A DNA stretch of 64,000 nucleotides from sequence record MT968995.1; one strand, given 5' to 3'. Of this stretch, positions 1 to 64,000 are shown in pieces. A model generated the notes under the pieces. The model did not search any database, was not told where the DNA came from, and was given only the letters and a program-made list of their open reading frames with translations. Source of the stretch: Escherichia phage vB_EcoM_WL-3. How positions within the stretch are numbered: position 1 is the stretch's first letter; every line of letters begins with the position of its first letter. The translations under genes and the position numbers were made by a program.

Positions 1-564
1 ATCGGCAGAGGTAGTTTCAACCCCAGAAATATTACCGTTAAAGGTTTCAACTCGAGCAAGGGTATCTTCAATATCAACCTTAGTCAGTGCTGCAATTTCA
101 ACTACATCATCAGCAGTACTAATTCCAAGGGCATTTGCTGCACGAGTTTCACGGATATATTCCAATTTAACCGCAAGTTCTTGACGAGCATCATCTAACT
201 CAACTACTTTCTTGGCGATTTCAATTCGCATTTCAGCATAACCGTCAGCCTTAGTAGTCAACTGCTCAGCTGTTCGACGATATAGTAAACCGAGTTTAGC
301 ATGCATTGTTACATCTTGGCCTTCGAAAAGAAGTTTACGAATTTCACGCTCTTTTGATTCGGCCTGTCGATTCTTTTCGATAACAAGTTCACGAATACGT
401 TTTTCTTCGTTAATAGATTTAACAGAAGCAGTTTTTAGATCTTTAATTTTATCAAGTAGTTTTGCTGCTGCAGCAGTATACTGTTCTTCGACAGATAGAT
501 TTTTAGCCATAGCAGAACCAAGTTTAGTGCGAATAAACTCAACAATTTTCTTCAGTGTGTTCAT
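1..564 (-). CDS. coiled-coil protein, C-terminus cut by window edge; possible PspA/IM30-like
   Basis: ATG at 564 (rc of cat 562-564) preceded by AAGGAAA; open to position 1; translation [28 protein letters not shown]... is heptad-rich and charged. Confidence 0.4.
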
Positions 565-665
565 AGTATTTCCTTAGGTTAATTGAGATTTAAAATCCGT
601 AGGAGTATAATACTCTATCGTCAAATTATAGGCTCATAATATCTCAATCATGAGCCTGCGTAAAC

Positions 666-929
666 TTATTTCATATTATTGAAATATTCTTCTGCGATTT
701 CGTCGTTATCATGGTAAACTTTAGAAGACAGTTTAACATAACCTTCTGCTGTGAACATATTAATCACAACTTTTACAGTATACCACTGACCGTCTTCATT
801 ACCCATTACTGCGTAAGTTTCAAACATCGGATGATCAGGACCGATAACTTTAATATCATTCACTGTATGACCGAAATCTTCTGAAACGCATTTCATAAAG
901 AAGTTGAACAGTTCGCCGTAATTATCCAT
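666..929 (-). CDS. hypothetical protein (track ORF 666..1049 trimmed to first ATG)
   Basis: Track start at 1049 is TTG; first ATG at 929 (MDNYGELF...) has GGAGAA 6 nt upstream. Confidence 0.4.
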   Translation of the reverse strand: MDNYGELFNFFMKCVSEDFGHTVNDIKVIGPDHPMFETYAVMGNEDGQWYTVKVVINMFTAEGYVKLSSKVYHDNDEIAEEYFNNMK

Positions 930-1124
930 TTCATTCTCCAAGTTGTTTTCTGTATCAGTAGTTGATAGTTGTATAGTACCATGGAAGAACAGAGATGTAA
1001 ACAGTTTTGTGAAAAAATTTTTAGGGAATTCTAGGGCAGGGATGGGCAATTAAAGGATAGGATAATATATTATAAAGGGTATAAACTAAATGATGCCTAG
1101 AGAGGTCCAGAAAGGCCTAGATAC

Positions 1125-1150
1125 CAAAAAGCCCTATCATTTAGATAGGG
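1125..1150 (-). terminator. rho-independent terminator after IPIII-like gene
   Basis: 7-bp stem ccctatc/gataggg with 5-nt loop, followed on minus strand by CUUUUU. Confidence 0.5.
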
Positions 1151-1158
1151 ATTTAAAA

Positions 1159-1722
1159 TTATTTACCTAGTTTAGTTATTATAGCTTCGGCAGCAGCTTT
1201 TAGCTTAGATGCGGTGTTAATACGATTTTTAATTTCAGTATACGCATCGCCAAGAACGTCGAGGCTATCAGAATAAACACTTACACTATTGCGTTCGCTA
1301 TTTGAAATAGAACCTTTAGTTTTGCGGTCAAAATCGGTGTACACGTCTTGAAGATCGCGGGCTGCCTTCTTTGCATCATCCAATGCATCAAGAGCTTTAT
1401 TCAAAGCATTAACGTATTTTTTAGTGTCGAACATATTCTTAGAAATTTTAACAGGTGCGCGTTCAGGAGTAGCTAACACAGATTTAGGAACCTGAGCGCC
1501 AGATGCCAATTTCTTAGAAATTTTGAAAAATGCTTTATTGAATTTATTTTCTTGACTCATTGTAAAAGAACTATTATCGATGTTGTACATTTCAATAGCT
1601 TTAGCTTTCCACTTAAGAAAATCGCCGCGGTCTTTTGGATCCAATTGGAAGAATACTTTAGTAAGTTCTGCTTCAGATGGTAATTTTGCTGCTTCGGTTA
1701 AAAATTCGGCATAGGTTTTCAT
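1159..1722 (-). CDS. internal head protein with capsid targeting signal (IPIII-like)
   Basis: N-terminus MKTYAEFLTE matches the T4 internal-protein targeting signal MKTY.EF..E cleaved by gp21 protease; 187 aa. Confidence 0.55.
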   Translation of the reverse strand: MKTYAEFLTEAAKLPSEAELTKVFFQLDPKDRGDFLKWKAKAIEMYNIDNSSFTMSQENKFNKAFFKISKKLASGAQVPKSVLATPERAPVKISKNMFDTKKYVNALNKALDALDDAKKAARDLQDVYTDFDRKTKGSISNSERNSVSVYSDSLDVLGDAYTEIKNRINTASKLKAAAEAIITKLGK

Positions 1723-1812
1723 TTAAAATCCTTGAAATAATTTATCGGTCGGTTATTAATTATTTATTACTTTGTTATTATCCGTAACAGCATTCTCTAT
1801 GTGATTCAAACT

Positions 1813-1840
1813 AAAAAGCCCCAACCTTTCGGTCGGGGCT
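1813..1840 (-). terminator. rho-independent terminator ending the tRNA/stable-RNA transcript
   Basis: Minus-strand AGCCCCGACC-GAAA-GGTTGGGGCT followed by UUUUU. Confidence 0.7.
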
Positions 1841-2150
1841 AAGCCTTGCGGCAACCTTGTCGGGGTTCCACCTGCTAAGGCAAGTGTTTGTACGAAACGC
1901 CGGGATTCGAACCCGGTTATTAAGTAGTTGACGCTACTCAATATTTTTAAAAGGCCATATCTCGACCATATCCGAACGTTCCGTCAAAAACGCTACTCGG
2001 CTTACGGCAAAGATATTTCCTCGAATCGATAATTCGGTGCGCCGTTTCTGCTGTGATGTAAGAGGGCATCAACAAATCATAAAGATTTATTAACACAATT
2101 CCTTACCCAGGGAACATCAGTCCGACGACTTACCGGTAGCGACCCGGTTT
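1841..2150 (-). ncRNA. putative stable structured RNA(s), comparable to T4 species 1/2 RNAs (rnaC/rnaD)
   Basis: No credible ORF; GC-rich with nested helices; tRNA-like T-arm CCGGGTTCGAATCCCGG on minus strand; motif GAGTAGCGT occurs twice; ends at terminator 1813-1840. Confidence 0.4.
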
Positions 2151-2151
2151 C

Positions 2152-2502
2152 TTAATATTCTTTTAAAGCATCAACCTGTTCACGACGTTTACGCCATAAA
2201 TCAATTGCTTCATACGCAGATTCAGCATTTCGAATTGGACGACATTTATATAAAGACTTGTGATTTTGATATTGTGTAGATAACGGAATTTTATCTAAAA
2301 GGTCTTTACGTTCAAAATATTCGTAACCATCTAAACCAAATGAACGATTTTTGAGAAATTGCCAATGACCATATTCGTTTTCGACATAAACATAATCTGC
2401 ATGCTGATAAAGCAAATTAATTACACGTTCAGAAATAACAGTGTCATTGTGATTAAAATAGAATGTTAAATCATGAACTACTAAATAAACATTACCTTTC
2501 AT
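2152..2502 (-). CDS. hypothetical protein
   Basis: 116-aa ORF with ATG start, between stable-RNA region and tRNA-Arg. Confidence 0.45.
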   Translation of the reverse strand: MKGNVYLVVHDLTFYFNHNDTVISERVINLLYQHADYVYVENEYGHWQFLKNRSFGLDGYEYFERKDLLDKIPLSTQYQNHKSLYKCRPIRNAESAYEAIDLWRKRREQVDALKEY

Positions 2503-2520
2503 ATTTTCCTCACTTATAAT

Positions 2521-2596
2521 TGGTCGAGGCAGTAGGGATCGAACCTACGACCTAGGACTTAGAAGGTCCTTGCTCTTCCTTCTGAGCTATGCCTCG
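2521..2596 (-). tRNA. tRNA-Arg (anticodon UCU)
   Basis: Hand-folded cloverleaf: acceptor CGAGGCA/TGCCTCG, anticodon loop CTTCTAA, T-loop TTCGATC, encoded CCA. Confidence 0.8.
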
Positions 2597-2600
2597 GATT

Positions 2601-2675
2601 TGGCGGACATGATAGGATTCGAACCTATAACCAATCGCTTAACAGGCGATCGCTCTGCCATTGAGCTACACATCC
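2601..2675 (-). tRNA. tRNA-Asn (anticodon GUU)
   Basis: Acceptor GGATGTG/CATGTCC, anticodon stem ATCGC/GCGAT, loop CTGTTAA, T-loop TTCGAAT, CCA. Confidence 0.75.
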
Positions 2676-2679
2676 AAAT

Positions 2680-2766
2680 TGGTGGGGAGTGATGGAGTCG
2701 AACCACCCGAGTCGCAATGACAATGGATTTACAGTCCACACCGCTACCTCTACGGGATAACTCCCC
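2680..2766 (-). tRNA. tRNA-Tyr (anticodon GUA), type II with long variable arm
   Basis: Acceptor GGGGAGT/ACTCCCC, anticodon loop CTGTAAA, 15-nt variable arm, T-loop TTCGACT, CCA; D-arm irregular. Confidence 0.7.
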
Positions 2767-2778
2767 TAATTCTTAATT

Positions 2779-2853
2779 TGGTGGCCCTGGGTGGAATTGA
2801 ACCACCATCTGGCGATTATGAGTCGCTTGCTTGAACCTTCCAGCTACAGGGCC
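2779..2853 (-). tRNA. tRNA with CAU anticodon (Met, or Ile if C34 is modified)
   Basis: Acceptor GGCCCTG/CAGGGCC, anticodon loop CTCATAA, T-loop TTCAATT, CCA. Confidence 0.7.
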
Positions 2854-2861
2854 AAATTTTC

Positions 2862-3347
2862 TTATTTTATGTAATATTTATTTAAAAACTTTCTAGCTTG
2901 AGTATGGCTAACATTTATAGCATTTGCATAATTTTTAATAAAACCTCGTTCATCCATATTAAAACTTTCTAATATTTTTAATCGTCTAGCTATCTCATCT
3001 TGACTTAAAGTACTTGCATTATTTTTAGAAATTTTTTCTAAGGACTGTACTGAGTGTTTTCGACCATTAAAATTAAAATTTTTAGATTTTGGAGGAAATC
3101 TATCATTTAGTCTCGCATCTTTTGTATTTTGATTATTAGTTGCGCAATATATGTTATTTAATGAGTATGGTCCTTTATCACCAAAACGGCACATACAGTA
3201 TTCATGACCCTTTCTTCCACGCTTATCATAATTTCCCGTTGATTTCCACCAATGCAACCACTCATCAAAAGTTAAATTCCATTCAATGTTTCTACGTATA
3301 GCAGAATTCCGCTGAGAAATATATTTTGCATAATCTTCTTTCATCAC
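2862..3347 (-). CDS. free-standing HNH-like endonuclease candidate inside the tRNA cluster (position of T4 segB)
   Basis: 161-aa ORF; block GHEYCMCRFGDKGPYSLNNIYCATNNQN resembles phage His-Me-finger/HNH motifs; no GIY-YIG motif. Confidence 0.45.
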   Translation of the reverse strand: MMKEDYAKYISQRNSAIRRNIEWNLTFDEWLHWWKSTGNYDKRGRKGHEYCMCRFGDKGPYSLNNIYCATNNQNTKDARLNDRFPPKSKNFNFNGRKHSVQSLEKISKNNASTLSQDEIARRLKILESFNMDERGFIKNYANAINVSHTQARKFLNKYYIK

Positions 3348-3391
3348 AAATTTCTCTACTTATTACATACACTAAGCTAAATCAGCAAAAC

Positions 3392-3481
3392 TGGCGGAGG
3401 CGATAGGATTTGAACCTATGAGTCGCCGGAGCGACTGCCGGTTTTCAAGACCGGTGCATTAAACCACTCTGCCACGCCTCC
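3392..3481 (-). tRNA. tRNA-Ser (anticodon UGA), type II
   Basis: Acceptor GGAGGCG/CGCCTCC, anticodon stem CCGGT/ACCGG, loop CTTGAAA, long variable arm, T-loop TTCAAAT, CCA. Confidence 0.8.
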
Positions 3482-3483
3482 AG

Positions 3484-3557
3484 TCTCCATACAAGGATTT
3501 GAACCTTGGACCTCCTGATCCCAAATCAGGCGCTCTACCAAACTGAGCTACACGGAG
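3484..3557 (-). tRNA. tRNA-Pro (anticodon UGG), CCA not encoded
   Basis: Acceptor CTCCGTG/TATGGAG (with GU pairs), anticodon loop TTTGGGA, T-loop TTCAAAT; 2 nt from tRNA-Ser. Confidence 0.75.
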
Positions 3558-3567
3558 TAAATTAAAT

Positions 3568-3641
<74 letters not shown>

Positions 3642-3646
3642 AAATT

Positions 3647-3733
3647 TGGTGCGAGAAGTGGGACTCGAACCCACAAGGAAATCATTCCGCAGCATTTTAA
3701 GTGCTGTGCCTTTACCAATTTGGCCATTCTCGC
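3647..3733 (-). tRNA. tRNA-Leu (anticodon UAA), type II
   Basis: Acceptor GCGAGAA/TTCTCGC, anticodon stem CAGCA/TGCTG, loop CTTAAAA, long variable arm, T-loop TTCGAGT, CCA. Confidence 0.8.
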
Positions 3734-3734
3734 G

Positions 3735-3807
3735 CTGGGAATAAAGGACTCGAACCTTTGCATCCTGGAATCAAAATCCAGTGCCTTACCAACTTGGCTA
3801 ATTCCCA
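3735..3807 (-). tRNA. tRNA-Gln (anticodon UUG), CCA not encoded
   Basis: Acceptor TGGGAAT/ATTCCCA, anticodon stem CTGGA/TCCAG, loop TTTTGAT, T-loop TTCGAGT. Confidence 0.75.
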
Positions 3808-3876
3808 ATTATTAACAAAGGCTCTTAAGCAAGAACCCTTGATGATAGAGGGTATTAATCAGTGCGATATGAGTTA

Positions 3877-3901
3877 ATAATAACAAATAATTCTTAAAGC
3901 A
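3877..3901 (-). promoter_or_regulatory. T4-type middle promoter (MotA box) upstream of tRNA cluster
   Basis: Minus strand aTGCTTTAag, 12 nt, TATTAT; near-identical to element at 63484-63508. Confidence 0.5.
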
Positions 3902-3904
3902 TAT

Positions 3905-4192
3905 TTACCATTTATAATAATACATATTTACGATGCATTCAAGACCCAAAGGATTCTTGAAAATATCATATTCAAGAGGACCTTTTTCTGTTTCAATAAA
4001 GAAATCAAAATTTACTGTATTAAATTTACGTTCTTCCTTCACTAATTTAACTTGAGAAGATGAACGGTCAATGTAAACCTTTTCAACTTCAAAACATGTT
4101 AAAATGCCATAATCATCAATCAAAGCTTTAGCCGCGTCTTGATCATATTTATATCCATTTTCAATGGATGATACTTTCGCATAAAGAATCAT
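3905..4192 (-). CDS. hypothetical protein
   Basis: 95-aa ORF, ATG start, 2 nt from upstream ORF stop. Confidence 0.45.
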   Translation of the reverse strand: MILYAKVSSIENGYKYDQDAAKALIDDYGILTCFEVEKVYIDRSSSQVKLVKEERKFNTVNFDFFIETEKGPLEYDIFKNPLGLECIVNMYYYKW

Positions 4193-4194
4193 TA

Positions 4195-4593
4195 TCAGCC
4201 TTCATCAACAATAGTGTGAGTATTAGCATTTACGATTTGCCACCAATCAAAGCGATTAGAATCCATCGGTTTGTTTTCATTTTCTTTGATAATGTCACGG
4301 AGTTCATCTTCAGAGAATGCTTTAGCGATTAAATCGGTATACCCACCACGTGGATAATAATTATCACCTGCAAACAAAAGGAAATTTACCTTCCCGGAAG
4401 GAACATACGCTTCCTTAGGATACTTGTTTCCTGCGTGGTCAACCACTTCAATATAACGGTAAGGAATATCGGTTCTTTCAACCCATTGCCATGCCGCCGC
4501 AGGGGAATCGAAAGCATCTACACCTAAACGATTATCTTCATCTTTAGACGGATTATTTTCGTAATCCGCATATACATAATATTCAACGTTCAT
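4195..4593 (-). CDS. hypothetical protein
   Basis: 132-aa ORF, ATG start overlapping upstream ORF stop. Confidence 0.5.
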   Translation of the reverse strand: MNVEYYVYADYENNPSKDEDNRLGVDAFDSPAAAWQWVERTDIPYRYIEVVDHAGNKYPKEAYVPSGKVNFLLFAGDNYYPRGGYTDLIAKAFSEDELRDIIKENENKPMDSNRFDWWQIVNANTHTIVDEG

Positions 4594-4778
4594 TATTCAC
4601 CTTTAGAAATTTTATCCATAACAATAGCAATTAAACCAATTAAAAATGCTACTACAAGTGAAAAAACATTTTCTGCCGTAGTCAATAATCCGCATATAAA
4701 TCCAACAAACATTGAAAAACTGAAAGCGGAAGCAGAAATTGCAATAGCAACATTTCGAATTAATTCACAACGTTTCAT
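4593..4778 (-). CDS. small predicted membrane protein
   Basis: 61 aa with two hydrophobic stretches (AIAISASAFSFSMFVGFICGLL, VFSLVVAFLIGLIAIV). Confidence 0.45.
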   Translation of the reverse strand: MKRCELIRNVAIAISASAFSFSMFVGFICGLLTTAENVFSLVVAFLIGLIAIVMDKISKGE

Positions 4779-4806
4779 TTTATTCTCCTCAGTAGTAGAT
4801 AGGGTA

Positions 4807-4836
4807 ATAGTATCACTACCCTATCTAAAAGTAAAC
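4807..4836 (-). promoter_or_regulatory. T4 early-type sigma70 promoter
   Basis: Minus strand GTTTAC, ~17-18 nt, TGaTACTAT; -10 sits in loop of 9-bp inverted repeat gatagggta/taccctatc (4798-4825). Confidence 0.5.
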
Positions 4837-5070
4837 TTATTTTTTACGAAAAATTGATTTATTTTCTGCTGCCCATTTTTCAATAACTGCAGCAGGACCA
4901 GTAACAACAATTTTATCACCGTAATCTTCTGCGGCGAGTTGACCGAAATTATCTAATGCATCACGAAGAACTCCATGAGGCATTTCACCCATTTTATCTT
5001 TCTTGCCAGTGTAAATAAACTCAACTTTTACATCAGCAGTTTCAGCAATAAATTCTTGGTAAGTTTTCAT
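4837..5070 (-). CDS. ipI: internal protein I-like capsid cargo protein with targeting signal
   Basis: Track ORF starts MEIKM; second ATG gives MKTYQEFIAE, the T4 IPI targeting signal as recalled; GGAAA 7 nt upstream. Confidence 0.5.
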   Translation of the reverse strand: MKTYQEFIAETADVKVEFIYTGKKDKMGEMPHGVLRDALDNFGQLAAEDYGDKIVVTGPAAVIEKWAAENKSIFRKK

Positions 5071-5104
5071 TTTGATTTCCATTTGGTTTTGTTTTGATAG
5101 GGTA

Positions 5105-5134
5105 ATAGTATCACAACTAAAACCCTATGTAAAC
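5105..5134 (-). promoter_or_regulatory. T4 early-type sigma70 promoter
   Basis: Minus strand cacaaagttGTTTACA, 17 nt, TGaTACTAT; AT-rich upstream; 7-bp inverted repeat atagggt/accctat spans the -10. Confidence 0.5.
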
Positions 5135-5146
5135 AACTTTGTGAAA

Positions 5147-5404
5147 TTATTTTAAATCTTCTAATCGTTTCTTCATCTTAGAACCATTTTTAGCAATTTC
5201 TCCTGCATCGGAGCATAATGCTAAAAGTGCTTTAACTTTAGTTTGGTCTCCTTTAAAAGATGAAGGATCGACCGCAGCAGCAAGTTCTTTAATACGAGAG
5301 AAAAGACGCTCAGCTTCAGCTAAAGCCATTCCAAGCTTTACTTCCATACCGTGGGAAGATTCAGTGATAGTAGTTTTTGTAGCAAACTCTTTGAAAGTTT
5401 TCAT
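5147..5404 (-). CDS. small protein with internal-protein-like targeting signal
   Basis: N-terminus MKTFKEFATK resembles the MKTY.EF motif; 85 aa. Confidence 0.45.
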   Translation of the reverse strand: MKTFKEFATKTTITESSHGMEVKLGMALAEAERLFSRIKELAAAVDPSSFKGDQTKVKALLALCSDAGEIAKNGSKMKKRLEDLK

Positions 5405-5435
5405 TTTTATTTTCCTAATTAATTTTGATGAGGTA

Positions 5436-5465
5436 ATAGTATCACTACCTCATCAGTATGTAAAC
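5436..5465 (-). promoter_or_regulatory. T4 early-type sigma70 promoter
   Basis: Minus strand cacaaagttGTTTACA, 17 nt, TGaTACTAT; 10-bp inverted repeat tgatgaggta/tacctcatca (5426-5455) brackets the -10. Confidence 0.5.
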
Positions 5466-5477
5466 AACTTTGTGAAA

Positions 5478-6162
<685 letters not shown>

Positions 6163-6163
<1 letters not shown>

Positions 6164-6888
6164 TATAGTACCTTTAGTGTATTTTTAATTTTAGAAAAAA
6201 GTTCTTCAAGAGAACCATCGTTTGTAATTACTAAATCGCCATCACGAATTGGCAATCCAGCTTCTGTAATATGTGTATCATTGGATTTTTGACCAGGACG
6301 AACTACATGAATTACTGTAGCACCCATCGCCCTAGCCGCATCCATTTCATGATCTTGACGGGTATCAGGAACGATATAATAATCATAACCTGAGTTAAAT
6401 TTATCAAGATAATCTAAAGCAAATAATTTTACCCAGTACATGCGGTCGAAGTTATTAACAATCAAATCCGTACCTAGGGCTTGCATCAGACGACGGACTG
6501 ACCATTGATCTTCAATATTATTTATAACGTCAATAATCTTGTTAAATGCTACGGAATTAACTGATTCTTGTCCTTCGTCATCAAAAACAAACACACCTTT
6601 AATTGGGCTTTTACCATTAAGATAGCAAAATGCTTGTTCCATAATCGTGATTACTTCTAATTTAGTTAGATTTAAATTAGTCTCACGATCATAGTCAATT
6701 CCTTCAAACTCTTTACGAGTTAAGCAAGGATAGTCGGTATTTGCTGCAAATACTCCCCATGCATAAGCCAATGCATCCTTAATAGGACCAGCAAGTTGGT
6801 ATTTAACTGCAGAATAATTGCTCATGATAAAATCAGCAGTAGTATCTTTTCCACTACGCTTTACACCGCTTAAAAAGATTAGTTTCAT
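6163..6888 (-). CDS. 1: gp1 deoxynucleoside monophosphate kinase
   Basis: 241 aa; P-loop GVKRSGKDT near N-terminus; synteny 57A-1-3-2-4. Confidence 0.8.
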
Positions 6889-6937
6889 ATGTTTCTCCTC
6901 AAATTTAGTTAAGATTATAACACATGAAACTGAAGCA

Positions 6938-7468
6938 TTAAACTTCCGCTATAATTTTTCCATCTTTTTCTACTTGAAAATACGTATAAGGAATCGTTGC
7001 TGTACATACTAAAGCCGGGTCTGAATCTTCTGTGTAGCTAAATTCTACTTCAGACAGGTCAGAAACCCAAGGCTTATAAAAATTTATTGACATCACGATT
7101 TCAGTTTTGCTATTATCTAAAATGTAAAGCGTAATGTATTCAGGACCTGTTTTTTGGGCAGTATTTTCACCTGTAAGATAGTTGCTAGTTCCTAGCATCC
7201 ATTCATACATTCCTATCCATGACTTAAGTTCTTCATCAACTATAAATCTCACGATGAGTGGATCGTACTCAAATGTAGCACCTGGACGTTGTGCTCGGCC
7301 CAGTCCAAACGGCCCAGTCACGGTATCAGTAACAGGTATTCTAATTCCTGGAATAGGAACTGACTGAGCATTTAAAGTAAAAGCAGATGTAGTATTACTA
7401 TGTGGTATTGATACTACAAAGTTAGTTGTATTTGCTTGGTTAAAAATTTGTTGCAGTGCTTGCGACAT
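6938..7468 (-). CDS. 3: gp3 tail completion / sheath stabiliser
   Basis: Track ORF begins at TTG; in-frame ATG (MSQALQQ) with GAGGAA upstream gives 176 aa, the T4 gp3 length. Confidence 0.75.
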   Translation of the reverse strand: MSQALQQIFNQANTTNFVVSIPHSNTTSAFTLNAQSVPIPGIRIPVTDTVTGPFGLGRAQRPGATFEYDPLIVRFIVDEELKSWIGMYEWMLGTSNYLTGENTAQKTGPEYITLYILDNSKTEIVMSINFYKPWVSDLSEVEFSYTEDSDPALVCTATIPYTYFQVEKDGKIIAEV

Positions 7469-7574
7469 ATATTCCTCATAATGCTTTATAACTGTTGGTG
7501 GTATAATGGGTCTAAGTCCCTTCCATTCAATTCCATTTAGAACAAACAACAGAAAAGAATGGAAGATAATAGAA

Positions 7575-8399
7575 TTAGATATTTGACCAGACTTTGTTTG
7601 CAGAGAAACGTTTTCCTTTTGAAACGAACTGCTGAAGTGGCATTAACACAACGTTCGCCCAGTCTTTCGGGGCGATTTCAACAAGGCTACCCATAATATT
7701 ACCAGGTATATATGCCTTAATCATTTGGTCTGCACCCCTAAATCCTTTCACTTGACTCCAATCAATTTTTAATTTCGTTTTATTAGTAATAGTAGGTGTA
7801 TTTGAATATTGCTTTAAAAGCTCTTCTAGGAATTGCTGGCGAGCTTTAGGTGGAATATAGTGCAAGTTCAATCCGTACATTAAATTATGCTTACCTAAAC
7901 CAAGGTAAATTATCAAAGGAAATTTATCCCAGTAAGGAAGAGTTTCCTTGTGTTTAGCATCATAAGCAAAAGCATATATTCGTCCCGGCTGCGGGCGAAC
8001 AACTTTATGTCCTTTTACTTGCTTAATAGTTTCAGCAAACCACTTTCTGGTTTTATTATTAATTGCTGCGCCTTCATTACGAATTTTATCGCGCAATGTT
8101 TGTCTGAATGAATTTATCATAAGCAGTTGTCTTTCTTGCTTATTGAGTTTATTCATTGGTTTTGATTCAAGCTTTTGAATCTTTTCAGCCGTTTTAATTC
8201 CTGAAGCATATTTTGACATTGCTGAAGTAAACGTAGAGTATTTGATTCCTCTTTCTTCAGCAAATTGCTTTCCGGTCATTCCTTTTGCTTTGGCCTTTTT
8301 ATATTCAAGACCTATCTGAATCCATTTCTTTTCGTTTAATGATTGCTTAACCTTTGGAACTTGGGGAGTGCTTTCATTAATTATTTGAAAAATAGCCAT
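7575..8399 (-). CDS. 2: gp2 DNA end-protector protein
   Basis: 274 aa, synteny between genes 3 and 4. Confidence 0.8.
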
Positions 8400-8851
8400 T
8401 ATGCCCCCTTAAAGCCAAGAGCTCGTAATCCATCTTCTGTTAAAATTCTAAATTTTATTCCACGCTTTTCAGCTAAAGCTTGAGCTGCTTTCCATTTGTC
8501 AGTATTAACGGAATATGTATAAATTTCATTCATAAATCTTTTCTTCGCTGCAGTTGTTAGATGTGCTGGTTTAACTGGTGGTTGTGTTTCTTTTTTAGGT
8601 TTTATTTCAATAAAAAATTCTTGTCCAGAAGAATCTTTCATCCAAATATCCATGAAGTATCTACGTTTTTTCCCTTCTGCATTACAAAAATAAGGAATTA
8701 CTGCTGTTTCACTACCCCATGCAATAATTTCTGGATTTTTATCTAACCATTCAAAAAAGAATTTTTCCCAATTTGATCTATACGTAATTTTTTTAGGGTC
8801 ACCTCTATACTTTGATATATTTTTAGGAACCCATTTTCCAGAATATGCCAT
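8399..8851 (-). CDS. 4: gp4 head completion protein
   Basis: 150 aa; start overlaps gp2 stop; divergent from gene 53. Confidence 0.8.
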
Positions 8852-8862
8852 TGGATTCTCCT

Positions 8863-8870
8863 TATAAATA
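8863..8870 (+). promoter_or_regulatory. T4 late promoter TATAAATA for gene 53
   Basis: Exact TATAAATA about 29 nt upstream of gp53 ATG. Confidence 0.6.
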
Positions 8871-8877
8871 GATAATA

Positions 8878-8885
8878 TATTTATA
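8878..8885 (-). promoter_or_regulatory. T4 late promoter TATAAATA for gene 4
   Basis: Exact TATAAATA on minus strand 27 nt upstream of gp4 ATG. Confidence 0.6.
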
Positions 8886-8898
8886 AACAGGAGGGCCC

Positions 8899-9489
8899 AT
8901 GCTCTTTACATTTTTTGATCCGATTGAATATGCGGCCAAAACGGTGAATAAAAACGCGCCGACTATTCCTATGACAGATATTTTTAGAAACTATAAAGAC
9001 TATTTTAAACGCGCTCTTGCGGGATACCGCTTACGTACTTATTATATCAAAGGTTCACCACGCCCGGAAGAATTAGCAAATACTATATATGGAAATCCAC
9101 AGTTGTATTGGGTTTTATTGATGTGTAATGATAATTATGACCCGTATTATGGATGGATTACTTCACAAGAAGCAGCTTATCAAGCATCTATACAAAAATA
9201 CAAAAATGTAGGTGGAGACCAAATAGTATATCATGTGAATGAGAACGGTGAAAAATTTTATAATTTAATATCATACGATGATAATCCATATGTTTGGTAT
9301 GATAAAGGTGATAAAGCTAGAAAATATCCTCAATATGAAGGAGCACTTGCTGCTGTTAATACGTATGAAGATGCTGTTCTTGAAAATGAAAAACTTCGTC
9401 AAATAAAAATAATAGCAAAATCAGACATTAATTCATTTATGAACGACCTTATACGTATAATGGAGAAATCTTATGGAAATGATAAGTAA
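8899..9489 (+). CDS. 53: gp53 baseplate wedge protein
   Basis: 196 aa as in T4; directly upstream of and overlapping gene 5. Confidence 0.85.
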   Translation: MLFTFFDPIEYAAKTVNKNAPTIPMTDIFRNYKDYFKRALAGYRLRTYYIKGSPRPEELANTIYGNPQLYWVLLMCNDNYDPYYGWITSQEAAYQASIQKYKNVGGDQIVYHVNENGEKFYNLISYDDNPYVWYDKGDKARKYPQYEGALAAVNTYEDAVLENEKLRQIKIIAKSDINSFMNDLIRIMEKSYGNDK

Positions 9490-11200
9490 TAACCTTAATT
9501 GGTTTGTTGGTGTTGTTGAAGATAGAATGGACCCATTAAAATTAGGTCGTGTTCGTGTTCGTGTGGTTGGTCTGCATCCACCTCAAAGAGCACAAGGCGA
9601 TGTAATGGGTATTCCAACTGAAAAATTACCATGGATGTCAGTTATTCAACCTATAACTTCTGCAGCAATGTCTGGAATTGGAGGTTCTGTTACTGGACCG
9701 GTAGAAGGAACTAGAGTTTATGGTCATTTTTTAGACAAATGGAAAACTAACGGAATTGTCCTTGGCACGTATGGTGGAATAGTTCGCGAAAAACCGAATA
9801 GACTTGAAGGATTTTCTGACCCAACTGGGCAATATCCTAGACGTTTAGGAAATGATACTAATGTATTAAACCAAGGCGGAGAAGTAGGATATGATTCGTC
9901 TTCTAACATTATCCAAGATAGTAACTTAGACACTGCAATAAATCCCGATGATAGACCACTATCAGAGATTCCAACCGATGATAATCCAAATATGTCAATG
10001 GCTGACATGCTTCGCCGTGATGAAGGATTAAGACTAAAAGTTTATTGGGATACTGAAGGATATCCGACAATTGGTATTGGTCATCTTATCATGAAGCAGC
10101 CAGTTCGTGATATGGCTCAAATTAATAAAGTTTTATCAAAACAAGTTGGTCGTGAAATTACTGGAAACCCAGGTTCTATTACGATGGAAGAGGCGACGAC
10201 TTTATTTGAACGTGATTTGGCTGATATGCAACGGGACATTAAATCACATTCTAAAGTAGGACCAGTCTGGCAAGCTGTCAACCGTTCTCGTCAAATGGCG
10301 TTAGAAAATATGGCATTTCAAATGGGTGTTGGCGGTGTAGCTAAATTTAACACAATGTTAACTGCTATGTTAGCCGGAGATTGGGAAAAAGCATATAAAG
10401 CCGGTCGTGATTCATTGTGGTATCAACAAACAAAAGGCCGTGCATCCCGTGTTACCATGATTATTCTTACGGGGAATTTGGAATCATATGGTGTTGAAGT
10501 GAAAACCCCAGCTAGGTCTCTATCAGCAATGGCTGCTACTGTAGCTAAATCTTCTGACCCGGCTGACCCTCCTATTCCAAATGACTCGAGAATTTTATTC
10601 AAAGAACCAGTTTCTTCATATAAAGGTGAATATCCTTATGTGCATACAATGGAAACTGAAAGCGGACATATTCAGGAATTTGATGATACTCCTGGGCAAG
10701 AACGATACAGATTAGTTCATCCGACTGGAACTTATGAAGAAGTATCACCGTCAGGAAGAAGAACAAGAAAAACTGTCGATAATTTGTATGATATAACCAA
10801 CGCTGATGGTAATTTTTTGGTAGCCGGTGATAAAAAGACTAACGTCGGTGGATCAGAAATTTATTACAACATGGATAATCGTCTTCACCAAATAGATGGA
10901 AGCAATACAATATTTGTACGTGGCGATGAAACTAAGACAGTTGAAGGCAATGGAACTATCCTAGTTAAAGGTAATGTTACTATTGTAGTTGAAGGTAATG
11001 CTGACATTACAGTTAAAGGAGATGCTACCACTTTAGTTGAAGGAAATCAAACTAACACAGTAAATGGAAATCTTTCTTGGAAAGTTGCTGGGACAGTTGA
11101 TTGGGACGTTGGTGGTGATTGGACAGAAAAAATGGCATCTATGAGTTCTATTTCATCTGGTCAATACACAATTGATGGATCGAGGATTGACATTGGCTAA
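9473..11200 (+). CDS. 5: gp5 baseplate hub spike with tail lysozyme domain
   Basis: 575 aa; lysozyme motif DTEGYPTIGIGHL; C-terminal VxGxxxxx beta-helix repeats. Confidence 0.95.
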   Translation: MEMISNNLNWFVGVVEDRMDPLKLGRVRVRVVGLHPPQRAQGDVMGIPTEKLPWMSVIQPITSAAMSGIGGSVTGPVEGTRVYGHFLDKWKTNGIVLGTYGGIVREKPNRLEGFSDPTGQYPRRLGNDTNVLNQGGEVGYDSSSNIIQDSNLDTAINPDDRPLSEIPTDDNPNMSMADMLRRDEGLRLKVYWDTEGYPTIGIGHLIMKQPVRDMAQINKVLSKQVGREITGNPGSITMEEATTLFERDLADMQRDIKSHSKVGPVWQAVNRSRQMALENMAFQMGVGGVAKFNTMLTAMLAGDWEKAYKAGRDSLWYQQTKGRASRVTMIILTGNLESYGVEVKTPARSLSAMAATVAKSSDPADPPIPNDSRILFKEPVSSYKGEYPYVHTMETESGHIQEFDDTPGQERYRLVHPTGTYEEVSPSGRRTRKTVDNLYDITNADGNFLVAGDKKTNVGGSEIYYNMDNRLHQIDGSNTIFVRGDETKTVEGNGTILVKGNVTIVVEGNADITVKGDATTLVEGNQTNTVNGNLSWKVAGTVDWDVGGDWTEKMASMSSISSGQYTIDGSRIDIG

Positions 11201-11729
11201 TATACTTCCAATGAGCGCTGATTTAGGAGAATCCATGGAAGGTTCTTCTATTGACGTCACCTTTACCGCTCAATTAGAAACAGGTGAAACGTTAGTATCT
11301 ATAAATATAACTAGTTACGAAGAAACTCCTGGGGTTTTAGTAGAAGAAAATCGCTTATACGGAACATATGAATCTGTGTTTGGATTTGGAAATGACGCGT
11401 TGAAATATCGTTTAGGCGATGAATTTAAAACTGCTGCTTCATGGGAAGAACTTCCTACTGATTCTGATACTCAGTTGTATTTATGGAAAGCTCCTCAAAA
11501 CCTCCAGAAGACATTCACTTACGAAGTAACATTAATATATGACTATCAAGAACAAAGTGAATCTGGAGGTTCTGGTAGTAATTCTAGGTCATCTTCTGAT
11601 ACTACTGAACCAACGGATCCTCCTGCTCCAATAAGAAAAACTCTTGTTAAAAATTACACAAAAACTATAGTTGGAAATTGGAGTCGTTGGGCTAATAAAT
11701 TAAGAAGCTATGTGTATGAGAGGTCATAG
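11175..11729 (+). CDS. gp5.1-like protein
   Basis: ORF between genes 5 and 5.4; track start is TTG so first ATG used; start uncertain. Confidence 0.55.
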
Positions 11730-12023
11730 ATGTCAGGATTAAGTTATGATAAGTGTGTTACTGCTGGCCATGAAGCATGGCCTCCAACAGTTGTGAATGC
11801 TACGCAAAGTAAAGTATTCACTGGAGGAATTGCTGTTCTCGTAGCAGGTGATCCAATTACAGAACATACAGAAATTAAAAAGCCATATGAAACACATGGC
11901 GGAGTGACACAACCTAGAACTTCTAAGGTATATGTCACTGGAAAGAAAGCTGTTCAAATGGCTGATCCAATATCATGCGGTGATACTGTGGCTCAGGCAT
12001 CATCTAAAGTATTCATTAAATAG
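11730..12023 (+). CDS. 5.4: gp5.4 PAAR-repeat spike tip protein
   Basis: 97 aa, Gly/Val-rich PAAR-like sequence, immediately after gene 5 region. Confidence 0.8.
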
Positions 12024-12031
12024 GATTTAAA

Positions 12032-14014
12032 ATGGCAAATACCCCTGTAAATTATCAATTAACAAGAACAGCAAATGCTATTCCCGAGATATTCGTCGGG
12101 GGTACGTTTGCTGAAATAAAACAAAACCTCATTGAATGGCTTAATGGCCAAAATGAATTTTTGGATTATGATTTTGAAGGCTCAAGATTAAACGTTCTGT
12201 GTGACCTTTTAGCTTATAATACATTGTACATTCAACAGTTTGGTAATGCTGCTGTGTATGAAAGCTTTATGCGTACTGCTAACTTACGAAGTTCAGTTGT
12301 TCAAGCTGCACAAGATAACGGATATTTACCTACTTCAAAATCCGCTGCGCAGACCGAAATTATGTTAACATGCACCGACGCATTGAATAGGAATTACATT
12401 ACTATTCCTCGCGGAACTCGCTTTTTAGCATATGCAAAAGATACTTCTGTTAATCCATATAACTTCGTTTCTACCGAAGACGTTATTGCTATTCGTGATA
12501 AAAATAACCAATATTTTCCGCGTTTAAAATTGGCCCAGGGACGTATAGTAAGAACTGAAATCATTTATGATAAATTAACACCTATTATCATTTATGATAA
12601 AAATATTGATAGAAACCAGGTTAAATTATATGTTGATGGAGCGGAATGGATTAACTGGACGAGAAAGTCAATGGTTCATGCTGGTTCAACATCAACGATT
12701 TACTATATGCGTGAAACTATTGATGGAAACACTGAATTCTATTTTGGTGAAGGTGAAATTTCTGTTAATGCTTCTGAAGGAGCTTTGACCGCTAATTATA
12801 TCGGAGGTCTCAAACCTACTCAGAACTCTACGATTGTTATTGAGTACATTAGTACTAATGGTGCTGACGCGAACGGAGCAGTCGGATTTTCATACGCAGA
12901 TACATTAACAAATATAACTATCATCAATATTAATGAAAATCCAAACGGTGACCCAGATTTTGTTGGGGCAGATGGAGGCGGTGATCCAGAAGATATTGAG
13001 CGTATTCGCGAATTGGGTACTATTAAACGCGAAACCCAGCAACGATGCGTAACTGCGACTGACTACGATACATTCGTTTCAGAGAGATTTGGTTCTATTA
13101 TTCAGGCAGTTCAGACTTTCACTGATTCTACTAAACCTGGGTATGCATTTATTGCTGCTAAACCTAAATCAGGTTTGTATTTAACTACCGTACAGCGTGA
13201 AGATATTAAAAATTATCTCAAAGACTATAATTTAGCTCCTATTACGCCATCAATTATTTCTCCTAATTATCTTTTTATTAAGACTAATTTAAAAGTCACG
13301 TATGCTTTAAATAAACTGCAAGAATCCGAGCAGTGGCTTGAAGGTCAAATAATTGATAAAATTGATCGCTATTATACCGAAGATGTAGAAATTTTTAACT
13401 CATCTTTCGCTAAATCTAAGATGTTAACTTATGTAGATGATGCAGATCATTCTGTCATCGGTTCATCGGCGACTATTCAAATGGTTCGTGAAGTACAAAA
13501 CTTCTATAAAACACCTGAAGCAGGTATTAAATACAATAATCAAATAAAAGATCGTTCTATGGAATCTAATACGTTTTCATTTAATTCTGGACGAAAGGTT
13601 GTAAATCCTGATACTGGTTTAGAAGAAGATGTATTATATGATGTTCGTATAGTATCAACAGACCGAGATTCTAAAGGAATTGGTAAAGTTATTATTGGTC
13701 CATTTGCTTCTGGCGATGTTACTGAAAATGAAAACATTCAGCCATATACAGGCAATGATTTTAATAAATTAGCAAATTCTGATGGACGCGACAAATACTA
13801 TGTTATCGGTGAAATAAATTATCCGGCTGACATGATTTATTGGAATATCGCTAAAATTAATTTAACATCTGAAAAATTTGAGGTTCAGACTATTGAATTA
13901 TATTCTGACCCAACCGATGATGTTATCTTTACCCGTGATGGTTCACTGATTGTATTTGAAAATGATTTACGTCCGCAATACTTAACTATCGATTTGGAGC
14001 CTATATCACAATGA
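12032..14014 (+). CDS. 6: gp6 baseplate wedge protein
   Basis: 660 aa as in T4; synteny. Confidence 0.9.
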   Translation: MANTPVNYQLTRTANAIPEIFVGGTFAEIKQNLIEWLNGQNEFLDYDFEGSRLNVLCDLLAYNTLYIQQFGNAAVYESFMRTANLRSSVVQAAQDNGYLPTSKSAAQTEIMLTCTDALNRNYITIPRGTRFLAYAKDTSVNPYNFVSTEDVIAIRDKNNQYFPRLKLAQGRIVRTEIIYDKLTPIIIYDKNIDRNQVKLYVDGAEWINWTRKSMVHAGSTSTIYYMRETIDGNTEFYFGEGEISVNASEGALTANYIGGLKPTQNSTIVIEYISTNGADANGAVGFSYADTLTNITIININENPNGDPDFVGADGGGDPEDIERIRELGTIKRETQQRCVTATDYDTFVSERFGSIIQAVQTFTDSTKPGYAFIAAKPKSGLYLTTVQREDIKNYLKDYNLAPITPSIISPNYLFIKTNLKVTYALNKLQESEQWLEGQIIDKIDRYYTEDVEIFNSSFAKSKMLTYVDDADHSVIGSSATIQMVREVQNFYKTPEAGIKYNNQIKDRSMESNTFSFNSGRKVVNPDTGLEEDVLYDVRIVSTDRDSKGIGKVIIGPFASGDVTENENIQPYTGNDFNKLANSDGRDKYYVIGEINYPADMIYWNIAKINLTSEKFEVQTIELYSDPTDDVIFTRDGSLIVFENDLRPQYLTIDLEPISQ

Positions 14015-17000
14015 CAGTAAAAGCACCTTCAGTCACTAGTCTCAGAATTTCCAAGTTATCCGCAAATCAGGTGCAAGTACGCTGGGATGACGTTGGTGCT
14101 AATTTCTACTATTTTGTAGAAATCGCTGAGACAAAAACAGACTCGGGGGAAAATCTCCCGAGTGATCAATATCGTTGGATTAATTTAGGATATACAGCAA
14201 ACAATAGTTTCTTTTTTGATGATGCTGATCCACTAACATCATACATCATTAGAGTAGCTACAGCTGCACAAGATTTTGAGCAATCTGATTGGGTTTATAC
14301 GGAAGAGTTTGAAACTTTTGCTACGAATGCTTACACATTTCAAAACATGATTGAAATGCAATTAGCCAATAAATTCATTCAGGAAAAATTTACTCTTAAC
14401 AATTCTAATTATGTCAATTTTAATAATGACACTATAATGGCTGCATTGATGAATGAATCGTTCCAATTCAGCCCATCATATGTTGATGTTTCATCAATCA
14501 GTAATTTTATTATTGGTGAAAATGAGTATCATGAAATACAAGGTTCCATTCAGCAAGTATGTAAGGATATTAACCGAGTTTATTTGATGGAATCAGAAGG
14601 GATTCTATATCTTTTTGAGCGTTATCAACCCGTGGTTAAAGTATCTAATGATAAAGGACAAACCTGGAAAGCTGTAAAACTCTTCAATGACCGCGTAGGA
14701 TATCCTTTATCTAAGACAGTATATTACCAATCTGCAAACACAACATACGTTCTAGGATACGACAAGATTTTCTATGGCCGCAAATCTACTGATGTTAGAT
14801 GGTCAGCTGATGATGTCAGATTTAGTTCGCAGGATATAACATTTGCTAAACTTGGCGACCAATTACATCTAGGATTTGATGTAGAAATTTTTGCCACTTA
14901 CGCGACTTTGCCAGCTAATGTATACCGCATTGCAGAAGCTATTACTTGCACCGATGATTACATTTACGTTGTCGCCAGAGACAAAGTTAGATACATAAAA
15001 ACGAGTAATGCACCTATAGATTCTGACCCATTATCTCCAACATATTCGGAAAGGCTATTTGAACCTGATACGATGACTATAACTGGAAATCCTAAAGCAG
15101 TATGTTATAAAATGGATTCTATTGGTGATAAAGTTTTCGCTCTTATTGTTGGAGAAGTTGAAACATTAAATGCTAATCCTAGAACATCAAAAATAATTGA
15201 TTCTGCCGATAAAGGAATATATGTTTTAAATCATGCCACGAAAACATGGAAAAGAGTTTTTGGCAACACTGAAGAAGAAAGAAGACGTATTCAACCTGGA
15301 TATGCGAATATGTCAACTGATGGTAAATTAGTTTCTCTGTCTTCGAGTAATTTTAAATTTTTAAGTGATAACATTGTTAATGACCCTGAAACTGCAGCGA
15401 AATATCAGTTAATCGGTGCTGTTAAATATGAATTTCCTCGTGAATGGCTAGCTGATAAGCATTATCATATGATGGCATTTATAGCAGATGAAAAATCTGA
15501 TTGGGAAACTTTTACGCCTCAACCGATGAAATATTATGCAGAACCATTCTTTAACTGGTCTAAAAAATCTAACACACGTTGTTGGATAAACAACTCTGAC
15601 AGAGCTGTAGTAGTTTATGCTGATTTAAAATACACTAAAGTTATAGAAAATATTCCGGAAACATCGCCAGATAGATTAGTTCATGAATACTGGGATGATG
15701 GTGATTGCACGATAGTAATGCCAAATGTTAAATTCACGGGATTTAAAAAATACGCATCTGGGATGCTTTTTTATAAGTCTTCTGGTGAAATAATTTCTTA
15801 CTATGATTTTAACTATCGAGTGAGAGACACGGTTGAAATAATTTGGAAGCCAACTGGAATATTTTTAAAAGCATTTTTACAAAACCAAGAGCGTGAAACT
15901 CCTTGGTCACCAGAAGAAGAGCATGGATTAGCTGACCCTGATTTAAGACCATTGATTGGCACAATGATGCCTGATTCTTATTTACTACAAGATTCGAATT
16001 TTGAGGCATTTTGCGAAGCATATATTCAATATCTTTCTGATGGATATGGAACTCAGTATAACAATTTACGAAATTTAATTCGTAACAAATATCCACGAGA
16101 AGAGCATGCATGGGAATATTTGTGGTCAGAGATATATAAAAGAAACATTTATTTAAATGCTGACAAACGTGATGCTGTTGCAAGATTTTTTGAATCACGT
16201 AGCTATGATTTTTATTCTACTAAAGGAATTGAAGCATCATACAAATTTCTTTTTAAAGTTCTTTATAATGAAGAAGTTGAAATTGAAATTGAATCTGGGG
16301 CTGGTACTGAATATGATATAATCATTCAATCTGATTCTTTGACTGAAGACTTAGTAGGACAAACGATTTATACAGCTACAGGAAGATGTAATGTTACTTA
16401 TATAGAAAGAAGCTATTCTAATGGTAAATTGCAATGGACTGTAACTATTCATAATCTTTTGGGAAGATTAATTGCCGGTCAAGAAGTTAAAGCAGAAAGA
16501 CTCCCTAGTTTCGAAGGCGAAATTATTCGCGGGGTTAAAGGAAAGGATTTGCTTCAAAATAATATAGACTATATTAATAGAAGTCGATCATATTATGTAA
16601 TGAAAATTAAATCCAATTTACCTTCTTCCCGCTGGAAATCTGACGTTATTCGTTTTGTTCATCCAGTAGGATTTGGATTTATAGCAATTACCCTTTTAAC
16701 AATGTTTATTAATGTTGGTTTAACTCTTAAACATACGGAGACTATAATTAATAAATACAAAAACTACAAGTGGGATTCTGGATTGCCTACTGAATATGCT
16801 GATAGAGTAGCTAAATTAACTCCAACTGGTGAAATTGAACATGATTCAGTAACAGGAGAAGCAATTTATGAACCTGGCCCAATGGCTGGTGTAAAATATC
16901 CTCTTCCTAATGACTATAATGCTGAAAATAATAATTCAATATTTCAAGGTCAATTGCCTTCTGAACGACGCAAGTTAATGAGTCCTCTATTTGACGCATC

Positions 17001-17109
17001 TGGAACAACATTTGCACAGTTTAGGGATTTAGTTAATAAACGTCTAAAAGATAATATAGGAAATCCAAGAGACCCTGAAAATCCAACACAGGTTAAAATA
17101 GATGAATGA
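14011..17109 (+). CDS. 7: gp7 baseplate wedge initiator
   Basis: 1032 aa as in T4; start overlaps gp6 stop. Confidence 0.9.
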   Translation: MTVKAPSVTSLRISKLSANQVQVRWDDVGANFYYFVEIAETKTDSGENLPSDQYRWINLGYTANNSFFFDDADPLTSYIIRVATAAQDFEQSDWVYTEEFETFATNAYTFQNMIEMQLANKFIQEKFTLNNSNYVNFNNDTIMAALMNESFQFSPSYVDVSSISNFIIGENEYHEIQGSIQQVCKDINRVYLMESEGILYLFERYQPVVKVSNDKGQTWKAVKLFNDRVGYPLSKTVYYQSANTTYVLGYDKIFYGRKSTDVRWSADDVRFSSQDITFAKLGDQLHLGFDVEIFATYATLPANVYRIAEAITCTDDYIYVVARDKVRYIKTSNAPIDSDPLSPTYSERLFEPDTMTITGNPKAVCYKMDSIGDKVFALIVGEVETLNANPRTSKIIDSADKGIYVLNHATKTWKRVFGNTEEERRRIQPGYANMSTDGKLVSLSSSNFKFLSDNIVNDPETAAKYQLIGAVKYEFPREWLADKHYHMMAFIADEKSDWETFTPQPMKYYAEPFFNWSKKSNTRCWINNSDRAVVVYADLKYTKVIENIPETSPDRLVHEYWDDGDCTIVMPNVKFTGFKKYASGMLFYKSSGEIISYYDFNYRVRDTVEIIWKPTGIFLKAFLQNQERETPWSPEEEHGLADPDLRPLIGTMMPDSYLLQDSNFEAFCEAYIQYLSDGYGTQYNNLRNLIRNKYPREEHAWEYLWSEIYKRNIYLNADKRDAVARFFESRSYDFYSTKGIEASYKFLFKVLYNEEVEIEIESGAGTEYDIIIQSDSLTEDLVGQTIYTATGRCNVTYIERSYSNGKLQWTVTIHNLLGRLIAGQEVKAERLPSFEGEIIRGVKGKDLLQNNIDYINRSRSYYVMKIKSNLPSSRWKSDVIRFVHPVGFGFIAITLLTMFINVGLTLKHTETIINKYKNYKWDSGLPTEYADRVAKLTPTGEIEHDSVTGEAIYEPGPMAGVKYPLPNDYNAENNNSIFQGQLPSERRKLMSPLFDASGTTFAQFRDLVNKRLKDNIGNPRDPENPTQVKIDE

Positions 17110-18106
17110 TTCAAGTGTTATCTATCGTGCGATAGTTACTTCAAAATTTAGAACAGAAAAAATGTTGAATTTTTATAATTCAATTGGAAGTGGTCCGGAT
17201 AAAAACACTATCTTTATTACATTTGGAAGATCAGAACCGTGGTCATCAAACGAAAATGAGGTGGGATTTGCCCCACCTTATCCCACCGATTCTGTATTAG
17301 GTGTAACTGACATGTGGACTCATATGATGGGAACCGTGAAGGTTCTTCCATCTATGCTTGATGCAGTTATTCCTCGTCGAGATTGGGGAGATACTAGATA
17401 TCCGGATCCATACACATTTAGAATTAACGATATTGTAGTGTGTAACTCAGCTCCTTACAACGCTACCGAATCAGGCGCAGGCTGGTTAGTATATCGTTGT
17501 TTAGATGTTCCTGATACCGGAATGTGCTCAATTGAGTCTTTAACTAATAAGGATGAATGCCTTAAGCTAGGTGGAAAATGGACTCCTTCTGTTAGGTCAA
17601 TGACTCCTCCTGAAGGTCGAGGAGACGCGGAAGGAACAATCGAACCTGGAGACGGGTATGTATGGGAATATCTTTTTGAGATTCCGCCTGATGTATCTAT
17701 AAACAGATGCACGAATGAATATATCGTGGTTCCTTGGCCTGAGGAATTAAAAGAAGATCCGACTAGATGGGGGTATGAAGATAACCTCACCTGGCAGCAA
17801 GATGATTTTGGATTAATTTACCGAGTTAAGGCAAATACTATTCGTTTTAAAGCATACTTAGATTCAGTTTATTTTCCTGAAGCTGCATTGCCAGGAAATA
17901 AAGGATTTAGACAAATATCGATAATCACGAATCCTCTTGAAGCTAAAGCTCATCCAAATGACCCAAACGTTAAAGCTGAAAAGGATTACTATGATCCGGA
18001 AGATTTAATGAGGCATTCGGGCGAAATGATTTATATGGAAAATAGGCCACCTATTATTATGGCAATGGATCAAACAGAAGAAATCAATATTCTGTTTACA
18101 TTTTAA
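17102..18106 (+). CDS. 8: gp8 baseplate wedge protein
   Basis: 334 aa as in T4; overlapping start. Confidence 0.9.
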   Translation: MNDSSVIYRAIVTSKFRTEKMLNFYNSIGSGPDKNTIFITFGRSEPWSSNENEVGFAPPYPTDSVLGVTDMWTHMMGTVKVLPSMLDAVIPRRDWGDTRYPDPYTFRINDIVVCNSAPYNATESGAGWLVYRCLDVPDTGMCSIESLTNKDECLKLGGKWTPSVRSMTPPEGRGDAEGTIEPGDGYVWEYLFEIPPDVSINRCTNEYIVVPWPEELKEDPTRWGYEDNLTWQQDDFGLIYRVKANTIRFKAYLDSVYFPEAALPGNKGFRQISIITNPLEAKAHPNDPNVKAEKDYYDPEDLMRHSGEMIYMENRPPIIMAMDQTEEINILFTF

Positions 18107-18110
18107 ATTA

Positions 18111-18135
18111 AGGGAGCCCATGGGCTCCCTTTTTC
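18111..18135 (+). terminator. rho-independent terminator after gene 8
   Basis: Perfect palindrome gggagcccatgggctccc followed by TTTTT. Confidence 0.7.
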
Positions 18136-18137
18136 TT

Positions 18138-18145
18138 TATAAATA
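18138..18145 (+). promoter_or_regulatory. T4 late promoter TATAAATA for gene 9
   Basis: Exact TATAAATA 25 nt upstream of gp9 ATG. Confidence 0.6.
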
Positions 18146-18169
18146 CTATAAACTCATAAGGAAACCGCT

Positions 18170-19036
18170 ATGTTCATTCAAGAACCAAAGAAATTGATTG
18201 ATACCGGCGAAATTGGTAACGCTTCTACTGGTGATATCTTATTCGACGGTGGTAATAAAATTAATAGTGATTTTAACGCAATTTATAACGCGTTTGGCGA
18301 TCAGCGTAAAATGGCAGTAGCAAATGGCACTGGTGCTAACGGCCAAATTATCCATGCTACTGGATATTATCAAAAACACTCTATTGCAGAGTACGCAACT
18401 CCAGTAAAAGTTGGTACTAGACATGATATTGATACCTCTACTGTTGGTGTTAAAGTTATCATTGAAAGAGGCGAACTTGGCGACTGCGTTGAATTTATTA
18501 ACTCAAATGGATCAATATCAGTTACTAATCCTTTAACGATTCAAGCTATTGATTCAATTAAAGGCGTTTCAGGTAATTTGGTAGTAACTAGCCCATATAG
18601 TAAAGTAACTTTGCGCTGTATTTCATCTGATAATTCTACGTCAGTTTGGAATTATTCTATTGAAAGTATGTTTGGCCAAAAGGAATCACCGGCCGAAGGT
18701 ACATGGAATATTTCTACGTCTGGATCAGTTGACATTCCGCTATTTCATCGTACTGAATATAACATGGCTAAATTGTTAGTTACATGCCAATCAGTAGATG
18801 GAAGAAAAATTAAAACAGCAGAAATAAATATTCTTGTAGATACTGTTAATTCAGAGGTCATTTCTTCTGAATATGCTGTCATGCGAGTTGGGAATGAAAC
18901 CGAAGAAGACGAAATCGCTAATATTGCATTTAGTATTAAAACAAATTATGTAACAGCGACTATAAGTTCTTCAACTGTCGGTATGAGAGCAGCAGTTAAA
19001 GTTATCGCTACGCAGAAAATCGGGGTGGCTCAATAA
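18170..19036 (+). CDS. 9: gp9 baseplate wedge / long tail fibre socket
   Basis: 288 aa as in T4. Confidence 0.9.
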   Translation: MFIQEPKKLIDTGEIGNASTGDILFDGGNKINSDFNAIYNAFGDQRKMAVANGTGANGQIIHATGYYQKHSIAEYATPVKVGTRHDIDTSTVGVKVIIERGELGDCVEFINSNGSISVTNPLTIQAIDSIKGVSGNLVVTSPYSKVTLRCISSDNSTSVWNYSIESMFGQKESPAEGTWNISTSGSVDIPLFHRTEYNMAKLLVTCQSVDGRKIKTAEINILVDTVNSEVISSEYAVMRVGNETEEDEIANIAFSIKTNYVTATISSSTVGMRAAVKVIATQKIGVAQ

Positions 19037-20841
19037 TGAAACAAAATATTAATATCGGTAATGTTGTTGATGATGGTACCGGTGACTACCTGCGTAAAGG
19101 TGGTATAAAAATAAATGAAAACTTTGATGAACTTTATTATGAACTTGGTGATGGAGATGTTCCATATTCAGCCGGTGCCTGGAAAACTTATAATGCTTCA
19201 TCTGGACAAACACTAACGGCAGAATGGGGAAAATCATATGCCATTAATACTTCGTCTGGAAGAGTAACTCTACAACTTCCTAAAGGAACTGTTAATGATT
19301 ACAACAAGGTAATTAGAGCTAGAGACGTATTCGCTACATGGAACATCAATCCAGTTACTTTAGTAGCTGCTTCCGGAGATACAATTAAAGGGTCGTCATC
19401 GTCAGTTGAAATTAATATTCAATTTAGTGATTTAGAGCTCGTTTATTGCGCTCCAGGACGTTGGGAGTATGTCAAAAACAAACAAATTGATAAAATTGTT
19501 AGTTCAGATATTAGTAATGTAGCTCGCAAAGAATTTTTAGTTGAAGTTCAAGGACAAACTGACTTTTTAGATATTTTCCGTGGAACTAGTTATAACGTTA
19601 ATAACATAAGAGTAAAACACCGTGGTAACGAATTATATTACGGCGATGTATTTAGCGAAAACAGTGACTTTGGCTCTCCAGGGGAAAATGAAGGCGAATT
19701 AGTTCCTCTTGATGGATTTAATATTCGATTAAGACAGCCTTGTAATATTGGTGATACTGTTCAAATTGAAACATTTATGGATGGTGTATCACAATGGAGA
19801 AGTTCATATACAAGACGCCAAATAAAAGTACTAGATTCAAAACTAACATCAAAGACTTCTTTAGAAGGAAGCATTTATGTTACTGATTTATCGGCGATGA
19901 AATCAATTCCATTTTCTGCATTTGGATTAATTCCTGGTGAACCCATTAATCCTAACTCTCTTGAGGTTCGTTTTAATGGAATTTTACAGCAGCAGGCTGG
20001 AACAGCTGGATATCCTCTGTTTTTGTGTGAAGGCGCTAGTTCAGATACACAAGAAGGATGTATATCTCTTGGTGGCGAATGGAAAGAATCAAACACAGAT
20101 TATTCTATAGAATATGAAGATGGAAAACCTACCAGTCTTTTATTTGATAGAAAATTTGAATCCGGTGACATTATCGTTATAACATGGTTCAATAACGATT
20201 TAGGAACTCTTTTAGAAAAAGATGACATTATTGAATTGACTGATGACCGCTATGTTAGCAAAGGATCATCTACTGAAGTTACTGGTGATGTGGCCTTAAC
20301 AGATTTTGATAAAATCGGTTGGCCAAATGTTGAAAAAGTTGATTCTTATACTAGAACGTATAATTCAATATCATCTATTTTCGATAGCATTTATCCTGTA
20401 GGTTCAATTTATGAAAATGCTATAAATCCAAATAATCCGGTGACTTATATGGGATTTGGTTCATGGAAATTATTTGGTAAAGGACAAGTTTTAGTAGGAT
20501 GGAATGATGATGTTACGGATCCAAACTTTGCTTTAAACAATAATGATTTAGATTCTAGCGGAAATCCTTCACATACTGCCGGTGGAACAGTTGGTACAAC
20601 ATCAGTAACGCTTGAAAACGCAAATCTTCCTGCGACTAAAACTGATGAAAGAGTTTTAATTGAAGACGAAAATGGATCGGTTATTATTGGGGGTTGCCAA
20701 TATGACCCAGATGAAACTGGTCCTATATATACAAAATACCGTGAAGATTACGCAACAACAAACTCTTCACATACTCCTCCTGCTAATATTAGTAATATTC
20801 AACCGTCTATTACTGTATACCGTTGGATAAGGATTGCATAA
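19036..20841 (+). CDS. 10: gp10 baseplate wedge / short tail fibre attachment
   Basis: 601 aa (T4 about 602). Confidence 0.9.
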
Positions 20842-21500
20842 TGAGTTTACTTAATAATAAAGCGGGAGTTATTTCCCGCTTAGCAGATTTTCTTGGTTTT
20901 AGAACTAAGAAAAATGATATTTCGGTTATGAATAATCAGCCAGTAGGCGCTGTAACAATTTCACAAATAGCAAAAGGTTTTTATGACCCAAATGTAGAAT
21001 CTGCTATCAATGATGTTAGAAATATGGCAGAGCAACAGGTTGGAGCTGTATTAGTTAATATAAGCGGAGTATCTCCTACTGGCGTGCAACAAACAGACTA
21101 TTGGTCATTTGAAGGAACCGTTACTGATACTTCAGCCAAACCAGGTGATCCAGTTATTGTTAACATGTTTGGTATTCCAGTTAAAGCTACTAATGGAATG
21201 ACTTCAATCGAATTTACTAGTGCCGTTAGAGTAGCTCTACAGGAAATGGTTGTAAAATTTATTGCAATTGATTCATTTGAAGACCATCCTACCATAGGAA
21301 ATAAAATACAAGTTAAGTATTTAGATAACCAAGAACATATCTTAGAACAATACTCTGATAAAGGAATTACTTTCAAACAGGAAATAATTTCTCCTTCTAA
21401 ACCTGGGTACGGAACTTGGCAATTATTAGGTGCGCAAACTGTTACGCTAGATAGTCACACACAACCTACAGTATTTTATTATTTTGAGAGAGTAGCATGA
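20841..21500 (+). CDS. 11: gp11 baseplate wedge / short tail fibre connector
   Basis: Track start 20823 is TTG; ATG at 20841 overlaps gp10 stop (TAATG) and gives 219 aa as in T4. Confidence 0.85.
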
Positions 21501-23047
21501 GTAACAATACATATCAGCACGTATCAAATGAATCAAAATATGTTAAATTCGATCCTACTGGATCGAATTTTCCTAACACTGTTACGACAGTGCAGTCTGC
21601 ATTATCAAAAATAAGTAATATCGGCGTAAATGGTATTCCTGATGCAACTATGGAAGTTAAAGGAATAGCAATGATTGCGTCAGAACAAGAGGTTTTAGAT
21701 GGAACTAATAATTCTAAAATCGTTACGCCAGCTACATTAGCAACAAGGTTATTATACCCAAATGCTACTGAAACTAAATATGGTTTAACGCGTTATTCAA
21801 CAAATGAAGAAACGTTAGAAGGCTCAGATAATAATTCATCAATAACGCCGCAAAAACTGAAATACCATACTGACGATGTGTTCCAAAATAGATATTCATC
21901 TGAGTCATCAAACGGGGTTATTAAAATATCATCTACGCCTGCGGCTTTGGCTGGTGTTGATGATACTACGGCGATGACTCCGCTAAAAACCCAAAAACTC
22001 GCAATAAAATTAATTTCACAAATAGCTCCTTCCGAAGATACTGCATCAGAATCTGTGAGAGGTGTGGTTCAATTATCAACTGTTGCGCAAACTCGTCAAG
22101 GAACTCTCCGCGAAGGATATGCAATTTCTCCGTATACCTTTATGAATTCTGTTGCAACACAAGAATATAAGGGTGTTATACGTTTAGGAACACAATCGGA
22201 AATTAACAGTAATTTAGGAGATGTTGCAGTAACAGGTGAAACACTAAATGGTCGAGGAGCTACTGGTTCTATGCGTGGAGTAGTTAAATTAACGACGCAA
22301 GCCGGTATTGCCCCTGAAGGTGATAGTTCTGGAGCATTAGCGTGGAACGCAGATGTAATTAATACGCGTGGTGGACAAACTATTAATGGTTCTTTAAATT
22401 TAGACCATCTTACAGCAAATGGAATTTGGTCACGCGGTGGAATGTGGAAAAATGGCGATCAACCTGTTGCCACTGAAAGATATGCGTCCGAACGAGTTCC
22501 GGTTGGAACTATTATGATGTTTGCGGGTGATTCAGCACCTCCAGGTTGGATTATGTGTCATGGTGGAACCGTGTCAGGTGACCAATTTCCTGATTATAGA
22601 AACGTAGTTGGAACAAGATTTGGTGGCGATTGGAATAATCCTGGCGTTCCTGATATGCGGGGTCTTTTCGTCAGAGGAGCTGGCACAGGCGGTCATATTT
22701 TAAATCAACGAGGACAAGATGGTTATGGAAAGGATAGACTTGGCGTAGGATGTGACGGAATGCATGTTGGTGGTGTTCAAGCACAACAAATGTCATACCA
22801 TAAACACGCCGGTGGTTGGGGGGAATATAACAGAAGTGAAGGCCCATTTGGCGCGTCAGTTTATCAAGGATATCTTGGAACTAGAAAATATTCCGACTGG
22901 GATAATGCTTCATACTTCACTAATGATGGATTTGAATTAGGTGGACCGAGAGATGCTCATGGTACACTTAATCGTGAAGGATTAATTGGTTATGAAACTA
23001 GACCATGGAATATATCATTAAACTATATTATTAAAGTTCATTACTAA
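21497..23047 (+). CDS. 12: gp12 short tail fibre
   Basis: 516 aa (T4 about 527); Gly-rich C-terminal region with His cluster. Confidence 0.85.
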
Positions 23048-23056
23048 GGATTACAA

Positions 23057-24514
23057 ATGATTGAATTAAAAGAGTTACCTTTTGTTGATAGCGTTCCTGA
23101 CGAAGGTCAGGAACGTATTTCATGGATTAAAAATGGTGAAGAAATATTAGGAGCTAGTACTAAGTATGGAAATGATGGATCAATGAATAGACCAATTGTT
23201 TCCGTGTTTAAAAACGTCGAAGTTCTTGATGAAAATGTGGGAATTCTTAAAACTGCCATTGAAACATCGCAGAAAGATATTAAAACAATTCAAGGAGTTT
23301 TAGACGTATCAGGAGATATAGAAGCGCTATCGCAGATCAGTGTTAATAAAAATGACATATCAAATTTAAAGACACTTACTAATGAACACACTGATATATT
23401 AACTGGAACTAATAATACAGTTGACAAAATTATTGCTGATATAGGTCCATTTAATGATGAAGAAAACTCTGTTTATAGAACAATTAGAAATGATTTATTG
23501 TGGATTAAACAGGAATTAGGACAATATTCTGGTCAAGACATTAACGGTCTTCCTGTTGTTGGTAATGCTAGCACAGGAATGAAACACAGAATAATAACAA
23601 ATAGTACATTATTATCTTCACAAGGCATTCGTTTAAGCGAATTAGAAAATAAATTTACTGAATCTGACGTAGGATCATTGACTGTTGAAGTTGGTAAATT
23701 ACGTGATGAACTTGGTAATAAACCGGTAGATTTTGGACCAAATATTTATAATAGATTAAACACTATAGATGATAAACAAACTTTAATAAATTCTGATATA
23801 GCAGAAATTAAATCTTCTATTGGATACCCAGAAAATGTTTCTATAATAACAGAAATTAATAATAACAAAAGTAGCATTGAAGCTATTAATAATGAATTAA
23901 ATCAGAGCGAAGGTGTTAAACAACGCTTAACGGCTATTGAAACTTCTATCGGTTCAGATGATATTCCTTCTAGTATTAAAGGAAAAATTAAAAATCACAC
24001 AACTTCTATTGAGTCTTTAAACGGAATTGTTGGTGAAAACACTTCGTCTGGTTTAAGAGCGAATGTTTCGTGGTTAAATCAAATTGTTGGAACTGACTCC
24101 AGCGGAGGACAACCGTCTCCTTCTGGATCTCTATTAAATAAAGTTTCAGTGCTTGAAGGAGAAGTTTCAGTTTTAAACAATAATGTTCAAAATATACAAG
24201 TTGAAATAGGAAATAATAGAACAGGAATTAAAGGTCAAGTTATTGAACTTACTTCACTTATAAATGGAAATAATCCTGACGGATCAACTGTTGAAGAACG
24301 AGGATTAACTAATTCTGTAAAAACGAATGAAACCAACATTGCGGCAGTTACACATGAAGTAAATACAGCTAAAGACAATATATCCTCTTTACAGAGCAGC
24401 GTTCAAGCTCTACAAGAAGCAGGTTATATTCCTGAAGCTCCAAAAGATGGCCAAGCTTACGTTCGTAAAGACGGCGAATGGGTACTACTTTCTACCTTTT
24501 TATCACCAGCATAA
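23057..24514 (+). CDS. wac: fibritin (whisker) neck protein
   Basis: 485 aa coiled-coil with C-terminal [27 protein letters not shown] foldon. Confidence 0.9.
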
Positions 24515-24545
24515 CATGGGGCCGCAAGGCCCCAAAGGATTTTAA

Positions 24546-26247
<1,702 letters not shown>

Positions 26248-26288
26248 TAAATATTATAAACTAATTAAAGCCCAGATTAGGAGAAATC

Positions 26289-29429
<3,141 letters not shown>

Positions 29430-29457
29430 TATTAAAGCATATTAAAGAGGATTAAAA

Positions 29458-31437
29458 ATGACTTTATTATCTCCGGGCATTGAGCTCAAAGAAACTACGG
29501 TTCAAAGCACCGTGGTTAATAACTCTACTGGTACAGCAGCTTTGGCCGGTAAATTCCAGTGGGGTCCTGCTTTTCAGATTAAACAGGTTACAAACGAAGT
29601 AGATTTAGTTAATACTTTTGGTCAACCTACAGCTGAAACTGCTGACTATTTTATGTCTGCAATGAATTTCTTACAATATGGAAATGATTTGCGAGTTGTG
29701 CGCGCTGTCGATAGAGATACCGCTAAAAACTCATCTCCGATTGCTGGTAATATTGAATACACAATTTCTACCCCAGGTAGTAACTACGCGGTTGGAGATA
29801 AAATCACGGTCAAATATGTTTCAGAAGATGTTGAAACAGAAGGTAAAATTACCGAAGTAGATGCTGATGGAAAAATTAAGAAAATTAATATTCCTACTGC
29901 AAAAATTATTGCTAAAGCTAAAGAAGTTGGCGAATACCCAACATTAGGTTCTAACTGGACTGCAGAAATTTCTTCATCTTCTTCCGGTTTAGCTGCAGTA
30001 ATAACTCTTGGAAAAATTATTACTGATTCCGGTATTTTATTAGCTGAAATCGAGAGCGCTGAAACTGCTATGACAGCAGTTGATTTTCAGGCAAATCTTG
30101 AAAAATATGGAATTCCAGGAGTAGTAGCTCTCTATCCAGGCGAATTAGGCGATAAAATTGAAATTGAAATCGTATCTAAAGCTGACTATGCGAAAGGCGC
30201 TTCTGCATTACTGCCAATTTATCCAGGTGGTGGTACTCGTGCATCTACTGCCAAGGCAGTATTTGGATATGGGCCGCAGACTGACTCACAGTACGCTATT
30301 ATAGTTCGTCGTAATGATGCTATTGTTCAAAGTATTGTTCTTTCAACTAAGCGTGGTGAAAAAGATATTTACGATAGTAACATCTATATTGATGACTTTT
30401 TCGCAAAAGGTGGTTCAGAATATATTTTCGCAACTGCGCAAAACTGGCCAGAAGGCTTCTCTGGAATTTTAACTCTGTCTGGTGGATTATCATCAAATGC
30501 TGAAGTAACAGCAGGAGATTTGATGGAAGCTTGGGACTTCTTTGCTGACCGCGAATCTGTTGACGTTCAGTTGTTTATTGCGGGTTCTTGTGCCGGTGAA
30601 TCTCTTGAAACAGCATCTACTGTCCAAAAACATGTTGTTTCAATTGGTGATGCTCGTCAAGATTGCTTAGTATTGTGCTCACCTCCGCGTGAAACTGTAG
30701 TTGGAATTCCTGTAACTCGTGCAGTAGATAATTTAGTTAACTGGAGAACTGCAGCAGGTTCATACACTGATAATAACTTTAATATCAGTTCAACCTACGC
30801 AGCAATTGATGGTAACTACAAATATCAGTATGACAAATATAATGATGTGAATCGTTGGGTTCCATTAGCAGCTGATATTGCTGGTTTATGCGCAAGAACT
30901 GATAACGTATCTCAGACTTGGATGTCTCCAGCTGGTTATAATCGTGGCCAGATTCTTAACGTTATTAAACTTGCTATTGAAACTCGCCAAGCTCAGCGCG
31001 ACCGTTTATACCAAGAAGCTATTAATCCAGTAACTGGTACAGGTGGCGATGGTTACGTATTGTATGGTGATAAAACAGCTACTTCTGTTCCTTCTCCATT
31101 TGATCGTATTAACGTTCGTCGTCTGTTTAATATGTTGAAAACGAATATCGGACGTAGTTCAAAATATCGTTTGTTCGAATTAAACAACGCGTTTACTCGT
31201 TCATCATTCCGCACAGAAACTGCCCAATACTTACAGGGAATTAAAGCTCTCGGTGGAATTTATGAATATCGTGTAGTTTGCGATACAACAAATAACACTC
31301 CGTCAGTAATTGATAGAAATGAGTTTGTTGCAACATTCTACATTCAACCGGCTCGTAGTATAAATTATATCCAACTTAATTTCGTCGCAACTGCTACTGG
31401 TGCAGATTTCGATGAGTTAACTGGTCTTGCAGGTTAA
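29458..31437 (+). CDS. 18: gp18 contractile tail sheath
   Basis: 659 aa as in T4. Confidence 0.95.
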   Translation: MTLLSPGIELKETTVQSTVVNNSTGTAALAGKFQWGPAFQIKQVTNEVDLVNTFGQPTAETADYFMSAMNFLQYGNDLRVVRAVDRDTAKNSSPIAGNIEYTISTPGSNYAVGDKITVKYVSEDVETEGKITEVDADGKIKKINIPTAKIIAKAKEVGEYPTLGSNWTAEISSSSSGLAAVITLGKIITDSGILLAEIESAETAMTAVDFQANLEKYGIPGVVALYPGELGDKIEIEIVSKADYAKGASALLPIYPGGGTRASTAKAVFGYGPQTDSQYAIIVRRNDAIVQSIVLSTKRGEKDIYDSNIYIDDFFAKGGSEYIFATAQNWPEGFSGILTLSGGLSSNAEVTAGDLMEAWDFFADRESVDVQLFIAGSCAGESLETASTVQKHVVSIGDARQDCLVLCSPPRETVVGIPVTRAVDNLVNWRTAAGSYTDNNFNISSTYAAIDGNYKYQYDKYNDVNRWVPLAADIAGLCARTDNVSQTWMSPAGYNRGQILNVIKLAIETRQAQRDRLYQEAINPVTGTGGDGYVLYGDKTATSVPSPFDRINVRRLFNMLKTNIGRSSKYRLFELNNAFTRSSFRTETAQYLQGIKALGGIYEYRVVCDTTNNTPSVIDRNEFVATFYIQPARSINYIQLNFVATATGADFDELTGLAG

Positions 31438-31443
31438 TTGATT

Positions 31444-31459
31444 GTGGGGCTTCGGCCCC
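31444..31459 (+). terminator. UUCG-tetraloop hairpin after gene 18 (attenuator/stability element)
   Basis: ggggc-ttcg-gcccc directly after gp18 stop; no strong U tract. Confidence 0.4.
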
Positions 31460-31476
31460 TATTCTCGAGGAAACAA

Positions 31477-32082
31477 GTGATTATTTCTAAGTTTGTTACA
31501 ATAAAACCAAGAAATCATTCAAAAATGTGGTCGACAATTCTGGGATATAAAGTATCATATCATGATACAATATCTGTTCCAATAGAATTAATGCCAAAGA
31601 ATAGTAATAAAATAGTTGACGCTAAATGTGATTTGTGTGGTATTAAATTTAGTAGAAGCATTCAGCTTTTAAATAGAACACCCACACATGCATGTAGAAA
31701 ATGTAGCATTAAACAAGTTGCTATTAAAAATTCGGAAGTTCAATCTGGAATAAGCAGACCATGGCAAAGAGGCGATAAACATCCTCGATGGACTGGTAAA
31801 AGAAAAGAGTTTGCATTATATGCTAGTAGAGTTCATTCTATAACTAAGTCAGCTAAAATAAGAAAAATTTGGTCAAAATGGCCGAATGCTGATAAAATAG
31901 GAGTGTGCGGCGTAGAAGGTGCTTACCAACTTGATCACAAGGTATCTATCAAATATGGATTTGATAATTTAATTCCGCCGGAAATTATAGCAAGCGTAAA
32001 AAATTTAGAAATAATCACTTGGGAATCTAACCGAGAAAAGTCAAAAAGAAATAGCGTAGATCTTTGGGATTTACTAGAATGA
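31477..32082 (+). CDS. free-standing HNH endonuclease between genes 18 and 19
   Basis: C-terminal block QLDHKVSIKYGFDNLIPPEIIASVKNLEIITWESNREKSKRN (D-H...N...N); track start is TTG inside the hairpin; GTG at 31477 has GAGG 6 nt upstream. Confidence 0.65.
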   Translation: MIISKFVTIKPRNHSKMWSTILGYKVSYHDTISVPIELMPKNSNKIVDAKCDLCGIKFSRSIQLLNRTPTHACRKCSIKQVAIKNSEVQSGISRPWQRGDKHPRWTGKRKEFALYASRVHSITKSAKIRKIWSKWPNADKIGVCGVEGAYQLDHKVSIKYGFDNLIPPEIIASVKNLEIITWESNREKSKRNSVDLWDLLE

Positions 32083-32107
32083 TTCTAAAGGCCTGTTTCG
32101 GCAGGCC

Positions 32108-32115
32108 ATATAAAT
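32108..32115 (+). promoter_or_regulatory. T4 late promoter TATAAATA (distal, gene 19)
   Basis: Exact TATAAATA following hairpin ggcctg-n6-caggcc. Confidence 0.45.
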
Positions 32116-32166
32116 ACACTATATCCTTAATTCTTTAATTCTATATGCCCTAGGTTAAACATAGGG

Positions 32167-32174
32167 ATATAAAT
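32167..32174 (+). promoter_or_regulatory. T4 late promoter TATAAATA (proximal, gene 19)
   Basis: Exact TATAAATA 16 nt upstream of gp19 ATG. Confidence 0.6.
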
Positions 32175-32189
32175 ACTACAGAGGCTAAT

Positions 32190-32681
32190 ATGTTTGTAGA
32201 TGATGTAACACGAGCGTTTGAATCTGGTGATTTTGCTCGACCTAACTTATTCCAAGTAGAAATTTCTTATCTTGGACAAAATTTTACGTTTCAATGTAAA
32301 GCCACTGCTTTACCAGCTGGTATTGTAGAAAAAATTCCAGTCGGATTTATGAACCGTAAAATTAACGTAGCAGGCGATCGTACATTCGATGACTGGACTA
32401 TTACAGTAATGAATGATGAGGCGCATGATGCACGCCAGAAGTTTGTTGACTGGCAAAGCATTGCTGCTGGGCAAGGAAACGAAATTACTGGTGGAAAACC
32501 AGCAGAGTATAAAAAGAGTGCTATTGTACGCCAATATGCTCGTGACGCTAAAACTGTAACAAAAGAAGTCGAAATTAAAGGCCTGTGGCCTACTAACGTG
32601 GGTGAACTTCAGTTAGATTGGGATTCAAACAATGAAATCCAAACCTTTGAAGTAACTCTCGCTCTCGATTATTGGGAATAA
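32190..32681 (+). CDS. 19: gp19 tail tube protein
   Basis: 163 aa as in T4. Confidence 0.95.
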   Translation: MFVDDVTRAFESGDFARPNLFQVEISYLGQNFTFQCKATALPAGIVEKIPVGFMNRKINVAGDRTFDDWTITVMNDEAHDARQKFVDWQSIAAGQGNEITGGKPAEYKKSAIVRQYARDAKTVTKEVEIKGLWPTNVGELQLDWDSNNEIQTFEVTLALDYWE

Positions 32682-32713
32682 AATGAATGGGGAGAAATCC
32701 CCATCCTGCTTAA

Positions 32714-34338
<1,625 letters not shown>

Positions 34339-34339
<1 letters not shown>

Positions 34340-34581
34340 TGGAAGGTTTAATTGAAGCTATTAAATCAAACGACCTCGTAGCCGCTCGTAAATTATTTGC
34401 TGAAGCCATGGCTGCAAGAACGATTGATTTAATTAAAGAAGAAAAAATCGCTATCGCTCGTAATTTCTTAATCGAAGGTGAAGAACCTGAAGACGAGGAT
34501 GATGACGAAGATGGTGATGATAAAGACGACAAAAAAGACAAAGACTCTGACGAAGATGACGAAGACGAGGATGATGAATAA
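34339..34581 (+). CDS. 67: gp67 prohead core protein
   Basis: 80 aa with highly acidic C-terminal tail. Confidence 0.85.
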
Positions 34582-35006
34582 TGCTTCTGATCCCTGAAAC
34601 TCATGAATTAGTTCTCGAGAATGTCGAAGCACTTATTCCTGAAGCACAGGGTCGCTTTGACGAATTGTCTTCTGCTTTAAATAAAGACGATATAAATACA
34701 ATTGTCGAGAATATGCTTGATGATGAAACTGATTTAGCAGTTGCATTAGCTTCTATTAATGAAAACATGCCGTTAAATGAATTCATTGTTAAGCACGTTT
34801 CAGCTCGTGGTGAAATTACACGTACTAAAGATCGCAAAACACGCGAACGTAATGCATTTCAAACCACTGGGCTGTCTAAAGCAAAACGTAGACAAATTGC
34901 TCGCAAAGCTACCAAAACGAAGATTGCCAATCCAGCAGGTCAATCTCGTGCTCAGCGTAAGCGTAAAAAAGCTCTTAAACGCCGTAAAGCATTAGGATTA
35001 AGCTAA
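34581..35006 (+). CDS. 68: gp68 prohead core protein
   Basis: 141 aa as in T4; basic C-terminus. Confidence 0.85.
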
Positions 35007-35644
35007 TGAATGAACCCCAATTACTAATTGAAACTTGGGGTCAACCTGGCGAAATTATTGATGGTGTGCCAATGCTCGAATCCCACGATGGAAAAGACTT
35101 AGGTTTAAAACCGGGTTTATACATCGAAGGAATATTCATGCAAGCAGAAGTCGTCAATAGAAATAAACGTCTTTATCCAAAACGCATATTAGAAAAAGCG
35201 GTAAAAGACTATATTAATGAGCAAGTTTTAACTAAACAAGCTCTCGGAGAATTAAATCATCCTCCACGCGCTAATGTTGACCCGATGCAAGCCGCTATCA
35301 TTATAGAAGATATGTGGTGGAAAGGAAATGACGTATACGGACGAGCTCGTGTTATTGAAGGTGACCATGGTCCTGGAGATAAATTAGCAGCTAATATTCG
35401 TGCCGGATGGATTCCAGGAGTTTCTTCTCGTGGATTAGGTTCATTGACTGACACAAATAAAGGTTATCGTATCGTAAACGAAGGATTCAAATTAACTGTA
35501 GGTGTTGATGCAGTATGGGGTCCAAGTGCTCCAGATGCATGGGTAACTCCTAAGGAAATTACCGAATCACAGACGGCGGAAGCCGATACAAGTGCCGATG
35601 ACGCCTATATGGCTCTCGCAGAGGCCATGAAAAAAGCGTTATAA
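35006..35644 (+). CDS. 21: gp21 prohead core protease
   Basis: 212 aa as in T4. Confidence 0.9.
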   Translation: MNEPQLLIETWGQPGEIIDGVPMLESHDGKDLGLKPGLYIEGIFMQAEVVNRNKRLYPKRILEKAVKDYINEQVLTKQALGELNHPPRANVDPMQAAIIIEDMWWKGNDVYGRARVIEGDHGPGDKLAANIRAGWIPGVSSRGLGSLTDTNKGYRIVNEGFKLTVGVDAVWGPSAPDAWVTPKEITESQTAEADTSADDAYMALAEAMKKAL

Positions 35645-35647
35645 ATA
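35640..35647 (+). promoter_or_regulatory. T4 late promoter TATAAATA for gene 22
   Basis: Exact TATAAATA overlapping gp21 stop, 27 nt upstream of gp22 ATG. Confidence 0.55.
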
Positions 35648-35674
35648 TTATTATCTAAACAACAGGACTACAAA

Positions 35675-36484
35675 ATGCTTAAAGAACAACTGATTGCTGA
35701 AGCGCAAAAAATTGATGCTTCCGTTGCTCTTGATAGTATTTTCGAATCAGTTAATATTTCTCCGGAAGCAAAAGAAACTTTCGGCACTGTATTCGAAGCT
35801 ACCGTCAAGCAGCACGCCGTTAAATTAGCTGAATCTCATATCGCTAAAATTGCTGAAAAAGCAGAAGAAGAAGTAGAAAAAAATAAAGAAGAAGCCGAAG
35901 AAAAAGCTGAGAAGAAAATCGCTGAGCAAGCTTCTAAATTCATCGACCATCTTGCGAAAGAATGGCTCGCTGAAAATAAATTAGCAGTTGATAAAGGCAT
36001 CAAAGCCGAACTGTTTGAATCCATGCTTGGTGGATTAAAAGAGCTCTTTGTTGAACACAACGTTGTTGTTCCAGAAGAATCAGTTGATGTTGTGGCTGAA
36101 ATGGAAGAAGAGCTGCAAGAACATAAAGAAGAATCAGCTCGTCTGTTCGAAGAACTCAATAAGCGTGACGCATATATCAATTATGTGCAGCGTGAAGTGG
36201 CATTGAGCGAAAGTACTAAAGATCTGACTGAGTCTCAAAAAGAAAAAGTCTCTGCTCTGGTCGAAGGTATGGATTATTCAGATGAATTCTCAAATAAATT
36301 GAGTGCCATCGTAGAAATGGTGAAGAAGTCTAATAAAGATGAAAGCACTATTACTGAGGGTATAAATACTCCTGATACTGAAGCAGCCGGACTAAATTTC
36401 GTCACTGAAGCTGTAGAAGATAAAGCTGCACCTGGTGCAGAAGATATTGTAAGTGTATATGCGAAAGTCGCATCTCGTTTCTAA
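35675..36484 (+). CDS. 22: gp22 prohead core scaffold protein
   Basis: 269 aa, Glu/Lys-rich helical. Confidence 0.9.
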   Translation: MLKEQLIAEAQKIDASVALDSIFESVNISPEAKETFGTVFEATVKQHAVKLAESHIAKIAEKAEEEVEKNKEEAEEKAEKKIAEQASKFIDHLAKEWLAENKLAVDKGIKAELFESMLGGLKELFVEHNVVVPEESVDVVAEMEEELQEHKEESARLFEELNKRDAYINYVQREVALSESTKDLTESQKEKVSALVEGMDYSDEFSNKLSAIVEMVKKSNKDESTITEGINTPDTEAAGLNFVTEAVEDKAAPGAEDIVSVYAKVASRF

Positions 36485-36502
36485 TTTTAAAGGTTAACAC
36501 AA

Positions 36503-38068
36503 ATGACTATCAAAACTAAAGCTGAACTTTTGAACAAATGGAAGCCATTACTGGAAGGTGAAGGTTTACCGGAAATTGCTAATAGCAAACAAGCGATTAT
36601 CGCTAAAATCTTTGAAAACCAGGAAAAAGATTTCCAGACAGCTCCAGAGTACAAAGACGAAAAAATCGCCCAGGCGTTCGGTTCTTTCTTAACAGAAGCT
36701 GAAATCGGTGGTGACCACGGTTACAATGCTACTAACATCGCTGCTGGTCAGACTTCTGGCGCAGTAACTCAGATTGGCCCAGCTGTTATGGGTATGGTAC
36801 GTCGTGCTATTCCTAACCTGATTGCTTTCGATATTTGCGGTGTTCAGCCGATGAACAGCCCGACCGGTCAGGTATTCGCACTGCGCGCAGTATATGGTAA
36901 AGACCCAATCGCTGCCGGTGCTAAAGAAGCATTCCACCCAATGTATGGTCCAGATGCAATGTTCTCTGGTCAGGGTGCTGCTAAGAAATTCGCTGCTTTG
37001 AAAGCAAGTGATACTCTTGAAGTTGGAACTATTTACACCCACTTCTTCCAGGACACTGGTACTGTGTATCTGCAAGCTACAGAAGTTAAGCAAATTGACA
37101 CTAGTGCAACTGACGCAGCTAAATTAGATGCTGAAATTAAGAAACAAATGGAAGCTGGCGTACTGGTAGAAATCGCCGAAGGTATGGCTACTTCTATCGC
37201 TGAACTTCAGGAAGGTTTCAACGGTTCTACCGATAACCCATGGAATGAAATGGGCTTCCGTATCGATAAACAAGTTATCGAAGCTAAATCTCGTCAGCTG
37301 AAAGCTGCTTACTCTATCGAATTAGCACAAGACCTCCGCGCTGTTCACGGTATGGATGCTGATGCTGAACTGTCTGGTATTCTGGCTACCGAAATCATGC
37401 TGGAAATCAACCGTGAAGTTGTTGATTGGATTAACTACTCAGCTCAGGTTGGTAAATCTGGTATGACCCTGACTCCAGGTTCTAAAGCTGGTGTATTTGA
37501 CTTCCAGGATCCGATTGATATTCGTGGTGCTCGCTGGGCGGGTGAATCCTTTAAAGCTCTGTTGTTCCAGATTGACAAAGAAGCAGTTGAAATTGCTCGT
37601 CAGACCGGTCGTGGTGAAGGTAACTTCATTATCGCTTCCCGTAACGTAGTTAACGTTCTGGCTTCAGTTGATACTGGCATTTCTTATGCTGCACAGGGTC
37701 TGGCTACCGGCTTTAACACTGATACTACCAAGTCAGTATTTGCTGGTGTTCTGGGTGGTAAATACCGTGTATATATCGACCAGTATGCTAAACAGGATTA
37801 TTTCACTGTAGGTTATAAAGGTCCGAACGAAATGGATGCTGGTATTTACTATGCTCCATATGTAGCTCTGACTCCGCTGCGTGGTTCCGATCCGAAGAAC
37901 TTCCAACCAGTAATGGGATTCAAAACTCGTTACGGTATCGGTATCAACCCATTTGCAGAATCCGCTGCTCAGGCTCCGGCTTCTCGCATCCAGAGCGGTA
38001 TGCCTTCTATTCTGAATAGCCTTGGTAAAAACGCTTACTTCCGCCGTGTATATGTTAAAGGTATCTAA
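36503..38068 (+). CDS. 23: gp23 major capsid protein
   Basis: 521 aa as in T4; protease-type cleavage context near N-terminus. Confidence 0.95.
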   Translation: MTIKTKAELLNKWKPLLEGEGLPEIANSKQAIIAKIFENQEKDFQTAPEYKDEKIAQAFGSFLTEAEIGGDHGYNATNIAAGQTSGAVTQIGPAVMGMVRRAIPNLIAFDICGVQPMNSPTGQVFALRAVYGKDPIAAGAKEAFHPMYGPDAMFSGQGAAKKFAALKASDTLEVGTIYTHFFQDTGTVYLQATEVKQIDTSATDAAKLDAEIKKQMEAGVLVEIAEGMATSIAELQEGFNGSTDNPWNEMGFRIDKQVIEAKSRQLKAAYSIELAQDLRAVHGMDADAELSGILATEIMLEINREVVDWINYSAQVGKSGMTLTPGSKAGVFDFQDPIDIRGARWAGESFKALLFQIDKEAVEIARQTGRGEGNFIIASRNVVNVLASVDTGISYAAQGLATGFNTDTTKSVFAGVLGGKYRVYIDQYAKQDYFTVGYKGPNEMDAGIYYAPYVALTPLRGSDPKNFQPVMGFKTRYGIGINPFAESAAQAPASRIQSGMPSILNSLGKNAYFRRVYVKGI

Positions 38069-38083
38069 TCTTTGACGATTTAA

Positions 38084-38102
38084 GGGACCTTCGGGTCCCT
38101 TT
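38084..38102 (+). terminator. rho-independent terminator after gene 23
   Basis: gggacc-ttcg-ggtccc followed by TTT. Confidence 0.6.
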
Positions 38103-38116
38103 AGTTGTTTTTATGG

Positions 38117-38124
38117 TATAAATA
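38117..38124 (+). promoter_or_regulatory. T4 late promoter TATAAATA for gene 24
   Basis: Exact TATAAATA 27 nt upstream of gp24 ATG. Confidence 0.6.
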
Positions 38125-38151
38125 AATCATATAAACCAAAAGGAAAGCGCA

Positions 38152-39435
38152 ATGGCTAAAATCAACGAACTTCTGCGCGAATCAACCACAACGAATAGCA
38201 ACTCAATCGGTCGCCCAAATCTCGTTGCTTTGACTCGCGCTACCACTAAATTAATATATTCTGACATTGTAGCAACGCAAAGAACTAATCAACCTGTTGC
38301 TGCTTTTTATGGTATCAAATACCTTAATCCAGATAACGAATTTACTTTTAAAACTGGTGCTACTTACGCTGGCGAAGCTGGATATGTAGACCGAGAACAA
38401 ATCACAGAATTAACAGAAGAGTCTAAATTAACTCTCAATAAAGGCGATTTATTCAAATATAATAATATCGTTTATAAAGTATTAGAAGATACACCATTTG
38501 CTACCATTGAAGAAAGCGATTTAGAATTAGCTCTTCAGATTGCAATTGTTCTTTTAAAGGTTCGTCTATTTTCTGATGCAGCATCAACAAGCAAATTTGA
38601 AAGTTCTGATAGCGAAATTGCGGATGCTAGATTCCAGATTAATAAATGGCAAACCGCAGTTAAATCTCGTAAACTTAAAACTGGCATCACAGTTGAATTA
38701 GCACAAGATTTAGAAGCAAATGGATTCGATGCTCCTAATTTCTTGGAAGATTTGCTTGCAACTGAAATGGCGGATGAAATCAATAAAGATATTCTACAGT
38801 CTTTGATTACAGTATCAAAACGCTATAAAGTTACAGGAATTACTGATACCGGATTCATTGATTTGAGTTATGCATCTGCACCTGAAGCTGGTCGTTCATT
38901 ATACCGAATGGTATGTGAAATGGTTTCGCATATCCAAAAAGAATCAACTTATACTGCAACGTTCTGTGTTGCTTCAGCTCGTGCCGCTGCGATTCTTGCT
39001 GCATCAGGTTGGTTAAAACATAAACCAGAAGATGACAAATATCTTTCACAAAATGCCTACGGGTTCTTAGCTAATGGTTTACCGCTTTATTGCGATACTA
39101 ACAGCCCATTAGATTATGTAATCGTTGGTGTAGTAGAAAATATCGGTGAAAAAGAAATTGTCGGATCAATTTTCTATGCTCCGTATACAGAAGGTCTTGA
39201 CTTAGATGACCCTGAACATGTAGGTGCATTTAAAGTTGTAGTTGATCCAGAAAGTTTGCAGCCATCTATCGGTTTATTGGTTAGATATGCTTTATCTGCA
39301 AATCCTTACACTGTAGCAAAAGATGAAAAAGAAGCAAGAATAATTGATGGTGGAGACATGGATAAAATGGCGGGTCGTTCAGATTTGTCTGTTTTATTAG
39401 GTGTTAAGCTACCAAAAATTATCGTTGATGAATAA
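38152..39435 (+). CDS. 24: gp24 capsid vertex protein
   Basis: 427 aa as in T4. Confidence 0.9.
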   Translation: MAKINELLRESTTTNSNSIGRPNLVALTRATTKLIYSDIVATQRTNQPVAAFYGIKYLNPDNEFTFKTGATYAGEAGYVDREQITELTEESKLTLNKGDLFKYNNIVYKVLEDTPFATIEESDLELALQIAIVLLKVRLFSDAASTSKFESSDSEIADARFQINKWQTAVKSRKLKTGITVELAQDLEANGFDAPNFLEDLLATEMADEINKDILQSLITVSKRYKVTGITDTGFIDLSYASAPEAGRSLYRMVCEMVSHIQKESTYTATFCVASARAAAILAASGWLKHKPEDDKYLSQNAYGFLANGLPLYCDTNSPLDYVIVGVVENIGEKEIVGSIFYAPYTEGLDLDDPEHVGAFKVVVDPESLQPSIGLLVRYALSANPYTVAKDEKEARIIDGGDMDKMAGRSDLSVLLGVKLPKIIVDE

Positions 39436-39439
39436 AAAC

Positions 39440-39465
39440 AAAGGGACCGAAAGGTCCCTTTTTAT
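39440..39465. terminator. bidirectional terminator between convergent gene 24 and rnlB
   Basis: gggacc-gaaa-ggtccc flanked by A run upstream and T run downstream. Confidence 0.7.
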
Positions 39466-40470
39466 TTAACTTACCAATTCAATCCAAGCCGGACGAAGTA
39501 CATCTTGTACCATTTTAACTAATTCCTTTTTAACCAAAGAAGGATTATCTGCTTGAGTTAGAGTAATACCTTCACGAGAAGTTTCTTCCAAAATATCTTG
39601 AACAGTTAGTCCCATCACCTTTCCAAAATCCTTCGGACCAATTTCACCAATTTTAGAAATAACGTTATTTACTCGGTTCAGTGTAACGTAGCAAGCTAAA
39701 ATTCCCACCAATTTGTTATCAGCTTCTGATAGTTCAACTTTAGCTTTAATAGGCTTATCAGACTTTTTCTTTTCACTAAATTTGGAATTCTTGCATTTGA
39801 TGGCTACACGATTTCCATTATGAAGCCAAGAAGGATAACAAGGTTTCAATACATATCCTTCAGCGGTAAATACTTCGCCTTTGGCTTCAGCTTTCCAAAC
39901 ACATTTGTTAGCGTCAACTAATCCAGCATGGTCTACTGTAAAATTATAATCTTGGACGACAGAATCTAAATCATTTGGCAATTTAATAAGTTCTTCAAAT
40001 TTACCACGACCTAAAAGTGGAGCCATTTTAAATTTAAATGTATTACAAAATGATTCCATCATATAATCATCGACATAAGTCACATCACCACTTTCTGTAG
40101 TGACAATAATGTCAAATACATAAAAATCTTTATCGCCATAATCGACATTCTTCTGAATGCCAGGTCCAGCGAATTCGCCAAAGACTTGATAAGATACAAC
40201 CGCCGAAGTTTCCATAATATCTTGTACTGCTTTAATAGAATCTTCGTAATTCTTTAGAATAATTTCATGCCCAAAGAAATCTTCAGCAGGAAGAATCGGT
40301 CCAGTACGTTTAGCGCAAGTTACTTTATCACGCTCAATAATCAATGAGAAATTTGTGCCGTGAATCTTTTCACGAGCTACCCACTCCCCACCAGTCAATC
40401 CCAAGCTATAAAGTTTTTCAATGAATTTAGAATTGTAATGATTTTCAAGACTGCTATACTTTTTAAACAT
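39466..40470 (-). CDS. rnlB: RNA ligase 2
   Basis: 334 aa; nucleotidyltransferase motif I KIHGTN; position after gene 24 as in T4. Confidence 0.85.
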
Positions 40471-40479
40471 AATTAATCC

Positions 40480-40758
40480 TCAAAATGTAATTTCTAACCA
40501 ATCACCATCACGCTGATCACTATTGACTTTAAAGCTAAATCCTTCTTTTCTCAGCCAATCACCAATTTCTTCAGTAATCAATTTATCGCGAGCAGTGCAA
40601 TAATAACTAAAATATGTTTTACCTTGTTCAGCTGCTTTATTAGCAAGTTCCGAAAAATCTTTAATAAAACACTCTAGTTTAAACTGTTTACTTTTAAGTG
40701 CTTTTTCACGTAATTGATTAGCAAAAGATTCATTTTCATAAAGATCATACTGTTCCAT
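40480..40758 (-). CDS. hypothetical protein (position of T4 24.2)
   Basis: 92-aa ORF with ATG start. Confidence 0.5.
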   Translation of the reverse strand: MEQYDLYENESFANQLREKALKSKQFKLECFIKDFSELANKAAEQGKTYFSYYCTARDKLITEEIGDWLRKEGFSFKVNSDQRDGDWLEITF

Positions 40759-40960
40759 TTTTCACCTTTTTATTAATATGTCTTTTTCTATAGACAACTT
40801 TTTCTCGAGTCTCAAATTTATTTTTAGCAGTCATAGCTCGAGCCCATAATACAGCCACTTCTTTCGCCTGTAAGTTCAATTCACGAGCAATTTCAATGAA
40901 TGACTTTCCAGACTCATGGAGTGTAAACACCACAACCTCAGTTCTCATAATCAATCTCAT
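40745..40960 (-). CDS. small putative helix-turn-helix protein (position of T4 24.3)
   Basis: 71 aa; segment SFIEIARELNLQAKEVAVLWARA is HTH-like; basic C-terminus. Confidence 0.45.
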   Translation of the reverse strand: MRLIMRTEVVVFTLHESGKSFIEIARELNLQAKEVAVLWARAMTAKNKFETREKVVYRKRHINKKVKNGTV

Positions 40961-41024
40961 GTTATCGAGTTGGTGCCATTATATACATCGTTTTCTGATT
41001 GTGTTTTATTTGCTTTCAAAATGA

Positions 41025-41048
41025 AGAAAGGGGCCGAAGCCCCTTATG
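41025..41048 (-). terminator. UUCG-tetraloop hairpin after hoc
   Basis: Minus strand ggggc-uucg-gcccc followed by T-rich tract. Confidence 0.5.
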
Positions 41049-41049
41049 A

Positions 41050-42180
41050 TTATGGATAGGTATAGATGATACCAGTTTCTAAAGCAGTTTTATGAATGAT
41101 GTATCCATTGCGCGATTCTTGAACATCAACTTCTGGATAGTCTTTCATCATCTTCTGAAGAGTGTAACGATGCAAGTAGTACTTACTATCTGGGTCGTCA
41201 GTTTTCCAATCTTTACCTTCTTCAGTCATTTTTTGGATTTCATCCATAACCCACCAACCGCACCAGATGTAAGCTGAAGTACGATGTGGAAGAGGATGAA
41301 CATAAGGCAATTCACCTTCTGGTTCCGGAGCAACTTTATCAGTCACTTGAACTTGACCTGTTGTTTTAACTGTTTTGCTATCATAGTCAGTTGCTGTAAC
41401 GACAGCAGTAACTTCAATAGTTTGACTTCCAACAGATGAGGTATCGACAGTATATACGTTAGTTGACCCTTCTACAGGAGAAGAATCTTTCTTCCACGAG
41501 TAAGTAATTTGTGCTGCGTCAGGTGCGCCAGTAACATTAGCAGTAAATGTAGCCGAAGCATCTTGCTGAACGTTAATAGAAGGAGGAGTCAATGCAATCT
41601 GTGGATTCATTGTCTTCTTATTAACCGTCAATGATACTTCATTAGAAGTAACTTCCTTTGCATCATAATCTGTCGCTGTTACTTGGGCTACGCATTTAAT
41701 TCCTTTTACTCCACTTGTAGTTGGAGTATAGCTAAATGTAGCGGAAGTTGCTTCACTAACAGGAGAATCATCTACATGCCACTGATACGTAGCAGATGCG
41801 CCTGATGGTTGAGAAGCTAAAGCAGCAGTAAATTCAACAGGAGTTCCAATCACTCCAGCAGCAGGACTATCAGGAGTTACAGCTAAGGTAGTTGTCTGTG
41901 TCTTATTTTGAACTGTGATAGTTGTAGAAGCTTCTGCTGTTTCAGCCTCAGCTTCTGGAACTGTGTTTGTTGCAACTACTTTAATAGTCTTTTGACCGGC
42001 AGGTCCTTTTAGTACATAACTAAAAGTTGCTTCAGTTCCATCTTGTGGAACATCGTCTACAGTCCAAGCATAGGTAATAGTTCCACCTCCAGTTTGACCA
42101 CTGGGTGTAGCAGTAAACTGCTGAGTCTGATCGATAACTCCAGTAGGTGTTTTAGGAGTTATATCAACTGTAAAAGCCAT
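41050..42180 (-). CDS. hoc: highly immunogenic outer capsid protein
   Basis: 376 aa as in T4; repeated Ig-like segments. Confidence 0.85.
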   Translation of the reverse strand: MAFTVDITPKTPTGVIDQTQQFTATPSGQTGGGTITYAWTVDDVPQDGTEATFSYVLKGPAGQKTIKVVATNTVPEAEAETAEASTTITVQNKTQTTTLAVTPDSPAAGVIGTPVEFTAALASQPSGASATYQWHVDDSPVSEATSATFSYTPTTSGVKGIKCVAQVTATDYDAKEVTSNEVSLTVNKKTMNPQIALTPPSINVQQDASATFTANVTGAPDAAQITYSWKKDSSPVEGSTNVYTVDTSSVGSQTIEVTAVVTATDYDSKTVKTTGQVQVTDKVAPEPEGELPYVHPLPHRTSAYIWCGWWVMDEIQKMTEEGKDWKTDDPDSKYYLHRYTLQKMMKDYPEVDVQESRNGYIIHKTALETGIIYTYP

Positions 42181-42189
42181 AAGTTATCC

Positions 42190-42870
42190 TTATTTTAATG
42201 TTACGAAAGAAGAATTACGTGTTTCACGAATTAGAACTGATCCGTCACGGTTAATGTAGTAAATTAAGCTAAATAAAGTTTGGTGTGCCGACGCGTGTTC
42301 AAAACTAGTTGGGTGAGATTTCCAATCCGGAGTTTCAGCAATCCATTGATAAATCCACCAAGGAACAGTACAGAATCCTGGATTTTTTCCAATCAACTGA
42401 AGATTCGGGCTAAAGTTTTCCGGAAGAGTAAATACAGACGGCTTTTCAGATTCAATAATCTCAGCTACAGCCTGCTCAAATTTTTCTTCAACAAAAGGAG
42501 TATCTTCAATCAAAACATCGATATTTTCAGGAATTTTATCCGTTTCTACCACTTCAATTTTAATGTCAGATTTAACCGGAGAATCAATCAGAAGTGCTGC
42601 TTCTGGATTGACCTCTTCATCGTCATATTTTAATCCCTCTGCAGCATCAGCAGCATTGATTAAGTCCTTAATAGATAACCCATCAGTCTCTGGCATAGGT
42701 TCACTAGCGAGCTTCTGGAGGGCTTCTTCAATATCAATAACGATATTATCAAAAGATTTATTCTTTTTGACCTTTATACCAAACTGTTCAGCATATTCAG
42801 CTAATTTAGCCTTAGCTTCTTTATTATCATCAAGAGCCTTCAGCTCTGCAATATAATCTTTATCTATCAT
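42190..42870 (-). CDS. inh: inhibitor of prohead protease
   Basis: 226 aa as in T4; directly upstream of hoc. Confidence 0.75.
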   Translation of the reverse strand: MIDKDYIAELKALDDNKEAKAKLAEYAEQFGIKVKKNKSFDNIVIDIEEALQKLASEPMPETDGLSIKDLINAADAAEGLKYDDEEVNPEAALLIDSPVKSDIKIEVVETDKIPENIDVLIEDTPFVEEKFEQAVAEIIESEKPSVFTLPENFSPNLQLIGKNPGFCTVPWWIYQWIAETPDWKSHPTSFEHASAHQTLFSLIYYINRDGSVLIRETRNSSFVTLK

Positions 42871-42883
42871 AATATTTCCTCAG

Positions 42884-42891
42884 TATAAATA
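42884..42891 (+). promoter_or_regulatory. T4 late promoter TATAAATA for uvsW
   Basis: Exact TATAAATA 29 nt upstream of uvsW ATG. Confidence 0.55.
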
Positions 42892-42920
42892 TAGATATAT
42901 TTATTACATGGTATTTAGAC

Positions 42921-44432
42921 ATGACTGACATTAAAGTACATTTTTATGATTTTAGTCACGTGAGAATTGATTGTGAAGAAAGTACATTTCATGAACTCCG
43001 TGATTTCTTTAGCTTTGAAGCTGATGGGTATCGTTTTAATCCGAAATACAAATATGGTCACTGGGATGGACGAATCCGTCTTTTAGATTATAATCGCCTT
43101 CTTCCGTTCGGCTTAGTCGGGCAAATTAAAAAGTTCTGTGATAACTTTGGCTATAAAGCCTGGATTGACCCACAAATTAACGAAAAAGAAGAATTATCAA
43201 GAAAAGATTTTGATGAATGGCTTTCTAAATTAGAAATCTATTCAGGAAATAAAAGAATTGAACCGCACTGGTATCAAAAAGATGCAGTGTTCGAAGGATT
43301 AGTTAATCGTCGTAGAATTCTTAATCTTCCAACATCCGCAGGTAAATCTTTAATTCAAGCTTTGCTTGCACGTTATTATTTGGAAAATTATGAAGGTAAA
43401 ATTCTTATCATTGTTCCAACAACTGCTCTGACAACTCAGATGGCTGATGACTTTGTTGACTATCGTTTATTCAGTCATGCAATGATAAAGAAAATTGGTG
43501 GTGGAGCATCAAAAGATGATAAATATAAAAATGATGCACCAGTCGTTGTTGGTACATGGCAAACTGTAGTAAAACAACCAAAAGAATGGTTCTCACAGTT
43601 TGGAATGATGATGAATGATGAATGCCATCTTGCCACAGGAAAAAGTATTTCATCTATCATATCAGGTTTAAATAACTGCATGTTCAAATTTGGTCTATCA
43701 GGTTCATTACGTGATGGCAAAGCTAATATCATGCAGTATGTTGGAATGTTTGGTGAAATATTTAAGCCAGTAACGACTTCTAAATTAATGGAAGATGGAC
43801 AAGTAACTGAGTTAAAAATTAATAGTATTTTTCTTCGCTATCCTGATGAGTTCACTACTAAATTAAAGGGAAAAACTTACCAAGAAGAAATAAAAATTAT
43901 TACTGGGCTCAGTAAAAGAAATAAATGGATCGCTAAATTAGCTATTAAGCTTGCGCAAAAAGATGAAAACGCTTTTGTCATGTTTAAGCATGTATCACAT
44001 GGTAAAGCTATTTTCGATTTAATTAAAAATGAATACGATAAAGTTTATTACGTATCAGGAGAAGTTGATACTGAAACGCGCAATGTAATGAAAACCTTAG
44101 CTGAAAACGGTAAAGGAATAATTATAGTAGCTAGTTATGGTGTATTTTCTACTGGTATTTCAGTTAAAAATCTGCATCACGTTGTTTTAGCGCACGGCGT
44201 TAAATCTAAAATTATTGTATTGCAAACAATAGGTCGTGTATTACGTAAGCATGGTTCTAAAACAATCGCAACGGTCTGGGACCTCATTGATGATTGCGGT
44301 GTTAAGCCAAAATCTGCTAATACGAAAAAGAAATACGTTCATTTGAACTATCTTTTAAAACACGGCATTGATCGTATTCAGCGCTACGCAGATGAAAAAT
44401 TTAATTACGTAATGAAAACAGTTAATTTATAA
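42921..44432 (+). CDS. uvsW: UvsW recombination/repair helicase
   Basis: 503 aa; Walker A PTSAGKS, DECH box. Confidence 0.9.
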   Translation: MTDIKVHFYDFSHVRIDCEESTFHELRDFFSFEADGYRFNPKYKYGHWDGRIRLLDYNRLLPFGLVGQIKKFCDNFGYKAWIDPQINEKEELSRKDFDEWLSKLEIYSGNKRIEPHWYQKDAVFEGLVNRRRILNLPTSAGKSLIQALLARYYLENYEGKILIIVPTTALTTQMADDFVDYRLFSHAMIKKIGGGASKDDKYKNDAPVVVGTWQTVVKQPKEWFSQFGMMMNDECHLATGKSISSIISGLNNCMFKFGLSGSLRDGKANIMQYVGMFGEIFKPVTTSKLMEDGQVTELKINSIFLRYPDEFTTKLKGKTYQEEIKIITGLSKRNKWIAKLAIKLAQKDENAFVMFKHVSHGKAIFDLIKNEYDKVYYVSGEVDTETRNVMKTLAENGKGIIIVASYGVFSTGISVKNLHHVVLAHGVKSKIIVLQTIGRVLRKHGSKTIATVWDLIDDCGVKPKSANTKKKYVHLNYLLKHGIDRIQRYADEKFNYVMKTVNL

Positions 44433-44457
44433 GGGCTTCGGCCCTTTGGAGAAAAAG

Positions 44458-44688
44458 ATGTTACTAGAATTTAAACAATTTCTTTATGAAGCTTCTATTG
44501 ATGAATTCATGGGTAAAATTGCCTCTTGCCAAACATTAGAAGGTCTAGAAGAACTTGAAGCTTATTATAAGAAAAGAGTTAAAGAAACTGAATTAAAAGA
44601 TACTGATGACATCTCAGTTAGAGATGCTTTGGCAGGAAAAAGAGCTGAATTAGAAGATTCAGACGATGAAGTAGAAGAAAGCTTTTAA
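44458..44688 (+). CDS. uvsW.1: UvsW.1 helicase accessory protein
   Basis: Track start is TTG; ATG at 44458 with GGAG upstream gives 76 aa; separated from uvsW by stop and gggcttcggccc hairpin. Confidence 0.7.
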   Translation: MLLEFKQFLYEASIDEFMGKIASCQTLEGLEELEAYYKKRVKETELKDTDDISVRDALAGKRAELEDSDDEVEESF

Positions 44689-44743
44689 ATTAAAAAAGGC
44701 CCAACCAAAAAGGAAGGGCCAAAACTATAGACTAAAGGTCACA

Positions 44744-44911
44744 CTATAGCAAAAGTTGTGTTTCATTTAATTGTTCTTCCGAACTTTCTGAAACTGGTAG
44801 TTCTTTAATGTAATTATAGCAAGGCCCAGGATGTACAGGACCTTTGTCTGTTTCAACAACCAATGCAGAATCGATTGGAGTTTTACAGACAACACAAATC
44901 TTATCTGACAT
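44744..44911 (-). CDS. small Cys-containing protein, possible zinc ribbon (not in supplied ORF track)
   Basis: 55-aa ORF MSDKICVVCKTPIDSALVVETDKGPVHPGPCYNYIKEL... translated by hand; CxxC plus downstream H/C. Confidence 0.45.
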   Translation of the reverse strand: MSDKICVVCKTPIDSALVVETDKGPVHPGPCYNYIKELPVSESSEEQLNETQLLL

Positions 44912-44939
44912 GATTGTCTCCTCTAAATTATATATCTAT

Positions 44940-45164
44940 TTATATAACTCTCATATGCATATCAATGCCCATATCTTTAGAATAAAAATATTCATCAAGA
45001 TATCCGGCAAATTTTCCTTTAATGTAAAGTACATCTTCACCGCATGGGTGGTCAGCCAGGATACGAATATCCTGACGCTTGAGATTATACTTTTTCATTA
45101 AGAATTGAATTTCCGTTTCGAATTCTTCTTCATAATTAAAAGCATCATCAATGCTATATTTCAT
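44940..45164 (-). CDS. hypothetical protein adjacent to uvsY
   Basis: 74-aa ORF; stop overlaps uvsY start. Confidence 0.55.
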   Translation of the reverse strand: MKYSIDDAFNYEEEFETEIQFLMKKYNLKRQDIRILADHPCGEDVLYIKGKFAGYLDEYFYSKDMGIDMHMRVI

Positions 45165-45577
45165 TATTTTCCAGCCTCAAATGCTCGCATGTCTTGAATA
45201 TGCTTAATAGCAAATCCACGTGATTTAATAGCATCAAGAGCTCCGCTACAGAAATCTAATAAAATTCCCCAATATTGCAATGAAGTATCAACTTTTAAAA
45301 CGTCCTTATCAGCTGATAGAACTGTCTTCATTTCTGATTTTTCATAACGATCCATACTAAATTCATCACCATCTCCTCGTCCCGAGTAGTAGTCTAATTT
45401 AGCTTTAAGAGCAACTTTTTTCTGTGCTTCAATTCTAAGCATTTCCTTTTTAATACTTGAATGCTTATTAAGCCATTTACTATATAACATCACATTATTA
45501 GCTGCTTCATACTGTAATTTAGTCGAATCTATAAACACATCTTTCTTCAATTCTTCTTGAAGATCTTCTAATTTCAT
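45164..45577 (-). CDS. uvsY: UvsY recombination mediator
   Basis: 137 aa as in T4; position upstream of gene 25. Confidence 0.9.
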   Translation of the reverse strand: MKLEDLQEELKKDVFIDSTKLQYEAANNVMLYSKWLNKHSSIKKEMLRIEAQKKVALKAKLDYYSGRGDGDEFSMDRYEKSEMKTVLSADKDVLKVDTSLQYWGILLDFCSGALDAIKSRGFAIKHIQDMRAFEAGK

Positions 45578-45617
45578 ATTGTTCTCTATTCAATTGTTAT
45601 TGGATGGACTTAGATTC

Positions 45618-45645
45618 ATTATACCACGTTTACACGTGAAGCATT
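45618..45645 (-). promoter_or_regulatory. MotA-dependent middle promoter for uvsY
   Basis: Minus strand aaTGCTTCA, 13 nt, TATAAT, about 40 nt upstream of uvsY ATG. Confidence 0.65.
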
Positions 45646-46042
45646 ATACTCTATTACTAGAAGCCAGTTGCAGTTTTATCTGCTCAATATCATCAGGGTT
45701 ATCGATGACCGAAAAGCGTATTTCTACTATAAGAGTATAATCATCATAAACTGGTATTACATTAACTGCTAATTTATCAATACGTGGCTCGTAGTTTCTT
45801 ACTGCGCTTTCAATGTTACGCTCAACGGTATCAGCAGTAAGAGGAGTCATATTCTCAAAAAGTTGATCAGATAAATCGCATCCAAATTCTGGGTCAAATG
45901 GTCTTGACCCTTTTCTGGTTGTAATAATTCCCAAAAGGCTATTTTTAATTGACCTTAATCCAAGAGATCTAGAAACATCTTTGTCCCAATCCATTTTCAT
46001 TTCTGGGTCAATGTCAGAATAAAGCTTATTAATATTTGCCAT
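45644..46042 (-). CDS. 25: gp25 baseplate wedge protein
   Basis: 132 aa as in T4. Confidence 0.9.
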   Translation of the reverse strand: MANINKLYSDIDPEMKMDWDKDVSRSLGLRSIKNSLLGIITTRKGSRPFDPEFGCDLSDQLFENMTPLTADTVERNIESAVRNYEPRIDKLAVNVIPVYDDYTLIVEIRFSVIDNPDDIEQIKLQLASSNRV

Positions 46043-46668
46043 TACAATAGCTCAAAGAATTCTTTGAGTCCTCTTATTACATGAGCGTGAGATTTTCCAC
46101 ACTCTGGACATTTAATTGGAACAGCCAAATAAACAGTAGGCTTTAAAAGCATATCTTTTATAGCTACAATATCTGACTCTGTGATGATAGAATATAAATC
46201 TTCCAACTCTTTTTCATTTAAGTCTTCAATTGGAATGCTTTCACCGTTAGCATGAATCGTTTCTATACATGATACTATCATGTGGGCTATATTTTTATCA
46301 TCAAAAATTTTAGGGTAATGGAACTTAATTTTAATGTCACCCAGTGTATACCAGAGGTCTTCTGGTGCATCTATTTGTGTATGTAATAGATTTATATGGG
46401 TTGGTATTTCAGTTCCACAGGTGCACTTCCAGGAGTTTTCGTGATTAACTTCTCCAAGAGAATGTGCCCATAAATGAATCAGCAGTAGTTCTGATTCTTG
46501 GCGGTTTAAATCTTTTGCATTTGTACAGTCTTTAATTAGCTTTTTAACGATCTCTTCTACTGAACCGTTCTTTTTAGCAGTAATAAGTTCTAGATATTCT
46601 TTAAGAGTAAATGCACGACAGTTGATTATTTTAGAACCAACTCTCACATCAAATTTGTATTCATACAT
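46042..46668 (-). CDS. 26: gp26 baseplate hub protein
   Basis: 208 aa as in T4. Confidence 0.85.
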
Positions 46669-46689
46669 ATTTAGCTCCTTTATTTATCA

Positions 46690-46697
46690 TATTTATA
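46690..46697 (-). promoter_or_regulatory. T4 late promoter TATAAATA for gene 26
   Basis: Minus-strand TATAAATA 22 nt upstream of gp26 ATG; overlaps plus-strand copy. Confidence 0.55.
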
Positions 46698-46701
46698 AAT
46701 A
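46694..46701 (+). promoter_or_regulatory. T4 late promoter TATAAATA for gene 51
   Basis: Exact TATAAATA 18 nt upstream of gp51 ATG. Confidence 0.55.
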
Positions 46702-46718
46702 GAATAAAAGGAGCATCT

Positions 46719-47468
46719 ATGGCAAACATTATTCGTTGTAAATTACCAGATGGTGTTCATCGTTTTAAACCATTTACGGTAGAAGATTATCGAGATTTTT
46801 TGTTAGTTCGAAACGATATAGAACATCGGTCACCACAAGAACAAAAAGAAATAATTGCTGATTTAATTGCCGATTATTTTGGAGACTATCCGAAGACTTG
46901 GCAGCCATTTATATTTTTGCAGGTATTTGTAGGGTCAATAGGTAAAACTAAAGTACCGGTCACATTTGTATGTCCAAAATGTAAAAAAGAAAAGACAGTT
47001 CCATTTGAAATATATCAAAAAGAATTAAAGGAACCTGTTTTTGATGTAGCTAATGTTAAAATTAAATTAAAGTTTCCTTCTGAGTTTTATGAAAATAAAG
47101 CAAAGATGATTACTGAAAATATTCATTCTGTTCAAGTAGATGAAACATGGTATGATTGGAAGGAAATTAGTGAATCAAGTCAAATAGAACTTGTTGACGC
47201 CATCGAGATAGAAACATTAGAAAAAATTCTCGATGCAATGAATCCTATTAATTTAACGCTACACATGTCATGCTGTGATAAGTATGTAAAAAAATACACT
47301 GATATAGTAGATGTGTTTAAGCTATTAGTTAACCCAGATGAGATATTTACTTTTTATCAAATTAATCACACACTCGTAAAAAGTAATTATAGTTTAAATT
47401 CAATAATGAAAATGATTCCTGCCGAGCGCGGATTCGTATTAAAACTGATTGAGAAGGATAAACAATAA
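46719..47468 (+). CDS. 51: gp51 baseplate hub assembly catalyst
   Basis: 249 aa as in T4. Confidence 0.85.
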
Positions 47469-48643
47469 TGAGTATGTTGCAACGCCCAGGATATCCAAAT
47501 CTCAGCGTTAAATTGTTTGATAGCTACGACGCTTGGAGAAATAATAGATTTGTTGAATTAGCTGCTACTATTACCACATTAACTATGCGGGATTCTCTTT
47601 ATGGCCGAAATGAAGGAATGCTGCAGTTTTATGATTCTAAAAATATCCATACAAAAATGGATGGAAATGAAATAATTCAGATTTCTGTAGCTAATGCAAA
47701 CGATATTAATAATGTTAAAACAAGAATTTATGGATGTAAGCATTTTTCAGTGTCAGTAGATTCAAAAGGTGATAACATCATTGCTATTGAATTGGGAACT
47801 ATTCATTCTATAGAAAATCTTAAATTTGGCAGACCGTTTTTCCCTGATGCAGGTGAATCTATAAAAGAAATGCTTGGTGTCATTTATCAAGATCGCACAC
47901 TATTAACTCCAGCGATAAATGCTATAAATGCTTATGTTCCTGATATTCCATGGACTAGTACATTTGAAAACTATTTGTCATATGTCAGAGAAGTTGCTCT
48001 AGCTGTAGGAAGTGACAAATTTGTGTTTGTGTGGCAAGACATCATGGGAGTTAACATGATGGACTATGATATGATGATAAATCAAGAACCGTATCCAATG
48101 ATTGTCGGTGAGCCATCTTTAATAGGTCAATTCATCCAAGAATTAAAATATCCATTAGCATATGATTTCGTTTGGTTGACTAAATCGAATCCTCACAAAC
48201 GTGACCCAATGAAAAACGCTACTATCTATGCTCATTCATTTTTGGATTCTTCATTGCCAATGATTACTACAGGAAAAGGAGAAAACTCTATTGTAGTGTC
48301 AAGGTCAGGTGCTTATTCTGAAATGACTTATAGGAATGGATATGAAGAAGCTATTCGTCTTCAAACTATGGCGCAATACGATGGCTATGCTAAATGTTCT
48401 ACTGTCGGTAATTTTAACTTGACACCTGGCGTTAAAATTATTTTTAATGATAGTAAAAACCAATTTAAAACAGAATTTTACGTTGATGAAGTTATCCACG
48501 AATTATCCAATAATAATTCAGTAACTCATCTATATATGTTCACTAATGCAACGAAACTGGAAACAATAGACCCAGTTAAGGTTAAAAATGAATTTAAATC
48601 TGATACTACCACTGAAGAAAGTAGTTCTTCCAATAAGCAATAA
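47468..48643 (+). CDS. 27: gp27 baseplate hub protein
   Basis: 391 aa as in T4. Confidence 0.9.
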
Positions 48644-49121
48644 AGAAGTTTCTATTCCTAAAATGGGTCTTAAACATTATAACATTTTAAAAGATGTTAA
48701 AGGTCCTGATGAAAATTTAAAACTTCTTATTGATTCTATTTGTCCAAATTTATCACCGGCAGAAGTTGATTTCGTTTCTATTCATTTATTGGAATTTAAT
48801 GGAAAGATTAAATCTCGTAAAGAAATAGATGGTTATACTTATGACATTAATGATGTTTATGTATGCCAAAGATTAGAATTTCAATACCAAGGAAATACAT
48901 TTTATTTTAGACCGCCTGGAAAATTTGAACAATTTTTAACTGTGAGCGATATGTTATCCAAATGCTTGCTTAAGGTCAATGATGAAGTTAAAGAAATTAA
49001 TTTTCTTGAGATGCCAGCATTCGTTTTAAAATGGGCAAATGATATTTTTACAACTTTAGCAATTCCTGGCCCTAATGGTCCAATAACCGGAATTGGCAAT
49101 ATTATTGGATTATTTGAATGA
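48588..49121 (+). CDS. 28: gp28 baseplate hub distal subunit
   Basis: 177 aa as in T4; ATG start overlapping 3' end of gene 27. Confidence 0.8.
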
Positions 49122-50890
49122 AAAAGCCACAAGAAATGCAAACGATGCGTAGAAAAGTTATTTCAGATAATAAACCAACACAGGAAGCGGCTAAATCCGC
49201 TTCTAACACTTTATCTGGACTTAACGATATATCTACGAAATTGGATGATGCTCAAGCTGCTTCTGAATTAATTGCTCAAACTGTCGAAGAAAAATCGAAT
49301 GAAATAATTGGAGCAATTGACAGTGTAGAAAGCGCAGTGAGTGATACTACTGCTGGTTCTGAGTTAATTGCTGAAACTGTCGAAATTGGCAATAATATTA
49401 ATAAAGAAATCGGTGAATCACTCGGGAGCAAATTAGATAAATTAACAAGTTTACTAGAGCAAAAAATTCAGACAGCTGGAATTCAACAGACTGGAACTAG
49501 TTTAGCCACAGTTGAAAGCGCTATTCCTGTTAAAGTTGTTGAGGACGATACAGCTGAATCTGTGGGTCCTTTATTACCAGCTCCTGAAGCAGTTAATAAT
49601 GATCCTGATGCTGATTTTTTCCCTACCCCTCAGCCAGTTGAGCCCAAACAAGAATCGCCAGAAGAAAAACAGAAAAAAGACGCATTTAACTTAAAATTAT
49701 CTCAAGCTTTAGATAAATTAACAAAGACTGTTGATTTTGGATTTAAGAAATCCATTTCAATTACTGATAAAATATCAAGCATGTTATTTAAGTATACCGT
49801 CAGTGCTGCTATTGAAGCTGCTAAAATGACTGCAATGATATTGGCTGTTGTTGTTGGAATAGATCTGCTGATGGTTCACTTTAAATATTGGTCAGATAAA
49901 TTTTCGCAGGCTTGGGATTTGTTTAGTTCAAACTTTACTAAATTCTCTAGCGAAACCGGAACATGGGGTCCTTTATTACAGAGCATCTTTAGTTCTATTG
50001 ATGAAATTAAAAAATTCTGGGAAGAGGGAGATTGGGGCGGTTTGACGGTAGCTATTGTAGAAGGGCTTGGAAAGGTTCTTTATAATTTAGGAGAACTTAT
50101 TCAGCTTGGAATGGCTAAATTATCTGCTGCAATTCTTCGAGTCATTCCTGGCATGAAGGATACCGCTGATGAAGTAGAAGGAAGAGCGCTAGAAAATTTC
50201 CAAAATTCTACTGGAGCATCTCTCAATAAAGAAGACCAGGAAAAAGTTGCAAATTATCAAGATAAACGAATGAATGGAGACCTTGGTCCAATAGCAGAAG
50301 GACTAGACAAAATTGCGAACTGGAAAACTCGTGCATCTAACTGGATTCGTGGCGTTGATAATAAAGAAGCACTAACTACCGACGAAGAACGTGCAGCAGA
50401 AGAAGAAAAATTAAAGCAACTTTCACCTGAAGAAAGAAAAAATGCTTTAATGAAGGCTAATGAAGCGCGCGCGGCGATGATTCGCTTTGAAAAATATGCT
50501 GATTCGGCTGATATGAGTAAAGACTCAACAGTTAAATCAGTTGAAGCTGCCTATGAAGACCTTAAAAAACGGATGGATGACCCAGATTTAAATAATTCAC
50601 CGGCAGTTAAAAAAGAACTTGCTGCTAGATTTTCTAAAATTGATGCTACTTATCAAGAGCTTAAGAAAAATCAGCCTAACGCCAAGCCTGAAACTTCTGC
50701 TAAATCGCCAGAAGCAAAACAAGTCCAGGTTATTGAAAAGAACAAAGCACAGCAAGCTCCTGTTCAACAAGTATCTCCTTCGATCAATAATACTAATAAT
50801 GTTATTAAGAAAAATACTGTCGTTCATAATATGACACCTGTTACGAGCACGACTGCTCCTGGTGTATTTGATGCGACTGGAGTTAATTAA
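49118..50890 (+). CDS. 29: gp29 tail tape-measure / baseplate hub protein
   Basis: 590 aa as in T4; long helical Ala/Glu/Lys-rich. Confidence 0.9.
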   Translation: MKKPQEMQTMRRKVISDNKPTQEAAKSASNTLSGLNDISTKLDDAQAASELIAQTVEEKSNEIIGAIDSVESAVSDTTAGSELIAETVEIGNNINKEIGESLGSKLDKLTSLLEQKIQTAGIQQTGTSLATVESAIPVKVVEDDTAESVGPLLPAPEAVNNDPDADFFPTPQPVEPKQESPEEKQKKDAFNLKLSQALDKLTKTVDFGFKKSISITDKISSMLFKYTVSAAIEAAKMTAMILAVVVGIDLLMVHFKYWSDKFSQAWDLFSSNFTKFSSETGTWGPLLQSIFSSIDEIKKFWEEGDWGGLTVAIVEGLGKVLYNLGELIQLGMAKLSAAILRVIPGMKDTADEVEGRALENFQNSTGASLNKEDQEKVANYQDKRMNGDLGPIAEGLDKIANWKTRASNWIRGVDNKEALTTDEERAAEEEKLKQLSPEERKNALMKANEARAAMIRFEKYADSADMSKDSTVKSVEAAYEDLKKRMDDPDLNNSPAVKKELAARFSKIDATYQELKKNQPNAKPETSAKSPEAKQVQVIEKNKAQQAPVQQVSPSINNTNNVIKKNTVVHNMTPVTSTTAPGVFDATGVN

Positions 50891-50898
50891 GGAATAAT

Positions 50899-51993
50899 AT
50901 GGCAATTGTTAAAGAAATAACTGCTGATTTAATTAAAAAGTCCGGTGAGAAAATTTCAGCCGGACAGAGTACTAAATCAGAAGTAGCAACTAAAACATAC
51001 ACTGCCCAGTTTCCAACTGGGCGTGCTAGTGGTAATGACACTACAGGGGACTTCCAGGTAACAGATCTATATAAGAATGGATTATTATTTACTGCATACA
51101 ATATGTCATCTAGGGATTCTGGAAGTCTTAGATCGATGAGATCTAACTACTCTTCTTCATCTTCGAGTATTTTACGTACAGCCAGAAACACTATCAGTAA
51201 TACAGTATCAAAACTATCAAATGGATTAATATCAGATAATAATTCAGGAACAATAAGTAAAGCACCTGTTGCAAATATTCTTTTACCAAGATCTAAATCC
51301 GATGTTGATACATCATCACATAGATTTAATGATGTTCAAGAAAGTCTTATCAGCAGAGGTGGAGGTACTGCCACTGGTGTGCTAAGTAATATTGCTTCAA
51401 CTGCAGTATTTGGTGCGCTAGAAAGTATAACGCAAGGTATAATGGCTGATAATAATGAACAGATTTATACGACAGCCAGAAGTATGTATGGTGGTGCTGA
51501 AAATAGAACTAAAGTGTTTACATGGGATTTGACTCCACGTTCAACAGAAGATTTGATGGCTATTATTAATATCTATCAATATTTTAACTATTTTTCTTAT
51601 GGTGAAACGGGCAAATCTCAATATGCTGCTGAAATAAAGGGGTATTTAGATGATTGGTATCGTTCTACGTTAATTGAACCTTTATCTCCGGAAGACGCAG
51701 CTAAAAATAAAACACTATTTGAGAAAATGACATCGAGTTTAACTAACGTTCTAGTAGTTTCAAACCCGACAATTTGGATGGTGAAAAACTTTGGTGCAAC
51801 ATCTAAGTTTGATGGAAAAACGGAAATATTTGGCCCATGCCAAATACAAAGCATCAGATTTGATAAAACACCTAATGGTAACTTTAACGGATTAGCTATT
51901 GCTCCAAACCTCCCTAGTACATTTACTCTTGAGATTACTATGAGAGAAATTATCACGTTAAACCGTGCTTCTTTATATGCGGGGACTTTTTAA
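50899..51993 (+). CDS. 48: gp48 baseplate tail-tube junction protein
   Basis: 364 aa as in T4. Confidence 0.9.
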   Translation: MAIVKEITADLIKKSGEKISAGQSTKSEVATKTYTAQFPTGRASGNDTTGDFQVTDLYKNGLLFTAYNMSSRDSGSLRSMRSNYSSSSSSILRTARNTISNTVSKLSNGLISDNNSGTISKAPVANILLPRSKSDVDTSSHRFNDVQESLISRGGGTATGVLSNIASTAVFGALESITQGIMADNNEQIYTTARSMYGGAENRTKVFTWDLTPRSTEDLMAIINIYQYFNYFSYGETGKSQYAAEIKGYLDDWYRSTLIEPLSPEDAAKNKTLFEKMTSSLTNVLVVSNPTIWMVKNFGATSKFDGKTEIFGPCQIQSIRFDKTPNGNFNGLAIAPNLPSTFTLEITMREIITLNRASLYAGTF

Positions 51994-52958
51994 TGTATTC
52001 TTTAGAGGAATTTAATAATCAAGCAATAAACGCAGATTTCCAACGTAATAATATGTTTAGCTGCGTTTTTGCGACAACTCCATCAACTAAAAGCTCTTCG
52101 TTGATAAGTTCAATTAGCAACTTTTCTTATAATAACTTGGGCCTAAATTCAGATTGGTTAGGATTAACTCAAGGCGATATTAATCAGGGAATTACTACGC
52201 TAATTACTGCTGGCACACAAAAACTGATAAGAAAATCAGGGGTTAGTAAATATCTTATTGGTGCCATGAGTCAACGTACAGTTCAAAGTTTATTGGGCTC
52301 ATTTACAGTTGGTACATATTTAATTGACTTCTTTAACATGGCATATAACTCATCTGGATTGATGATATATTCTGTAAAAATGCCAGAGAATAGATTATCC
52401 TATGAAACTGACTGGAACTATAATTCTCCTAATATTCGTATAACTGGGAGAGAATTAGACCCTTTGGTTATTTCATTTAGAATGGATTCAGAAGCATGTA
52501 ATTATCGTGCAATGCAAGACTGGGTTAACGCTGTTCAAGACCCAGTAACTGGACTGCGCGCTTTGCCACAAGATGTCGAGGCAGATATTCAGGTTAATCT
52601 TCATGCTCGTAATGGATTACCTCATACTGCTGTGATGTTCACCGGATGCATTCCAGTGTCAGTGAGCGCTCCTGAGTTATCATATGATGGAGATAACCAA
52701 ATAACTACATTTGATGTTACTTTTGCGTATAGAGTTATGCAGGCTGGAGCAGTTGATAGACAAGCTGCGCTTGAGTGGCTTGAATCTGCTGCTATAAATG
52801 GCATTCAAAGCGTTCTCGGAAATAGTGGAGGTGTTACTGGACTATCTAATTCGCTTTCACGACTTAGTAGATTAGGAGGAACTGCAGGAAGCATTTCAAA
52901 CATTAATACTATGACGGGAATTGTCAACTCGCAAAGTAAAATATTAGGAGCAATATAA
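51993..52958 (+). CDS. 54: gp54 baseplate tail-tube initiator
   Basis: 321 aa (T4 about 320). Confidence 0.9.
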   Translation: MYSLEEFNNQAINADFQRNNMFSCVFATTPSTKSSSLISSISNFSYNNLGLNSDWLGLTQGDINQGITTLITAGTQKLIRKSGVSKYLIGAMSQRTVQSLLGSFTVGTYLIDFFNMAYNSSGLMIYSVKMPENRLSYETDWNYNSPNIRITGRELDPLVISFRMDSEACNYRAMQDWVNAVQDPVTGLRALPQDVEADIQVNLHARNGLPHTAVMFTGCIPVSVSAPELSYDGDNQITTFDVTFAYRVMQAGAVDRQAALEWLESAAINGIQSVLGNSGGVTGLSNSLSRLSRLGGTAGSISNINTMTGIVNSQSKILGAI

Positions 52959-52959
52959 C

Positions 52960-52990
52960 AATGGGGACCGAAAGGTCCCCATGTTTTTAT
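52960..52990 (+). terminator. rho-independent terminator after gene 54
   Basis: ggggacc-gaaa-ggtcccc followed by aTGTTTTTaTTT. Confidence 0.7.
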
Positions 52991-53277
52991 TTACGGAATG
53001 AAATAAAAGCAGCAACTGAAGCAACTAAACTGTCTTCAATATAAACTTCAATTTTTACCGGAGCTTCTGATTCAAATTTACCTGTTACTACACCCTGGAA
53101 AATGCTTTCAGTCTGTTCTGGCTTTGAAAAATTTTCAGAAGGAAAAATTCCGAACTTTTTATTTGTTCCAAAAATTTTGATAAATTCATCATAAACTGCT
53201 TCATTAAAAGCGTTATCAACAGGAATAACGCCTTCAACTACAAGTTCTTGACCTAAAAAGCGTAAAGAAGATTTCAT
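52987..53277 (-). CDS. hypothetical protein downstream of alt genes
   Basis: 96-aa ORF with ATG start. Confidence 0.5.
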   Translation of the reverse strand: MKSSLRFLGQELVVEGVIPVDNAFNEAVYDEFIKIFGTNKKFGIFPSENFSKPEQTESIFQGVVTGKFESEAPVKIEVYIEDSLVASVAAFISFRK

Positions 53278-53307
53278 TTTGTGTTCCTCATGTTATGTCA
53301 GTAAGAT

Positions 53308-53338
53308 TATTATAACACAATACGAGGGACTTGTAAAC
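53308..53338 (-). promoter_or_regulatory. sigma70-like (early-type) promoter for the 96-aa ORF
   Basis: Minus strand TTTACA, about 17-18 nt, TATAAT, about 30 nt upstream of ATG at 53277. Confidence 0.4.
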
Positions 53339-55395
53339 TACATCTTGAACTTTTTAGACATTCCGTTGATGTTAACCAAAGAAGCTAAGATTTGAGAAAC
53401 TTCGTTTTCCTCTTCTTTTGATTCTTCTACAAGGAATTGATTAAACCCAGCCATTGGACGAACTTCACCAGTTTCCATCAGATGATCGCCATCATATACC
53501 GATTCTTCTAATTGTTCAGAAGGAGGAACGATTGTACCTTCGATTAAATACTTGTTATAAGCAGTTTCTTTCATCATGTACGTGCTCACTTTATTAATCT
53601 TCAGCAAAATTCCACGTGGTAAAATAACTTCAGCTTCTGACGTAAATCCTGATAAATGACCCGGAACGATAACTTTGATTCGCTCAGCTCCTTTAATTAC
53701 CATACCCACGCTAGTTTCAGCATCTTCATTCGCATAAGCAGAATGACTGCCCATATGCATCAAATCTTCTGCGTCAATTGAACCTTCTCCTTCACCAGAA
53801 AATACTGCACTGGAATCATCTAGAGCCATATAGTTTTTACCATACTCACCGAAGATATTTGGTTTAAGCGATGTGGATACGAAGTTCTTAAAATAGAACA
53901 TTTTATTTTCAATATTATGACGTAAAGTTTTAAAGGTAACTTCTTGGCCACGGTAAAGCGTAGTTCCTGGAGGAAGAACTGATCCTTTGGCAAAAGCAGA
54001 ATCCATCGTCTCGATGTGTTTAATAGCTCGTTCCATATATTCTTCACGAGTAGAATCCGGTTTACCTAAAAGGAACGAGTTCATTTCAACATATGAATCT
54101 GCGCAATAATCTTCAATTACATCAGACTCAGCCCGAGTTAATCCTTTTGGGGGTACTTCAGTACTTGCATATTCATACGCTTGAGAAGCAGACTCATTAA
54201 TCAATTTATAAATGCCATTCATGACAAATTGAATAATAGCTACCTTTTCATCTGGCGTGGCTTTAGAACCTTTAACTAAATCATTGACAATTTTCTTAAT
54301 AACATCAAAGCTATTAGAAATATTAATGTCAGCAAGATCGCTTAAAATTTTATCAGTTTTATAATCAAAAAATTCTTTATTCTTTAAATATTCTTGAGAA
54401 CCTTGATGTGTTATATCGCTCTGCAGTCTGATAGACGGATCACGTAAACGTGCATGGGCCAATGCAATATGATTTCGGAAGCTTTTTAGTTCATAATCAC
54501 TAGATTTAAAACGAGAAGCACTCCTCATACCACCGATAGCTCCTTTGCCGAAGTTTGAACCAATCTGAATAACGCCAGAGTTCATTGGTCCTTCTGCTTT
54601 ATATACCGGAACTTTAGATTCAAACTCTTGATATTTCTTAGCAGCGAAACTATCGCCCTGAAGTGAAGCATCGACAGTAGAGTATTGAGCTTGTGCTGCT
54701 AATCGACGACTAATTTTAGTTTTCTGAATAACAGCTTGATCCGTGCGCTTATCATTTTCTAAAGCAATAGAAGCGGCAACAGCAACAGCTTTAGGAACAG
54801 CATTACCTGTTTTAACGTCTACATAAACATCACCAACCTTTGATTCAACTTTTGTGAATAACTCAGTTGAAATAGGAGGTACACCTGGAATGTCTTCTAA
54901 ATTGGCATTTTTACGGTAAACCATAATATATGCATACTTTTTATCGTAATCCCAGATTTCCTTTAAAAGAACATATCGACCTGCTCCTTTAGTACGTACT
55001 AAACGGTCAGCAATAACTTGAATTTGTCGAGCTGCGCCATTTGTTTTACTCTTTAGTACGCGGAACAGGCATGCGTCAATTTTATACTGTTTCATTGTTT
55101 GAAGAGCAGTATCAAAAACCGCATTAATAACACCAATTGGATTTCCACCCAAGTTTTTAAGTTTAACTAATGATAGTTTCTCATTGACACCTATCATTAC
55201 GATATGCATCATTTTATCGCCTGGCTTAACGTTTTTATTTGTATCACCGCCAGAGGTGTATGTGCAAAATCTAAATCCAGGAAGCACGCTTTCTTCACCG
55301 GCTTGAATAGCAAAAATTTGAGGTATTTTATGCTTAGGATTTAAGTTAACAACCGGCGCCGAAGCGCCGTCAAATAATTCTGTAATAAGTTCCAT
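53338..55395 (-). CDS. Alt-family mono-ADP-ribosyltransferase, paralog A
   Basis: 685 aa; C-terminal ART triad YRG / FVSTSL / SEAEVILPRG; N-terminus MELITELFD shared with adjacent paralog. Confidence 0.8.
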   Translation of the reverse strand: MELITELFDGASAPVVNLNPKHKIPQIFAIQAGEESVLPGFRFCTYTSGGDTNKNVKPGDKMMHIVMIGVNEKLSLVKLKNLGGNPIGVINAVFDTALQTMKQYKIDACLFRVLKSKTNGAARQIQVIADRLVRTKGAGRYVLLKEIWDYDKKYAYIMVYRKNANLEDIPGVPPISTELFTKVESKVGDVYVDVKTGNAVPKAVAVAASIALENDKRTDQAVIQKTKISRRLAAQAQYSTVDASLQGDSFAAKKYQEFESKVPVYKAEGPMNSGVIQIGSNFGKGAIGGMRSASRFKSSDYELKSFRNHIALAHARLRDPSIRLQSDITHQGSQEYLKNKEFFDYKTDKILSDLADINISNSFDVIKKIVNDLVKGSKATPDEKVAIIQFVMNGIYKLINESASQAYEYASTEVPPKGLTRAESDVIEDYCADSYVEMNSFLLGKPDSTREEYMERAIKHIETMDSAFAKGSVLPPGTTLYRGQEVTFKTLRHNIENKMFYFKNFVSTSLKPNIFGEYGKNYMALDDSSAVFSGEGEGSIDAEDLMHMGSHSAYANEDAETSVGMVIKGAERIKVIVPGHLSGFTSEAEVILPRGILLKINKVSTYMMKETAYNKYLIEGTIVPPSEQLEESVYDGDHLMETGEVRPMAGFNQFLVEESKEEENEVSQILASLVNINGMSKKFKM

Positions 55396-55398
55396 GAT

Positions 55399-57495
55399 TT
55401 ATCCTTGAACGAACTTGTAAGGCATGTTTGTAATATCTATGCAAGACGCAATAATTCCGAGAGATGATTCTGCTTTCTGTTTAACATTTGATGAAACAAA
55501 TGATGCAAAGTCAACTCTGTCTTCTATTTCAATATCACCTGTCATTGCAACTACTTCACCAGTTTCCATTAAATGGTCTCCATCATAAATTACTGATTCG
55601 GTGAGTTCTTCTGTAGTCATAACTTCAGATTGAATGAGTTTTGTATTATTAGATGTTGTTCCGTCATTATTAGAAGCATCAGTTATTTTATTAACTTTGA
55701 CCATCAATCCGCGCGGTAGAATAACTTCAGCTTCTGTTGCTATTCCGAGACTTCCTGGATATACAACATTAACTTTATGAGCTCCATCAATTGCCCATCC
55801 TATTTGAACTTTAACGTATTCAGGATTTTCTTTATACGCTCTTATTTCGTTTGGATTAATAGTTATTCCTTCTTCATTTTTATCAACTGTCAATTCATTA
55901 CGAGCTTCTGGTTCTAAAAGACCAATACCAGCATGTGTAATTCCAAAACGTCCAAAAATGATAGGAGTTAAAGAAGTAGATACAAAATTTCTGAAATAGA
56001 ACACTTTATTTTTAACTAGTGCTTCGTATATAGGAGCAGTCATACTTTGAGCACGATAAACTGTAATGCCTTCTGGTATACGGTCACCATTTTCAAAAGC
56101 TGAATCTAAGTTATTTATAGCAGATTCAATTTCTTTTTCACTCATTACATCATATCGTTCTGGATTGTAACGACCCAAAAGAAGATTATTGATGTCAGTA
56201 TATCCTGAACCACAATACTCTCTAATGCCGCGCTTTTGTGATGGAGTATATTTAGAACCATCACGGGCAATAGTAATATCAATCATTGGACCTGCACCAA
56301 TTCCAGAAAAACTATAAATCATTCGTTTGAGGAATTTAGTTTTTGCTGCGTTCCAGGAATTTTTAGTTATTTCTTCCCAGACTTCATCTGGCTGTCCTTT
56401 ACGGGTTTTATTATGTTTATCAAGCCAAGTATCTTTATATTCTTCAAAGAATTTATTAACAGCTGCTGCGTATTTCTCTAAACATTTTATTGAAGTAGTT
56501 GGTTCATTTTTAATCGCATTAAGAATTACATCTTTAATTTTTTCAGAAACTTCATTAACCTCACTTTTTGAAAAGAATTTATAGTCATAGTGAAGTTCAT
56601 CTGCGGTTCCTTCGGCAATGATTTTTGCTGCCTTAGTTTTAGAAGCTAATGAATTAATTCCAAGCTTCATTTCTTCTGCTTCGGGAATTAAAGGAGCTGT
56701 AGCAGGTTTATTGAAATTAGCTGCAGTAGATTCATACTTCTGGAATAATTCGCTTTCAAATCTAGAAGATTCTAATGATTGACTTTGCGCAATTGCTCTA
56801 CGGGAAATTTTAACTTTAACAATAACAGCTTGGTCAGAACGTTTATCATTTTCTTGTGCAATAGATGCTGCAATTGCCTCATTTTTAGTTACTTGAGCTC
56901 CAGTATCTTTATTGATATAAACATCGCCGACTTTCGATTCAACTTTAGTAAAGAGCTCGGTACTAATTTCCGGAACTCCTGGAATGTCTTCTAGTGATAC
57001 ATTTTTGCGATGTATAAGAATATATGCATACTTTTTATCGTAATCCCAGAGTTCCTTAAGAAGGACGTATCTGCCACCTGAACGACTACGAATAAGTCTA
57101 TCAGCAATAACTTGAATTTGTCGAGCTTGACCAGCAGTTTTAGACTTAAGAATACGGAGCATACAGGCATCAATTTTATACTGACGCATCGTCTGCATTG
57201 CAACAGTAAAAACTGAATTGATATAATTAATTGGGCTTGGACCGAGACCTTTTAATTTAGCAATTGAACCTTTAGCAGTTAATGTAAAAGGAACAATATG
57301 CATCATTTTATCGCCCATTTTTAAATCGCGATTAGTATCACCTCCAGATGTATAGGTACATAAACGAAAGCCTGGTTGTTCAATTGCGTCATCGACATGA
57401 ACTGAAAAAATTTGTGGTATTTTCTTCTTTGGATTTAAGTTTGTAATCGGAAGAGTAGTATCTTCGTCAAATAATTCTGTAATGAGTTCCATCAT
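55399..57495 (-). CDS. Alt-family mono-ADP-ribosyltransferase, paralog B
   Basis: 698 aa; C-terminal YRAQ / FVSTSLTP / TEAEVILPRG; N-terminal ~230 aa closely parallel paralog A. Confidence 0.8.
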   Translation of the reverse strand: MMELITELFDEDTTLPITNLNPKKKIPQIFSVHVDDAIEQPGFRLCTYTSGGDTNRDLKMGDKMMHIVPFTLTAKGSIAKLKGLGPSPINYINSVFTVAMQTMRQYKIDACMLRILKSKTAGQARQIQVIADRLIRSRSGGRYVLLKELWDYDKKYAYILIHRKNVSLEDIPGVPEISTELFTKVESKVGDVYINKDTGAQVTKNEAIAASIAQENDKRSDQAVIVKVKISRRAIAQSQSLESSRFESELFQKYESTAANFNKPATAPLIPEAEEMKLGINSLASKTKAAKIIAEGTADELHYDYKFFSKSEVNEVSEKIKDVILNAIKNEPTTSIKCLEKYAAAVNKFFEEYKDTWLDKHNKTRKGQPDEVWEEITKNSWNAAKTKFLKRMIYSFSGIGAGPMIDITIARDGSKYTPSQKRGIREYCGSGYTDINNLLLGRYNPERYDVMSEKEIESAINNLDSAFENGDRIPEGITVYRAQSMTAPIYEALVKNKVFYFRNFVSTSLTPIIFGRFGITHAGIGLLEPEARNELTVDKNEEGITINPNEIRAYKENPEYVKVQIGWAIDGAHKVNVVYPGSLGIATEAEVILPRGLMVKVNKITDASNNDGTTSNNTKLIQSEVMTTEELTESVIYDGDHLMETGEVVAMTGDIEIEDRVDFASFVSSNVKQKAESSLGIIASCIDITNMPYKFVQG

Positions 57496-57515
57496 ATCCT
57501 CTCTAGTGTTTATTC

Positions 57516-57523
57516 TATTTATA
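57516..57523 (-). promoter_or_regulatory. T4 late promoter TATAAATA for the alt tandem
   Basis: Minus-strand TATAAATA 20 nt upstream of paralog B ATG, followed by GAGAGG. Confidence 0.6.
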
Positions 57524-57530
57524 AAATTAA

Positions 57531-57544
57531 AGGCCCGAAGGCCT
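57531..57544 (-). terminator. UUCG-tetraloop hairpin between small ORF and alt promoter
   Basis: Minus strand aggcc-uucg-ggccu followed by UUUAAUUUU. Confidence 0.45.
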
Positions 57545-57733
57545 TTAATAATCTAATGGTAAGAGAGTACGGTATATTTCAAACTTTGGCCCTTTTTCAT
57601 AGGCATCAAATGTTTCTGTAAATTTATTATAAGCATATGCATCTACAAATTCGAGAACGATTTGTGATACAGAAGTAGAAACATCTCCACCTTCTTTTTG
57701 AGCCACGACAATTGTTTCTAAGTAAGCTTTCAT
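57545..57733 (-). CDS. hypothetical protein between gene 30 and alt
   Basis: 62-aa ORF; start overlaps gene 30 stop (ATGA). Confidence 0.5.
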   Translation of the reverse strand: MKAYLETIVVAQKEGGDVSTSVSQIVLEFVDAYAYNKFTETFDAYEKGPKFEIYRTLLPLDY

Positions 57734-59193
57734 AGACCAGTTACCTCATGAAAATCACCAAATACATCCTCGAATGTATTAGCTTTTGTTTTATCTTCAC
57801 GCAAACGAATCGCAATTGGAAGAAATAATTTAACGTAATCAGTGCGACCATCAGATTTTAACCAACCGTTGCATTCGCACTCTAGAATTTTTCCAATATA
57901 ATAATTTTGGTTTTCCATAATGCGAGTACGGTCAAGTTCATGTGATTTTACACCGGCTTTATCTTTTAAGCCTGAACCTGCATTTACTTTAATTTTTCCA
58001 CACTCTGATTCAAGAATAAATCCACCCGCTTTAGTAGGGTCTTTACGGTGAGGATAAATTCCTACAATTTTTAAATCAACATCAATTACTTCTTTAAATT
58101 TATAGAGATTTTTTGAACGAGCATTTTCCCACAATCCATCGGTATTTTTGAGAATAATACCTTCAAGACCCTGGTCAATATACTTTTTATAAATTACCTT
58201 AGCTTCATCTAGGTTATTTACTACCTGGTTTTCAATTAAAATTACTTTATCATATCCTGATGTCATTTGTTCTAGTTTAGAAAAACGTACATCATATTTT
58301 AAACGAAACGCCGGAAGACCGTATATTTCTACCAACGGGACATAATCCCAGACCTGAAACTTCATGCATTTGGCTTCTTTTTCGGAAATGGTTCCTTTTA
58401 AGGATTTATTGGCGATTCCATTAGAAGCAGTACGAGATTCCGCTACTTCGGCGAATTCTTTAGCTTTACTAATTTCAGGATAAGCATCAAAAAGAAAATC
58501 TAGGCCTTCTGGTTCCTTTTTAACTTGCTCATGGTATACCAATTCACCATCAATTAACACACCTTCTGGATGAATCTGGCGGGCTTCAGCAGTCATTTTG
58601 ATTAACTCTTCCTTAAGAAGATCTAATCCTAGATATTCATTACCAGCTCGTGATAAAAGACGAACATCATCTAATTCATCACCTCGGACTTCAGCAAAAC
58701 ACCGAGCTCCATCTGCTTTTAACTGCGCAAAAGCTGGAAACTTGATATTCTTACTAATGCCTTTTTCATCATAAGAACTTGCTAGCATTTGAGGTTGTTC
58801 AGGAATTAAACCTGGCCAAACTTTGTTTGCAATAGATACTGAAGCACCGCATTCAAGGTCTCGCATCATAACTCGACGCAAAACTTCAACATCATCCTTT
58901 TTACCATCAGTGATATATCCAGTTAATTCCTCAATTGCAGCATTTCCAGTCAATTTCCGAGTAGCTAACGTGAATTCAATGAAGTCAAGCATATCGGTAA
59001 TAGTCAGCATTCCAAAACTCTGGGTAGCAATACCAGGTTTAGGCCATTTCTTGATATAATACTGTAACCCACGAGAATAAGTCAGACGATATACTCGTTT
59101 AAGCAATTCATTATTTTTATTCTTTTCAAGAATTGCTTGCTTCTGTTTAGTTGATCCAATAGATGCTATTTCATTCAGAATTTTAAGAATCAT
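57730..59193 (-). CDS. 30: ATP-dependent DNA ligase
   Basis: 487 aa as in T4; adenylation motif KADGAR. Confidence 0.95.
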   Translation of the reverse strand: MILKILNEIASIGSTKQKQAILEKNKNNELLKRVYRLTYSRGLQYYIKKWPKPGIATQSFGMLTITDMLDFIEFTLATRKLTGNAAIEELTGYITDGKKDDVEVLRRVMMRDLECGASVSIANKVWPGLIPEQPQMLASSYDEKGISKNIKFPAFAQLKADGARCFAEVRGDELDDVRLLSRAGNEYLGLDLLKEELIKMTAEARQIHPEGVLIDGELVYHEQVKKEPEGLDFLFDAYPEISKAKEFAEVAESRTASNGIANKSLKGTISEKEAKCMKFQVWDYVPLVEIYGLPAFRLKYDVRFSKLEQMTSGYDKVILIENQVVNNLDEAKVIYKKYIDQGLEGIILKNTDGLWENARSKNLYKFKEVIDVDLKIVGIYPHRKDPTKAGGFILESECGKIKVNAGSGLKDKAGVKSHELDRTRIMENQNYYIGKILECECNGWLKSDGRTDYVKLFLPIAIRLREDKTKANTFEDVFGDFHEVTGL

Positions 59194-59459
59194 TGTTCAT
59201 CCTTCAGAGTTTGATTTACATCTCTATTATAAATCAATTCATCATTAAGCTCAGGCAAAGACTTATGATATGTCGTTCTAACTTTATTTCCTTGCATCCA
59301 GTGCTTGACGTAAATGAAACCTTGCTCTACACATTTTTTAAAAATTCGTTCATCCTTTTGAGCACGGAACTCTGGATTGCATCTAAAAAATTGATTTACG
59401 TGACCATAATCACGTGTAGTATTACCTTCATTTTCATAAATAGTATGAACAACAAACAT
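59190..59459 (-). CDS. hypothetical protein (position of T4 30.1)
   Basis: 89-aa ORF with overlapping stop/start. Confidence 0.5.
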   Translation of the reverse strand: MFVVHTIYENEGNTTRDYGHVNQFFRCNPEFRAQKDERIFKKCVEQGFIYVKHWMQGNKVRTTYHKSLPELNDELIYNRDVNQTLKDEQ

Positions 59460-60298
59460 TAGAATGCTCCTTGAAAAATATTATCACCACTAGTAGGTCT
59501 ATTATACAAATACTCTATGCCACCAGGTTTAATATAGTTCCATGTCTGAAACGGATGTGTCTGATATGGATGATATGGATGATTATAAGGATTTAATCCA
59601 GGCGTTCTCCAGGTAGTGTTCCAAGGAAAAGAATCGTTTTTAACCATCTTCTCAATTAAATCTTTTATAGCTTTTTCACTATCAAAACTTTCTTTATTTT
59701 CCTTCGGCGAAAAAAGCTTATTTTCTACATCATTCCATGTATAAACTCGCTGCGCAGTTTTTGGAATATTGTCACGCTCTCCTCGAGCCATCCAATAAAC
59801 TGGAACATTTAATATTTCACTCGCATGATCGCAGTGATGAGCGAGATCGTCAATATAACAAATTACGTTATATTTCTCTTTTGCCTTTTTGAACAGCTCT
59901 TCTTTTGAAGAATCATGACCACACATCATTACTTCTGAGAAGGCACCAGGAAAAAGAGCGTTCAAATTAAATTGACGATTCAACAGAGCGTCAATAGAAT
60001 CACCCAATGCTGTAACAGCTACAAAATTATAATCTTCTTTTAATTTGTTAATTACACACAGGGCATCTTTATACGGAGACAAGTAACGAATAAAATCTGA
60101 ACGATTGTATTTTTCAATTAACTTGACGCCAAGTTCTTCGTCACAATTAAAGAGTTTACCTGGAGAAATAAATTTCTCATCTTGGATCATTTTTAAAATA
60201 TGTTCTAATGGAAGATTATATTTCTGAGCAAAATAAGGAAGGCCTGATTGCCAGCTTAAACATACTCCATCAATATCAGTCAAAATAGTTGGCTTCAT
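59459..60298 (-). CDS. HAD-superfamily phosphatase-like protein (position of T4 30.2)
   Basis: 279 aa; N-terminal TDIDGV matches HAD motif I DxDG(T/V). Confidence 0.6.
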   Translation of the reverse strand: MKPTILTDIDGVCLSWQSGLPYFAQKYNLPLEHILKMIQDEKFISPGKLFNCDEELGVKLIEKYNRSDFIRYLSPYKDALCVINKLKEDYNFVAVTALGDSIDALLNRQFNLNALFPGAFSEVMMCGHDSSKEELFKKAKEKYNVICYIDDLAHHCDHASEILNVPVYWMARGERDNIPKTAQRVYTWNDVENKLFSPKENKESFDSEKAIKDLIEKMVKNDSFPWNTTWRTPGLNPYNHPYHPYQTHPFQTWNYIKPGGIEYLYNRPTSGDNIFQGAF

Positions 60299-60759
60299 AG
60301 AGAGTCTCTTAATAGGTTTAACACATCAATAAATTCAGCTTCGGTTAGTATTGTATCATCTTTTGTTAGACCACTAGCCATGCTGTGCTTCAAAACTTTT
60401 CCTTTCGAGGCTTGTAATGCATTGCGAAATCCCTTGTTTTGGATCGCTGCTTCAAAATATGCATTTGTGTATAATTCTTTCCATGCTTCGGAATATCTTG
60501 AAAACGGAGTTCCAAGCCAGAACAACGTGCCACGGTCCTGAGCTCTTGCATAAGACCTTCCAGCTTGTTGGGCGGCAAGCCCGGATAACCCAAATATACG
60601 ACGTTGGTGTTCAACATTTTTCACCTTACACCCTTGGAGGAATCCTTCGAGACCTCCAAATTGAATACCATCCATAACGAAAGGCCATTGGGCGAAATTA
60701 CTTAATGCACATGATGGCCATTTAAAATTGCTTCTTATCTCTAGCTCAGACATTTTCAA
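60295..60759 (-). CDS. NADAR/YbiA-like domain protein (position of T4 30.3)
   Basis: 154 aa; LSNFAQWPFVMDGIQFGGLEGFLQGCK resembles NADAR family signature. Confidence 0.5.
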   Translation of the reverse strand: MKMSELEIRSNFKWPSCALSNFAQWPFVMDGIQFGGLEGFLQGCKVKNVEHQRRIFGLSGLAAQQAGRSYARAQDRGTLFWLGTPFSRYSEAWKELYTNAYFEAAIQNKGFRNALQASKGKVLKHSMASGLTKDDTILTEAEFIDVLNLLRDSL

Positions 60760-60952
60760 TACTTATAATTTCAACATCAGCCCAATGACCATAGCAAGGA
60801 AGACGAAATTCAACTGGCCAGTTAGGGTCCTTTTCTAATATAATAGACTGAACTTGTGGCTCTTCATATTCATCGGTATACGGACCTTTATACGTTACTT
60901 TATATGTGACCTTAATGTACTGAATTCCAAAAATCTTATTAATTATATTCAT
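60746..60952 (-). CDS. hypothetical protein (position of T4 30.4)
   Basis: 68-aa ORF. Confidence 0.45.
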   Translation of the reverse strand: MNIINKIFGIQYIKVTYKVTYKGPYTDEYEEPQVQSIILEKDPNWPVEFRLPCYGHWADVEIISIENV

Positions 60953-61146
60953 ACTAATTCCTTTAATCCGTAAATAGGAGATAATTCATCGCCCATACGA
61001 AGGTCTTCATTTCCATCTACCCAGGAAACAATATAAGCCTCTTTTATTTGAATACCACTCCATTTAAATGGAGGTAGAACCTTAGAAATTAATCCAGGTA
61101 TACCAACTCCCTTTAATTCAACAGTTTGACCCAAAAAGAATTTCAT
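60949..61146 (-). CDS. hypothetical protein (position of T4 30.5)
   Basis: 65-aa ORF. Confidence 0.45.
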   Translation of the reverse strand: MKFFLGQTVELKGVGIPGLISKVLPPFKWSGIQIKEAYIVSWVDGNEDLRMGDELSPIYGLKELV

Positions 61147-61433
61147 TAGAACCTCATCTGAAAACCATGCGATTTAACATTACCACCACCAATGTCAGAA
61201 ATATTAATTTCACGCGCAATTGAAGGGTCAATGTCAATTTCACGATTGAGTTTAATGATTGCTAGAGTATCACGTCCATTTACAGTACGGAACTCTAAAG
61301 GACATACTACATTAACGTAGTTTTTAATCGATTCACTGGTAGGCTGCAAATGAGCAGGAATGTCTTTAGGCGCCTTAGAGAAAACCACTTCACAGAAATT
61401 TTTACGGGTATCAAAATAAGTAGTCATAAACAT
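61146..61433 (-). CDS. hypothetical protein (position of T4 30.6)
   Basis: 95-aa ORF. Confidence 0.5.
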   Translation of the reverse strand: MFMTTYFDTRKNFCEVVFSKAPKDIPAHLQPTSESIKNYVNVVCPLEFRTVNGRDTLAIIKLNREIDIDPSIAREINISDIGGGNVKSHGFQMRF

Positions 61434-61474
61434 AGTATTTTCCTCAGTAAGGGGCCGAAGCCCCTCATTTTATT

Positions 61475-61852
61475 TTAAATATCAAATTCGTTAAGAACTA
61501 CATCAAAGATCGCTTCAAGATGCTCAGGTTTAGCTCTGTTACTCAGAATATGACGAATCCAAGTTTTAACCAGAAGCTTACGATTGACGCCATTCCAGCA
61601 AGGATGAGTCCCTAAATCACGTTGACGGAAATCATCATCTAATGCGATTTTAAAAGAAGAACCTTCTTTCGTGATTGAAACCGTGATGCCATTTTCAAAT
61701 CGCATATAAACGTAGTTAGGAGTCATATACTGTTCAATTTCGCATACTGATCCATTTTGATGTTTCCAAAGACAGATAGTATCAATAGAACCTGCAATAC
61801 CGTTAGAAACATATTTACGTTCAAAGTTGATGTAGTTCATTTTATTCTCCAA
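61475..61852 (-). CDS. hypothetical protein (position of T4 30.7)
   Basis: 125-aa ORF; preceded by ggggc-uucg-gcccc hairpin at 61443-61458. Confidence 0.5.
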   Translation of the reverse strand: MENKMNYINFERKYVSNGIAGSIDTICLWKHQNGSVCEIEQYMTPNYVYMRFENGITVSITKEGSSFKIALDDDFRQRDLGTHPCWNGVNRKLLVKTWIRHILSNRAKPEHLEAIFDVVLNEFDI

Positions 61853-61907
61853 GATGTTTAATTGCGGTACAGGTATATAATATCATATCCTGTACCAAAG
61901 TAAACAA

Positions 61908-62240
61908 TTATTTTACTACTTTCCAGTGCTGCATGTCAAGTTTACCAACTTTTTTCATCTTCTCAATTAAGCGTTCTGCACGTTGGCGAGCTGTAACATA
62001 ATACCATTCACCTAATTCATTTTGTTCAATTTTTCCAACGATTACTGTATTCAATTCATAAATCCAACCAGTAAAGAAATTATGAACTTGAATTGTAAAG
62101 GTGAAATCTGTTCCCATACCTTCTGTTGTTTCTACTTCAATAATATCACCTTCAACTGCCATTAAGAACCACATAGTTTCGTTATATTCACCATTGAAAC
62201 ATTTAGCTTTAACCGCAGCGTTCAGATTAATCGTTTTCAT
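61908..62240 (-). CDS. hypothetical protein (position of T4 30.8)
   Basis: 110-aa ORF downstream of early promoter. Confidence 0.5.
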   Translation of the reverse strand: MKTINLNAAVKAKCFNGEYNETMWFLMAVEGDIIEVETTEGMGTDFTFTIQVHNFFTGWIYELNTVIVGKIEQNELGEWYYVTARQRAERLIEKMKKVGKLDMQHWKVVK

Positions 62241-62270
62241 TTTATTCTCCTTTGTTTGTGTAAGATAATA

Positions 62271-62300
62271 CTATCACAAAGGAACCATACTGTAAACAAC
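62271..62300 (-). promoter_or_regulatory. T4 early-type sigma70 promoter
   Basis: Minus strand cacaaagttGTTTACA, 17 nt, TGaTAGTAT; same cassette as at 5105-5134 and 5436-5465. Confidence 0.5.
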
Positions 62301-62317
62301 TTTGTGCAATCTTTGGA

Positions 62318-62347
62318 AAATAAAAAAGGACTCCCGAAGGAGTCCTC
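62318..62347 (-). terminator. rho-independent terminator after 30.9-like ORF
   Basis: Minus strand aggactcc-uucg-ggagucc followed by UUUUUAUUUU. Confidence 0.7.
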
Positions 62348-62350
62348 AAC

Positions 62351-62569
62351 TTATGCTTTCTGCTTACCAAAACGAGAAGCATCATCTCGAAGAACCGCAC
62401 GTGCTCGGCGCATGATCTTCTCAACAGTTTGATTGATACGAGAGTTCGACCCACGCTTGTAACCAGCGCGTTTAGAATCACCAACTTTCTTTTCAACTGC
62501 TTTCTTTGCTTTAGCTTGTTTTGCCATTATAAATTCTCTTTTAAATGAAAATGCAGGACTTATTGGCAT
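62351..62569 (-). CDS. small highly basic protein (position of T4 30.9)
   Basis: 72 aa Lys/Arg-rich; alternative start at internal MAKQ (62527) possible. Confidence 0.45.
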   Translation of the reverse strand: MPISPAFSFKREFIMAKQAKAKKAVEKKVGDSKRAGYKRGSNSRINQTVEKIMRRARAVLRDDASRFGKQKA

Positions 62570-62721
62570 TGCCTGCGAAAGCCCTCAAGGGGTACTTAGG
62601 TTTTGAATATTTACCGGCAGGATAACCATAAACCTCGTCAACATTCAAGAGGTACACCGTAAAACAAAGTTCGACGGCTCCTCGATTTTAGCTCACACTA
62701 AGGCAGTGAATCTCCAATAAA

Positions 62722-62970
62722 TTACTTCAGTGTTACCACAAAGTGACGAACTGCTTTTCGTGCAGCAGAAGCCAGAGGCTTAGCATATTTAAGTTCATCT
62801 TTTTCCTGGAGCTCAGCAGCTAATGCAGTTTGAGCAGGATTCAGATGTTTGAAATAACGCAGGATTTCAAGGGCTTCGGCTTCAACATCAATAGATGCGC
62901 CATAGTTTTCGTGACCATTATTCCATGCGTTTCGTTGCAGTTCAAGAGCGTGTTGTAATTGTTTAATCAT
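62722..62970 (-). CDS. rIII: rIII lysis-inhibition accessory protein
   Basis: 82 aa as in T4; position between gene 31 and 30.x cluster. Confidence 0.8.
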   Translation of the reverse strand: MIKQLQHALELQRNAWNNGHENYGASIDVEAEALEILRYFKHLNPAQTALAAELQEKDELKYAKPLASAARKAVRHFVVTLK

Positions 62971-63117
62971 TTAAAAATTCTCGTTAGAGATTAAAACTCG
63001 GTAGTCACGTTCTTCTGAATTTCATCTTCTTTCGACAGATCTCTCAGTTGTAGACTACCACATAGAATTGTTCGGTTAACTTATTATTCCGACACCCAAT
63101 TCATATTATTATTTATA

Positions 63118-63453
63118 TCACTTATAAAGACACGGAATAGCTTTATAGTGACAAGTAACGAATTTTTGTTTAATTTCTTTTGGCTGCTTAAGACCCAGAG
63201 CTACAAAAGGATGCGGAACGTTTCGAATTTGACCAACTGGAAGAGAAGTCAAATCACCAACTTCGCAGAAACCTTCAGGAACATCAGGACCAACAGAGTG
63301 AACTACGCACAGTTCAGGAACTTCGCCTTGAACACGTTTACCGATAATAAGTCCTGATTCTGTAACTTCTTCATCACCGGCTTGTGCAGGTTCAGAAACT
63401 AAAATAACGTATTCACCGACAGCACGAATTGGTAGCTGTTGTACTTCAGACAT
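63118..63453 (-). CDS. 31: gp31 GroES-like co-chaperonin
   Basis: 111 aa as in T4. Confidence 0.85.
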
Positions 63454-63483
63454 CGTTTTTCCTTTTTGTTAACAGATGAATTA

Positions 63484-63508
63484 ATAATAACAAATAATTC
63501 TTAAAGCA
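63484..63508 (-). promoter_or_regulatory. MotA-dependent middle promoter for gene 31
   Basis: Minus strand aaTGCTTTAag, 12 nt, TATTAT, about 30 nt upstream of gp31 ATG. Confidence 0.55.
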
Positions 63509-63509
63509 T

Positions 63510-63818
63510 TTATTTACCAATAAATTGAAGTAAATGCTCAACTTTCATGCCATTAACGGAAATCAATTTGTCAATAGAAAAACCTCGCCATGCACCAAGC
63601 TCAACATCAAATACTGGAATCATATCAGTAGATTCTTTCCGAGTAGATTCAGTCAATTTACCGGTTTGCATGGTTGGCATAAAGTCTGCATCACGAGTAC
63701 CTTTCATAGTACGAATAGTACCATCAGACTTTTCAAAAACCACGTTTGAAATACCCATGGACAATTTAGTTTTCAAAATTTCACGAATTGCTACTTTTTG
63801 CTCAGTCGTCAGTTTCAT
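63510..63818 (-). CDS. hypothetical protein (position of T4 31.1)
   Basis: 102-aa ORF with ATG start. Confidence 0.5.
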   Translation of the reverse strand: MKLTTEQKVAIREILKTKLSMGISNVVFEKSDGTIRTMKGTRDADFMPTMQTGKLTESTRKESTDMIPVFDVELGAWRGFSIDKLISVNGMKVEHLLQFIGK

Positions 63819-64000
63819 TTATTTACCTATCACAGTTTTAATATGGGTTGTTCCACGTTCTTTAAGAGTGGAAAGCAATTTTTGGCATTTTTCTAAATCA
63901 GATTTCCAACTATACGGTCTATCAATACAAACCCATTCTGACTTATAATACTGCTTCCATTTAGAGAAAAAATATTTCTTATACTCTACAGCAAATGAAA

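Follow-up and report, generated by a model that had tools for sequence, protein, structure and literature searches.

Phage T4 gene e.6 and its orthologs as probable remote relatives of the PspA/IM30 (Vipp1) family

The open reading frame cut by the left edge of the window (the whole 64,000-nucleotide stretch of Escherichia phage vB_EcoM_WL-3, record MT968995.1, that was analysed) is, judging from its translation, almost certainly orthologous to gene e.6 of phage T4, whose protein is very likely a remote relative of the PspA/IM30 (Vipp1) family. It would represent a divergent and compact phage branch (197 aa) of this family within the ESCRT-III superfamily. As an overall explanation, we consider it reasonably probable that the product of this e.6 ortholog belongs to the PspA/IM30 branch and protects the host inner membrane. 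The similarity between e.6 and PspA is already on record, both in a 2021 genome announcement, where HHpred matched gp163 of Klebsiella phage Metamorpho with E. coli PspA (4WHE_A) at 99.9% (PMC7862958), and in the Pfam and NCBI labels carried by homologs from Ackermannviridae. Since the gene and its likeness to PspA were thus both documented, our findings confirm an under-exploited lead and do not constitute a discovery. In our literature search, no other paper tied e.6 or T4-like phages to PspA and no experimental study of e.6 function was found ('e.6' as a search term also matches section numbers); the phage homologs are likewise absent from the discussion in the PSP-evolution paper and in the Cell 2021 paper on Vipp1 and PspA.

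The truncated reading frame and its identity

The frame lies on the minus strand, where its ATG can be read at 564–562, and stays open through base 1, so that 188 codons fall within the window. A first-pass annotation made from the sequence alone had described a truncated ORF at 1–564 preceded by a good ribosome-binding site, and this description holds, with the strand now specified and AAGGA located at 575–571. The window edge cuts the C-terminal end. Because the full-length orthologs (g133c of Yersinia phage fPS-90 and T4 e.6) consist of 197 aa, the loss amounts to nine residues and 188 of the 197 codons are retained. The genome of fPS-90 is 99.7% identical, and its g133c comprises 197 codons (L001:3971–4564); this ortholog provides the full ORF of 197 aa that the annotation had proposed to obtain, and according to it the missing part encodes VQEYINSLK followed by a stop codon. 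The last helix predicted for e.6 (residues 186–196) is severed by the edge. The peptide quoted in the annotation corresponds to residues 53–82 of the translation.

The window protein and T4 e.6 (NP_049742) are identical at 184 of 188 aligned residues (98%, E = 1e-134), the four substitutions from the window to T4 being V61I, I62V, R66K and F80S, and the two genes share length, start and neighbourhood. In the T4 reference record, e.6 (T4p129, UniProt P39224) occupies 69312–69905 on the minus strand and is named 'conserved hypothetical protein'. Similarly, phrog_1203, to which residues 1–188 align over profile positions 1–190 of 200 (E = 4.8e-81), is classed under 'unknown function'. The first-pass annotation had treated a PspA-like protein as unfamiliar in T4-like phages and had set a match to a known T4 gene against its own PspA reading. 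The gene is not new to these phages, the ORF being T4 e.6 itself. The match to a T4 gene is formally there, yet it leaves the PspA reading uncontradicted, because e.6 is itself an uncharacterised protein.

As judged from its conservation, e.6 is a real gene, far beyond a chance ORF. A megablast search with the first 1200 bases of the window matched 549 phage records and identified the window as part of a Tequatrovirus (T4-like) genome, while tblastn showed 1098 phage records to encode a homolog of equal length, with identities from 99% down to 31%, among phages of Escherichia, Klebsiella, Aeromonas, Enterobacter, Yersinia, Citrobacter and Cronobacter. For more distant comparisons, three alignments were used: A1, made of 29 close homologs (the T4 clade); A2, an extended alignment of 57 members; and A4, representing a clade of Vi01-like Ackermannviridae phages that contains the protein P0066. 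When the A1 profile was run against 1.84 billion representative proteins, 46 clusters were retrieved at E ≤ 1e-3, and the full-length ones almost all measure 195–209 residues. On this evidence, the e.6 family is narrow and of phage type, its members of ~200 residues being encoded by T4-like (Straboviridae) and Vi01-like (Ackermannviridae) phages. A comparison outside the genus is provided by Metamorpho gp163 (QPB08900), a 'hypothetical protein' in GenBank from a phage of another genus (Jiaodavirus), which is 197 aa long, 59% identical to the window ORF and placed in the same position relative to an e.5-like gene, membrane-protein genes, nudE and the endolysin gene.

Table 1. Features at the left edge of the window
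Feature	Position	Strand	Evidence
e.6 ortholog CDS, codons 1–188 of 197	1..564	-	Translation; 98% to NP_049742; phrog_1203, E = 4.8e-81; length from fPS-90
Ribosome-binding site AAGGA, 6 nt 5′ of the ATG	571..575	-	Read directly
Codons 3–22, predicted amphipathic cationic N-terminal helix, alpha0 counterpart	499..558	-	AlphaFold2; hydrophobic moment
Codons 25–145, predicted long helical hairpin, alpha1 / alpha2+3 counterpart	130..492	-	AlphaFold2; PF04012 and Vipp1 alignments
Codons 151–188, C-terminal part: predicted short helices 151–160 and 166–173; conserved T-F motif (T174, F175)	1..114	-	AlphaFold2; conservation in alignment A1
e.8 homolog, 87 aa, upstream gene	666..929	-	phrog_2678, E = 1e-55; near-identical to and same length as T4 e.8; fPS-90 g134c
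Sigma-70-type promoter-like site TTTACA-17-TACTAT with upstream TG, 5′ of e.8 and e.6	973..1001	-	Consensus scan
e.8–e.6 intergenic region	630..664	-	Sequence and promoter scan

Sequence and structural evidence for a probable kinship with PspA and Vipp1

Searched directly in Pfam, neither the window protein nor the full-length protein P0001 matched PF04012, even at E ≤ 10; at this cut-off the window protein gave only sub-threshold matches to unrelated, mostly helical families, of which the best was USP8_interact (0.045). Its phmmer search against the PDB found nothing, and NCBIfam returned nothing relevant, the TIGR02977 and LiaH models being without a match. The first-pass annotation had warned that coiled-coil proteins cannot be reliably assigned to families by eye, and since the window protein alone finds no PspA family in Pfam, this caution was justified.

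The relationship is brought out by more distant members of the family. Five of the 57 members of A2 match PF04012 (PspA_IM30) in a Pfam scan, with a best E of 8.9e-10. For P0066 (39.0 bits, E = 8.9e-10) and P0065 (35.1 bits, E = 1.4e-8) the score lies above the gathering score of 33.9; residues 6–146 of these proteins align with PF04012 positions 2–143, and the next-best family has E ≥ 0.03. In the library of 1.84 billion proteins, P0065 and P0066 also match the T4-clade profile over their full length, with E of about 1e-21 and 3e-20, respectively. The phage contig encoding P0066 also carries a T4-type UvsX and a DnaB-type helicase. Close relatives of P0066 are encoded by Vi01-like Ackermannviridae phages (among them Salmonella phage Vi01 and Klebsiella phage T751); a precomputed PF04012 assignment accompanies most of these relatives, and NCBI names one of them 'PspA/IM30 family protein'. 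Alignment of A1 with A4 by hhalign, spanning 198 columns, links the T4 and Vi01-like clades with a probability of 99.7% (E = 3.6e-27). The Vi01-like proteins share with the e.6 family a length of about 202 aa and a C-terminal YLxSL ending; at 22–25% identity to e.6, they have preserved so much of the ancestral sequence that they pass PF04012 directly, whereas members of the T4 clade fail to do so. The comparison with PspA by HMM that the annotation had recommended gave a divided answer, negative for the window protein in a direct Pfam search and positive for distant family members and profiles.

Profile searches covering all 177,635 distinct PDB sequences point in the same direction. With A1, the Vipp1 match was colinear and non-significant (E = 2–5); significance was reached only after distant family members had been added: with A2, the top seven matches were all Vipp1 or PspA chains (E = 1e-4 to 3.6e-3), and with A4 the top eight were Vipp1 or PspA (best E = 4.8e-5), the first unrelated match following at E = 0.3. 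The A2 and A4 alignments to Vipp1 are colinear, pairing positions 1–146 with 1–147. Pairwise comparison by hhalign gave a probability of 0.6% against E. coli PspA alone, and 35%, 7% and 0.2% for A2, A4 and A1, respectively, against a shallow alignment of 12 enterobacterial PspA sequences (relatives ≥86% identical); the pairing of ARVETF in e.6 with ARFESF in PspA stems from the 0.6%-probability result. Homology to PspA/Vipp1, remote but consistent, is supported only over the N-terminal ~145 residues. Beyond about residue 150 no significant alignment to PspA or Vipp1 was obtained, including to helices alpha4 and alpha5, which interlock the subunits in the polymers of the superfamily. Compared with PspA, e.6 has a shorter C-terminal third, with conserved motifs of its own (T174, F175, Y192 and L196 in A1).

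Alternatively, an unrelated charged helical hairpin might match such profiles merely by composition. We regard such a coiled-coil artefact as very improbable. The best unrelated coiled-coil match in the family has an E of about 5e-5, which the PF04012 matches of P0066 and P0065 (9e-10 and 1.4e-8) surpass by three to four orders of magnitude, and both of these also exceed a curated threshold. Every match begins at residue 1 and proceeds colinearly, keeping the hairpin turn in register, a behaviour not expected of compositional matches. Three independent searches were each headed by Vipp1 or PspA. The profile search ended with 46 clusters and no flood of coiled coils, so coiled-coil composition does not appear to yield spurious matches with this profile. 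Finally, the HHpred result for gp163 was published independently (PMC7862958).

Structure prediction is consistent with the preferred reading of e.6 as a PspA/IM30 relative. AlphaFold2 models of e.6 reached a pLDDT of 75 with A1 and of 79.5 (pTM 0.62) with A2, and contain the same elements in both cases. The best-defined part (pLDDT 86–97) is a hairpin made of a helix at 25–80, a turn at 81–85 and a second helix at 86–145. It is preceded by a helix of low confidence at 3–22 (pLDDT about 46–48) and followed, in the C-terminal part, by short helices at 151–160, 166–173 and 186–196. Together these elements bear out the description of the translation as almost entirely helical in the first-pass annotation. 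In the models, the order of elements would be that of PspA, Vipp1 and ESCRT-III, namely alpha0, the alpha1/alpha2+3 hairpin and short C-terminal helices; helix 3–22 would be the counterpart of the membrane-binding alpha0, and the hairpin 25–145 the predicted counterpart of the PspA, Vipp1 and ESCRT-III core. The N-terminal 18 residues of e.6 have a hydrophobic moment of 0.52, as compared with 0.42–0.49 for alpha0 of E. coli PspA, and the N-terminal helix has a net charge of +3 (family mean +3.5), as compared with 0 in E. coli PspA alpha0.

When the model was compared with the PDB by Foldseek, ranks 1–10 were all occupied by Vipp1 (best E = 5.4e-4, probability 1.0); archaeal ESCRT-III CdvB2 came after Vipp1, and Synechocystis PspA (7ABK) appeared at rank 48. 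The best matches in a library of viral structures included members of the family encoded by Citrobacter phage CfP1, Serratia phage Muldoon and Erwinia phage phiEa2809, as well as a Klebsiella phage UPM 2146 homolog that bears the label 'Tail completion protein'; at rank 9, Acinetobacter phage ME3 contributed a 'PspA/IM30 family protein'. The PspA/IM30-like character that the annotation had noticed by eye is thus supported by family members, PDB profiles, Foldseek and the published HHpred match.

Set beside the known structures of PspA (E. coli 4WHE; Synechocystis rods 7ABK) and Vipp1/IM30 (6ZVR, 7O3W, 8QBR, 8QFV), e.6 is predicted to have the same order of elements, with an N-terminal amphipathic helix followed by a hairpin of about 55 + 60 residues, and it is, like them, an acidic soluble protein of similar size. 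The differences are a low identity (14–17%), a length that is 25–80 residues shorter, and an alpha0 that is cationic (+3) in e.6 and neutral in E. coli PspA. For eukaryotic and archaeal ESCRT-III proteins (Snf7/CHMP, IST1, CdvB2), no match to e.6 was obtained at the sequence level.

Neighbourhood, expression and database labels

The position of e.6 is conserved in Tequatrovirus (fPS-90 and T4), 3′ of e.8 and the tRNA cluster (2521–3807 in the window) and 5′ of the stretch from e.5 through nudE to e. In T4, e.6 sits between e.7/e.8 and e.5; in the phage analysed here, e.8 directly precedes e.6 and the e.7 of T4 is absent. T4 tolerates deletions in the region from e to the tRNA genes, so that e.6 seems dispensable under laboratory conditions. 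Upstream of e.8, the promoter-like site listed in Table 1 matches the position of a 'predicted early promoter' annotated in fPS-90 and is a candidate T4 early promoter; e.8 is probably co-transcribed with e.6. Just beyond the window edge, the fPS-90 annotation also has a terminator that overlaps the end of e.6. With a candidate early promoter upstream and this annotated terminator, the two genes appear to form a short early transcription unit. The gap between them contains an 8-bp inverted repeat, AGGCTCAT(12 nt)ATGAGCCT, at 657–630, which is overlapped by a weaker promoter-like site (TTTACG-17-TATTAT, 664–636). This repeat is not a classical terminator, since no T-run follows it.

The e.6 product, a 22-kDa soluble protein that is almost all-helical, has been detected in T4 by proteomics, and omics data assign its RNA to the early class and the protein to the middle class (PMC9697503 supplement). 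The detection of a middle-class protein implies that e.6 is indeed expressed as protein in T4 (PMC9697503). These data also bear on the labels found in databases. Many GenBank records call the e.6 homologs 'host specificity protein (ACLAME 1259)', and one homolog from Ackermannviridae is called 'Tail completion protein', which would make e.6 a determinant of host specificity or a component of the virion or tail. It is extremely unlikely that this is so. The labels have been propagated with no cited experiment, while the T4 reference record speaks of a conserved hypothetical protein; the RNA of e.6 is early, unlike that of structural genes; the gene is found among early genes, outside the tail-fibre and baseplate modules; and searches including Pfam and Foldseek against the PDB linked e.6 to no receptor-binding or tail protein by similarity. 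Neither similarity nor expression pattern backs the term 'host specificity protein', and both labels appear unfounded for the e.6 family.

In bacteria, PspA has partners encoded in the psp operon; e.6 differs in having no such partners and in being an early-expressed gene of a lytic phage. No homologs of PspB, PspC or PspF were found nearby (e.8, e.5, e.4, e.3, e.2 and a 187-aa ORF; Pfam, E ≤ 0.01). Small membrane proteins are encoded shortly downstream of the e.6 homolog in T4, in Metamorpho and in one Ackermannviridae contig (L003), immediately so in the latter and after the soluble e.5 in T4 and Metamorpho. Among the T4 genes 3′ of e.6, e.5 encodes a soluble protein, e.4 a protein with two predicted transmembrane segments, e.3 one with two and e.2 one with a single segment; no similarity of e.2–e.4 to PspB or PspC was detected. 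A constant link between e.6 and either small membrane proteins, as analogues of PspB/C, or the lysozyme gene e was considered and rejected: the arrangement is broken in Aeromonas phage 65 and RB43, so that a fixed 'Psp-like module' is unsupported as a general feature.

A possible role at the host inner membrane

The fold that e.6 very probably shares with PspA suggests, by analogy, a role in protecting the inner membrane of the host and its proton-motive force during infection; this is the role that we consider most likely, although we rate it at slightly below even odds. The membrane of a T4-infected cell is breached by DNA injection, and phage membrane proteins and holin subsequently accumulate there. 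The psp operon is sigma-54-dependent, and T4 shuts off host transcription early; because of this shut-off, the infected cell would be unable to induce a psp operon of its own. According to the mechanism that we propose, e.6 would supply the protection that such a cell needs: like PspA, it would settle on the cytoplasmic face of this inner membrane by means of its cationic amphipathic N-terminal helix. It would then polymerise through its hairpin into a coat that limits the leakage of protons. Such a coat would preserve the proton-motive force, and with it the energy supply and the correct timing of lysis in the infected cell, holin triggering being sensitive to the proton-motive force. The first-pass annotation had suggested a membrane-stress or lysis-timing factor, and it is a role of this kind that we infer here.

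It could also be imagined that e.6 is a regulatory mimic, which retains the hairpin in order to bind host PspF, or the PspB/C sensors, and so tunes or blocks the phage-shock response. The region of similarity (about residues 1–145) does coincide with the crystallised fragment 1–144 of PspA (4WHE), the target of the published HHpred match, and this shared N-terminal region is the one that carries the PspF-binding determinants in E. coli PspA. We nevertheless find mimicry quite improbable. With host transcription shut off early, little benefit would be gained from controlling a sigma-54 promoter. The family is present in phages of Aeromonas, Klebsiella, Serratia, Erwinia and Salmonella, at 18–60% identity, a spread that hardly suggests co-evolution with one host regulator, and its conserved cationic amphipathic N-terminus points to membrane binding.

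The same N-terminus argues against a reuse of the PspA/ESCRT-III fold away from the membrane, for example as a cytoplasmic scaffold or as an adaptor for a phage or host protein. This we consider improbable, if somewhat less so than mimicry: an amphipathic, cationic, alpha0-like helix is retained across the family, and all members of the PspA/Vipp1/ESCRT-III superfamily that have been studied act on membranes (PMC8281802 and related papers).

Starting from the preferred role in protection of the inner membrane, it is tempting to go further and to imagine that T4-like and Vi01-like phages carry their own membrane-maintenance protein of the ESCRT-III/PspA type, by which they would actively maintain the inner membrane and its proton-motive force after host shut-off. 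In Tevenvirinae, e.6 may then work with the small membrane proteins e.2–e.4 encoded downstream, and it could set the timing of lysis and lysis inhibition, or blunt host abortive-infection effectors whose killing depends on membrane depolarisation. This wider reading is speculative and, in our estimation, rather unlikely as it stands. If it were true, the phage itself would encode a 'phage shock' effector, and among viruses of bacteria e.6 would be the first functional member of the superfamily; PspA itself is so named because phage infection induces it. By encoding its own PspA-like protein, a lytic phage would make the upkeep of the host inner membrane its own task, which would bear on lysis timing, lysis inhibition and late energy supply, and possibly on resistance to membrane-depolarising defences. 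The genetics of T4 being very tractable, the function of e.6 is directly accessible.

Gene neighbourhood of e.6

The features surrounding e.6, in vB_EcoM_WL-3 and in T4, are listed in the table. Immediately before e.6 lies the homolog of e.8, the e.7 gene of T4 being missing from vB_EcoM_WL-3. The extra ORF of 187 aa is flanked by terminator-like hairpins (1150-1132 and 1840-1817) and gave a weak, sub-threshold match to cytochrome b562 (E = 0.0055). On the other side of the locus, the small T4 proteins encoded downstream have predicted transmembrane segments, one in e.2 and two each in e.3 and e.4; none of the three had Pfam matches.

Features around e.6 (window coordinates, except for the T4 genes, which are in the numbering of the T4 sequence L005)
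Feature	Coordinates	Strand	Position or content
8-bp inverted repeat AGGCTCAT-12 nt-ATGAGCCT	within 630-664	minus	e.8 stop codon to e.6 start
e.8 homolog	666-929	minus	immediately before e.6
187-aa ORF, phrog_2280	1159-1722	minus	between e.8 and tRNA region
tRNA cluster	2521-3807	minus	nine tRNA genes
161-aa ORF, phrog_16521	2862-3347	minus	within tRNA cluster
T4 e.2, e.3, e.4	L005 3653-4694, left of window		downstream of e.6 and e.5

The tRNA genes are arranged in the window as Arg(tct), Asn(gtt), Tyr(gta), Met(cat), ORF, Ser(tga), Pro(tgg), Gly(tcc), Leu(taa) and Gln(ttg), whereas the T4 cluster reads Arg, segB, Ile, Thr, Ser, Pro, Gly, Leu, Gln. Comparison of the two orders thus indicates that Asn, Tyr and Met in vB_EcoM_WL-3 occupy the position of Ile and Thr in T4. 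The T4 slot matching the 161-aa ORF is occupied by segB, a GIY-YIG homing endonuclease, and this ORF may be another mobile or homing element in the same slot.

The inverted repeat between e.8 and e.6

The inverted repeat overlaps a promoter-like sequence, TTTACG-17-TATTAT. With no T-run after it, the repeat does not qualify as a classical terminator and could instead represent an RNA processing or regulatory structure.

Sequence variation within the e.6 family

Codon 80 of e.6 (window 325-327) specifies Phe in vB_EcoM_WL-3, in the context KLLFEGQD, whereas Ser is found at this position in T4, in Yersinia phage fPS-90, whose genome is 99.7% identical, and in the P0001 cluster of the e.6 family. 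Family members vary in this column, with S, A, V, Q, N or T, and no aromatic residue occurs among the aligned homologs listed. The AlphaFold2 model predicts a hairpin with residue 80 at its tip.

The annotated e.6 of Escherichia phage RB43 (NC_007023; about 3820-4420 in the numbering of the RB43 sequence L009) is only 97 aa long. Its N-terminal portion (MIKKIFSFLNNKVETVIEQNTSPED...) is encoded just upstream in another frame, and the gene is therefore frameshifted in this record, reflecting either a pseudogene or a sequencing error.

Database labels and PspA-type proteins in other phages

Public records of e.6 homologs give the label 'host specificity protein (ACLAME 1259)' in some cases and 'Tail completion protein' in others (e.g. 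LR597660, OL310488 and, in the BFVD viral structure library, A0A5Q2F7S5 from Klebsiella phage UPM 2146). No support for either label was found in this analysis; both appear to be misannotations passed from record to record.

Acinetobacter phage vB_AbaM_ME3, an unrelated large phage, encodes a 'PspA/IM30 family protein' of 229 aa (BFVD A0A172Q0S7); in the Foldseek search of BFVD with the e.6 model this protein ranked ninth (E = 0.04). Its presence in an unrelated phage suggests that phages may have gained PspA-type proteins on more than one occasion.

Follow-up and report, generated by a model that had tools for sequence, protein, structure and literature searches.

The open reading frame (ORF) at positions 1159..1722 on the minus strand of the DNA analyzed here, a 64,000-nucleotide stretch of Escherichia phage vB_EcoM_WL-3 (MT968995.1; hereafter the window), most probably encodes an accessory internal head protein of Tequatrovirus that is packaged into the head, processed by gp21, and injected. 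Packaging is suggested by features that are observed directly: a targeting leader, a cleavage motif, a late-promoter box, flanking terminators, and the conservation of the gene. In the proposed pathway, AATAAATA would serve as the gene's own promoter and drive late transcription of a monocistronic unit bounded by a terminator on either side, and the leader MKTYAEFLTE would dock the precursor on the gp22 scaffolding core during prohead assembly. Cleavage by gp21 after Leu8-Thr9-Glu10 would free a lysine-rich basic protein of 177 residues and 19.7 kDa (pI 9.5), which would stay in the head with the DNA and be injected alongside it.

Genomic context and integrity of the gene

The DNA belongs to Tequatrovirus; the first 8 kb of the window share 98 to 99% identity with phages that include PYps5T and OE5505, and the gene order is that of T4, read along the minus strand from 57A and 57B to e.8 and e.6. 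Between these ends lie two small proteins with a capsid-targeting sequence (CTS), trna.4, trna.3, trna.2, nine tRNAs (2521-3807), homologues of the T4 stable RNAs rnaD/rnaC (about 1817-2150, located by alignment with T4), and then ORF 1159..1722, immediately before e.8. The position beyond the tRNA/stable-RNA block that the initial annotation assigned to the gene is therefore confirmed. Rereading of the sequence also showed its coordinates, its length of 187 residues, and its MKTYAEFLTE start to be correct; the strand, which had not been given, is minus. The ORF is complete, running from an ATG that follows the previous stop without any in-frame codon between them to a stop codon at 1161..1159, and its product starts with MKTYAEFLTEAAKL (longer opening, MKTYAEFLTEAAKLPSEAEL). 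Pfam searches with the neighboring ORFs 2862..3347, 2152..2502, and 1..564 gave no matches.

A six-frame scan of the window for MK[TS][YFW]x[ED][FYL] returned exactly three ORFs, the same three to which targeting signals had been ascribed before, so that count stands. The other two are also on the minus strand. ORF 4837..5070 encodes a CTS protein of 77 residues that starts with MKTYQEFIAE/T (here and below, a slash marks a cleavage junction) and belongs to phrog_8111, "internal virion protein." ORF 5147..5404 encodes a CTS-type protein of 85 residues with a longer leader of the IPI type (MKTFKEFATK...), belongs to phrog_3499, "internal head protein," and is identical in sequence to Ip5 of RB32 by comparison with the RB32/RB14 Ip5 annotation.

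The protein encoded by ORF 1159..1722 matches phrog_2280, a family of "unknown function," with an E value of 2.9e-53 over residues 1-181 and profile positions 1-178 of 178. By tblastn, copies with at least 85% identity are present in 164 phage records, and among the matches listed these copies are labeled "hypothetical protein" throughout. RB14ncORF136c is the same gene, its product differing at 4 of the 187 residues. Comparison with the alleles of DalCa, RB14, and CT01 gave dN/dS ratios of 0.04 to 0.10, which indicates strong purifying selection on the gene. That the ORF is spurious or decaying could be suspected from the frameshifted or truncated copies that exist and from the chimeric fragments present in metagenomes. 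The low dN/dS ratio argues against this, as does the retention of the family across many lineages with the same architecture, Shine-Dalgarno sequence, promoter, and terminator; selection and conservation effectively refute that reading already, and we give it next to no weight.

A probable capsid-targeting leader with a single predicted gp21 site

In comparison with T4 leaders, codons 1-10 (1693..1722, minus strand) specify a CTS-like leader, MKTYAEFLTE, with a predicted gp21 cleavage after Glu10 (L-T-E/A). It is identical at 8 of 10 residues to the leader of T4 IPII and IPIII, MKTYQEFIAE, which is cut at MKTYQEFIAE/A. Tyr4, Phe7, and Glu10 are retained, and Leu takes the place of Ile8, a substitution allowed by the L/I-X-E motif after which gp21 cleavage occurs (PMC9026906, a review of work from the Black laboratory). 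For head loading, IPIII requires its first 10 residues and no others (PMC9026906), and these alone can package foreign proteins (PMC9026906; PMC3012670); amber-suppressor scanning of IPIII assigned residues 4 and 7 to targeting and residues 8 and 10 to processing (PMC9026906). In the leader of ORF 1159..1722, position 4 is aromatic, position 7 is Phe, and all four experimentally defined key positions are intact, which bears out the capsid-targeting signature originally proposed for this ORF. A match to seven or eight fixed residues that starts precisely with the first ATG of its ORF is not due to chance.

Leu8-Thr9-Glu10, followed by Ala, is the sole [LI]xE in the whole 187-residue protein, and position 10 is Glu, not Asp. 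With a single such motif, gp21 should trim the protein once rather than degrade it as it does the core proteins. The predicted mature form (1162..1692, minus strand) has 177 residues, a computed mass of 19.7 kDa, a pI of 9.54, 26 Lys and 6 Arg, and a net charge of +9. By PHROG matches, the window also encodes the portal, gp68, the gp21 protease, the gp22 scaffold, gp23, and gp24, with the gp21, gp22, and gp68 homologues located at 34.6 to 36.5 kb. The gp21-type prohead protease (35006..35644, plus strand; phrog_207, "head maturation protease," E = 8e-76) is the enzyme expected to cut off the MKTYAEFLTE leader. Its expected docking partner is the gp22-type scaffolding core protein (35675..36484, plus strand; phrog_237, "head scaffolding protein," E = 4e-93); internal proteins copurify with gp22 (PMC9026906).

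It is also conceivable that the product is a late cytoplasmic protein that is never packaged, and that its CTS-like leader is a passenger acquired by recombination among internal-protein genes sharing 5' sequences. T-even internal-protein loci do recombine via shared flanking repeats, as indicated by the RB32 notes and by the repeats found here, and in the literature we found no virion proteome covering any phrog_2280 member, including RB69ORF148c/149c and Shfl2p135. A particle proteome of phiR1-RT was considered as support and dropped, since this phage is not among the listed records matching the family member of fHe-Yen9-01. A passenger leader, however, would not stay conserved across genera with positions 4, 7, 8, and 10 held: between the phrog_2280 clades (window type versus others), identity is 69% in the leader and 24% in the rest of the protein. 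Moreover, as the 10 residues suffice in T4 for packaging unrelated proteins (PMC9026906), a late protein that carries them would be expected to enter the head in any case. We consider the passenger explanation improbable. That leader and cleavage site are conserved in a fast-diverging protein is, in our view, the strongest indirect evidence that the leader is functional.

Relation to the internal proteins of T4

The initial annotation described the protein as IPIII-like. As a statement of homology, this is very probably wrong: BLASTP alignments with T4 IPIII and IPII cover only residues 1-12 and 1-11, respectively, and no alignment with T4 IPI was obtained. The three T4 proteins fall into other PHROGs (IPIII in phrog_5341, IPII in phrog_7857, and IPI in phrog_4363), and none of them matches phrog_2280 even at E ≤ 10. 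When the family profile was compared with IPIII by hhalign, 25 N-terminal columns were aligned, with a probability of 52%, and the comparison with Ip4 gave 18 columns at 19%. A Foldseek search of BFVD with a model of moderate confidence (pLDDT 77) retrieved only the protein's own family, the presence of an IPIII model in BFVD being unconfirmed. As analogy, the description stands, since the mature proteins are alike in size, pI, and Lys/Arg content: 177 residues, 19.7 kDa, pI 9.54, 26 Lys, and 6 Arg for this protein and 183 residues, 20.4 kDa, pI 9.65, 25 Lys, and 8 Arg for T4 IPIII*. Both also have a CTS of 10 residues, agree in its key residues, and carry an L/I-X-E site; the genes of both are nonessential and accessory. 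They differ in that no sequence or fold similarity was detected past the leader by BLASTP, PHROG, hhalign, or Foldseek against BFVD; in their loci, T4 ipIII lying between denV and e and this gene after rnaC; and in their promoters, the T4 ip genes being preceded by a sigma70-like GTTTAC...TAxxxT and this gene by its own late-promoter box.

The likeness in length, mass, pI, Lys/Arg content, and leader might still be read as a sign that the gene is a diverged orthologue of T4 ipIII that moved to another locus. The hhalign match of the family consensus reaches IPIII residues 1-25 ("rMTKDkW" versus "GINKDEWT"; the 52% probability given above), and DalCa has this gene but no ipII or ipIII between denV and e. 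Yet the "TKDxW" motif is missing from the window allele, BLASTP similarity is absent past residue 12, the PHROGs differ without any cross-match at E ≤ 10, and the Foldseek search of BFVD retrieves no IPIII, with the reservation made above about that database. This gene and ipIII coexist at separate loci in each of Shfl2, SCS4, and PhAPEC2, which also excludes the replacement of IPIII by this gene, an idea that arose from DalCa. We judge orthology highly improbable; the protein is a member of the distinct family phrog_2280 and not an IPIII orthologue.

Lack of similarity beyond the first 10 residues, together with a lack of packaging, had been named beforehand as evidence that would count against the internal-protein reading, and alignment with T4 IPII and IPIII showed that similarity indeed stops at the leader. 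As a rule, however, T-even internal proteins share only the CTS (PMC3012670), so this result does not refute packaging.

A family conserved across Tevenvirinae

A word-indexed protein search with the single sequence returned only close relatives, and the distant family was found by other searches. An exhaustive phmmer search added a distant relative (P0013) with 32% identity and the start MITFNEFLNE/S; tblastn with this relative yielded 350 phage records, and a profile search then added more clusters. A further hit, the 869-residue repetitive protein P0014, matched residues 3-97 (E = 1.2e-5) through five repeats and was set aside because its score was inflated by them; Pfam matches for it included no significant stretch. 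The members that were examined come from Karamvirus, Dhakavirus, Winklervirus, Kanagawavirus, Kagamiyamavirus, Jiaodavirus, JQD51 (a Mosigvirus-like coliphage unclassified below subfamily), the Yersinia phage fHe-Yen9-01, an Erwinia phage, and a Klebsiella phage that is also unclassified. Mosigvirus-type, Yersinia, and RB32 phage members all match the phrog_2280 profile.

In at least eight Tevenvirinae lineages, the family gene is found at this one position, downstream of the tRNA/stable-RNA cluster and ahead of e.8/e.6, a finding that covers every locus fetched, with that of fHe-Yen9-01 left out. In alignments, the distant members are 19 to 29% identical overall to the window protein. All members have a leader of the pattern M-x-x-[FY]-x-[ED]-[FI]-[LI]-x-E, which in the Jiaodavirus member is one residue shorter, with [LI]-x-E at 7-9 instead of 8-10. 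They have a common architecture in which a linker of variable length joins a helical N-terminal domain to a helical C-terminal region; their mature forms are 20 to 23 kDa with pI values of 9.5 to 9.8 and are lysine-rich like IPIII*, and each gene has its own terminator. Across several hundred phage records, phrog_2280 genes are labeled "hypothetical" in all of the matches listed, and the expert annotations of RB14 and RB69 also call this gene "hypothetical," though they name Ip4, Ip5, Ip7, and Ip9.

A second type within the family is represented by RB32ORF133c and DalCa gp134 (157 residues, MKSYAQFLNE/A), which match phrog_2280 with E = 7e-60 and the family profile by hhalign with 94% probability. 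They form a diverged paralogue with about 25% identity to the family profile, are 30 residues shorter, and are absent from the window, whereas the locus, the leader type, and the terminator-repeat flanks are shared with ORF 1159..1722. DalCa has both paralogues in tandem, with a terminator after each.

Putative signals for late expression

A Shine-Dalgarno-like AAGGA (1729..1733, minus strand) lies 6 nt before the ATG. Upstream of it is AATAAATA (1761..1768, minus strand; 3' end 38 nt before the ATG), a 7/8 match to the T4 late-promoter box TATAAATA and its A(-13) variant. The perfect TATAAATA was searched for upstream of the window allele and is absent there, the A(-13) variant alone being present. 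Among 50 T4 late sites compiled by Geiduschek and Kassavetis, 32 are perfect and 9 have A(-13) for T, which makes this the commonest variant of the T4 late promoter (PMC2988020), and according to Nolan et al., position -13 is either A or T in other T4-like phages (PMC1524935). Every family member examined has a late-promoter box, TATAAATA or NATAAATA, at a fixed upstream offset: the box is a perfect TATAAATA in five members of other lineages, where it lies directly after the preceding terminator, and GATAAATA or CATAAATA in the remaining ones.

The initial annotation had noted a clean terminator behind the gene, and we confirmed it. This intrinsic terminator (1126..1150, minus strand) begins 8 nt past the stop codon and consists of a hairpin at 1150..1132 with a 7-bp stem and a 5-nt loop, CCCTATCTAAATGATAGGG, followed by CTTTTT; in the record of the closely related DalCa, a rho-independent terminator is annotated here as well. 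On the other side, a stronger terminator (1812..1840, minus strand), identified by alignment with T4 rnaD/rnaC, ends the rnaC-like stable RNA and, judged from its sequence, shields the gene from upstream transcription. Lying between two terminators, the gene needs a promoter of its own. A sigma70-like match, ATCACA-17-GATAAT (1805..1777), was rejected because its score was no better than the shuffled background, and sigma70-like matches near the ORF were no more frequent than in shuffled sequence. Given that the A(-13) box is common in T4 and that other members have perfect boxes, late, monocistronic expression of the gene is likely.

Predicted structure

AlphaFold2 reached a pLDDT of 62 with near-identical sequences only and of 77 with an alignment of 21 sequences. 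In the latter model, a floppy leader (residues 1-11) precedes a helical N-terminal domain of residues about 15-75 (1498..1680, minus strand; pLDDT about 75-85). A linker containing Pro and Lys, residues about 77-98 (1429..1494, minus strand), is predicted to be disordered (pLDDT <50), and it is followed by a C-terminal region of three long helices, residues about 100-186 (1165..1425, minus strand; pLDDT about 85-94). Drawn more narrowly, the N-terminal domain comprises residues 17-73, the disordered stretch 77-90, and the confident C-terminal helices 101-186. In alignments, the linker is much longer and rich in Pro, Ala, and Lys in most other genera. The CT01 allele has lost exactly 25 linker codons in frame between two KISK-encoding repeats (1436-1458 and 1511-1533), which fits a flexible, length-tolerant linker. 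Searches of the PDB by sequence profile and by Foldseek with two models gave nothing significant for this protein, nor did Pfam or PADLOC, and the BFVD search gave no significant match outside its own family. Weak Pfam matches (cytochrome b562, the ALIX V-domain, and others) were far below gathering scores and were put down to helical composition.

A repeat-bounded, dispensable cassette

A repeat search and alignment with T4 showed that the gene is carried on an insertion/deletion cassette of 687 bp (1123..1837) with a 28-nt imperfect direct repeat at its ends. The two copies, at 1123-1150 and 1810-1837, are 75% identical and spaced 687 nt apart, and the two terminators of this region have GGGCTTTTT in common. 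T4 has a single terminator and no cassette; there, the rnaC terminator (...GGTTGGGGCTTTTT) runs directly into GGTATCTA..., whereas the window has an extra 687 bp comprising the promoter box, the ORF, and the ORF's own terminator (...GATAGGGCTTTTT), followed by the same GGTATCTA. With repeats at both ends, terminator-to-terminator recombination would excise or insert the unit cleanly. At the corresponding site of RB32, the annotators of that phage recorded a "34 bp imperfect direct repeat" flanking RB32ORF133c.

The gene is dispensable and accessory, like the known internal-protein loci, since T4 lacks it and the copies of RB69, G29, and OE5505 appear to be frameshifted: that of RB69 is split into ORF149c and ORF148c, and those of G29 and OE5505 match in two pieces by tblastn, each consistent with a frameshift. 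The repeat-flanked cassette, the RB32ORF133c paralogue at the same site, and the DalCa tandem suggest that the post-rnaC locus behaves like the two known hyperplastic internal-protein slots of T-even genomes. Those repeat-flanked slots, 57B-tRNA and denV-e, hold IPI (whose mature form IPI* acts against GmrSD), IPII, and Ip4, Ip5, Ip7, and Ip9 of T2, T6, RB15, RB32, RB70, and K3, small proteins that are mutually unrelated except for the CTS and are thought to be injected host-range factors. The site between rnaC and e.8 would be a third slot. The protein of ORF 1159..1722 is larger than most proteins of the two known slots and, unlike them, belongs to a family conserved across many genera. Deletion chimeras of the gene with e.8 and nudE are present among metagenomic fragments.

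Proposed role of the protein

The basic, lysine-rich composition of the protein could also suit an accessory of the prohead core or of assembly, comparable to gp67/gp68 or to IPIII in its assembly role, that contributes to scaffolding or DNA condensation and is no injected effector. In IPIII mutants, heads form about half as fast as normal and the burst is reduced to about 40% (PMC9026906), the Pro/Ala/Lys linker of most genera resembles DNA-binding tails, and among the residues of internal proteins, only lysines are seen touching DNA phosphates (PMC3012670). Against such a role, the gene is dispensable (not in T4; apparently frameshifted in RB69, G29, and OE5505), the linker can be deleted in frame (CT01), and this protein has a single site, unlike core proteins, which undergo cleavage at several sites and are expelled. 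A purely structural accessory is, on balance, unlikely; an assembly function is nevertheless compatible with, and not exclusive of, the preferred reading of a packaged and injected internal protein.

By analogy with T4, there is roughly an even chance that the injected protein acts as a host-specific "first-response" factor in counter-defense or DNA protection. IPI* inhibits the GmrSD restriction system (PMC3012670; PMC9026906), and IPIII is required on E. coli ECOR17 and acts from the cytoplasm without its CTS (PMC9391042); these precedents make an injected, host-specific protective role the leading guess. DNA charge neutralization or head assembly would be the alternative. It is possible, but doubtful, that phrog_2280 as a whole is an unrecognized and unusually widespread class of T-even internal proteins that defines a third internal-protein slot and neutralizes a first-line host defense after injection; if so, tandem paralogues of the RB32ORF133c and ORF 1159..1722 types would broaden the target range.

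Because internal proteins enter the cell ahead of all other phage proteins, they are prime candidates for injected counter-defense and for determinants of host range. Several hundred T4-like phages of known sequence, in many lineages, have a phrog_2280 gene, and for many of these phages the isolation targets were clinical or food-borne pathogens. With every sequence hallmark of an internal protein, the family offers a simple reannotation as well as a candidate set for virion proteomics and host-range screens. The locus adds evidence for a third plastic internal-protein site, bounded by terminator repeats. Diverse CTS-tagged proteins of T-even phages have been known since the 1990s, and phrog_2280 leaves that concept unchanged, its value lying chiefly in annotation and in candidates for counter-defense. 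The ejection proteins of phiKZ, 201phi2-1, and SPN3US offer an analogy only, as they are unrelated proteins with an S/A-X-E motif and much longer propeptides; they too are loaded into the head, cut C-terminal to Glu by a gp21-like protease, and ejected (PMC9026906).

Variation at the phrog_2280 locus

The slot between the rnaC-like RNA and e.8, in which the window carries its 187-aa phrog_2280 gene (the window-type gene), is filled in phage RB32 by a diverged phrog_2280 paralogue of 157 aa (L013 6619-7092, minus strand) with the leader MKSYAQFLNE|A, the bar marking the predicted gp21 cut. Phage DalCa carries both in this slot as a tandem pair, the diverged paralogue (L001 5402-5875) and the window-type gene, with a separate terminator for each copy. 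The 157-aa paralogue is absent from the 64-kb window.

The window-type gene itself is split in RB69 into two overlapping ORFs, RB69ORF149c and ORF148c (L012 13429-13991), which correspond to the window-type gene when joined; the arrangement is consistent with a frameshift. This copy is a Tequatrovirus-type allele, yet RB69 is a Mosigvirus. Matches in two pieces were also obtained in G29 (MK327940) and OE5505 (MK373785), and the three split copies may be either real pseudogenes or sequencing errors. Four proteins from metagenomic/Logan contigs (P0010, P0011, P0012, and P0015) are chimeric ORFs containing portions of the window-type protein, joined to the e.8 N terminus (P0015), to NudE (P0011), or to unrelated sequence; they look like deletion products that illustrate the plasticity of the locus.

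Linker and N-terminal region

The disordered linker between the two helical parts of the predicted model is flanked on both sides by a pair of KISK-encoding direct repeats (1436-1458 and 1511-1533, 75-nt spacing). In the Shigella phage CT01 (L015 1201-1689), precisely the 25 codons bracketed by these repeats are missing, in frame, so the linker is dispensable and of unstable length.

Most phrog_2280 members outside Tequatrovirus have the motif rMTKDkW directly after the leader (family consensus residues ~18 to 28), which the window allele lacks. At an equal distance from its leader, T4 IPIII reads GINKDEWT (residues 18 to 25; hhalign against the family consensus, 52%), a likeness that could be a vestige of a shared ancestor or of a functional N-terminal signal extending past the leader.

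tRNA cluster

The window encodes nine tRNAs at 2521-3807 (Arg-TCT, Asn, Tyr, Met/Ile-CAT, Ser, Pro, Gly, Leu, and Gln). Relative to the T4 set, which has eight, the window gains Asn and Tyr and lacks Thr; RB14 shares Asn and Tyr with the window but retains Thr. Whereas T4 carries the GIY-YIG homing endonuclease gene segB within the cluster, the window has at this position a 161-aa ORF (2862-3347, minus strand), for which a Pfam search returned no match. The OE5505 annotation lists an "HNH endonuclease" in the homologous stretch, which may correspond to this ORF.

Small IP genes

A near-identical element, tttcacaaagttgtttaca…gtgatactattaccc, lies on both sides of each small IP gene (~5405-5470, 5083-5146, and 4780-4836, minus strand) and also occurs upstream of T4 ipI, ipII, and ipIII. 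It comprises a GTTTAC/TAxxxT σ70-like promoter and a hairpin. The "43 bp direct repeats" of the RB32 annotation probably correspond to this element, whose copies likely serve as recombination substrates in IP cassette exchange. The phrog_2280 cassette instead is flanked by terminator repeats and uses a late box. The ORF called at 4837-5082 has 81 aa (MEIKMKTYQEF…) instead of the 77 of the IP; since both the PHROG profile match and the capsid targeting sequence begin at the second Met (5070), this is likely the true start.

Follow-up and report, generated by a model that had tools for sequence, protein, structure and literature searches.

What is encoded at the end of a phage tRNA operon, in a stretch that is enriched in G+C and contains no credible ORF? 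This question is raised by positions 1812-2155 on the minus strand of the analyzed window, a 64,000-nt stretch of DNA from Escherichia phage vB_EcoM_WL-3 (MT968995.1). A sequence-only reading of this window had proposed that one or two small stable RNAs, similar to the species 1 and 2 RNAs of phage T4, are encoded in the interval, and all of the motifs listed in that reading are located there. The proposal turned out to be correct, it is virtually certain that the interval contains the orthologs of T4 rnaD (species 2) and rnaC (species 1), with which the tRNA operon ends (Table 1). The element as such is already known, T4 annotations have included rnaC and rnaD for decades, and the small stable RNAs have been known since the 1970s.

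Identity of the interval and its coding potential

Alignment of 2155->2036 (minus strand) with T4 rnaD (NC_000866, 71053-71171) revealed 111 identical columns out of 121, and 138 of 139 bases are identical between 2029->1891 (minus strand) and T4 rnaC (NC_000866, 70908-71046). The search with a covariance model, which the earlier reading had suggested, led to the same result. The model built from homologs has a sole match in the window, namely, 1891-2029 on the minus strand (166.8 bits, E=5e-38, model positions 1-139 of 139), and it recovers the annotated coordinates of T4 rnaC. The order of the elements is also that of T4, rnaD directly precedes rnaC with a T4-like spacer of 6 nt, and rnaC is located upstream of the operon terminator. 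However, T4 rnaD starts 2 nt after tRNA-Arg, while in WL-3 a 116-aa ORF intervenes, and the first bases of rnaD overlap the TAA stop codon of this ORF (2154-2152). Many other Tequatroviruses, among them G50, likewise have the ORF between tRNA-Arg and rnaD. At the ends of rnaD, 40 nt (5') and 20 nt (3') are invariant, whereas its tip helix is changed at several positions compared to T4. rnaC has its T arm and predicted fold in common with T4 rnaC and is not materially different as an RNA, although WL-3 and T4 differ in the content of neighboring ORFs. For T4, the presence of RNAC was confirmed by a Northern blot, and both RNAC and RNAD were assigned to the late-accumulating RNAs (PMC9697503).

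Table 1. Features of the rnaD-rnaC interval and its flanks (window coordinates).
Feature	Position	Strand	Basis or remark
187-aa ORF	1159-1722	minus	Flank; phrog_2280, function unknown
Intrinsic terminator of the tRNA operon, GAAA loop, U tract	1812-1840	minus	Hairpin scan and fold
3' trailer with small hairpins CACUUGC-CUUA-GCAGGUG, AACC-CCGACAA-GGUU, and GCC-GCAA-GGC	1841-1890	minus	Fold
rnaC ortholog (T4 species 1 RNA), 139 nt, tRNA-like	2029->1891	minus	Alignment and covariance model
rnaC T arm CCGGG-UUCGAAU-CCCGG, CCGGGTTCGAATCCCGG	1900-1916	minus	Single occurrence in the window
rnaC arm 2, stem of about 10 bp, 6-nt loop CGUCAA, at the position of the anticodon arm	1920-1941	minus	Covariation
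rnaC loop 2, CGUCAA, 6-nt loop of arm 2	1928-1933	minus	Complementary to loop 1
rnaC A/U-rich single-stranded linker UUUUAAAAAU, long arm to arm 2, 10-11 nt	1942-1951	minus	Alignments; AAAAU core conserved
rnaC long arm, about 70 nt, at the position of the tRNA D arm	1952-2021	minus	RNAalifold
rnaC loop 1, UUGACG, 6-nt apical loop of the long arm	1982-1987	minus	Complementary to loop 2
rnaC acceptor stem, 5' strand CGAUUCG, paired with 1893-1899 (CGUUUCG)	2022-2028	minus	Covariation
Spacer GAAUUA (6 nt) from rnaD to rnaC; 5' leader of rnaC, putative leader of an RNase P substrate	2030-2035	minus	T4 alignment
rnaD ortholog (T4 species 2 RNA), about 120 nt	2155->2036	minus	Alignment to annotated T4 rnaD
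Single unpaired C closing the rnaD 3' end	2036	minus	
rnaD invariant 3' strand CACAGCNGAAA and basal-stem 3' strand CGGCGCAC	2037-2053	minus	Folds and alignment
rnaD variable apical domain, helix GUAAG/CUUAC at its base	2054-2107	minus	Homolog alignment
rnaD basal-stem 5' strand GUCGUCG, then invariant purine-rich internal-loop strand GGACUGANGUUCCCUG	2108-2129	minus	Invariant alignment columns
rnaD 5' hairpin ACCGG-GUCGCUA-CCGGU, 5 bp, 7-nt loop	2132-2148	minus	Minimum-free-energy folds of every variant
116-aa ORF (phrog_3355)	2152-2502	minus	Flank; between rnaD and tRNA-Arg
Nine tRNAs	2521-3807	minus	ARAGORN

The only ORFs within the interval have lengths of 61 aa (TTG start), 49 aa (GTG start), and 34 aa (TTG start). 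Indels of 1 and 2 nt and base-pair changes that compensate each other distinguish the homologs of the interval, which is the pattern of an RNA and not of a coding sequence. The 61-aa and 49-aa ORFs on the minus strand, or the short ORFs annotated in GenBank, might in principle encode small proteins, because such ORFs are present and hypothetical proteins have been annotated here in many genomes. However, the starts are not ATG, the indels occur in relatives, the substitutions are paired and compensatory, and the T4 products have been characterized as RNAs. A coding role of the 61-aa and 49-aa ORFs was rejected, and functional small proteins are exceedingly improbable.

The earlier statements about the composition and the surroundings of the interval were confirmed to different extents. 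Its G+C content (47.3% in 1813-2150) is high relative to that of the phage (36.1% over the 64-kb window), but not in absolute terms. Richness in helices applies to rnaC, which folds more stably than 200 of 200 shuffled sequences (z = -4.6), and to the trailer with the terminator (-36.5 kcal/mol, z = -3.9), while it is weaker for rnaD (z = -2.1), where 6 of the 200 shuffles were equally stable. The terminator is indeed strong, its stem (1840->1817, minus strand) has 10 pairs, including 7 G-C pairs, and is followed by TTTTT. The absence of a complete cloverleaf is in agreement with the results of ARAGORN, which found neither a tRNA within 1813-2150 nor a tmRNA, and of Rfam, which reported nothing at gathering score in the interval. 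At a relaxed threshold Rfam yielded only chance-level matches, the best being tRNA-Sec with 17 bits (E=2.3) and isrK with 16 bits. Of the two flanking genes that had been named, the 116-aa ORF is in place, but the likeness of the 187-aa ORF to T4 IPIII is confined to the N-terminal 12 residues (MKTYxEFxxEA).

The predicted fold of rnaC and its two complementary loops

The region is contained in 761-805 phage records, and comparison of the homologs led to a model in which rnaC is a tRNA-derived four-way junction with a 7-bp acceptor, a T arm, a 10-bp arm, and a long arm of about 70 nt, without a D arm. In two alignments 95.9% and 92.0% of the cells are paired, compared to 31-48% in slid controls, and 17 and 18 pairs, respectively, exhibit compensatory changes. 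Not one of 500 shuffles reached the rnaC values for the percentage of paired cells, for the pairs and cells with two-sided changes, or for the covariation score. A conserved secondary structure in homologs, on which the sequence-only reading had made its proposal depend, is thus present for rnaC.

The acceptor has seven layers, the two central layers are U-U, and the A-U pair of layer 3 becomes G-C in other genera. Tegunavirus rnaC has a perfect 7-bp stem. In WL-3 the acceptor is followed by UACA, rnaC thus lacks a CCA end, and charging is not expected. Most genera also have UACA at this place, while Tegunavirus has UUCA and Marfavirus has UCCA. An alternative acceptor, formed by ACGGAACG and CGUUUCGU, was rejected, because its variable position changes from G-U in T4 to A-C elsewhere, i.e., it anti-covaries, and because Tegunavirus cannot form the pairing. 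The 96-nt "tRNA-Phe" genes that ARAGORN predicts, and that are annotated in some GenBank records, are based on this alternative.

The tRNA-like T arm that had been noticed in the sequence, CCGGGTTCGAATCCCGG, is real and is present once in the 64-kb window, with 0 copies expected by chance, but it belongs to rnaC only. It is paired in 100% of the cells, and two of its five pairs show compensatory changes. The T loop deviates in some lineages, one has the non-canonical loop UGCAUGC and Tegunavirus has a C at position 54, and these aberrant loops are a poor fit to strict tRNA mimicry. The long arm contains the successive helices AGG/CCU, UAUCU/AGAUA, GCCGUA/UAUGGU, and CCGA/UCGG, and then a 6-bp apical stem. 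Its 23 pairs are formed in 99.7-100% of the cells, and 5 pairs have undergone compensatory changes. Other genera contain an unrelated "type-2" long arm of equal length, of which all five apical pairs covary. Arm 2 exhibits compensatory changes in 8 of 8 tested pairs.

The loops of the long arm (UUGACG) and of arm 2 (CGUCAA, closed by a covarying pair) are perfectly complementary, so that all six pairs can be formed in 32 of 32 distinct rnaC sequences. Two independent compensatory changes were found, i.e., UUGAUG/CAUCAA in Tegunavirus and UUGGCG/CGCCAA in Marfavirus. Loop 1 has been retained even in the unrelated long-arm family, at an unchanged position (nt 42-48) and within a total length of 138-142 nt. 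Scans of viral contigs with loop 1 or both loops unconstrained revealed two new loci only and no further loop versions. It is likely that the two loops base-pair as a kissing helix, the support for this helix being the two compensatory events. Pairing within one molecule is slightly favored over pairing in a dimer. For the type-2 arm, the minimum-energy fold without constraints does not consist of two kissing hairpins, but is either a long extended duplex or another fold of the arm. The loop-loop pairing resembles that of HIV-1 TAR-TAR*, in which two hairpins have 6-nt loops that are complementary at all six positions, and of ColE1 RNA I-RNA II, where the loops are also fully paired. However, those complexes are intermolecular or engineered, while the two hairpins of rnaC are parts of a single molecule with a tRNA-like junction.

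The complementarity of the loops also clarifies the meaning of the duplicated motif GAGTAGCGT, which had been described as an internal repeat. Two copies are indeed found in the window (1931-1939 and 1990-1998, both minus strand), compared to 0.21 expected, and only 1 of 100 shuffles reached two copies, but the motif has not been preserved in duplicate. Within type-1 arms the first copy does not change, while the second is free to vary across genera. A functional repeat or an alternative pairing of the copies was rejected, since other genera have compensated sequences in place of the second copy. What has been conserved is that the loops beside the two copies are complementary, not the duplication. 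In the searchable literature we found no mention of the kissing-loop interaction or of the spread of rnaC outside of Tequatrovirus. The previously unremarked pairing offers a handle on the function of rnaC.

Predicted structure of rnaD and distribution of both RNAs

Based on folds and alignments, rnaD is modeled as a separate module, composed of an invariant 5' hairpin and a long, irregular hairpin, in which an invariant, asymmetric, purine-rich internal loop is followed by an exchangeable tip. All five pairs of the 5' hairpin are unchanged in 17 of 17 distinct homologs, and a scan of the plus strand for hairpins also detects it. Covariation neither supports nor refutes most of the rnaD helices, because they are invariant. 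One exception is position N40 (U, A, or C), which covaries with N107 (U-A in 8 sequences, A-U in 5, other combinations in 4), and another is the helix at the base of the apical domain, which has compensatory changes in 4 of 6 pairs. The apical domain itself exists in three unrelated sequence versions among relatives, and these are common to different genera.

Several likenesses of rnaD to known motifs were considered. Reading rnaD (CUGAUG...GAAAC) as a hammerhead ribozyme was rejected. Only a two-way junction and no three-way junction can be formed, position 9 is U or G instead of A, and the position that would be "N7" covaries with the base before GAAA; the relaxed Rfam search also gave no hammerhead match. 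In a kink-turn, tandem sheared G-A/A-G pairs come after a bulge of 3 nt and directly abut the C helix. In the internal loop of rnaD the tandem pairs G38-A109 and A39-G108 are possible, the bulge has 4 nt, and two extra A residues are located between these pairs and the stem. The 3' sequence ...GCGCACC was also rejected as a tRNA-like ACCA end, because its final base is not constant (two sequences have CACA), the following base is G, A, C, or U depending on the phage, and neither an acceptor partner nor a T arm is found upstream. Instead, the 3' end looks like an exonuclease stop, one base beyond the stem.

The distribution indicates that rnaC and rnaD are independent modules. Homologs of rnaD were found in Tequatro-, Dhaka-, and Gaprivervirus, in the latter two without rnaC, and in Dhakavirus rnaD is directly followed by the trailer as in WL-3. 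Conversely, at least eight other phage genera have rnaC without rnaD, and there it is located between tRNA genes. It is immediately flanked by two tRNA genes, at distances of about 5-10 nt, in Kagamiyama-, Karam-, and Gelderlandvirus, its neighbors in Moonvirus KM16 are tRNA-Trp and tRNA-Gly (ARAGORN), and in Tegunavirus it is found just upstream of tRNA-Trp. In other genera a comparable spacer, AAUUA or AACAA, follows the CCA of the preceding tRNA. Judged from these locations, rnaC behaves as a member of tRNA clusters. It has been retained in at least nine genera, which infect at least ten host genera. In most deposited T4-like genomes both RNAs are either unannotated or misannotated, as hypothetical proteins, tRNA-Phe, or tRNA-Lys, and many deposited genomes carry hypothetical proteins across the rnaD/rnaC stretch. 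The alignments could seed Rfam families and thereby end this misannotation.

It could be argued that both RNAs are functionless relics, i.e., degenerate tRNA genes or a selfish insert in a recombination-prone tRNA region. Each of them is absent from whole genera, some lineages have aberrant T loops, and deletions of the T4 tRNA region are viable on laboratory hosts, i.e., the region is dispensable there, so that any function would have to be conditional. In addition, homing endonucleases such as SegB sweep the tRNA region (PMC2330249). However, the sequence, the length of 138-142 nt, and the 17-18 compensated pairs have been kept across at least nine genera, rnaC is 138/139 identical to its T4 counterpart while the neighboring ORFs differ, and from the compensatory changes of the kissing loops it follows that the folded RNA is under selection. 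Functionless relics are thus quite improbable.

Proposed biogenesis and possible functions

The 5' end of T4 species 1 RNA is generated by RNase P, as described in the older T4 literature. The tRNAs and the species I and II RNAs of T4 are derived from a primary transcript of about 1.75 kb, which ends after species I RNA (PMC2330249). For WL-3, the overall explanation that rnaD and rnaC are stable non-coding RNAs excised from the 3' end of the tRNA-operon transcript is probably correct, and tRNA-like processing of rnaC, by analogy with T4, is highly probable. Transcription would start upstream of tRNA-Gln (about 3900), run through nine tRNAs, two ORFs, rnaD, and rnaC, and stop at the terminator (1812-1840). 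The acceptor of rnaC stacked on a canonical T arm is a minimal RNase P substrate, so RNase P would be expected to cut at the 5' end, and the same cut would free rnaD. Exonucleases would then trim the 3' ends of rnaD and rnaC back to the stems, and by homology to T4 the trailer would be removed from the mature rnaC. A TAR-TAR*-type kissing complex of UUGACG and CGUCAA would close rnaC, or alternatively lead to head-to-tail dimers.

The same elements could instead act only in cis. The rnaC part would be an RNase P entry site, the stable structures together with the terminator would shield the precursor at its 3' end and order the maturation of tRNAs and mRNA, and the stable RNAs would be left over. 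Such a role would fit the location of the Tequatrovirus elements, which are the last of the operon and immediately precede the terminator, and the conservation of the trailer irrespective of the RNA that comes before it. It would also fit the direct contact of rnaD and the ORF stop codon in WL-3, due to which the 5' end of rnaD must be excised from an mRNA. However, in several genera rnaC is found in the middle of the cluster between tRNAs, where 3' protection is needless. A processing signal also needs neither a 70-nt arm of fixed length nor a covarying loop-loop helix, and the invariant blocks of 40 nt and 20 nt in rnaD well exceed a stem that stops exonucleases. A role in cis is therefore considered unlikely.

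The explanation as excised stable RNAs leads to the question of their function. In the searchable literature no function has been described, reviews and omics papers up to 2025 call it unknown, neither rnaC nor rnaD has a known binding partner, and the question is about 50 years old. rnaC shares with canonical tRNAs (RF00005) the 7-layer acceptor on a 5-bp T stem, the UUCGAAU loop, the tRNA-cluster setting, tRNA-like spacers, and probably the property of being an RNase P substrate. In contrast, it lacks the D arm, G18G19, and CCA, it has a 6-nt loop instead of the 7-nt anticodon loop with U33, and it contains an extra 70-nt arm and a linker of 10-11 nt. An acceptor/T-arm module joined to non-tRNA parts is also present in the tRNA-like domain of tmRNA, in the Y-RNA-like YrlA RNAs of bacteria, and in the vtRNAs/TMERs of murine gammaherpesvirus 68. 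YrlA and the vtRNAs are processed by tRNA enzymes and are not known to have a decoding function. rnaC shares this architecture with them, and Rfam and ARAGORN revealed no match to rnaC at the level of sequence or model. It lacks the tag ORF and the pseudoknot series of tmRNA, which is charged while rnaC has no CCA, and it also lacks a Ro-binding stem. Tentatively, rnaC may be a nuclease-resistant tRNA mimic or decoy that cannot be charged and that occupies or recruits a host or phage factor that binds tRNAs.

For rnaD, a role as a protein-binding or specificity RNA would be more likely. When the T4-like phage BW-1 was adapted to E. coli ECOR34, a single convergent SNP in rnaD, SNP 164264, arose in three lines and raised the virulence on this host (PMC12685909). 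As calculated from the published coordinates it is located in the apical hairpin, about 41-46 nt from the rnaD 3' end, and it is a hint of a host-dependent role. The SNP would also fit trans-acting regulation by base-pairing, for which rnaD would be the better candidate of the two RNAs, with its apical domain or invariant single-stranded segments pairing with host or phage RNAs. The invariant scaffold with three cassette-like tips across genera and the conserved single-stranded A/U linker of rnaC would be in agreement with this idea, but no target is known and the rnaD tip is mostly double-stranded in every version. Base-pairing regulation by one or both RNAs is thus rather improbable.

The comparative model, which comprises independent modules, the placement in tRNA clusters, the loop lock, and a cassette-like tip, opens the way to concrete and cheap experiments. 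It is conceivable, if doubtful as a whole, that rnaC founds a widespread and uncurated class of tRNA mimics, in which the equivalent of the anticodon arm is masked by an intramolecular kissing loop and which act as decoys or adaptors for a host factor that recognizes tRNAs, while rnaD would be a host-specificity RNA with a swappable tip. Candidate factors would be a maturation enzyme or an immunity nuclease that targets tRNAs. The rnaC class would then be represented in at least nine genera of T4-like phages, i.e., in Straboviridae and relatives such as Marfavirus.

Orthologs of two T4 RNAs in a tRNA operon

The interval for which the sequence-only reading had proposed small RNAs like the T4 species 1/2 RNAs (1813-2150) encodes the orthologs of T4 species 1 RNA (rnaC) and species 2 RNA (rnaD). 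In T4 (NC_000866), rnaD (71053-71171) and rnaC (70908-71046) are annotated directly 3' of tRNA-Arg, and the interval aligns with both from end to end, while 77 positions of the 83-nt trailer and terminator match T4. Therefore, the interpretation was correct, and it holds for orthologs proper. Megablast retrieved the region from 761 phage records, nearly all Tequatrovirus-like. Because T4 rnaC and rnaD are already known, the novelty is low. The T4 tRNA cluster is transcribed into a precursor of about 1.75 kb, which ends after species I RNA (PMC2330249). Northern blotting has confirmed RNAC, which, like RNAD, accumulates late (PMC9697503). The function of both RNAs is stated to be unknown (PMC3014915, PMC9697503, PMC12685909), and no newer account was found in the searchable literature.

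All features noted in that reading are present, and they lie on the minus strand. The G+C content is 47% in the interval versus 36% for the window, a strong terminator with a U tract is present, and the postulated T arm, CCGGGTTCGAATCCCGG, occurs once in the window, with zero occurrences expected. No tRNA was called in the interval by ARAGORN, Rfam, or a relaxed Rfam search, as anticipated from the lack of a complete cloverleaf. The interval contains merely short ORFs with TTG and GTG starts, none of them credible, and it is extremely improbable that small ORFs account for it.

Features of the minus-strand region around rnaD and rnaC
Feature	Position	Strand	Remark
MotA-box-like ATGCTTTA and TATTAT	3877-3901	-	just before tRNA-Gln; read by eye
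tRNA-Gln, -Leu, -Gly, -Pro, -Ser	3807-3392	-	ARAGORN, Rfam
161-aa GTG-start ORF	2862-3347	-	phrog_16521; between the two tRNA groups
tRNA-Met(CAU), -Tyr, -Asn, -Arg	2853-2521	-	ARAGORN, Rfam
116-aa ORF	2152-2502	-	phrog_3355; next after tRNA-Arg, before rnaD; TAA stop at 2154-2152
rnaD	2155->2036	-	111 identities in 121 columns with T4 rnaD
rnaD apical domain	2054-2107	-	nt 49-102; columns 50-100 of the rnaD alignment
rnaC	2029->1891	-	138 of 139 bases identical to T4 rnaC
rnaC long-arm apical loop	1987->1982	-	UUGACG
rnaC arm-2 loop	1933->1928	-	CGUCAA
GAGTAGCGT copies	1931-1939, 1990-1998	-	
rnaC T arm CCGGGTTCGAATCCCGG	1900-1916	-	
3' trailer	1841-1890	-	
Intrinsic terminator, strong	1840->1817 (stem)	-	U tract follows; closes the interval
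187-aa ORF	1159-1722	-	beyond the terminator

Nine tRNAs occur at the left end of the window, which represents the tRNA region of a T4-like phage. The set (2521-3807) differs from that of T4: Met(CAU), Tyr, and Asn are represented, Thr and the T4 "Ile" are missing, and T4 tRNA-Ile may correspond to the CAU tRNA. With 30.2 bits, tRNA-Tyr barely exceeds the gathering score of the Rfam tRNA model (29). The 161-aa ORF is located at about the site of the homing endonuclease gene segB in T4 and may be a mobile insert; a match to a known endonuclease family was absent in PHROGs. The MotA-box-like sequence precedes TATTAT by 12 nt, an arrangement resembling the middle promoter of T4 type that has been reported to drive the tRNA cluster.

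In T4 only 2 nt separate tRNA-Arg from rnaD, whereas the window phage, like phage G50 (L002 2179-2529), carries the 116-aa ORF there. Its stop codon falls within the first bases of the rnaD homolog, and therefore the 5' end of rnaD must be excised from an mRNA in this phage. Judged from the T4 literature and the anatomy of the region, rnaD and rnaC would be co-transcribed with the tRNAs, RNase P would cut at the rnaC acceptor stem and thereby also free rnaD, the 3' ends would be trimmed exonucleolytically to the stems, and the 5' end of rnaD would here be produced by an endonuclease cutting within the A/U-rich sequence at the stop codon of the ORF. That the two RNAs are purely cis-acting elements of such processing, or of stabilization, is somewhat unlikely.

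The downstream gene had been described as IPIII-like. This is true for its N-terminus: the 187-aa protein begins with MKTYAEFLTEA and matches T4 IPIII (MKTYQEFIAEAS) over the N-terminal 12 residues only, a stretch that serves the internal proteins of T4 as their capsid-targeting sequence, and the remainder is phrog_2280. Many relatives (G50, SH-1, and others; L002 2919-3392) contain a second phrog_2280 paralog and a duplicated terminator between rnaC and this gene, which explains the gap of about 557 bp in two-piece blast hits. The motif CCCCGAC...AAGGUU, which forms the terminator stem, is found a second time in the 3' trailer; the trailer might act as a processing site or pair alternatively with the terminator.

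Fold and loop-loop pairing of rnaC

The fold of rnaC and its loop-loop pairing are shown by covariation. The RNAalifold consensus of 20 distinct sequences is a four-way junction comprised of an acceptor stem (CGAUUCG/CGUUUCG), a long arm at the position of the tRNA D arm (nt 9-78), an A/U linker of 10-11 nt, arm 2 at the anticodon-arm position (about 10 bp, loop CGUCAA), and the T arm as the last arm. In an alignment of 21 sequences 95.9% of the cells are paired, compared to 35-47% with slid partners, two-sided changes occur in 17 of 49 pairs, and none of 500 shuffles matched rnaC in percentage paired, two-sided pairs or cells, or covariation score. Arm 2 covaries at all of its eight pairs, acceptor layer 3 changes from A-U to G-C, and in Tegunavirus the central U-U layers are replaced by U-A and C-G, yielding a perfect 7-bp stem. 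An alternative acceptor pairing is contradicted by the sequence variation; it explains the sporadic "tRNA-Phe" or "tRNA-Lys" labels on part of rnaC. A covariance model built from the 21 sequences, a check that had been suggested together with comparative folding, has a single match in the 64-kb window (1891-2029, 166.8 bits) and recovers sequences outside the model-building set at full length (EnC15, 96 bits; PEi20, 86 bits). It is quite improbable that RNAs of this kind are functionless relics.

In contrast to tRNAs, rnaC lacks a D arm and a 7-nt anticodon loop, and its acceptor stem is followed by UACA instead of a discriminator base and CCA, so that charging is not expected. In one lineage (L008, L021, L023, and L037, the last from Enterobacter phage MY742, plus IMG/VR contigs) the T stem is retained and the T loop is UGCAUGC, which is non-canonical; a tRNA gene downstream of rnaC is absent in these contigs. 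Tegunavirus rnaC has a C at position 54. Therefore, the T loop of rnaC is more loosely constrained than that of real tRNAs.

The long arm and arm 2 end in loops that are exactly complementary to each other. The pair UUGACG/CGUCAA is found in 27 of 32 distinct rnaC sequences, UUGAUG/CAUCAA in two (Tegunavirus), and UUGGCG/CGCCAA in three (Marfavirus); thus complementarity is always perfect, and two independent double changes have occurred at different positions. Pattern scans with loop 1 (the long-arm loop) or both loops unconstrained yielded no further versions. The long arms of EnC15, PEi20, Melville, Kosakonia 305, Marfavirus, and others (type 2) are unrelated in sequence to type 1, and have the same loop at the same place (nt 42-48) and a total rnaC length of 138-142 nt. 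When 17 sequences with arms of either type were aligned, pairing in the 6-pair kissing helix was 100%, and two of its pairs covaried; the 5-bp apical stem covaries at all pairs. These include the closing pair 42-49, and therefore both loops have exactly 6 nt. The TAR-TAR* kissing complex has the same geometry, with fully paired 6-nt loops. The repeat GAGTAGCGT that had been noticed (two copies, 0.21 expected) represents the 5' strands of both kissing hairpins in Tequatrovirus; as a repeat it is not kept in other genera.

Arm 2 (10 bp), the kiss (6 bp), and the apical stem (6 bp) add up to roughly the length of the remaining long arm (about 20 bp), and a 3-nt bulge (GUA) is located at the turning point of the path. 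The matching lengths make an intramolecular "paper-clip" closure geometrically plausible, and it would account for the fixed length of the long arm. Head-to-tail rnaC dimers could be an alternative arrangement.

Conserved and exchanged parts of rnaD

All rnaD variants share one fold. The 5' hairpin (ACCGG-GUCGCUA-CCGGU) and an asymmetric, purine-rich internal loop (GGACUGANGUUCC against CAGCNGAAA) are invariant, and the basal stem (GU-CGUCG/CGGCG-C-AC) leaves a 1-nt 3' overhang. As most stems are invariant, covariation is uninformative for them, and the folding z-score is only -2.1. The mid helix GUAAG/CUUAC has four covarying pairs and changes to AUAAG/CUUAU and AGUA/UACU. A hammerhead reading of CUGANG...GAAA was ruled out by covariation of N40 and N107 (U-A 8, A-U 5, other 4). 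About 60 nt are strictly conserved, which suggests a sequence-specific partner; that the RNAs are base-pairing regulators is unlikely.

The apical domain exists in three unrelated versions, which cross genus boundaries; one, for example, is common to the contig L010, which also has rnaC, Gaprivervirus ECML-359, and L032. This distribution suggests cassette exchange by recombination. In an evolution experiment published in 2025, the T4-like phage BW-1 had acquired one convergent SNP, located in rnaD, in 3/3 lines with increased virulence towards E. coli ECOR34; the relative-growth measure of these lines increased from 0.17 to 0.98 (PMC12685909). The published coordinates place the SNP in the apical hairpin.

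Two independent modules

Distant blastn and pattern scans revealed rnaC without rnaD in many other genera, i.e., Kagamiyamavirus (EcS1), Moonvirus (KM16, NM4.3), Karamvirus (Pet-CM3-4, AS6, EnC15, KaAlpha, fGh-Ecl04), Tegunavirus (TG1), Gelderlandvirus (Melville), Kanagawavirus (PEi20, Kosakonia 305), and Klebsiella Marfavirus (EI, F48, pzk-kv8). In most of these genomes rnaC is flanked directly by two tRNA genes, typically for Trp and Gly in that order, with spacers of about 5 nt on the upstream side, counted from the CCA of the tRNA, and of about 5-10 nt on the downstream side. Conversely, Dhakaviruses (MX01, IME08) and one Gaprivervirus contain rnaD without rnaC, and in the Dhakaviruses the trailer and terminator known from the 3' side of T4 rnaC come directly after rnaD. 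The trailer is about 90% conserved between Tequatrovirus and Dhakavirus despite the different preceding RNAs (L025/L026, about 1622-1700). rnaC and rnaD are independent modules.

We infer that rnaC might be a compact, nuclease-resistant, non-chargeable tRNA mimic engaging a tRNA-binding factor, and rnaD might be a protein-binding or specificity RNA. Their function is a long-standing question, which becomes directly testable through the covariation model, the kissing loop, and the wide presence of rnaC inside tRNA clusters.

The core of the T4 late promoter, TATAAATA, occurs 22 times in the window versus 9.8 expected (0 of 100 shuffles reached 22), which is consistent with a region of T4-like late genes in another part of the window. 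Rfam has no family for rnaC or rnaD, and a survey of annotations (homologous loci L003, L036, L039, L047, L048, L053, L055, and blast tables) revealed that in many GenBank records both are unannotated, covered by spurious CDSs for a "hypothetical protein", or mislabeled as a 96-nt "tRNA-Phe", "tRNA-Lys" or similar. Only a few records name rnaC or rnaD, namely, T4, RB3, T2L, RB27, RB68, Kha5h, and ATK47.

What the first reader, a model, noticed from the sequence alone, without database searches (positions are those of the whole stretch)
2862..3347. HNH-like ORF splitting the tRNA cluster, possibly with a substituted catalytic histidine
A 161-aa ORF separates the Gln-Leu-Gly-Pro-Ser tRNAs from the CAU-Tyr-Asn-Arg tRNAs, the position I recall for the GIY-YIG endonuclease segB in T4. 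Its conserved block GHEYCMCRFGDKGPYSLNN...ATNNQN looks like small phage HNH proteins, not GIY-YIG. The usual G-H-Y core appears as G-P-Y, suggesting a degenerate or repurposed nuclease. Either way it is a mobile-element footprint at a recombination hotspot.
Basis: inference. Interest (0 to 1): 0.5.

Follow-up and report, generated by a model that had tools for sequence, protein, structure and literature searches.

The report
Histidine-less HNH-type homing endonuclease gene
A small selfish gene has replaced a threonine tRNA gene in this T2/T4-like phage; it probably encodes a DNA-cutting enzyme whose usual catalytic histidine is absent, as in the restriction enzyme PacI, joined to a DNA-binding tail shared with a rival endonuclease from the same tRNA cluster.

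Summary
The ORF is real: 2862-3347, minus strand, 161 aa, with the likely start at the ATG at 3344. It is intact, and dN/dS is 0.07-0.14 among phage copies. It is the full-length form of T2L 'trna.1', published as function unknown and frameshifted in T2.

It sits between tRNA-Ser and tRNA-CAU in place of tRNA-Thr, whose first ~24 nt survive just upstream.

Position 60 is never His in 123 relatives. The canonical His position is an invariant Arg (R54). R54, Y61, N65 and N74 have the same spacing as PacI R93, Y100, N104 and N113. In PacI a loop tyrosine replaces the histidine.

The tail (NUMOD3 + HTH) is homologous to the tail of RB18-type SegB.

Full-length homologs lie in tRNA clusters of four phage genera. 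One is a clean insertion relative to a 99%-identical sister phage.

Verdict: a probably active, free-standing homing endonuclease, a new variant of a known kind. Nuclease activity is untested. In temperate phages the same domain occupies a fixed slot after cro, which does not fit homing.

The parts
2862..3347 (-). Whole ORF, 161 aa from GTG 3347. The likely real start is ATG 3344 (160 aa). It is the intact ortholog of T2L 'trna.1'.
3108..3347 (-). N-terminal domain, aa 1-80: two helices (3-18, 27-37) followed by a beta-beta-alpha unit. No Pfam or NCBIfam model covers it; PHROG 16521 is 'unknown function'.
3108..3200 (-). Beta-beta-alpha core, aa 50-80: beta-1 Y50-R54, loop F55-N65, beta-2 I66-T70, helix N71-L80. 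Invariant residues are R54, D57, G59, Y61, N65 and N74. The spacing R-x6-Y-x3-N-x8-N equals that of PacI R93/Y100/N104/N113.
3072..3107 (-). Linker, aa 81-92; lower model confidence (about 66-67).
3024..3071 (-). NUMOD3-like motif, aa 93-108 (NGRKHSVQSLEKISKN).
   Evidence: (ortholog P0002 scores 21.6 bits against a cut-off of 20.4; RB18 SegB scores 20.1)
2871..3002 (-). C-terminal helical HTH DNA-binding domain, aa 116-159, including the VSHTQARKF recognition-helix region. It is homologous to the tail of RB18-type SegB.
3354..3386 (-). Remnant of the tRNA-Thr gene: its first ~24 nt (GCTGATTTAGCTTAG ... TAAGTAGAG), interrupted by 9 extra nt. It lies directly upstream of the ORF start, and its 3' part supplies the probable ribosome-binding region.
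   Evidence: (alignment with ime09, which has an intact tRNA-Thr here)
3392..3481 (-). Upstream flank: tRNA-Ser(UGA).
2779..2853 (-). Downstream flank: tRNA with CAU anticodon (T4 tRNA-Ile type). It starts 8 nt after the ORF stop codon.

Best explanation
The ORF is a free-standing homing-endonuclease gene that has taken the place of the tRNA-Thr gene. The protein has two modules. The head (aa 1-80) is a zinc-free His-Me finger (beta-beta-alpha-metal) nuclease domain of the PacI type. The general-base histidine at the end of strand beta-1 is replaced by an invariant arginine (R54). An invariant tyrosine in the loop between the strands (Y61) is proposed to act as base or nucleophile. N74 on the helix, perhaps with D57, is proposed to hold the metal ion. 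The tail (NUMOD3 motif plus helix-turn-helix) is the same DNA-binding module used by RB18-type SegB, a GIY-YIG endonuclease that also lives in T-even tRNA clusters. Proposed action: the gene is transcribed within the tRNA precursor. The protein binds tRNA-cluster DNA of a co-infecting relative that lacks the gene and cuts it. Repair from the ORF-bearing genome then copies the ORF and its flanking tRNA genes across. Replacing tRNA-Thr removes the target from the carrier genome. Shown here: the fold, the motif, the tail homology, purifying selection, and presence/absence insertion polymorphism. Inferred: nuclease activity, the role of the tyrosine, the target site and the mode of expression.
Against: There is no biochemical evidence of cleavage. 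Sequence similarity to PacI is not significant (hhalign E 0.23-0.34; no PDB hit by hmmsearch), so the link rests on fold and motif register only. Foldseek E-values against the PDB are all above 0.1. PacI's two Cys4 zinc sites are absent. The residue before the arginine is C, A, S or G, not the Asp that is a metal ligand in canonical HNH sites. The commonest architecture of this domain (sigma70-region-4 HTH followed by the domain) sits at a fixed position after cro in 5 of 5 temperate-phage immunity regions, overlapping cro by 4 nt in four of them. That is not homing behaviour and hints at a non-nuclease or regulatory use of the fold. Fold hits include T4 Srd-type 'anti-sigma factor' proteins. 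In T4 x T2L crosses the (frameshifted) T2L copy was lost to SegB (PMC2330249). No dedicated promoter or RBS-masking hairpin was found.
Confidence: 0.6

Rival explanations
1. The domain is a catalytically dead His-Me finger kept as a DNA- or protein-binding module, as in the SMAD MH1 domain. On this view the phage protein is a regulator or host-takeover factor rather than a nuclease, and its scattered distribution reflects accessory-gene flux.
For: The canonical His and the Asp before it are absent. HTH-plus-domain relatives occupy the fixed slot after cro, like cII, in 5 of 5 temperate-phage contigs. Srd-type 'anti-sigma factor' proteins share the fold and the motif. Srd is described in the literature as an RNase E-stimulating protein, not a nuclease.
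Against: Five polar residues are invariant and positioned exactly as in the PacI active site. PacI is active without the His. The tail modules (NUMOD3, HTH) are typical of homing endonucleases. A clean insertion polymorphism occurs between sister phages. Short homologs lie next to HNH genes in structural modules.
Confidence: 0.2
2. One reading: a degenerate HNH endonuclease whose catalytic His has mutated to Pro (G-H-Y to G-P-Y), making this a decaying footprint of a former mobile element.
For: The His is indeed missing. T2 copies are frameshifted.
Against: Position 60 is never His in 123 relatives. In the model the His position is R54. The window copy is intact, and dN/dS is 0.07-0.14. The motif is invariant across the 123 aligned relatives, drawn from a family of several thousand 50%-identity clusters.
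Confidence: 0.03
3. The protein acts on RNA or on tRNA biology (for example processing of the tRNA precursor, or countering tRNA-targeting defences). This would explain why full-length homologs always lie inside tRNA clusters.
For: Full-length homologs lie in tRNA clusters in four genera. The stop codon lies 8 nt or less from, or overlaps, the next tRNA gene. T-even tRNA arrays are implicated in defence evasion (PMC13096335).
Against: SegB shows the same association and is a proven DNA homing endonuclease that cuts tRNA genes (PMC2330249). The tail is a DNA-binding NUMOD3-HTH module shared with SegB-like proteins. Domain relatives with other tails lie outside tRNA clusters.
Confidence: 0.07

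Closest known systems
R.PacI (PDB 3ldy/3m7k), His-Me finger group 20 of Jablonska et al. 2017
   Different: There is no significant sequence similarity. The two Cys4 zinc sites are absent. There is no Asp directly before the Arg; instead an invariant Asp lies at R+3. PacI is a homodimeric restriction enzyme recognising 8 bp, whereas this protein carries a separate NUMOD3-HTH tail and is a phage mobile gene.
RB18/RB51-type 'SegB-like' GIY-YIG endonuclease of T-even tRNA clusters
   Same: Homologous C-terminal NUMOD3 + HTH DNA-binding module (33% identity, pairwise E 2e-15), the same genomic niche (between tRNA genes) and the same free-standing arrangement.
   Different: The catalytic head is GIY-YIG (PF01541) instead of the beta-beta-alpha domain. 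It lies between tRNA-Gly and tRNA-Ser rather than between Ser and CAU.
T4 SegB (proven homing endonuclease that cuts tRNA genes)
   Same: Free-standing gene inside the same tRNA cluster, one slot away. It is the model for how such a gene spreads, together with flanking tRNA genes.
   Different: No detectable similarity to this ORF in either domain. T4 SegB shares its head, but not its tail, with RB18 SegB.
T2L trna.1 (AJ880101; Brok-Volchanskaya et al. 2008)
   Same: The same gene at the same site, about 95-97% identical.
   Different: The T2 copy carries two 2-nt deletions and was annotated as a 133-aa ORF of unknown function. The window copy is full length.
I-HmuI / T4 Mob-type HNH free-standing homing endonucleases, and the 'PacI-like' HNH genes of Skunavirus (PMC12724721)
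   Same: Phage free-standing genes with a His-Me nuclease head and modular DNA-binding tails. 'PacI-like' phage genes have already been named on the basis of HHpred matches.
   Different: I-HmuI and Mob proteins keep the D-H...N site and match the Pfam HNH/HNH_3 models; this ORF does not. The relationship to the Skunavirus PacI-like genes was not tested.
T4 Srd (phrog_1400, 'anti-sigma factor')
   Same: The N-terminal region carries E-R-FDNNVG-Y-IKG-N-x8-N with the same spacing. Links are weak at profile level (hhalign E 0.005; both proteins hit phrog_4592 in the same region) and at fold level (BFVD hits).
   Different: Srd is a 248-aa early protein outside the tRNA cluster, with a different C-terminal part, and is reported to act on host RNase E.

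Membership tests
His-Me finger (HNH / beta-beta-alpha-Me) superfamily | Two antiparallel strands followed by a helix, forming the finger | tested here: met
His-Me finger (HNH / beta-beta-alpha-Me) superfamily | General-base histidine at the end of strand beta-1 | tested here: not met
   The residue there is R54, in 123/123 relatives. No conserved His occurs anywhere in aa 44-80.
His-Me finger (HNH / beta-beta-alpha-Me) superfamily | Structural Asn in the loop, and a metal-binding Asn or His on the helix | tested here: met
   N65 and N74 are invariant and lie in register with PacI N104 and N113. Metal binding itself was not tested.
His-Me finger (HNH / beta-beta-alpha-Me) superfamily | Match to a curated HNH-type profile (Pfam HNH, HNH_2-5, Endonuclease_7 and others) | tested here: not met
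   No nuclease family appears among the Pfam matches of the ORF, nor among the 25 families matched by most of its 123 relatives. There are only weak PHROG links to families annotated as HNH.
PacI group (His-Me group 20) | His replaced, with a tyrosine in the loop between the strands taking its role | tested here: met
   Y61 is invariant and lies 7 residues after R54, as Y100 does after R93 in PacI. Y100 is the only Tyr in PacI residues 94-104. The catalytic role is inferred.
PacI group (His-Me group 20) | Two Cys4 zinc-binding motifs flanking the finger | tested here: not met
   No conserved Cys set exists: C51, C53 and C68 are variable. The PacI CxxC segments at 63-66 and 109-112 have no counterpart.
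PacI group (His-Me group 20) | Significant sequence homology to PacI | tested here: not met
   hhalign E 0.23-0.34. hmmsearch of the PDB with the domain profile gave no hits.
GIY-YIG Seg endonucleases (SegB) | GIY-YIG catalytic domain (PF01541) | tested here: not met
   No Pfam match for the ORF, whereas RB18 SegB matches PF01541. There is no similarity to T4 SegB.
GIY-YIG Seg endonucleases (SegB) | NUMOD3 + HTH DNA-binding tail | tested here: met
   33% identity to the RB18 SegB tail. NUMOD3 scores above the cut-off in ortholog P0002. See also alignment A5.
Free-standing homing endonuclease genes | Sporadic presence, with an empty or alternative allele in close relatives | tested here: met
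   Of 953 records matching the tRNA-cluster query, only 23 cover at least 80% of it, and 25 records carry the ORF at 95% identity or more. ime09 has tRNA-Thr at this site instead. Phage 31 versus 44RR2.8t shows a clean insertion.
Free-standing homing endonuclease genes | Site-specific cleavage of the ORF-less allele, and ORF-dependent over-inheritance in mixed infection | not testable with these tools
   This needs biochemistry and phage crosses. The only published cross (T4 x T2L) used the frameshifted T2L copy, which was excluded by SegB (PMC2330249).

The most novel reading that the evidence does not exclude
The N-terminal domain defines a very large, so far unnamed, zinc-free Arg/Tyr variant of the His-Me finger. 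A profile search found about 5,500 clusters at 50% identity with E below 1e-10, and no Pfam or NCBIfam model covers the domain. On this reading it would be a distinct catalytic class of homing endonuclease that may cut through a tyrosine, possibly via a covalent intermediate. The same domain would have been recruited twice for other jobs: a gene fixed directly after cro in temperate phages, and T4 Srd. The T-even tRNA cluster would then be a place where two catalytic heads (GIY-YIG and this one) and two DNA-binding tails are shuffled combinatorially.
Probability: 0.35. Interest if true: 0.7.

Novelty: new variant of a known kind. Interest (0 to 1): 0.55.

Why it matters
This gives a function to a T2 gene left as 'unknown' since 2008, and to PHROG 16521. 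It adds a histidine-less, zinc-free HNH-type head to the set of catalytic modules used by phage homing endonucleases. It also shows direct head-swapping on a shared DNA-binding tail within one genomic niche. T-even tRNA arrays, and the SegB that lives in them, have recently been tied to escape from tRNA-cleaving bacterial defences. A second, unrelated nuclease class driving turnover of the same array therefore bears on how these arrays evolve. The domain family is large and unannotated, so a biochemical test of the tyrosine mechanism would annotate thousands of phage and prophage genes.

Tried and rejected
- **Sequence searches.** Pfam, NCBIfam and PDB searches found no nuclease match. The eL37 and ITK hits in the PDB are chance-level.
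- **Hef of phage U5.** It was considered as a possible relative and rejected, because the literature places it in the Vsr-like EDxHD family.
- **Expression signals.** No RBS-sequestering hairpin of the kind seen for segB and I-TevI was found (z-score -0.11). No promoter or terminator excess was found around the ORF.
- **Paralogs.** There is no second copy of the domain in the window.
- **OE5505 HNH gene.** The canonical HNH gene in the OE5505 tRNA cluster was suggested by a weak PHROG hit to share the tail, but it shows no significant pairwise similarity. That claim is dropped.
- **T4 SegB.** It has no similarity to this ORF.
- **Bridging to PacI through Srd.** An attempt to build an Srd-family profile returned only four close homologs.
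- **AlphaFold database search.** The afdb50 library was unavailable.
- **Caveat on profile A2.** It accidentally included sigma-region-4 HTH columns, so its PDB hits were all sigma factors. I re-ran with a domain-only alignment, A4.

Full report
**What is there**

The window is a T2/T4-like Tequatrovirus. The best DNA matches are 96-97% identical (ECO78, T2).

On the minus strand there is a run of nine tRNA genes: Gln, Leu, Gly, Pro and Ser at 3392-3807, and CAU, Tyr, Asn and Arg at 2521-2853. Between tRNA-Ser and tRNA-CAU lies the ORF at 2862-3347 (161 aa from a GTG). The following ATG at 3344 is where homologs are annotated to begin.

The ORF is the intact counterpart of 'trna.1' of phage T2L (AJ880101). 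The 2008 SegB paper listed that ORF as of unknown function (PMC2330249). The T2 copies carry two 2-nt deletions and are split.

Intact copies in the window, OE5505 and ECO78 differ mostly at synonymous sites, with dN/dS of 0.07-0.14. The protein is therefore maintained by selection.

**How it sits in the cluster**

I aligned the window with ime09, which lacks the ORF and is about 99% identical in the matching tRNA-cluster segments. The ORF occupies the place of the tRNA-Thr gene.

The first ~24 nt of tRNA-Thr (acceptor and D-arm strand, with 9 extra nt) remain at 3354-3386, directly upstream of the start codon. The rest of the tRNA is gone, and the stop codon is 8 nt from tRNA-CAU.

T4 has Ser-Thr-Ile(CAU)-segB-Arg.

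No promoter, terminator or RBS-masking hairpin stands out. Expression from the tRNA precursor transcript is an inference, by analogy with segB.

**The head domain**

No Pfam, NCBIfam or PDB sequence model matches it. PHROG 16521 ('unknown function') matches at E 1e-54.

Profile searches show a large family. There are 757 clusters at 90% identity. Among 50%-identity representatives, 7,512 score E below 1e-3 and 5,523 score below 1e-10. The search profile also carried some HTH columns, but a score that high cannot come from the HTH alone.

In a 123-sequence alignment W30, W34, R54, D57, G59, Y61, N65 and N74 are invariant.

AlphaFold2 gives a confident model (pLDDT 89): helices 3-18 and 27-37, strands 50-54 and 66-70, and helix 71-80. 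This is a beta-beta-alpha unit.

**The histidine question**

No conserved His exists anywhere in the finger.

In the model the end of strand beta-1, where HNH enzymes carry the general-base His, is the invariant R54.

I verified the PacI sequence against the PDB...CLGVD92-R93-SDSFEG-Y100-SPQ-N104-ARLACFIC-N113. The window protein reads C53-R54-FGDKGP-Y61-SLN-N65-IYCATNNQ-N74. The spacing R-x6-Y-x3-N-x8-N is identical.

hhalign picks exactly this register, but without statistical significance (E 0.23-0.34).

The literature states that PacI lacks the catalytic His. A tyrosine in the loop between the strands takes over as base or nucleophile, and the metal is held by an Asp and an Asn (PMC5714182, PMC4081073). 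Y100 is the only tyrosine in that PacI loop.

The window protein therefore looks like a PacI-type variant rather than a broken HNH. Two differences remain. The two Cys4 zinc sites of PacI are missing. The residue before the Arg is C, A, S or G rather than Asp, and an invariant Asp lies at R+3 instead.

**The tail**

Residues 93-157 are 33% identical to the C-terminal part of RB18-type 'SegB' (pairwise E 2e-15). That protein consists of GIY-YIG + NUMOD3 + HTH.

T4 SegB and RB18 SegB have almost the same GIY-YIG head but unrelated tails. The window protein matches only the RB18 tail. Two heads and two tails are thus recombined in one genomic niche.

**Mobility**

Of 953 phage records matching the tRNA-cluster query, only 23 cover at least 80% of it, which requires the ORF segment. 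Twenty-five records carry the ORF at 95% identity or more.

Full-length homologs in other genera are all inside tRNA clusters, but between different tRNA pairs:
- CkP1: Leu|Thr.
- Aeromonas phage 31: Asn|Tyr.
- S16: Gln|Arg.

Each abuts or overlaps the downstream tRNA gene.

The phage 31 copy is a clean ~480-bp insertion into the 13-nt Asn|Tyr spacer of its sister phage 44RR2.8t. The matched flanks are 99.1% identical overall and identical at the junction. 44RR2.8t instead carries a T5orf172/MUG113 gene in the next spacer.

Short relatives (domain plus C-terminal HTH) are opposite-strand ORFs wedged between portal and capsid genes, next to HNH_3 and zf-His_Me_endon genes. All this is the behaviour of free-standing homing endonuclease genes.

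**What does not fit**

The commonest architecture of the domain is a sigma70-region-4-like HTH followed by the domain. It is found immediately after cro in 5 of 5 temperate-phage or prophage immunity regions sampled, overlapping cro by 4 nt in four of them.

That is a fixed, operon-integrated position, like lambda cII, and not a homing pattern.

T4 Srd has the same motif spacing, weak profile links and fold-level links to this domain. It is known as a host RNase E effector.

The fold is therefore also used where a homing role is unlikely. This keeps open an inactive or regulatory reading and limits my confidence in catalysis.

**Comparison and novelty**

By fold and motif the protein works like PacI, and by life style like SegB. 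It fails sequence-level membership of the PacI family and lacks PacI's zinc sites.

It fails the His criterion of HNH in the same way that PacI does. It is not GIY-YIG.

'PacI-like' free-standing HNH genes have already been named in Skunavirus from HHpred matches (PMC12724721), so the general idea exists.

What is new is this:
- assignment of T2 trna.1 and PHROG 16521 to this class;
- the zinc-free Arg/Tyr motif being invariant across the 123 relatives examined, drawn from a very large unannotated family;
- the head swap with SegB-like proteins on a common tail;
- replacement of a tRNA gene.

I rate it a new variant of a known kind, with interest 0.55.

Noticed in passing
L006:2040-2786 (T4 srd; not in the window): The N-terminal region of T4 Srd carries E-R-FDNNVG-Y-IKG-N-x8-N, the same R-x6-Y-x3-N-x8-N spacing as PacI and this ORF. 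It hits PHROGs annotated as HNH endonuclease, endonuclease and endonuclease VII (E 1e-16 to 1e-7). Srd-type 'anti-sigma factor' models are fold hits. Srd may contain an unrecognised PacI-like finger.
   Followed up: partly
L010, L011, L012/L013, L014, L015 (gene at 6001 in each locus): Proteins with a sigma70-region-4 HTH followed by this domain lie directly after a Cro-like gene and divergent from a CI-like repressor in 5 of 5 temperate-phage contigs. Four of them overlap cro by 4 nt. This is a conserved cII-like slot of unknown function.
   Followed up: partly
L004:1210-1860 versus L021:1454-2119: RB18 'SegB' and T4 SegB share a GIY-YIG head that is 83% identical over the first ~117 aa, but have unrelated C-terminal DNA-binding tails. 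They also sit in different inter-tRNA slots (Gly|Ser versus Ile|Arg).
   Followed up: partly
L020:929-1483 (Aeromonas phage 44RR2.8t ORF121c): A T5orf172/MUG113-domain ORF occupies the Tyr|Lys spacer in 44RR2.8t and is absent from phage 31. Phage 31 instead carries the homolog of this finding in the adjacent Asn|Tyr spacer. These are alternative nuclease-like genes in neighbouring slots of near-identical phages.
   Followed up: partly
L002:3029-3637 (phage OE5505): A canonical HNH endonuclease gene (phrog_14736) lies where tRNA-Gln sits in the window. It is a third nuclease type in the same tRNA cluster. It has no significant similarity to the window ORF.
   Followed up: partly
window 2152-2502 (-): A 116-aa ORF lies immediately downstream of tRNA-Arg (T2L 'trna.2'; phrog_3355, unknown function). 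One GenBank record labels its ortholog 'endonuclease'. No support for that label was seen.
   Followed up: partly
window 2596-2601, compared with L002 and L003: The window has tRNA-Arg and tRNA-Asn 4 nt apart. OE5505, ECO78 and RB18 have a tRNA-His plus a ~115-nt spacer between them. The window also lacks tRNA-Thr. The tRNA content of the cluster varies among close relatives.
   Followed up: no
P0123 (455 aa): One representative protein matches the domain profile in five separate stretches, so it may contain tandem copies of the domain.
   Followed up: no
P0020 and P0024; PDB hits: JGI names two family members 'ribosomal protein L37E'. The window protein has only a chance-level match to eL37 (E 0.09), so this is probably a misannotation propagated from a basic, Cys-containing stretch.
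   Followed up: no

Follow-up and report, generated by a model that had tools for sequence, protein, structure and literature searches.

The internal-protein (IP) locus of Escherichia phage vB_EcoM_WL-3 carries early promoters of the T4 type whose -10 elements lie in the loops of inverted repeats, and we lean towards the reading that these promoters head PeSL-like IP cassettes in which the repeat, copied as a hairpin into read-through RNA, marks a cistron boundary. The window analyzed here is the whole 64,000-nucleotide stretch from record MT968995.1, which derives from a Tequatrovirus (T4-like) genome and which matches Tequatrovirus genomes with 100% identity in the cassette region. Three of the four sites considered below (sites 1-3, or cassettes 1-3) are in the hyperplastic IP locus that follows closely downstream of genes 57A/57B, where two IP genes with an MKT(F/Y)xEF N-terminus stand between 57B and a homologue of trna.4 and the intergenic spaces of about 55-75 nt are occupied by a promoter and its leader. 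IP loci are where T4-like phages exchange injected anti-defence proteins, and IPI* counters the GmrSD restriction system. The cassette content was variable over the 51 IP loci that we compared. The loci of relatives were gathered with a composite pattern and by anchoring on gene 57B; in an IMG/VR scan with the 15-mer CACAAAGTTGTTTAC as the sole pattern, most of the matches listed were due to chance, and this query was replaced.

The T4 early consensus consists of GTTTAC at -36 to -31 together with TGn, -10, and UP elements (PMC1524935, PMC2988021). In the window, the early-promoter motif was matched seven times, always on the minus (early) strand, against an expectation of 0.03, and reading of the minus strand bore out the proposal of an earlier note that early-promoter cassettes are present at four sites. 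GTTTAC occupies the -35 position at each of the four sites and again at 61900-61905, the extended -10 at the four sites is TGATACTAT or TGATAGTAT, the hexamers are 17 nt apart (criterion, 17 +/- 1), and UP-like A/T-rich stretches (aaaataatttcacaaagtt and ttcgtaaaaaataa) lie upstream of the -35 element. Cassette 3 (5426-5477, minus strand) is located upstream of the first IP gene (85 aa, 5147-5404), which matched PHROG 3499, an internal head protein; it contains an A/T-rich upstream stretch, CACAAAGTTGTTTAC at 5460-5474, TGATACTAT at 5436-5444 (TGn/-10), and an expected +1 at approximately 5429, and it is identical in sequence to the T4 ipI promoter at 73910-73938. Cassette 2 (5097-5146, minus strand), with CACAAAGTTGTTTAC at 5129-5143 and TGATACTAT at 5105-5113, precedes the second IP gene (4837-5070/5082; PHROG 8111, internal virion protein), and its left half corresponds to the T4 promoter at 73543-73571. 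Cassette 1 (4796-4850, minus strand) precedes the trna.4 homologue (4593-4778; PHROG 1692) and is composed of an A-rich upstream stretch, GTTTAC at 4831-4836, TGATACTAT at 4807-4815, an expected +1 at approximately 4800, and the Shine-Dalgarno (SD) sequence GAGGAG at 4785-4790. Site 4 (62248-62346, minus strand) was recognized by motif and fold as a terminator combined with an early promoter of another architecture: a conventional terminator (AGGACTCC-TTCG-GGAGTCCT followed by T6, 62322-62346) is accompanied by CACAAAGTTGTTTAC at 62292-62306, TGATAGTAT at 62268-62276, and an ATG at 62238-62240. This site is orthologous to T4 130281-130309 and identical to it in sequence. Motif matches and identity to T4 sites mark the four sites as canonical early promoters of the T4 type. 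The T4 RefSeq record holds no promoter features, and our literature search found no usable genome-wide mapping of T4 5'/3' ends. The minus-strand string that had been described as common to the four sites is present at sites 2-4, but site 1 lacks 'cacaaagtt' and GTTTACA and reads aaataaGTTTACT; the distance of '17 nt' is correct as the spacing of the TTTACA/TACTAT hexamers but not for the literal strings quoted.

At sites 1-3, the -10 element lies in the loop of a perfect inverted repeat of 7-11 bp, as had been noticed before. The arms of cassette 1 (TAGATAGGGTA, 4817-4827, on the 5' side and TACCCTATCTA, 4796-4806, on the 3' side) turned out to be 11 bp rather than 9 bp long and to run 2 nt past the start first given. 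Those of cassette 2 are ATAGGGT (5' arm, 5122-5128) and ACCCTAT (3' arm, 5097-5103), and those of cassette 3 are TGATGAGGTA (5' arm, 5446-5455) and TACCTCATCA (3' arm, 5426-5435). The predicted RNA hairpins of cassettes 1, 2, and 3 had energies of -18.5, -16.6, and -17.4 kcal/mol with z-scores of -4.08, -4.03, and -4.25, respectively; none of 200 shuffles was equally stable (z, -4.0 to -4.3). The arms had been thought to differ from copy to copy while remaining complementary. While this is the case when site 1/2 is compared with site 3, sites 1 and 2 have the same core, ATAGGGT/ACCCTAT, in other registers. Thus, true compensatory change among these sites is restricted to site 1/2 versus site 3, where one base pair has changed from A-T to G-C and another from G-C to A-T.

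Related arrangements were found elsewhere in the window, all on the minus strand. An additional tight-hairpin early promoter, recognized by motif and fold at 61866-61905 (GTTTAC, 61900-61905; TGATATTAT, 61877-61885), is identical to T4 129890-129917 and has arms (GGTACAGG, 61889-61896, on the 5' side; CCTGTACC, 61866-61873, on the 3' side) that are unrelated to those of sites 1-3, with a predicted RNA hairpin of -16.0 kcal/mol (z, -5.37). A promoter-like site without TG at 630-665 (GTTTAC, 660-665; TATTAT, 636-641) also has arms unrelated to those of sites 1-3 (AGGCTCAT, 650-657, and ATGAGCCT, 630-637); its 3' arm overlaps the last two bases of the -10 element, and its RNA hairpin was predicted at -15.7 kcal/mol (z, -4.0). 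As a contrast class, the canonical early promoter at 973-1002 (GTTTACA...TGGTACTAT), in which TGGTACTAT is followed by the conserved leader ACAACTATCAACTACTGATACAGA, is without a bracketing repeat.

In T4, a repeat of at least 7 bp brackets the -10 element in 8 of 26 canonical early promoters, whereas 0.83 would be expected from shuffling and 0.78 from flank swapping; the maxima in 1000 trials of these controls were 5 and 4, respectively. The signal peaked when the repeat was centred on the -10 element, as judged from the slid-register control. Among 48 unique cassettes from the IP loci of 36 relatives, 18 had at least 7 bp, compared with 5.9 expected (maximum, 13). Furthermore, among 59 sequences picked by the -10 motif alone, 59.8% of the cells were paired, against 26-51% in slid registers, and the 56 double-sided changes (37 +/- 4.9 expected) were not equalled in any of 500 shuffles. 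About 25 distinct tight-hairpin arm pairs were present in T4-like relatives. They include compensatory variants (AGGGCTAT/ATAGCCCT, AGGGTTAT/ATAACCCT, and AGGTCTAT/ATAGACCT) as well as G.U wobble intermediates (GATGGGGTA/TACCCTATC and TGATGAGGTA/TATCTCATCA). The mismatches inside stems (4 G.T, 2 C.A, and 2 other) are compatible with selection at either the RNA or the DNA level. The enrichments and the arm variants support the view that pairing, not arm sequence, is what is maintained and that the inverted repeat is selected, in agreement with the significance that the earlier note had attached to compensatory change. Because many cassettes are paralogues or orthologues, the independent events are fewer than the sequence counts.

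Such descent also enters into the explanation that the repeat has no function of its own and results from paralogy, from templated quasi-palindrome mutation, or from a compositional bias of the spacer (G/T-rich) versus the discriminator (C/A-rich). Sites 1 and 2 indeed share their arm core, common descent connects many of the cassettes, the compensatory changes that distinguish site 1 from site 3 affect two adjacent pairs, so that one templated event could suffice, and some natural chimeras have degraded pairing. However, flank swapping, which keeps the composition, leads to an expectation of 0.78 where T4 shows 8, the lengths of the pairing runs are bimodal (0-2, then 5-10), approximately 25 unrelated arm sequences in several registers are all centred on the -10 element, and in one chimeric cassette an A-to-G change brings a pair back. 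We therefore consider this explanation decidedly improbable. The chimeric cassettes with degraded pairing (L158 and L149) indicate that the hairpin is not indispensable.

The diversity of the arms is also relevant to a possible role on double-stranded DNA, with the dyad either adjusting open-complex formation or serving as the binding site of a dimeric shut-off regulator. The dyad centre coincides with the -10 element, and the mechanism by which T4 early promoters are shut off is incompletely explained (PMC2988021). On the other hand, the arms are wholly different between sites, without a common recognition sequence, and the dyad is found in only about one third of early promoters. In addition, we know of no sigma-70 mechanism that reads complementarity between spacer and discriminator, and this role appears extremely improbable. 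An operator for a dimeric protein was rejected as a candidate because the 25 distinct arm pairs have no half-site common to the promoters; the DNA-level operator that had been suggested previously is accordingly unlikely, since the arms contain no common sequence for recognition by a protein.

The position of the repeat relative to the transcription start was characteristic. In the tight hairpins, the first base of the 5' arm was 18-30 nt upstream of the expected +1, and the 3' arm extended to -3 to +5, that is, to about +1. Because the 5' arm is upstream of +1, the hairpin can form only in read-through RNA or in single-stranded DNA; the promoters' own leaders folded at 0 kcal/mol and were unstructured. 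This geometry is consistent with a putative RNA element specific to read-through transcripts. Like an intrinsic terminator, such an element places a stable RNA hairpin where a cistron ends, but the U-run of a terminator is absent here: none of 25 hairpins had at least 5 T in the 8 nt past the stem, these 8-nt tails were A-rich (on average 1.4 T and 4.3 A), and a terminator scan flagged none of the hairpins. The intrinsic-terminator reading was rejected on account of the missing U-runs, which make classical intrinsic termination unlikely; if the hairpins attenuate transcription at all, they would have to do so weakly or with the help of a factor. A conventional upstream terminator was found at 6 of 53 promoters with a hairpin and at 18 of 74 without one (p = 0.07), a difference that was not significant, T4 alone included. 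A scan of 4400-5700 with Rfam 15 returned only two chance-level matches; these scored 22 and 13 bits, where the gathering scores are 55 and 50.

From the sequence and the predicted folding, the most likely role of the hairpin is that of a cistron-boundary mark in polycistronic RNA. In a cassette of this kind, only two segments would be free to vary, the spacer and the bases between the -10 element and approximately +5, and selection of these two for complementarity would place the -10 element in the loop. The hairpin would form in read-through RNA, namely in early transcripts of preceding cassettes and also in late transcripts whose late promoters are within gene 1 or upstream of it; a late promoter was looked for between 57B and the IP genes, and none was found there. 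In these transcripts, it may weaken read-through, protect against exonucleolytic and 5'-end-dependent decay, or do both, and each cassette would thus be insulated and portable. The unpaired conserved parts (UP/-35, -10 loop, and leader start) would provide homology for the insertion, deletion, and swapping of IP genes. For a stable hairpin that lacks a U-run and is confined to read-through RNA, attenuation, a decay barrier, a processing signal, and an aid to recombination are all candidate roles.

A different function in RNA is suggested by site 4. Whereas the inverted repeat had been assigned to three copies only, which is accurate for the tight type, site 4 has a second type of pairing, between the spacer (TCCTTTGT, 62276-62283) and the SD sequence (ACAAAGGA, 62248-62255). 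In the predicted fold of the site 4 read-through RNA (-17.4 kcal/mol; z, -3.2), the SD sequence is paired, whereas it is open in the transcript from the site's own promoter, which folds at 0 kcal/mol. Spacer-SD pairing of at least 7 bp was detected at 4 of 24 promoters, compared with 0.73 expected (P = 0.0015), and the class comprises site 4, T4 ipII, regB, and others. These observations speak for a switch of translation or decay of the downstream gene that depends on the origin of the transcript, as in T4 e, soc, 49, and I-TevI, a principle that is established for T4 late promoters (PMC3014915). At sites 1-3, however, both the SD sequence and the AUG are outside the helix and unpaired in the predicted read-through fold. 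Moreover, IP proteins are required at a late stage, and the late transcripts have to cross these sites, so that a block of translation would be counter-productive. For the tight hairpins, we thus regard such a switch as quite unlikely.

The two types of pairing could nevertheless be instances of a general rule for T-even early promoters, by which about 40% of them carry in the spacer a 5' arm that pairs with the +1 region or with the SD sequence, and RNA structure encodes the origin of the transcript. We offer this rule tentatively and consider it rather doubtful. If it is true, read-through and promoter-proximal copies of a cistron would differ in their decay, processing, or translation, and a partner in the +1 region would give a tight hairpin reaching exactly to the start of the promoter's own mRNA. 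The principle known from e, soc, and 49 would then reach the early class, and PeSL stem-loops would be post-transcriptional elements and not terminators. No description of a transcript-origin rule for early promoters was found in the reviews consulted. The enrichment centred on the -10 element, the end of the 3' arm at +1, and the spacer-SD class offer a starting point for stem tests in T4.

Comparison with T4 located the joints of IP gene exchange in the promoter cassettes. A 299-nt segment of the window that is missing from T4 was placed at 4807-5105 (minus strand) by pairwise alignment, this being one of the equivalent 299-nt frames. Besides the second IP gene, it takes in the right half of cassette 2 and the left half of cassette 1. 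The direct repeat GTGATACTATTACCCTATC flanks it, and its breakpoints fall inside the repeated -10/3'-arm sequence. Behind the identical cassette 3, the ORF has been replaced in the window relative to T4, and chimeric left/right half-cassettes are present in relatives. The conserved parts of the cassette act as recombination joints. When single-stranded or supercoiled during T4's recombination-dependent replication, the DNA of the inverted repeat might fold into a hairpin or cruciform and thereby drive cassette shuffling, as a preferred point of breakage or strand exchange, in which case the RNA hairpin would be incidental. The indel and replacement joints inside the cassette and the chimeric half-cassettes agree with this idea, as does the folding of both strands as single-stranded DNA (about -8 kcal/mol; z, -3.1 to -3.5). 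Homologous recombination, however, requires no inverted repeat and can proceed with the conserved direct repeats (UP/-35, -10 loop, and leader) alone, and variable arms lower the homology between cassettes. A stem of 7-11 bp with a loop of 6-18 nt is also a poor cruciform, and neither the centring on the -10 element and the end of the 3' arm at +1 nor the spacer-SD pairing at like promoters elsewhere would be explained. We therefore judge a DNA-level recombination element to be unlikely and keep to the marking of cistron boundaries in read-through RNA as the preferred function of the hairpin.

The promoter/stem-loop cassettes of the IP locus belong to a kind that is already known and published, and hence they do not constitute a new kind of element. 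A conserved early-promoter segment of approximately 70 bp in T-even IP loci was reportedly described in EMBO J in 1994 by Repoila et al. That segment and the present cassettes agree in locus (57B to tRNA region; ipI), in phage group, in the organization into promoter-ORF cassettes, and in shuffling through recombination in the promoter segment, which is seen here against T4; in this comparison, made partly by the account of later papers, there is no essential difference. Arbiol 2010 called the T-even IP-locus elements PeSL-like, described them as built on T4 early promoters, with stem-loops that are weak, AT-rich, and variable in size, and took them as analogues, not homologues, of the PeSLs of RB49 (PMC2839356), and Comeau 2014 extended PeSLs to the T4/PST pair (PMC4122927). 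The conserved promoter segment of T-even IP loci has therefore already been described in the form of PeSL-like cassettes (PMC2839356, PMC4122927). The cassettes of the window resemble the PeSLs of RB49/phi1, PST/T4, and nt-1/KVP40 in having a strong early promoter together with a stem-loop, in their short intergenic spaces and hyperplastic regions, in the location of the stem-loop, which is most often between -35 and -10 or overlapping -10 (PMC2839356, PMC4122927), and in the indels and replacements between close relatives. Promoter and stem-loop are united in one short intergenic element, in one of the five positions of a PeSL (-10 overlap included), the hyperplastic region contains small variable ORFs, and the joints of indel and replacement fall inside the element. 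The sequence features of RB49-type PeSLs were not found in the window cassettes: RB49 PeSLs have near-perfect TTGACA/TATAAT and polyG/polyC stems, whereas the promoters here are GTTTAC/TAYWAT and the stems mixed or AT-richer. The sole experimental terminator test in the literature was made with a GC-rich stem-loop of RB49, which was a strong terminator, and not with a T-even one (PMC2839356; PMC4122927). In addition, the PST/T4 stem-loops were placed 'just upstream' of the promoter (PMC4122927), whereas those of the IP locus bracket the -10 element. Finally, T4 genes e, soc, 49, and I-TevI have hairpins that sequester the SD sequence or AUG and contain an internal late or middle promoter (PMC3014915). 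The tight hairpins share with them a 5' arm upstream of the proximal start and structure in the read-through RNA only, but at sites 1-3 the promoters are early and the SD sequence is free. Site 4 (62248-62283), with its SD sequence predicted to be sequestered in read-through RNA, is like the e, soc, 49, and I-TevI hairpins in this respect.

Reading of the minus strand and scripted location of the elements bore out the inverted-repeat arms previously given for three early promoters, sites 1 to 3 (4796-4850, 5097-5146 and 5426-5477). The arms 5' and 3' of the -10 are TAGATAGGGTA (4817-4827) and TACCCTATCTA (4796-4806) at site 1, ATAGGGT (5122-5128) and ACCCTAT (5097-5103) at site 2, and TGATGAGGTA (5446-5455) and TACCTCATCA (5426-5435) at site 3, all on the minus strand, and each pair encloses TGATACTAT. 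The site 1 repeat extends to 11 bp instead of the 9 bp first reported, and an upstream block, 'cacaaagtt', described as common to the sites, is absent from site 1. Compensatory arm change had been claimed among all three copies; it is genuine where site 3 departs from sites 1 and 2, at two neighboring base pairs, but sites 1 and 2 do not show it relative to each other, because they have one arm core, placed in different registers. Seven matches to the promoter motif GTTTAC-N14-18-TGNTANNAT lie in the window, on the minus strand every time (0.03 expected), and the T4 orthologues are identical in sequence to the element of this genome. Motif and identity with T4 identify the sites as early promoters. 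The RNA hairpins of sites 1, 2 and 3 are predicted at -18.5, -16.6 and -17.4 kcal/mol (z -4.0 to -4.3). A further promoter (61866-61905, minus strand; z -5.4) and a promoter-like site (630-665, minus strand; z -4.0) are built alike, with arms of unrelated sequence. This last candidate reads GTTTACG, 17 nt, TATTAT, without TG; its 8-bp repeat AGGCTCAT/ATGAGCCT overlaps the -10, and another -10-like TATTAT lies about 30 nt downstream.

Several Tequatrovirus (T4-like) genomes, such as Escherichia phage vB_EcoM_DalCa, match window positions 4500-6000 at 100% identity, and by annotation sites 1-3 lie on the early-gene strand between gene 57B and the T4 trna.4 homologue. The ORFs served, all on the minus strand, encode a first internal (capsid-injected) protein (IP) of 85 aa (5147-5404; PHROG 3499), a second one (4837-5070/5082; PHROG 8111), and the trna.4 homologue (4593-4778). 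Both IPs have the capsid-targeting sequence MKT(F/Y)xEF at the N-terminus, and the locus is the 'IP1' hyperplastic locus of T-even phages. The longest version of the second IP ORF (4837-5082) begins MEIKMKTYQEF; in DalCa, which is identical there, it is annotated from the second ATG (window 5070), giving MKTYQEF, the IP capsid-targeting consensus. Gene 57B (5478-5936, minus strand) is labeled 'RNA ligase' in RefSeq and PHROG 755, and the T4 listing gives only a conserved hypothetical protein neighboring the tail-fibre chaperone 57A.

The early strand of T4 has 26 canonical early-promoter matches, and every one was inspected. Perfect repeats of at least 6 bp bracket the -10 in 11 of them and repeats of at least 7 bp in 8. 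Among the T4 sites are the promoters of ipI, trna.4, ipIII, motB, cd.3, 30.8, frd.2 and segD. For at least 7 bp, flank shuffling gave 0.83 expected (maximum 5 over 1000 trials) and composition-preserving swapping of right flanks among promoters gave 0.78 (maximum 4), while sliding the center confined the excess to offsets 0 and +6 from the -10. Through the conserved neighbor 57B, 51 IP loci were gathered, the first 36 of which yielded 48 unique cassettes, 18 with at least 7 bp (5.9 expected). All sources together gave 25 distinct arm pairs of tight hairpins, those with the -10 in the loop; the first junction after 57B added pairs such as GGTAGGACTA/TAGTCCTACC and GTGTAGG/CCTACAC. A single register, symmetric about the -10, accounts for most hairpins, and run lengths within it are bimodal (0-2, then 5-10). 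In an ungapped alignment of 59 sequences picked by TGATAYTAT alone, 59.8% of cells are paired versus 26-51% in slid registers, and double-sided changes number 56 versus 37 +/- 4.9 (0/500 shuffles as high). Clear compensatory series (AGGGCTAT/ATAGCCCT, AGGGTTAT/ATAACCCT, AGGTCTAT/ATAGACCT) are accompanied by wobble intermediates (GATGGGGTA/TACCCTATC and TGATGAGGTA/TATCTCATCA), and stem mismatches tally four G.T versus two A.C, which is compatible with selection at either the RNA or the DNA level. Because many sequences are related by descent, the cassette counts exceed the independent events. This enrichment beyond controls, together with the compensatory and wobble series, supports selection for pairing as proposed in the earlier note, and a hairpin without function is quite improbable. 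The observation in that note was confirmed and its interpretation upheld in part: a DNA-level operator is disfavored, since the arms share no common sequence, and a promoter or operator role ranks as the least likely reading, a very improbable one.

In each of the 25 tight hairpins, the first base of the 5' arm precedes the expected start site by 18-30 nt and the last base of the 3' arm falls at -3 to +5. The promoter's own transcript can therefore not form this hairpin, its leader being predicted to be unstructured (0 kcal/mol), and a tight hairpin is possible only in single-stranded DNA or in read-through RNA, begun upstream of the proximal promoter. A classical intrinsic terminator was rejected as improbable: none of the 25 stems is followed by a U-run, and a terminator scan did not flag them. 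The 8 nt past the stem are A-rich (mean 4.3 A, 1.4 T). The intergenic spaces are 55-75 nt, the stop codon adjoins the UP-like region (A/T-rich, upstream of the -35), and only the spacer and the -6 to +5 stretch are free of promoter constraint, which would readily explain the position of a selected intercistronic hairpin around the -10. The stretch from 57B to the IP genes contains no late promoter (TATAAATA), and the closest ones on that strand lie at 6519-6526 and 8878-8885; late synthesis of the capsid proteins must therefore use hairpin-bearing read-through RNA. Over the whole window this octamer has 22 matches against 9.8 +/- 3.2 expected, most of them upstream of structural genes on the plus strand, which fits a window spanning the late morphogenesis region. 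Conventional upstream terminators accompany 6 of 53 hairpin promoters versus 18 of 74 others (p = 0.07, a trend only), and the strong terminators of T4 precede hairpin-less promoters only. Hairpin-less early promoters have a common block of about 45 nt, TGGTACTATACAACTATCAACTACTGATACAGA, comprising the -10 and leader with a small TATCA/TGATA repeat (window 955-1002, minus strand; T4 record 27051, 55355, 70667, 146846, 163644 and 167057); the T4 promoters with this block are those behind strong GC-rich terminators.

Alignment of the window with T4 placed recombination joints inside the cassettes. Cassette 3 (site 3) is identical in both, and the downstream gene is replaced, ipI in T4 and the unrelated 85-aa IP here. 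The second IP gene lies within a 299-nt segment absent from T4 and bounded by a direct repeat, GTGATACTATTACCCTATC, consisting of the -10 loop and 3' arm common to cassettes 2 and 1. Relatives carry chimeric cassettes, for example with a cassette-2-type left half and a cassette-3-type right half, and pairing is partly broken in some (L158, 4472-4560 and 4805-4890; L149, 5177). One A of ATAGGGT is a G in the L158 chimera (ATGGGGT), and this substitution recreates a G-C pair with ACCTCAT, the 3' arm of foreign origin. The joints might suggest a recombination structure at the DNA level; folding of each strand as single-stranded DNA gave about -8 kcal/mol, and we consider this reading rather unlikely. 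Selection for complementarity, a geometry restricted to read-through, the lack of U-runs and the joints within the cassette are shown, and we infer that the hairpin probably serves as a cistron boundary acting on polycistronic RNA. Such a boundary may attenuate transcription, weakly or with the help of a factor, and/or impede RNA decay by exonucleases or by 5'-end-dependent routes. Each portable promoter-ORF cassette would be insulated by its hairpin, and the conserved unpaired parts could provide homology for shuffling.

A repeat had been noted in three of four sites, but site 4 (62248-62346) also has one, in which the spacer pairs with the downstream Shine-Dalgarno (SD) sequence (62248-62283, minus strand). 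Several T4 promoters have this second architecture: ipII (TCTCCTGTAG/CTACAGGAGA), regB, nrdC.8/9 and 30.9, with examples at 65385-65413, 62768-62796, 53914-53942 and 130281-130309 of the T4 record and at about 6326 of a relative (L163). Spacer-SD pairing of at least 7 bp occurs in 4 of 24 T4 promoters (0.73 expected, P = 0.0015). In site 4 read-through RNA a helix of 9 bp is predicted to hold the SD (-17.4 kcal/mol, z -3.2), and the promoter's own transcript is predicted to be open. At spacer-SD promoters, read-through RNA would thus mask the SD and the promoter's own RNA would leave it open. For the tight hairpins, a translational switch dependent on transcript origin is an unlikely explanation.

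The reviews consulted do not describe a spacer-SD class among early promoters, do not put the -10-centered enrichment explicitly in statistical terms, and make no mention of a 3' arm ending at +1; the locus has no Rfam match. The T4 genes e, soc, 49 and I-TevI have an SD masked in read-through RNA and open in the proximal transcript (PMC3014915); site 4 is alike in principle but is an early promoter. The T4 early-promoter consensus comprises UP, GTTTAC, TGn and the -10 (PMC2988021, PMC1524935). Arbiol et al. (2010; PMC2839356), a passage of which cites Repoila et al. on the subject, described promoter-early stem-loops (PeSLs), a stem-loop with a strong early promoter, and Comeau et al. (2014; PMC4122927) extended PeSLs to the T4/PST pair with the promoter consensus TTTACW-N17-TAYWAT. 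Sites 1-3 belong to a kind of element already described, the PeSL-like cassettes with early promoters in the IP locus of T-even phages.
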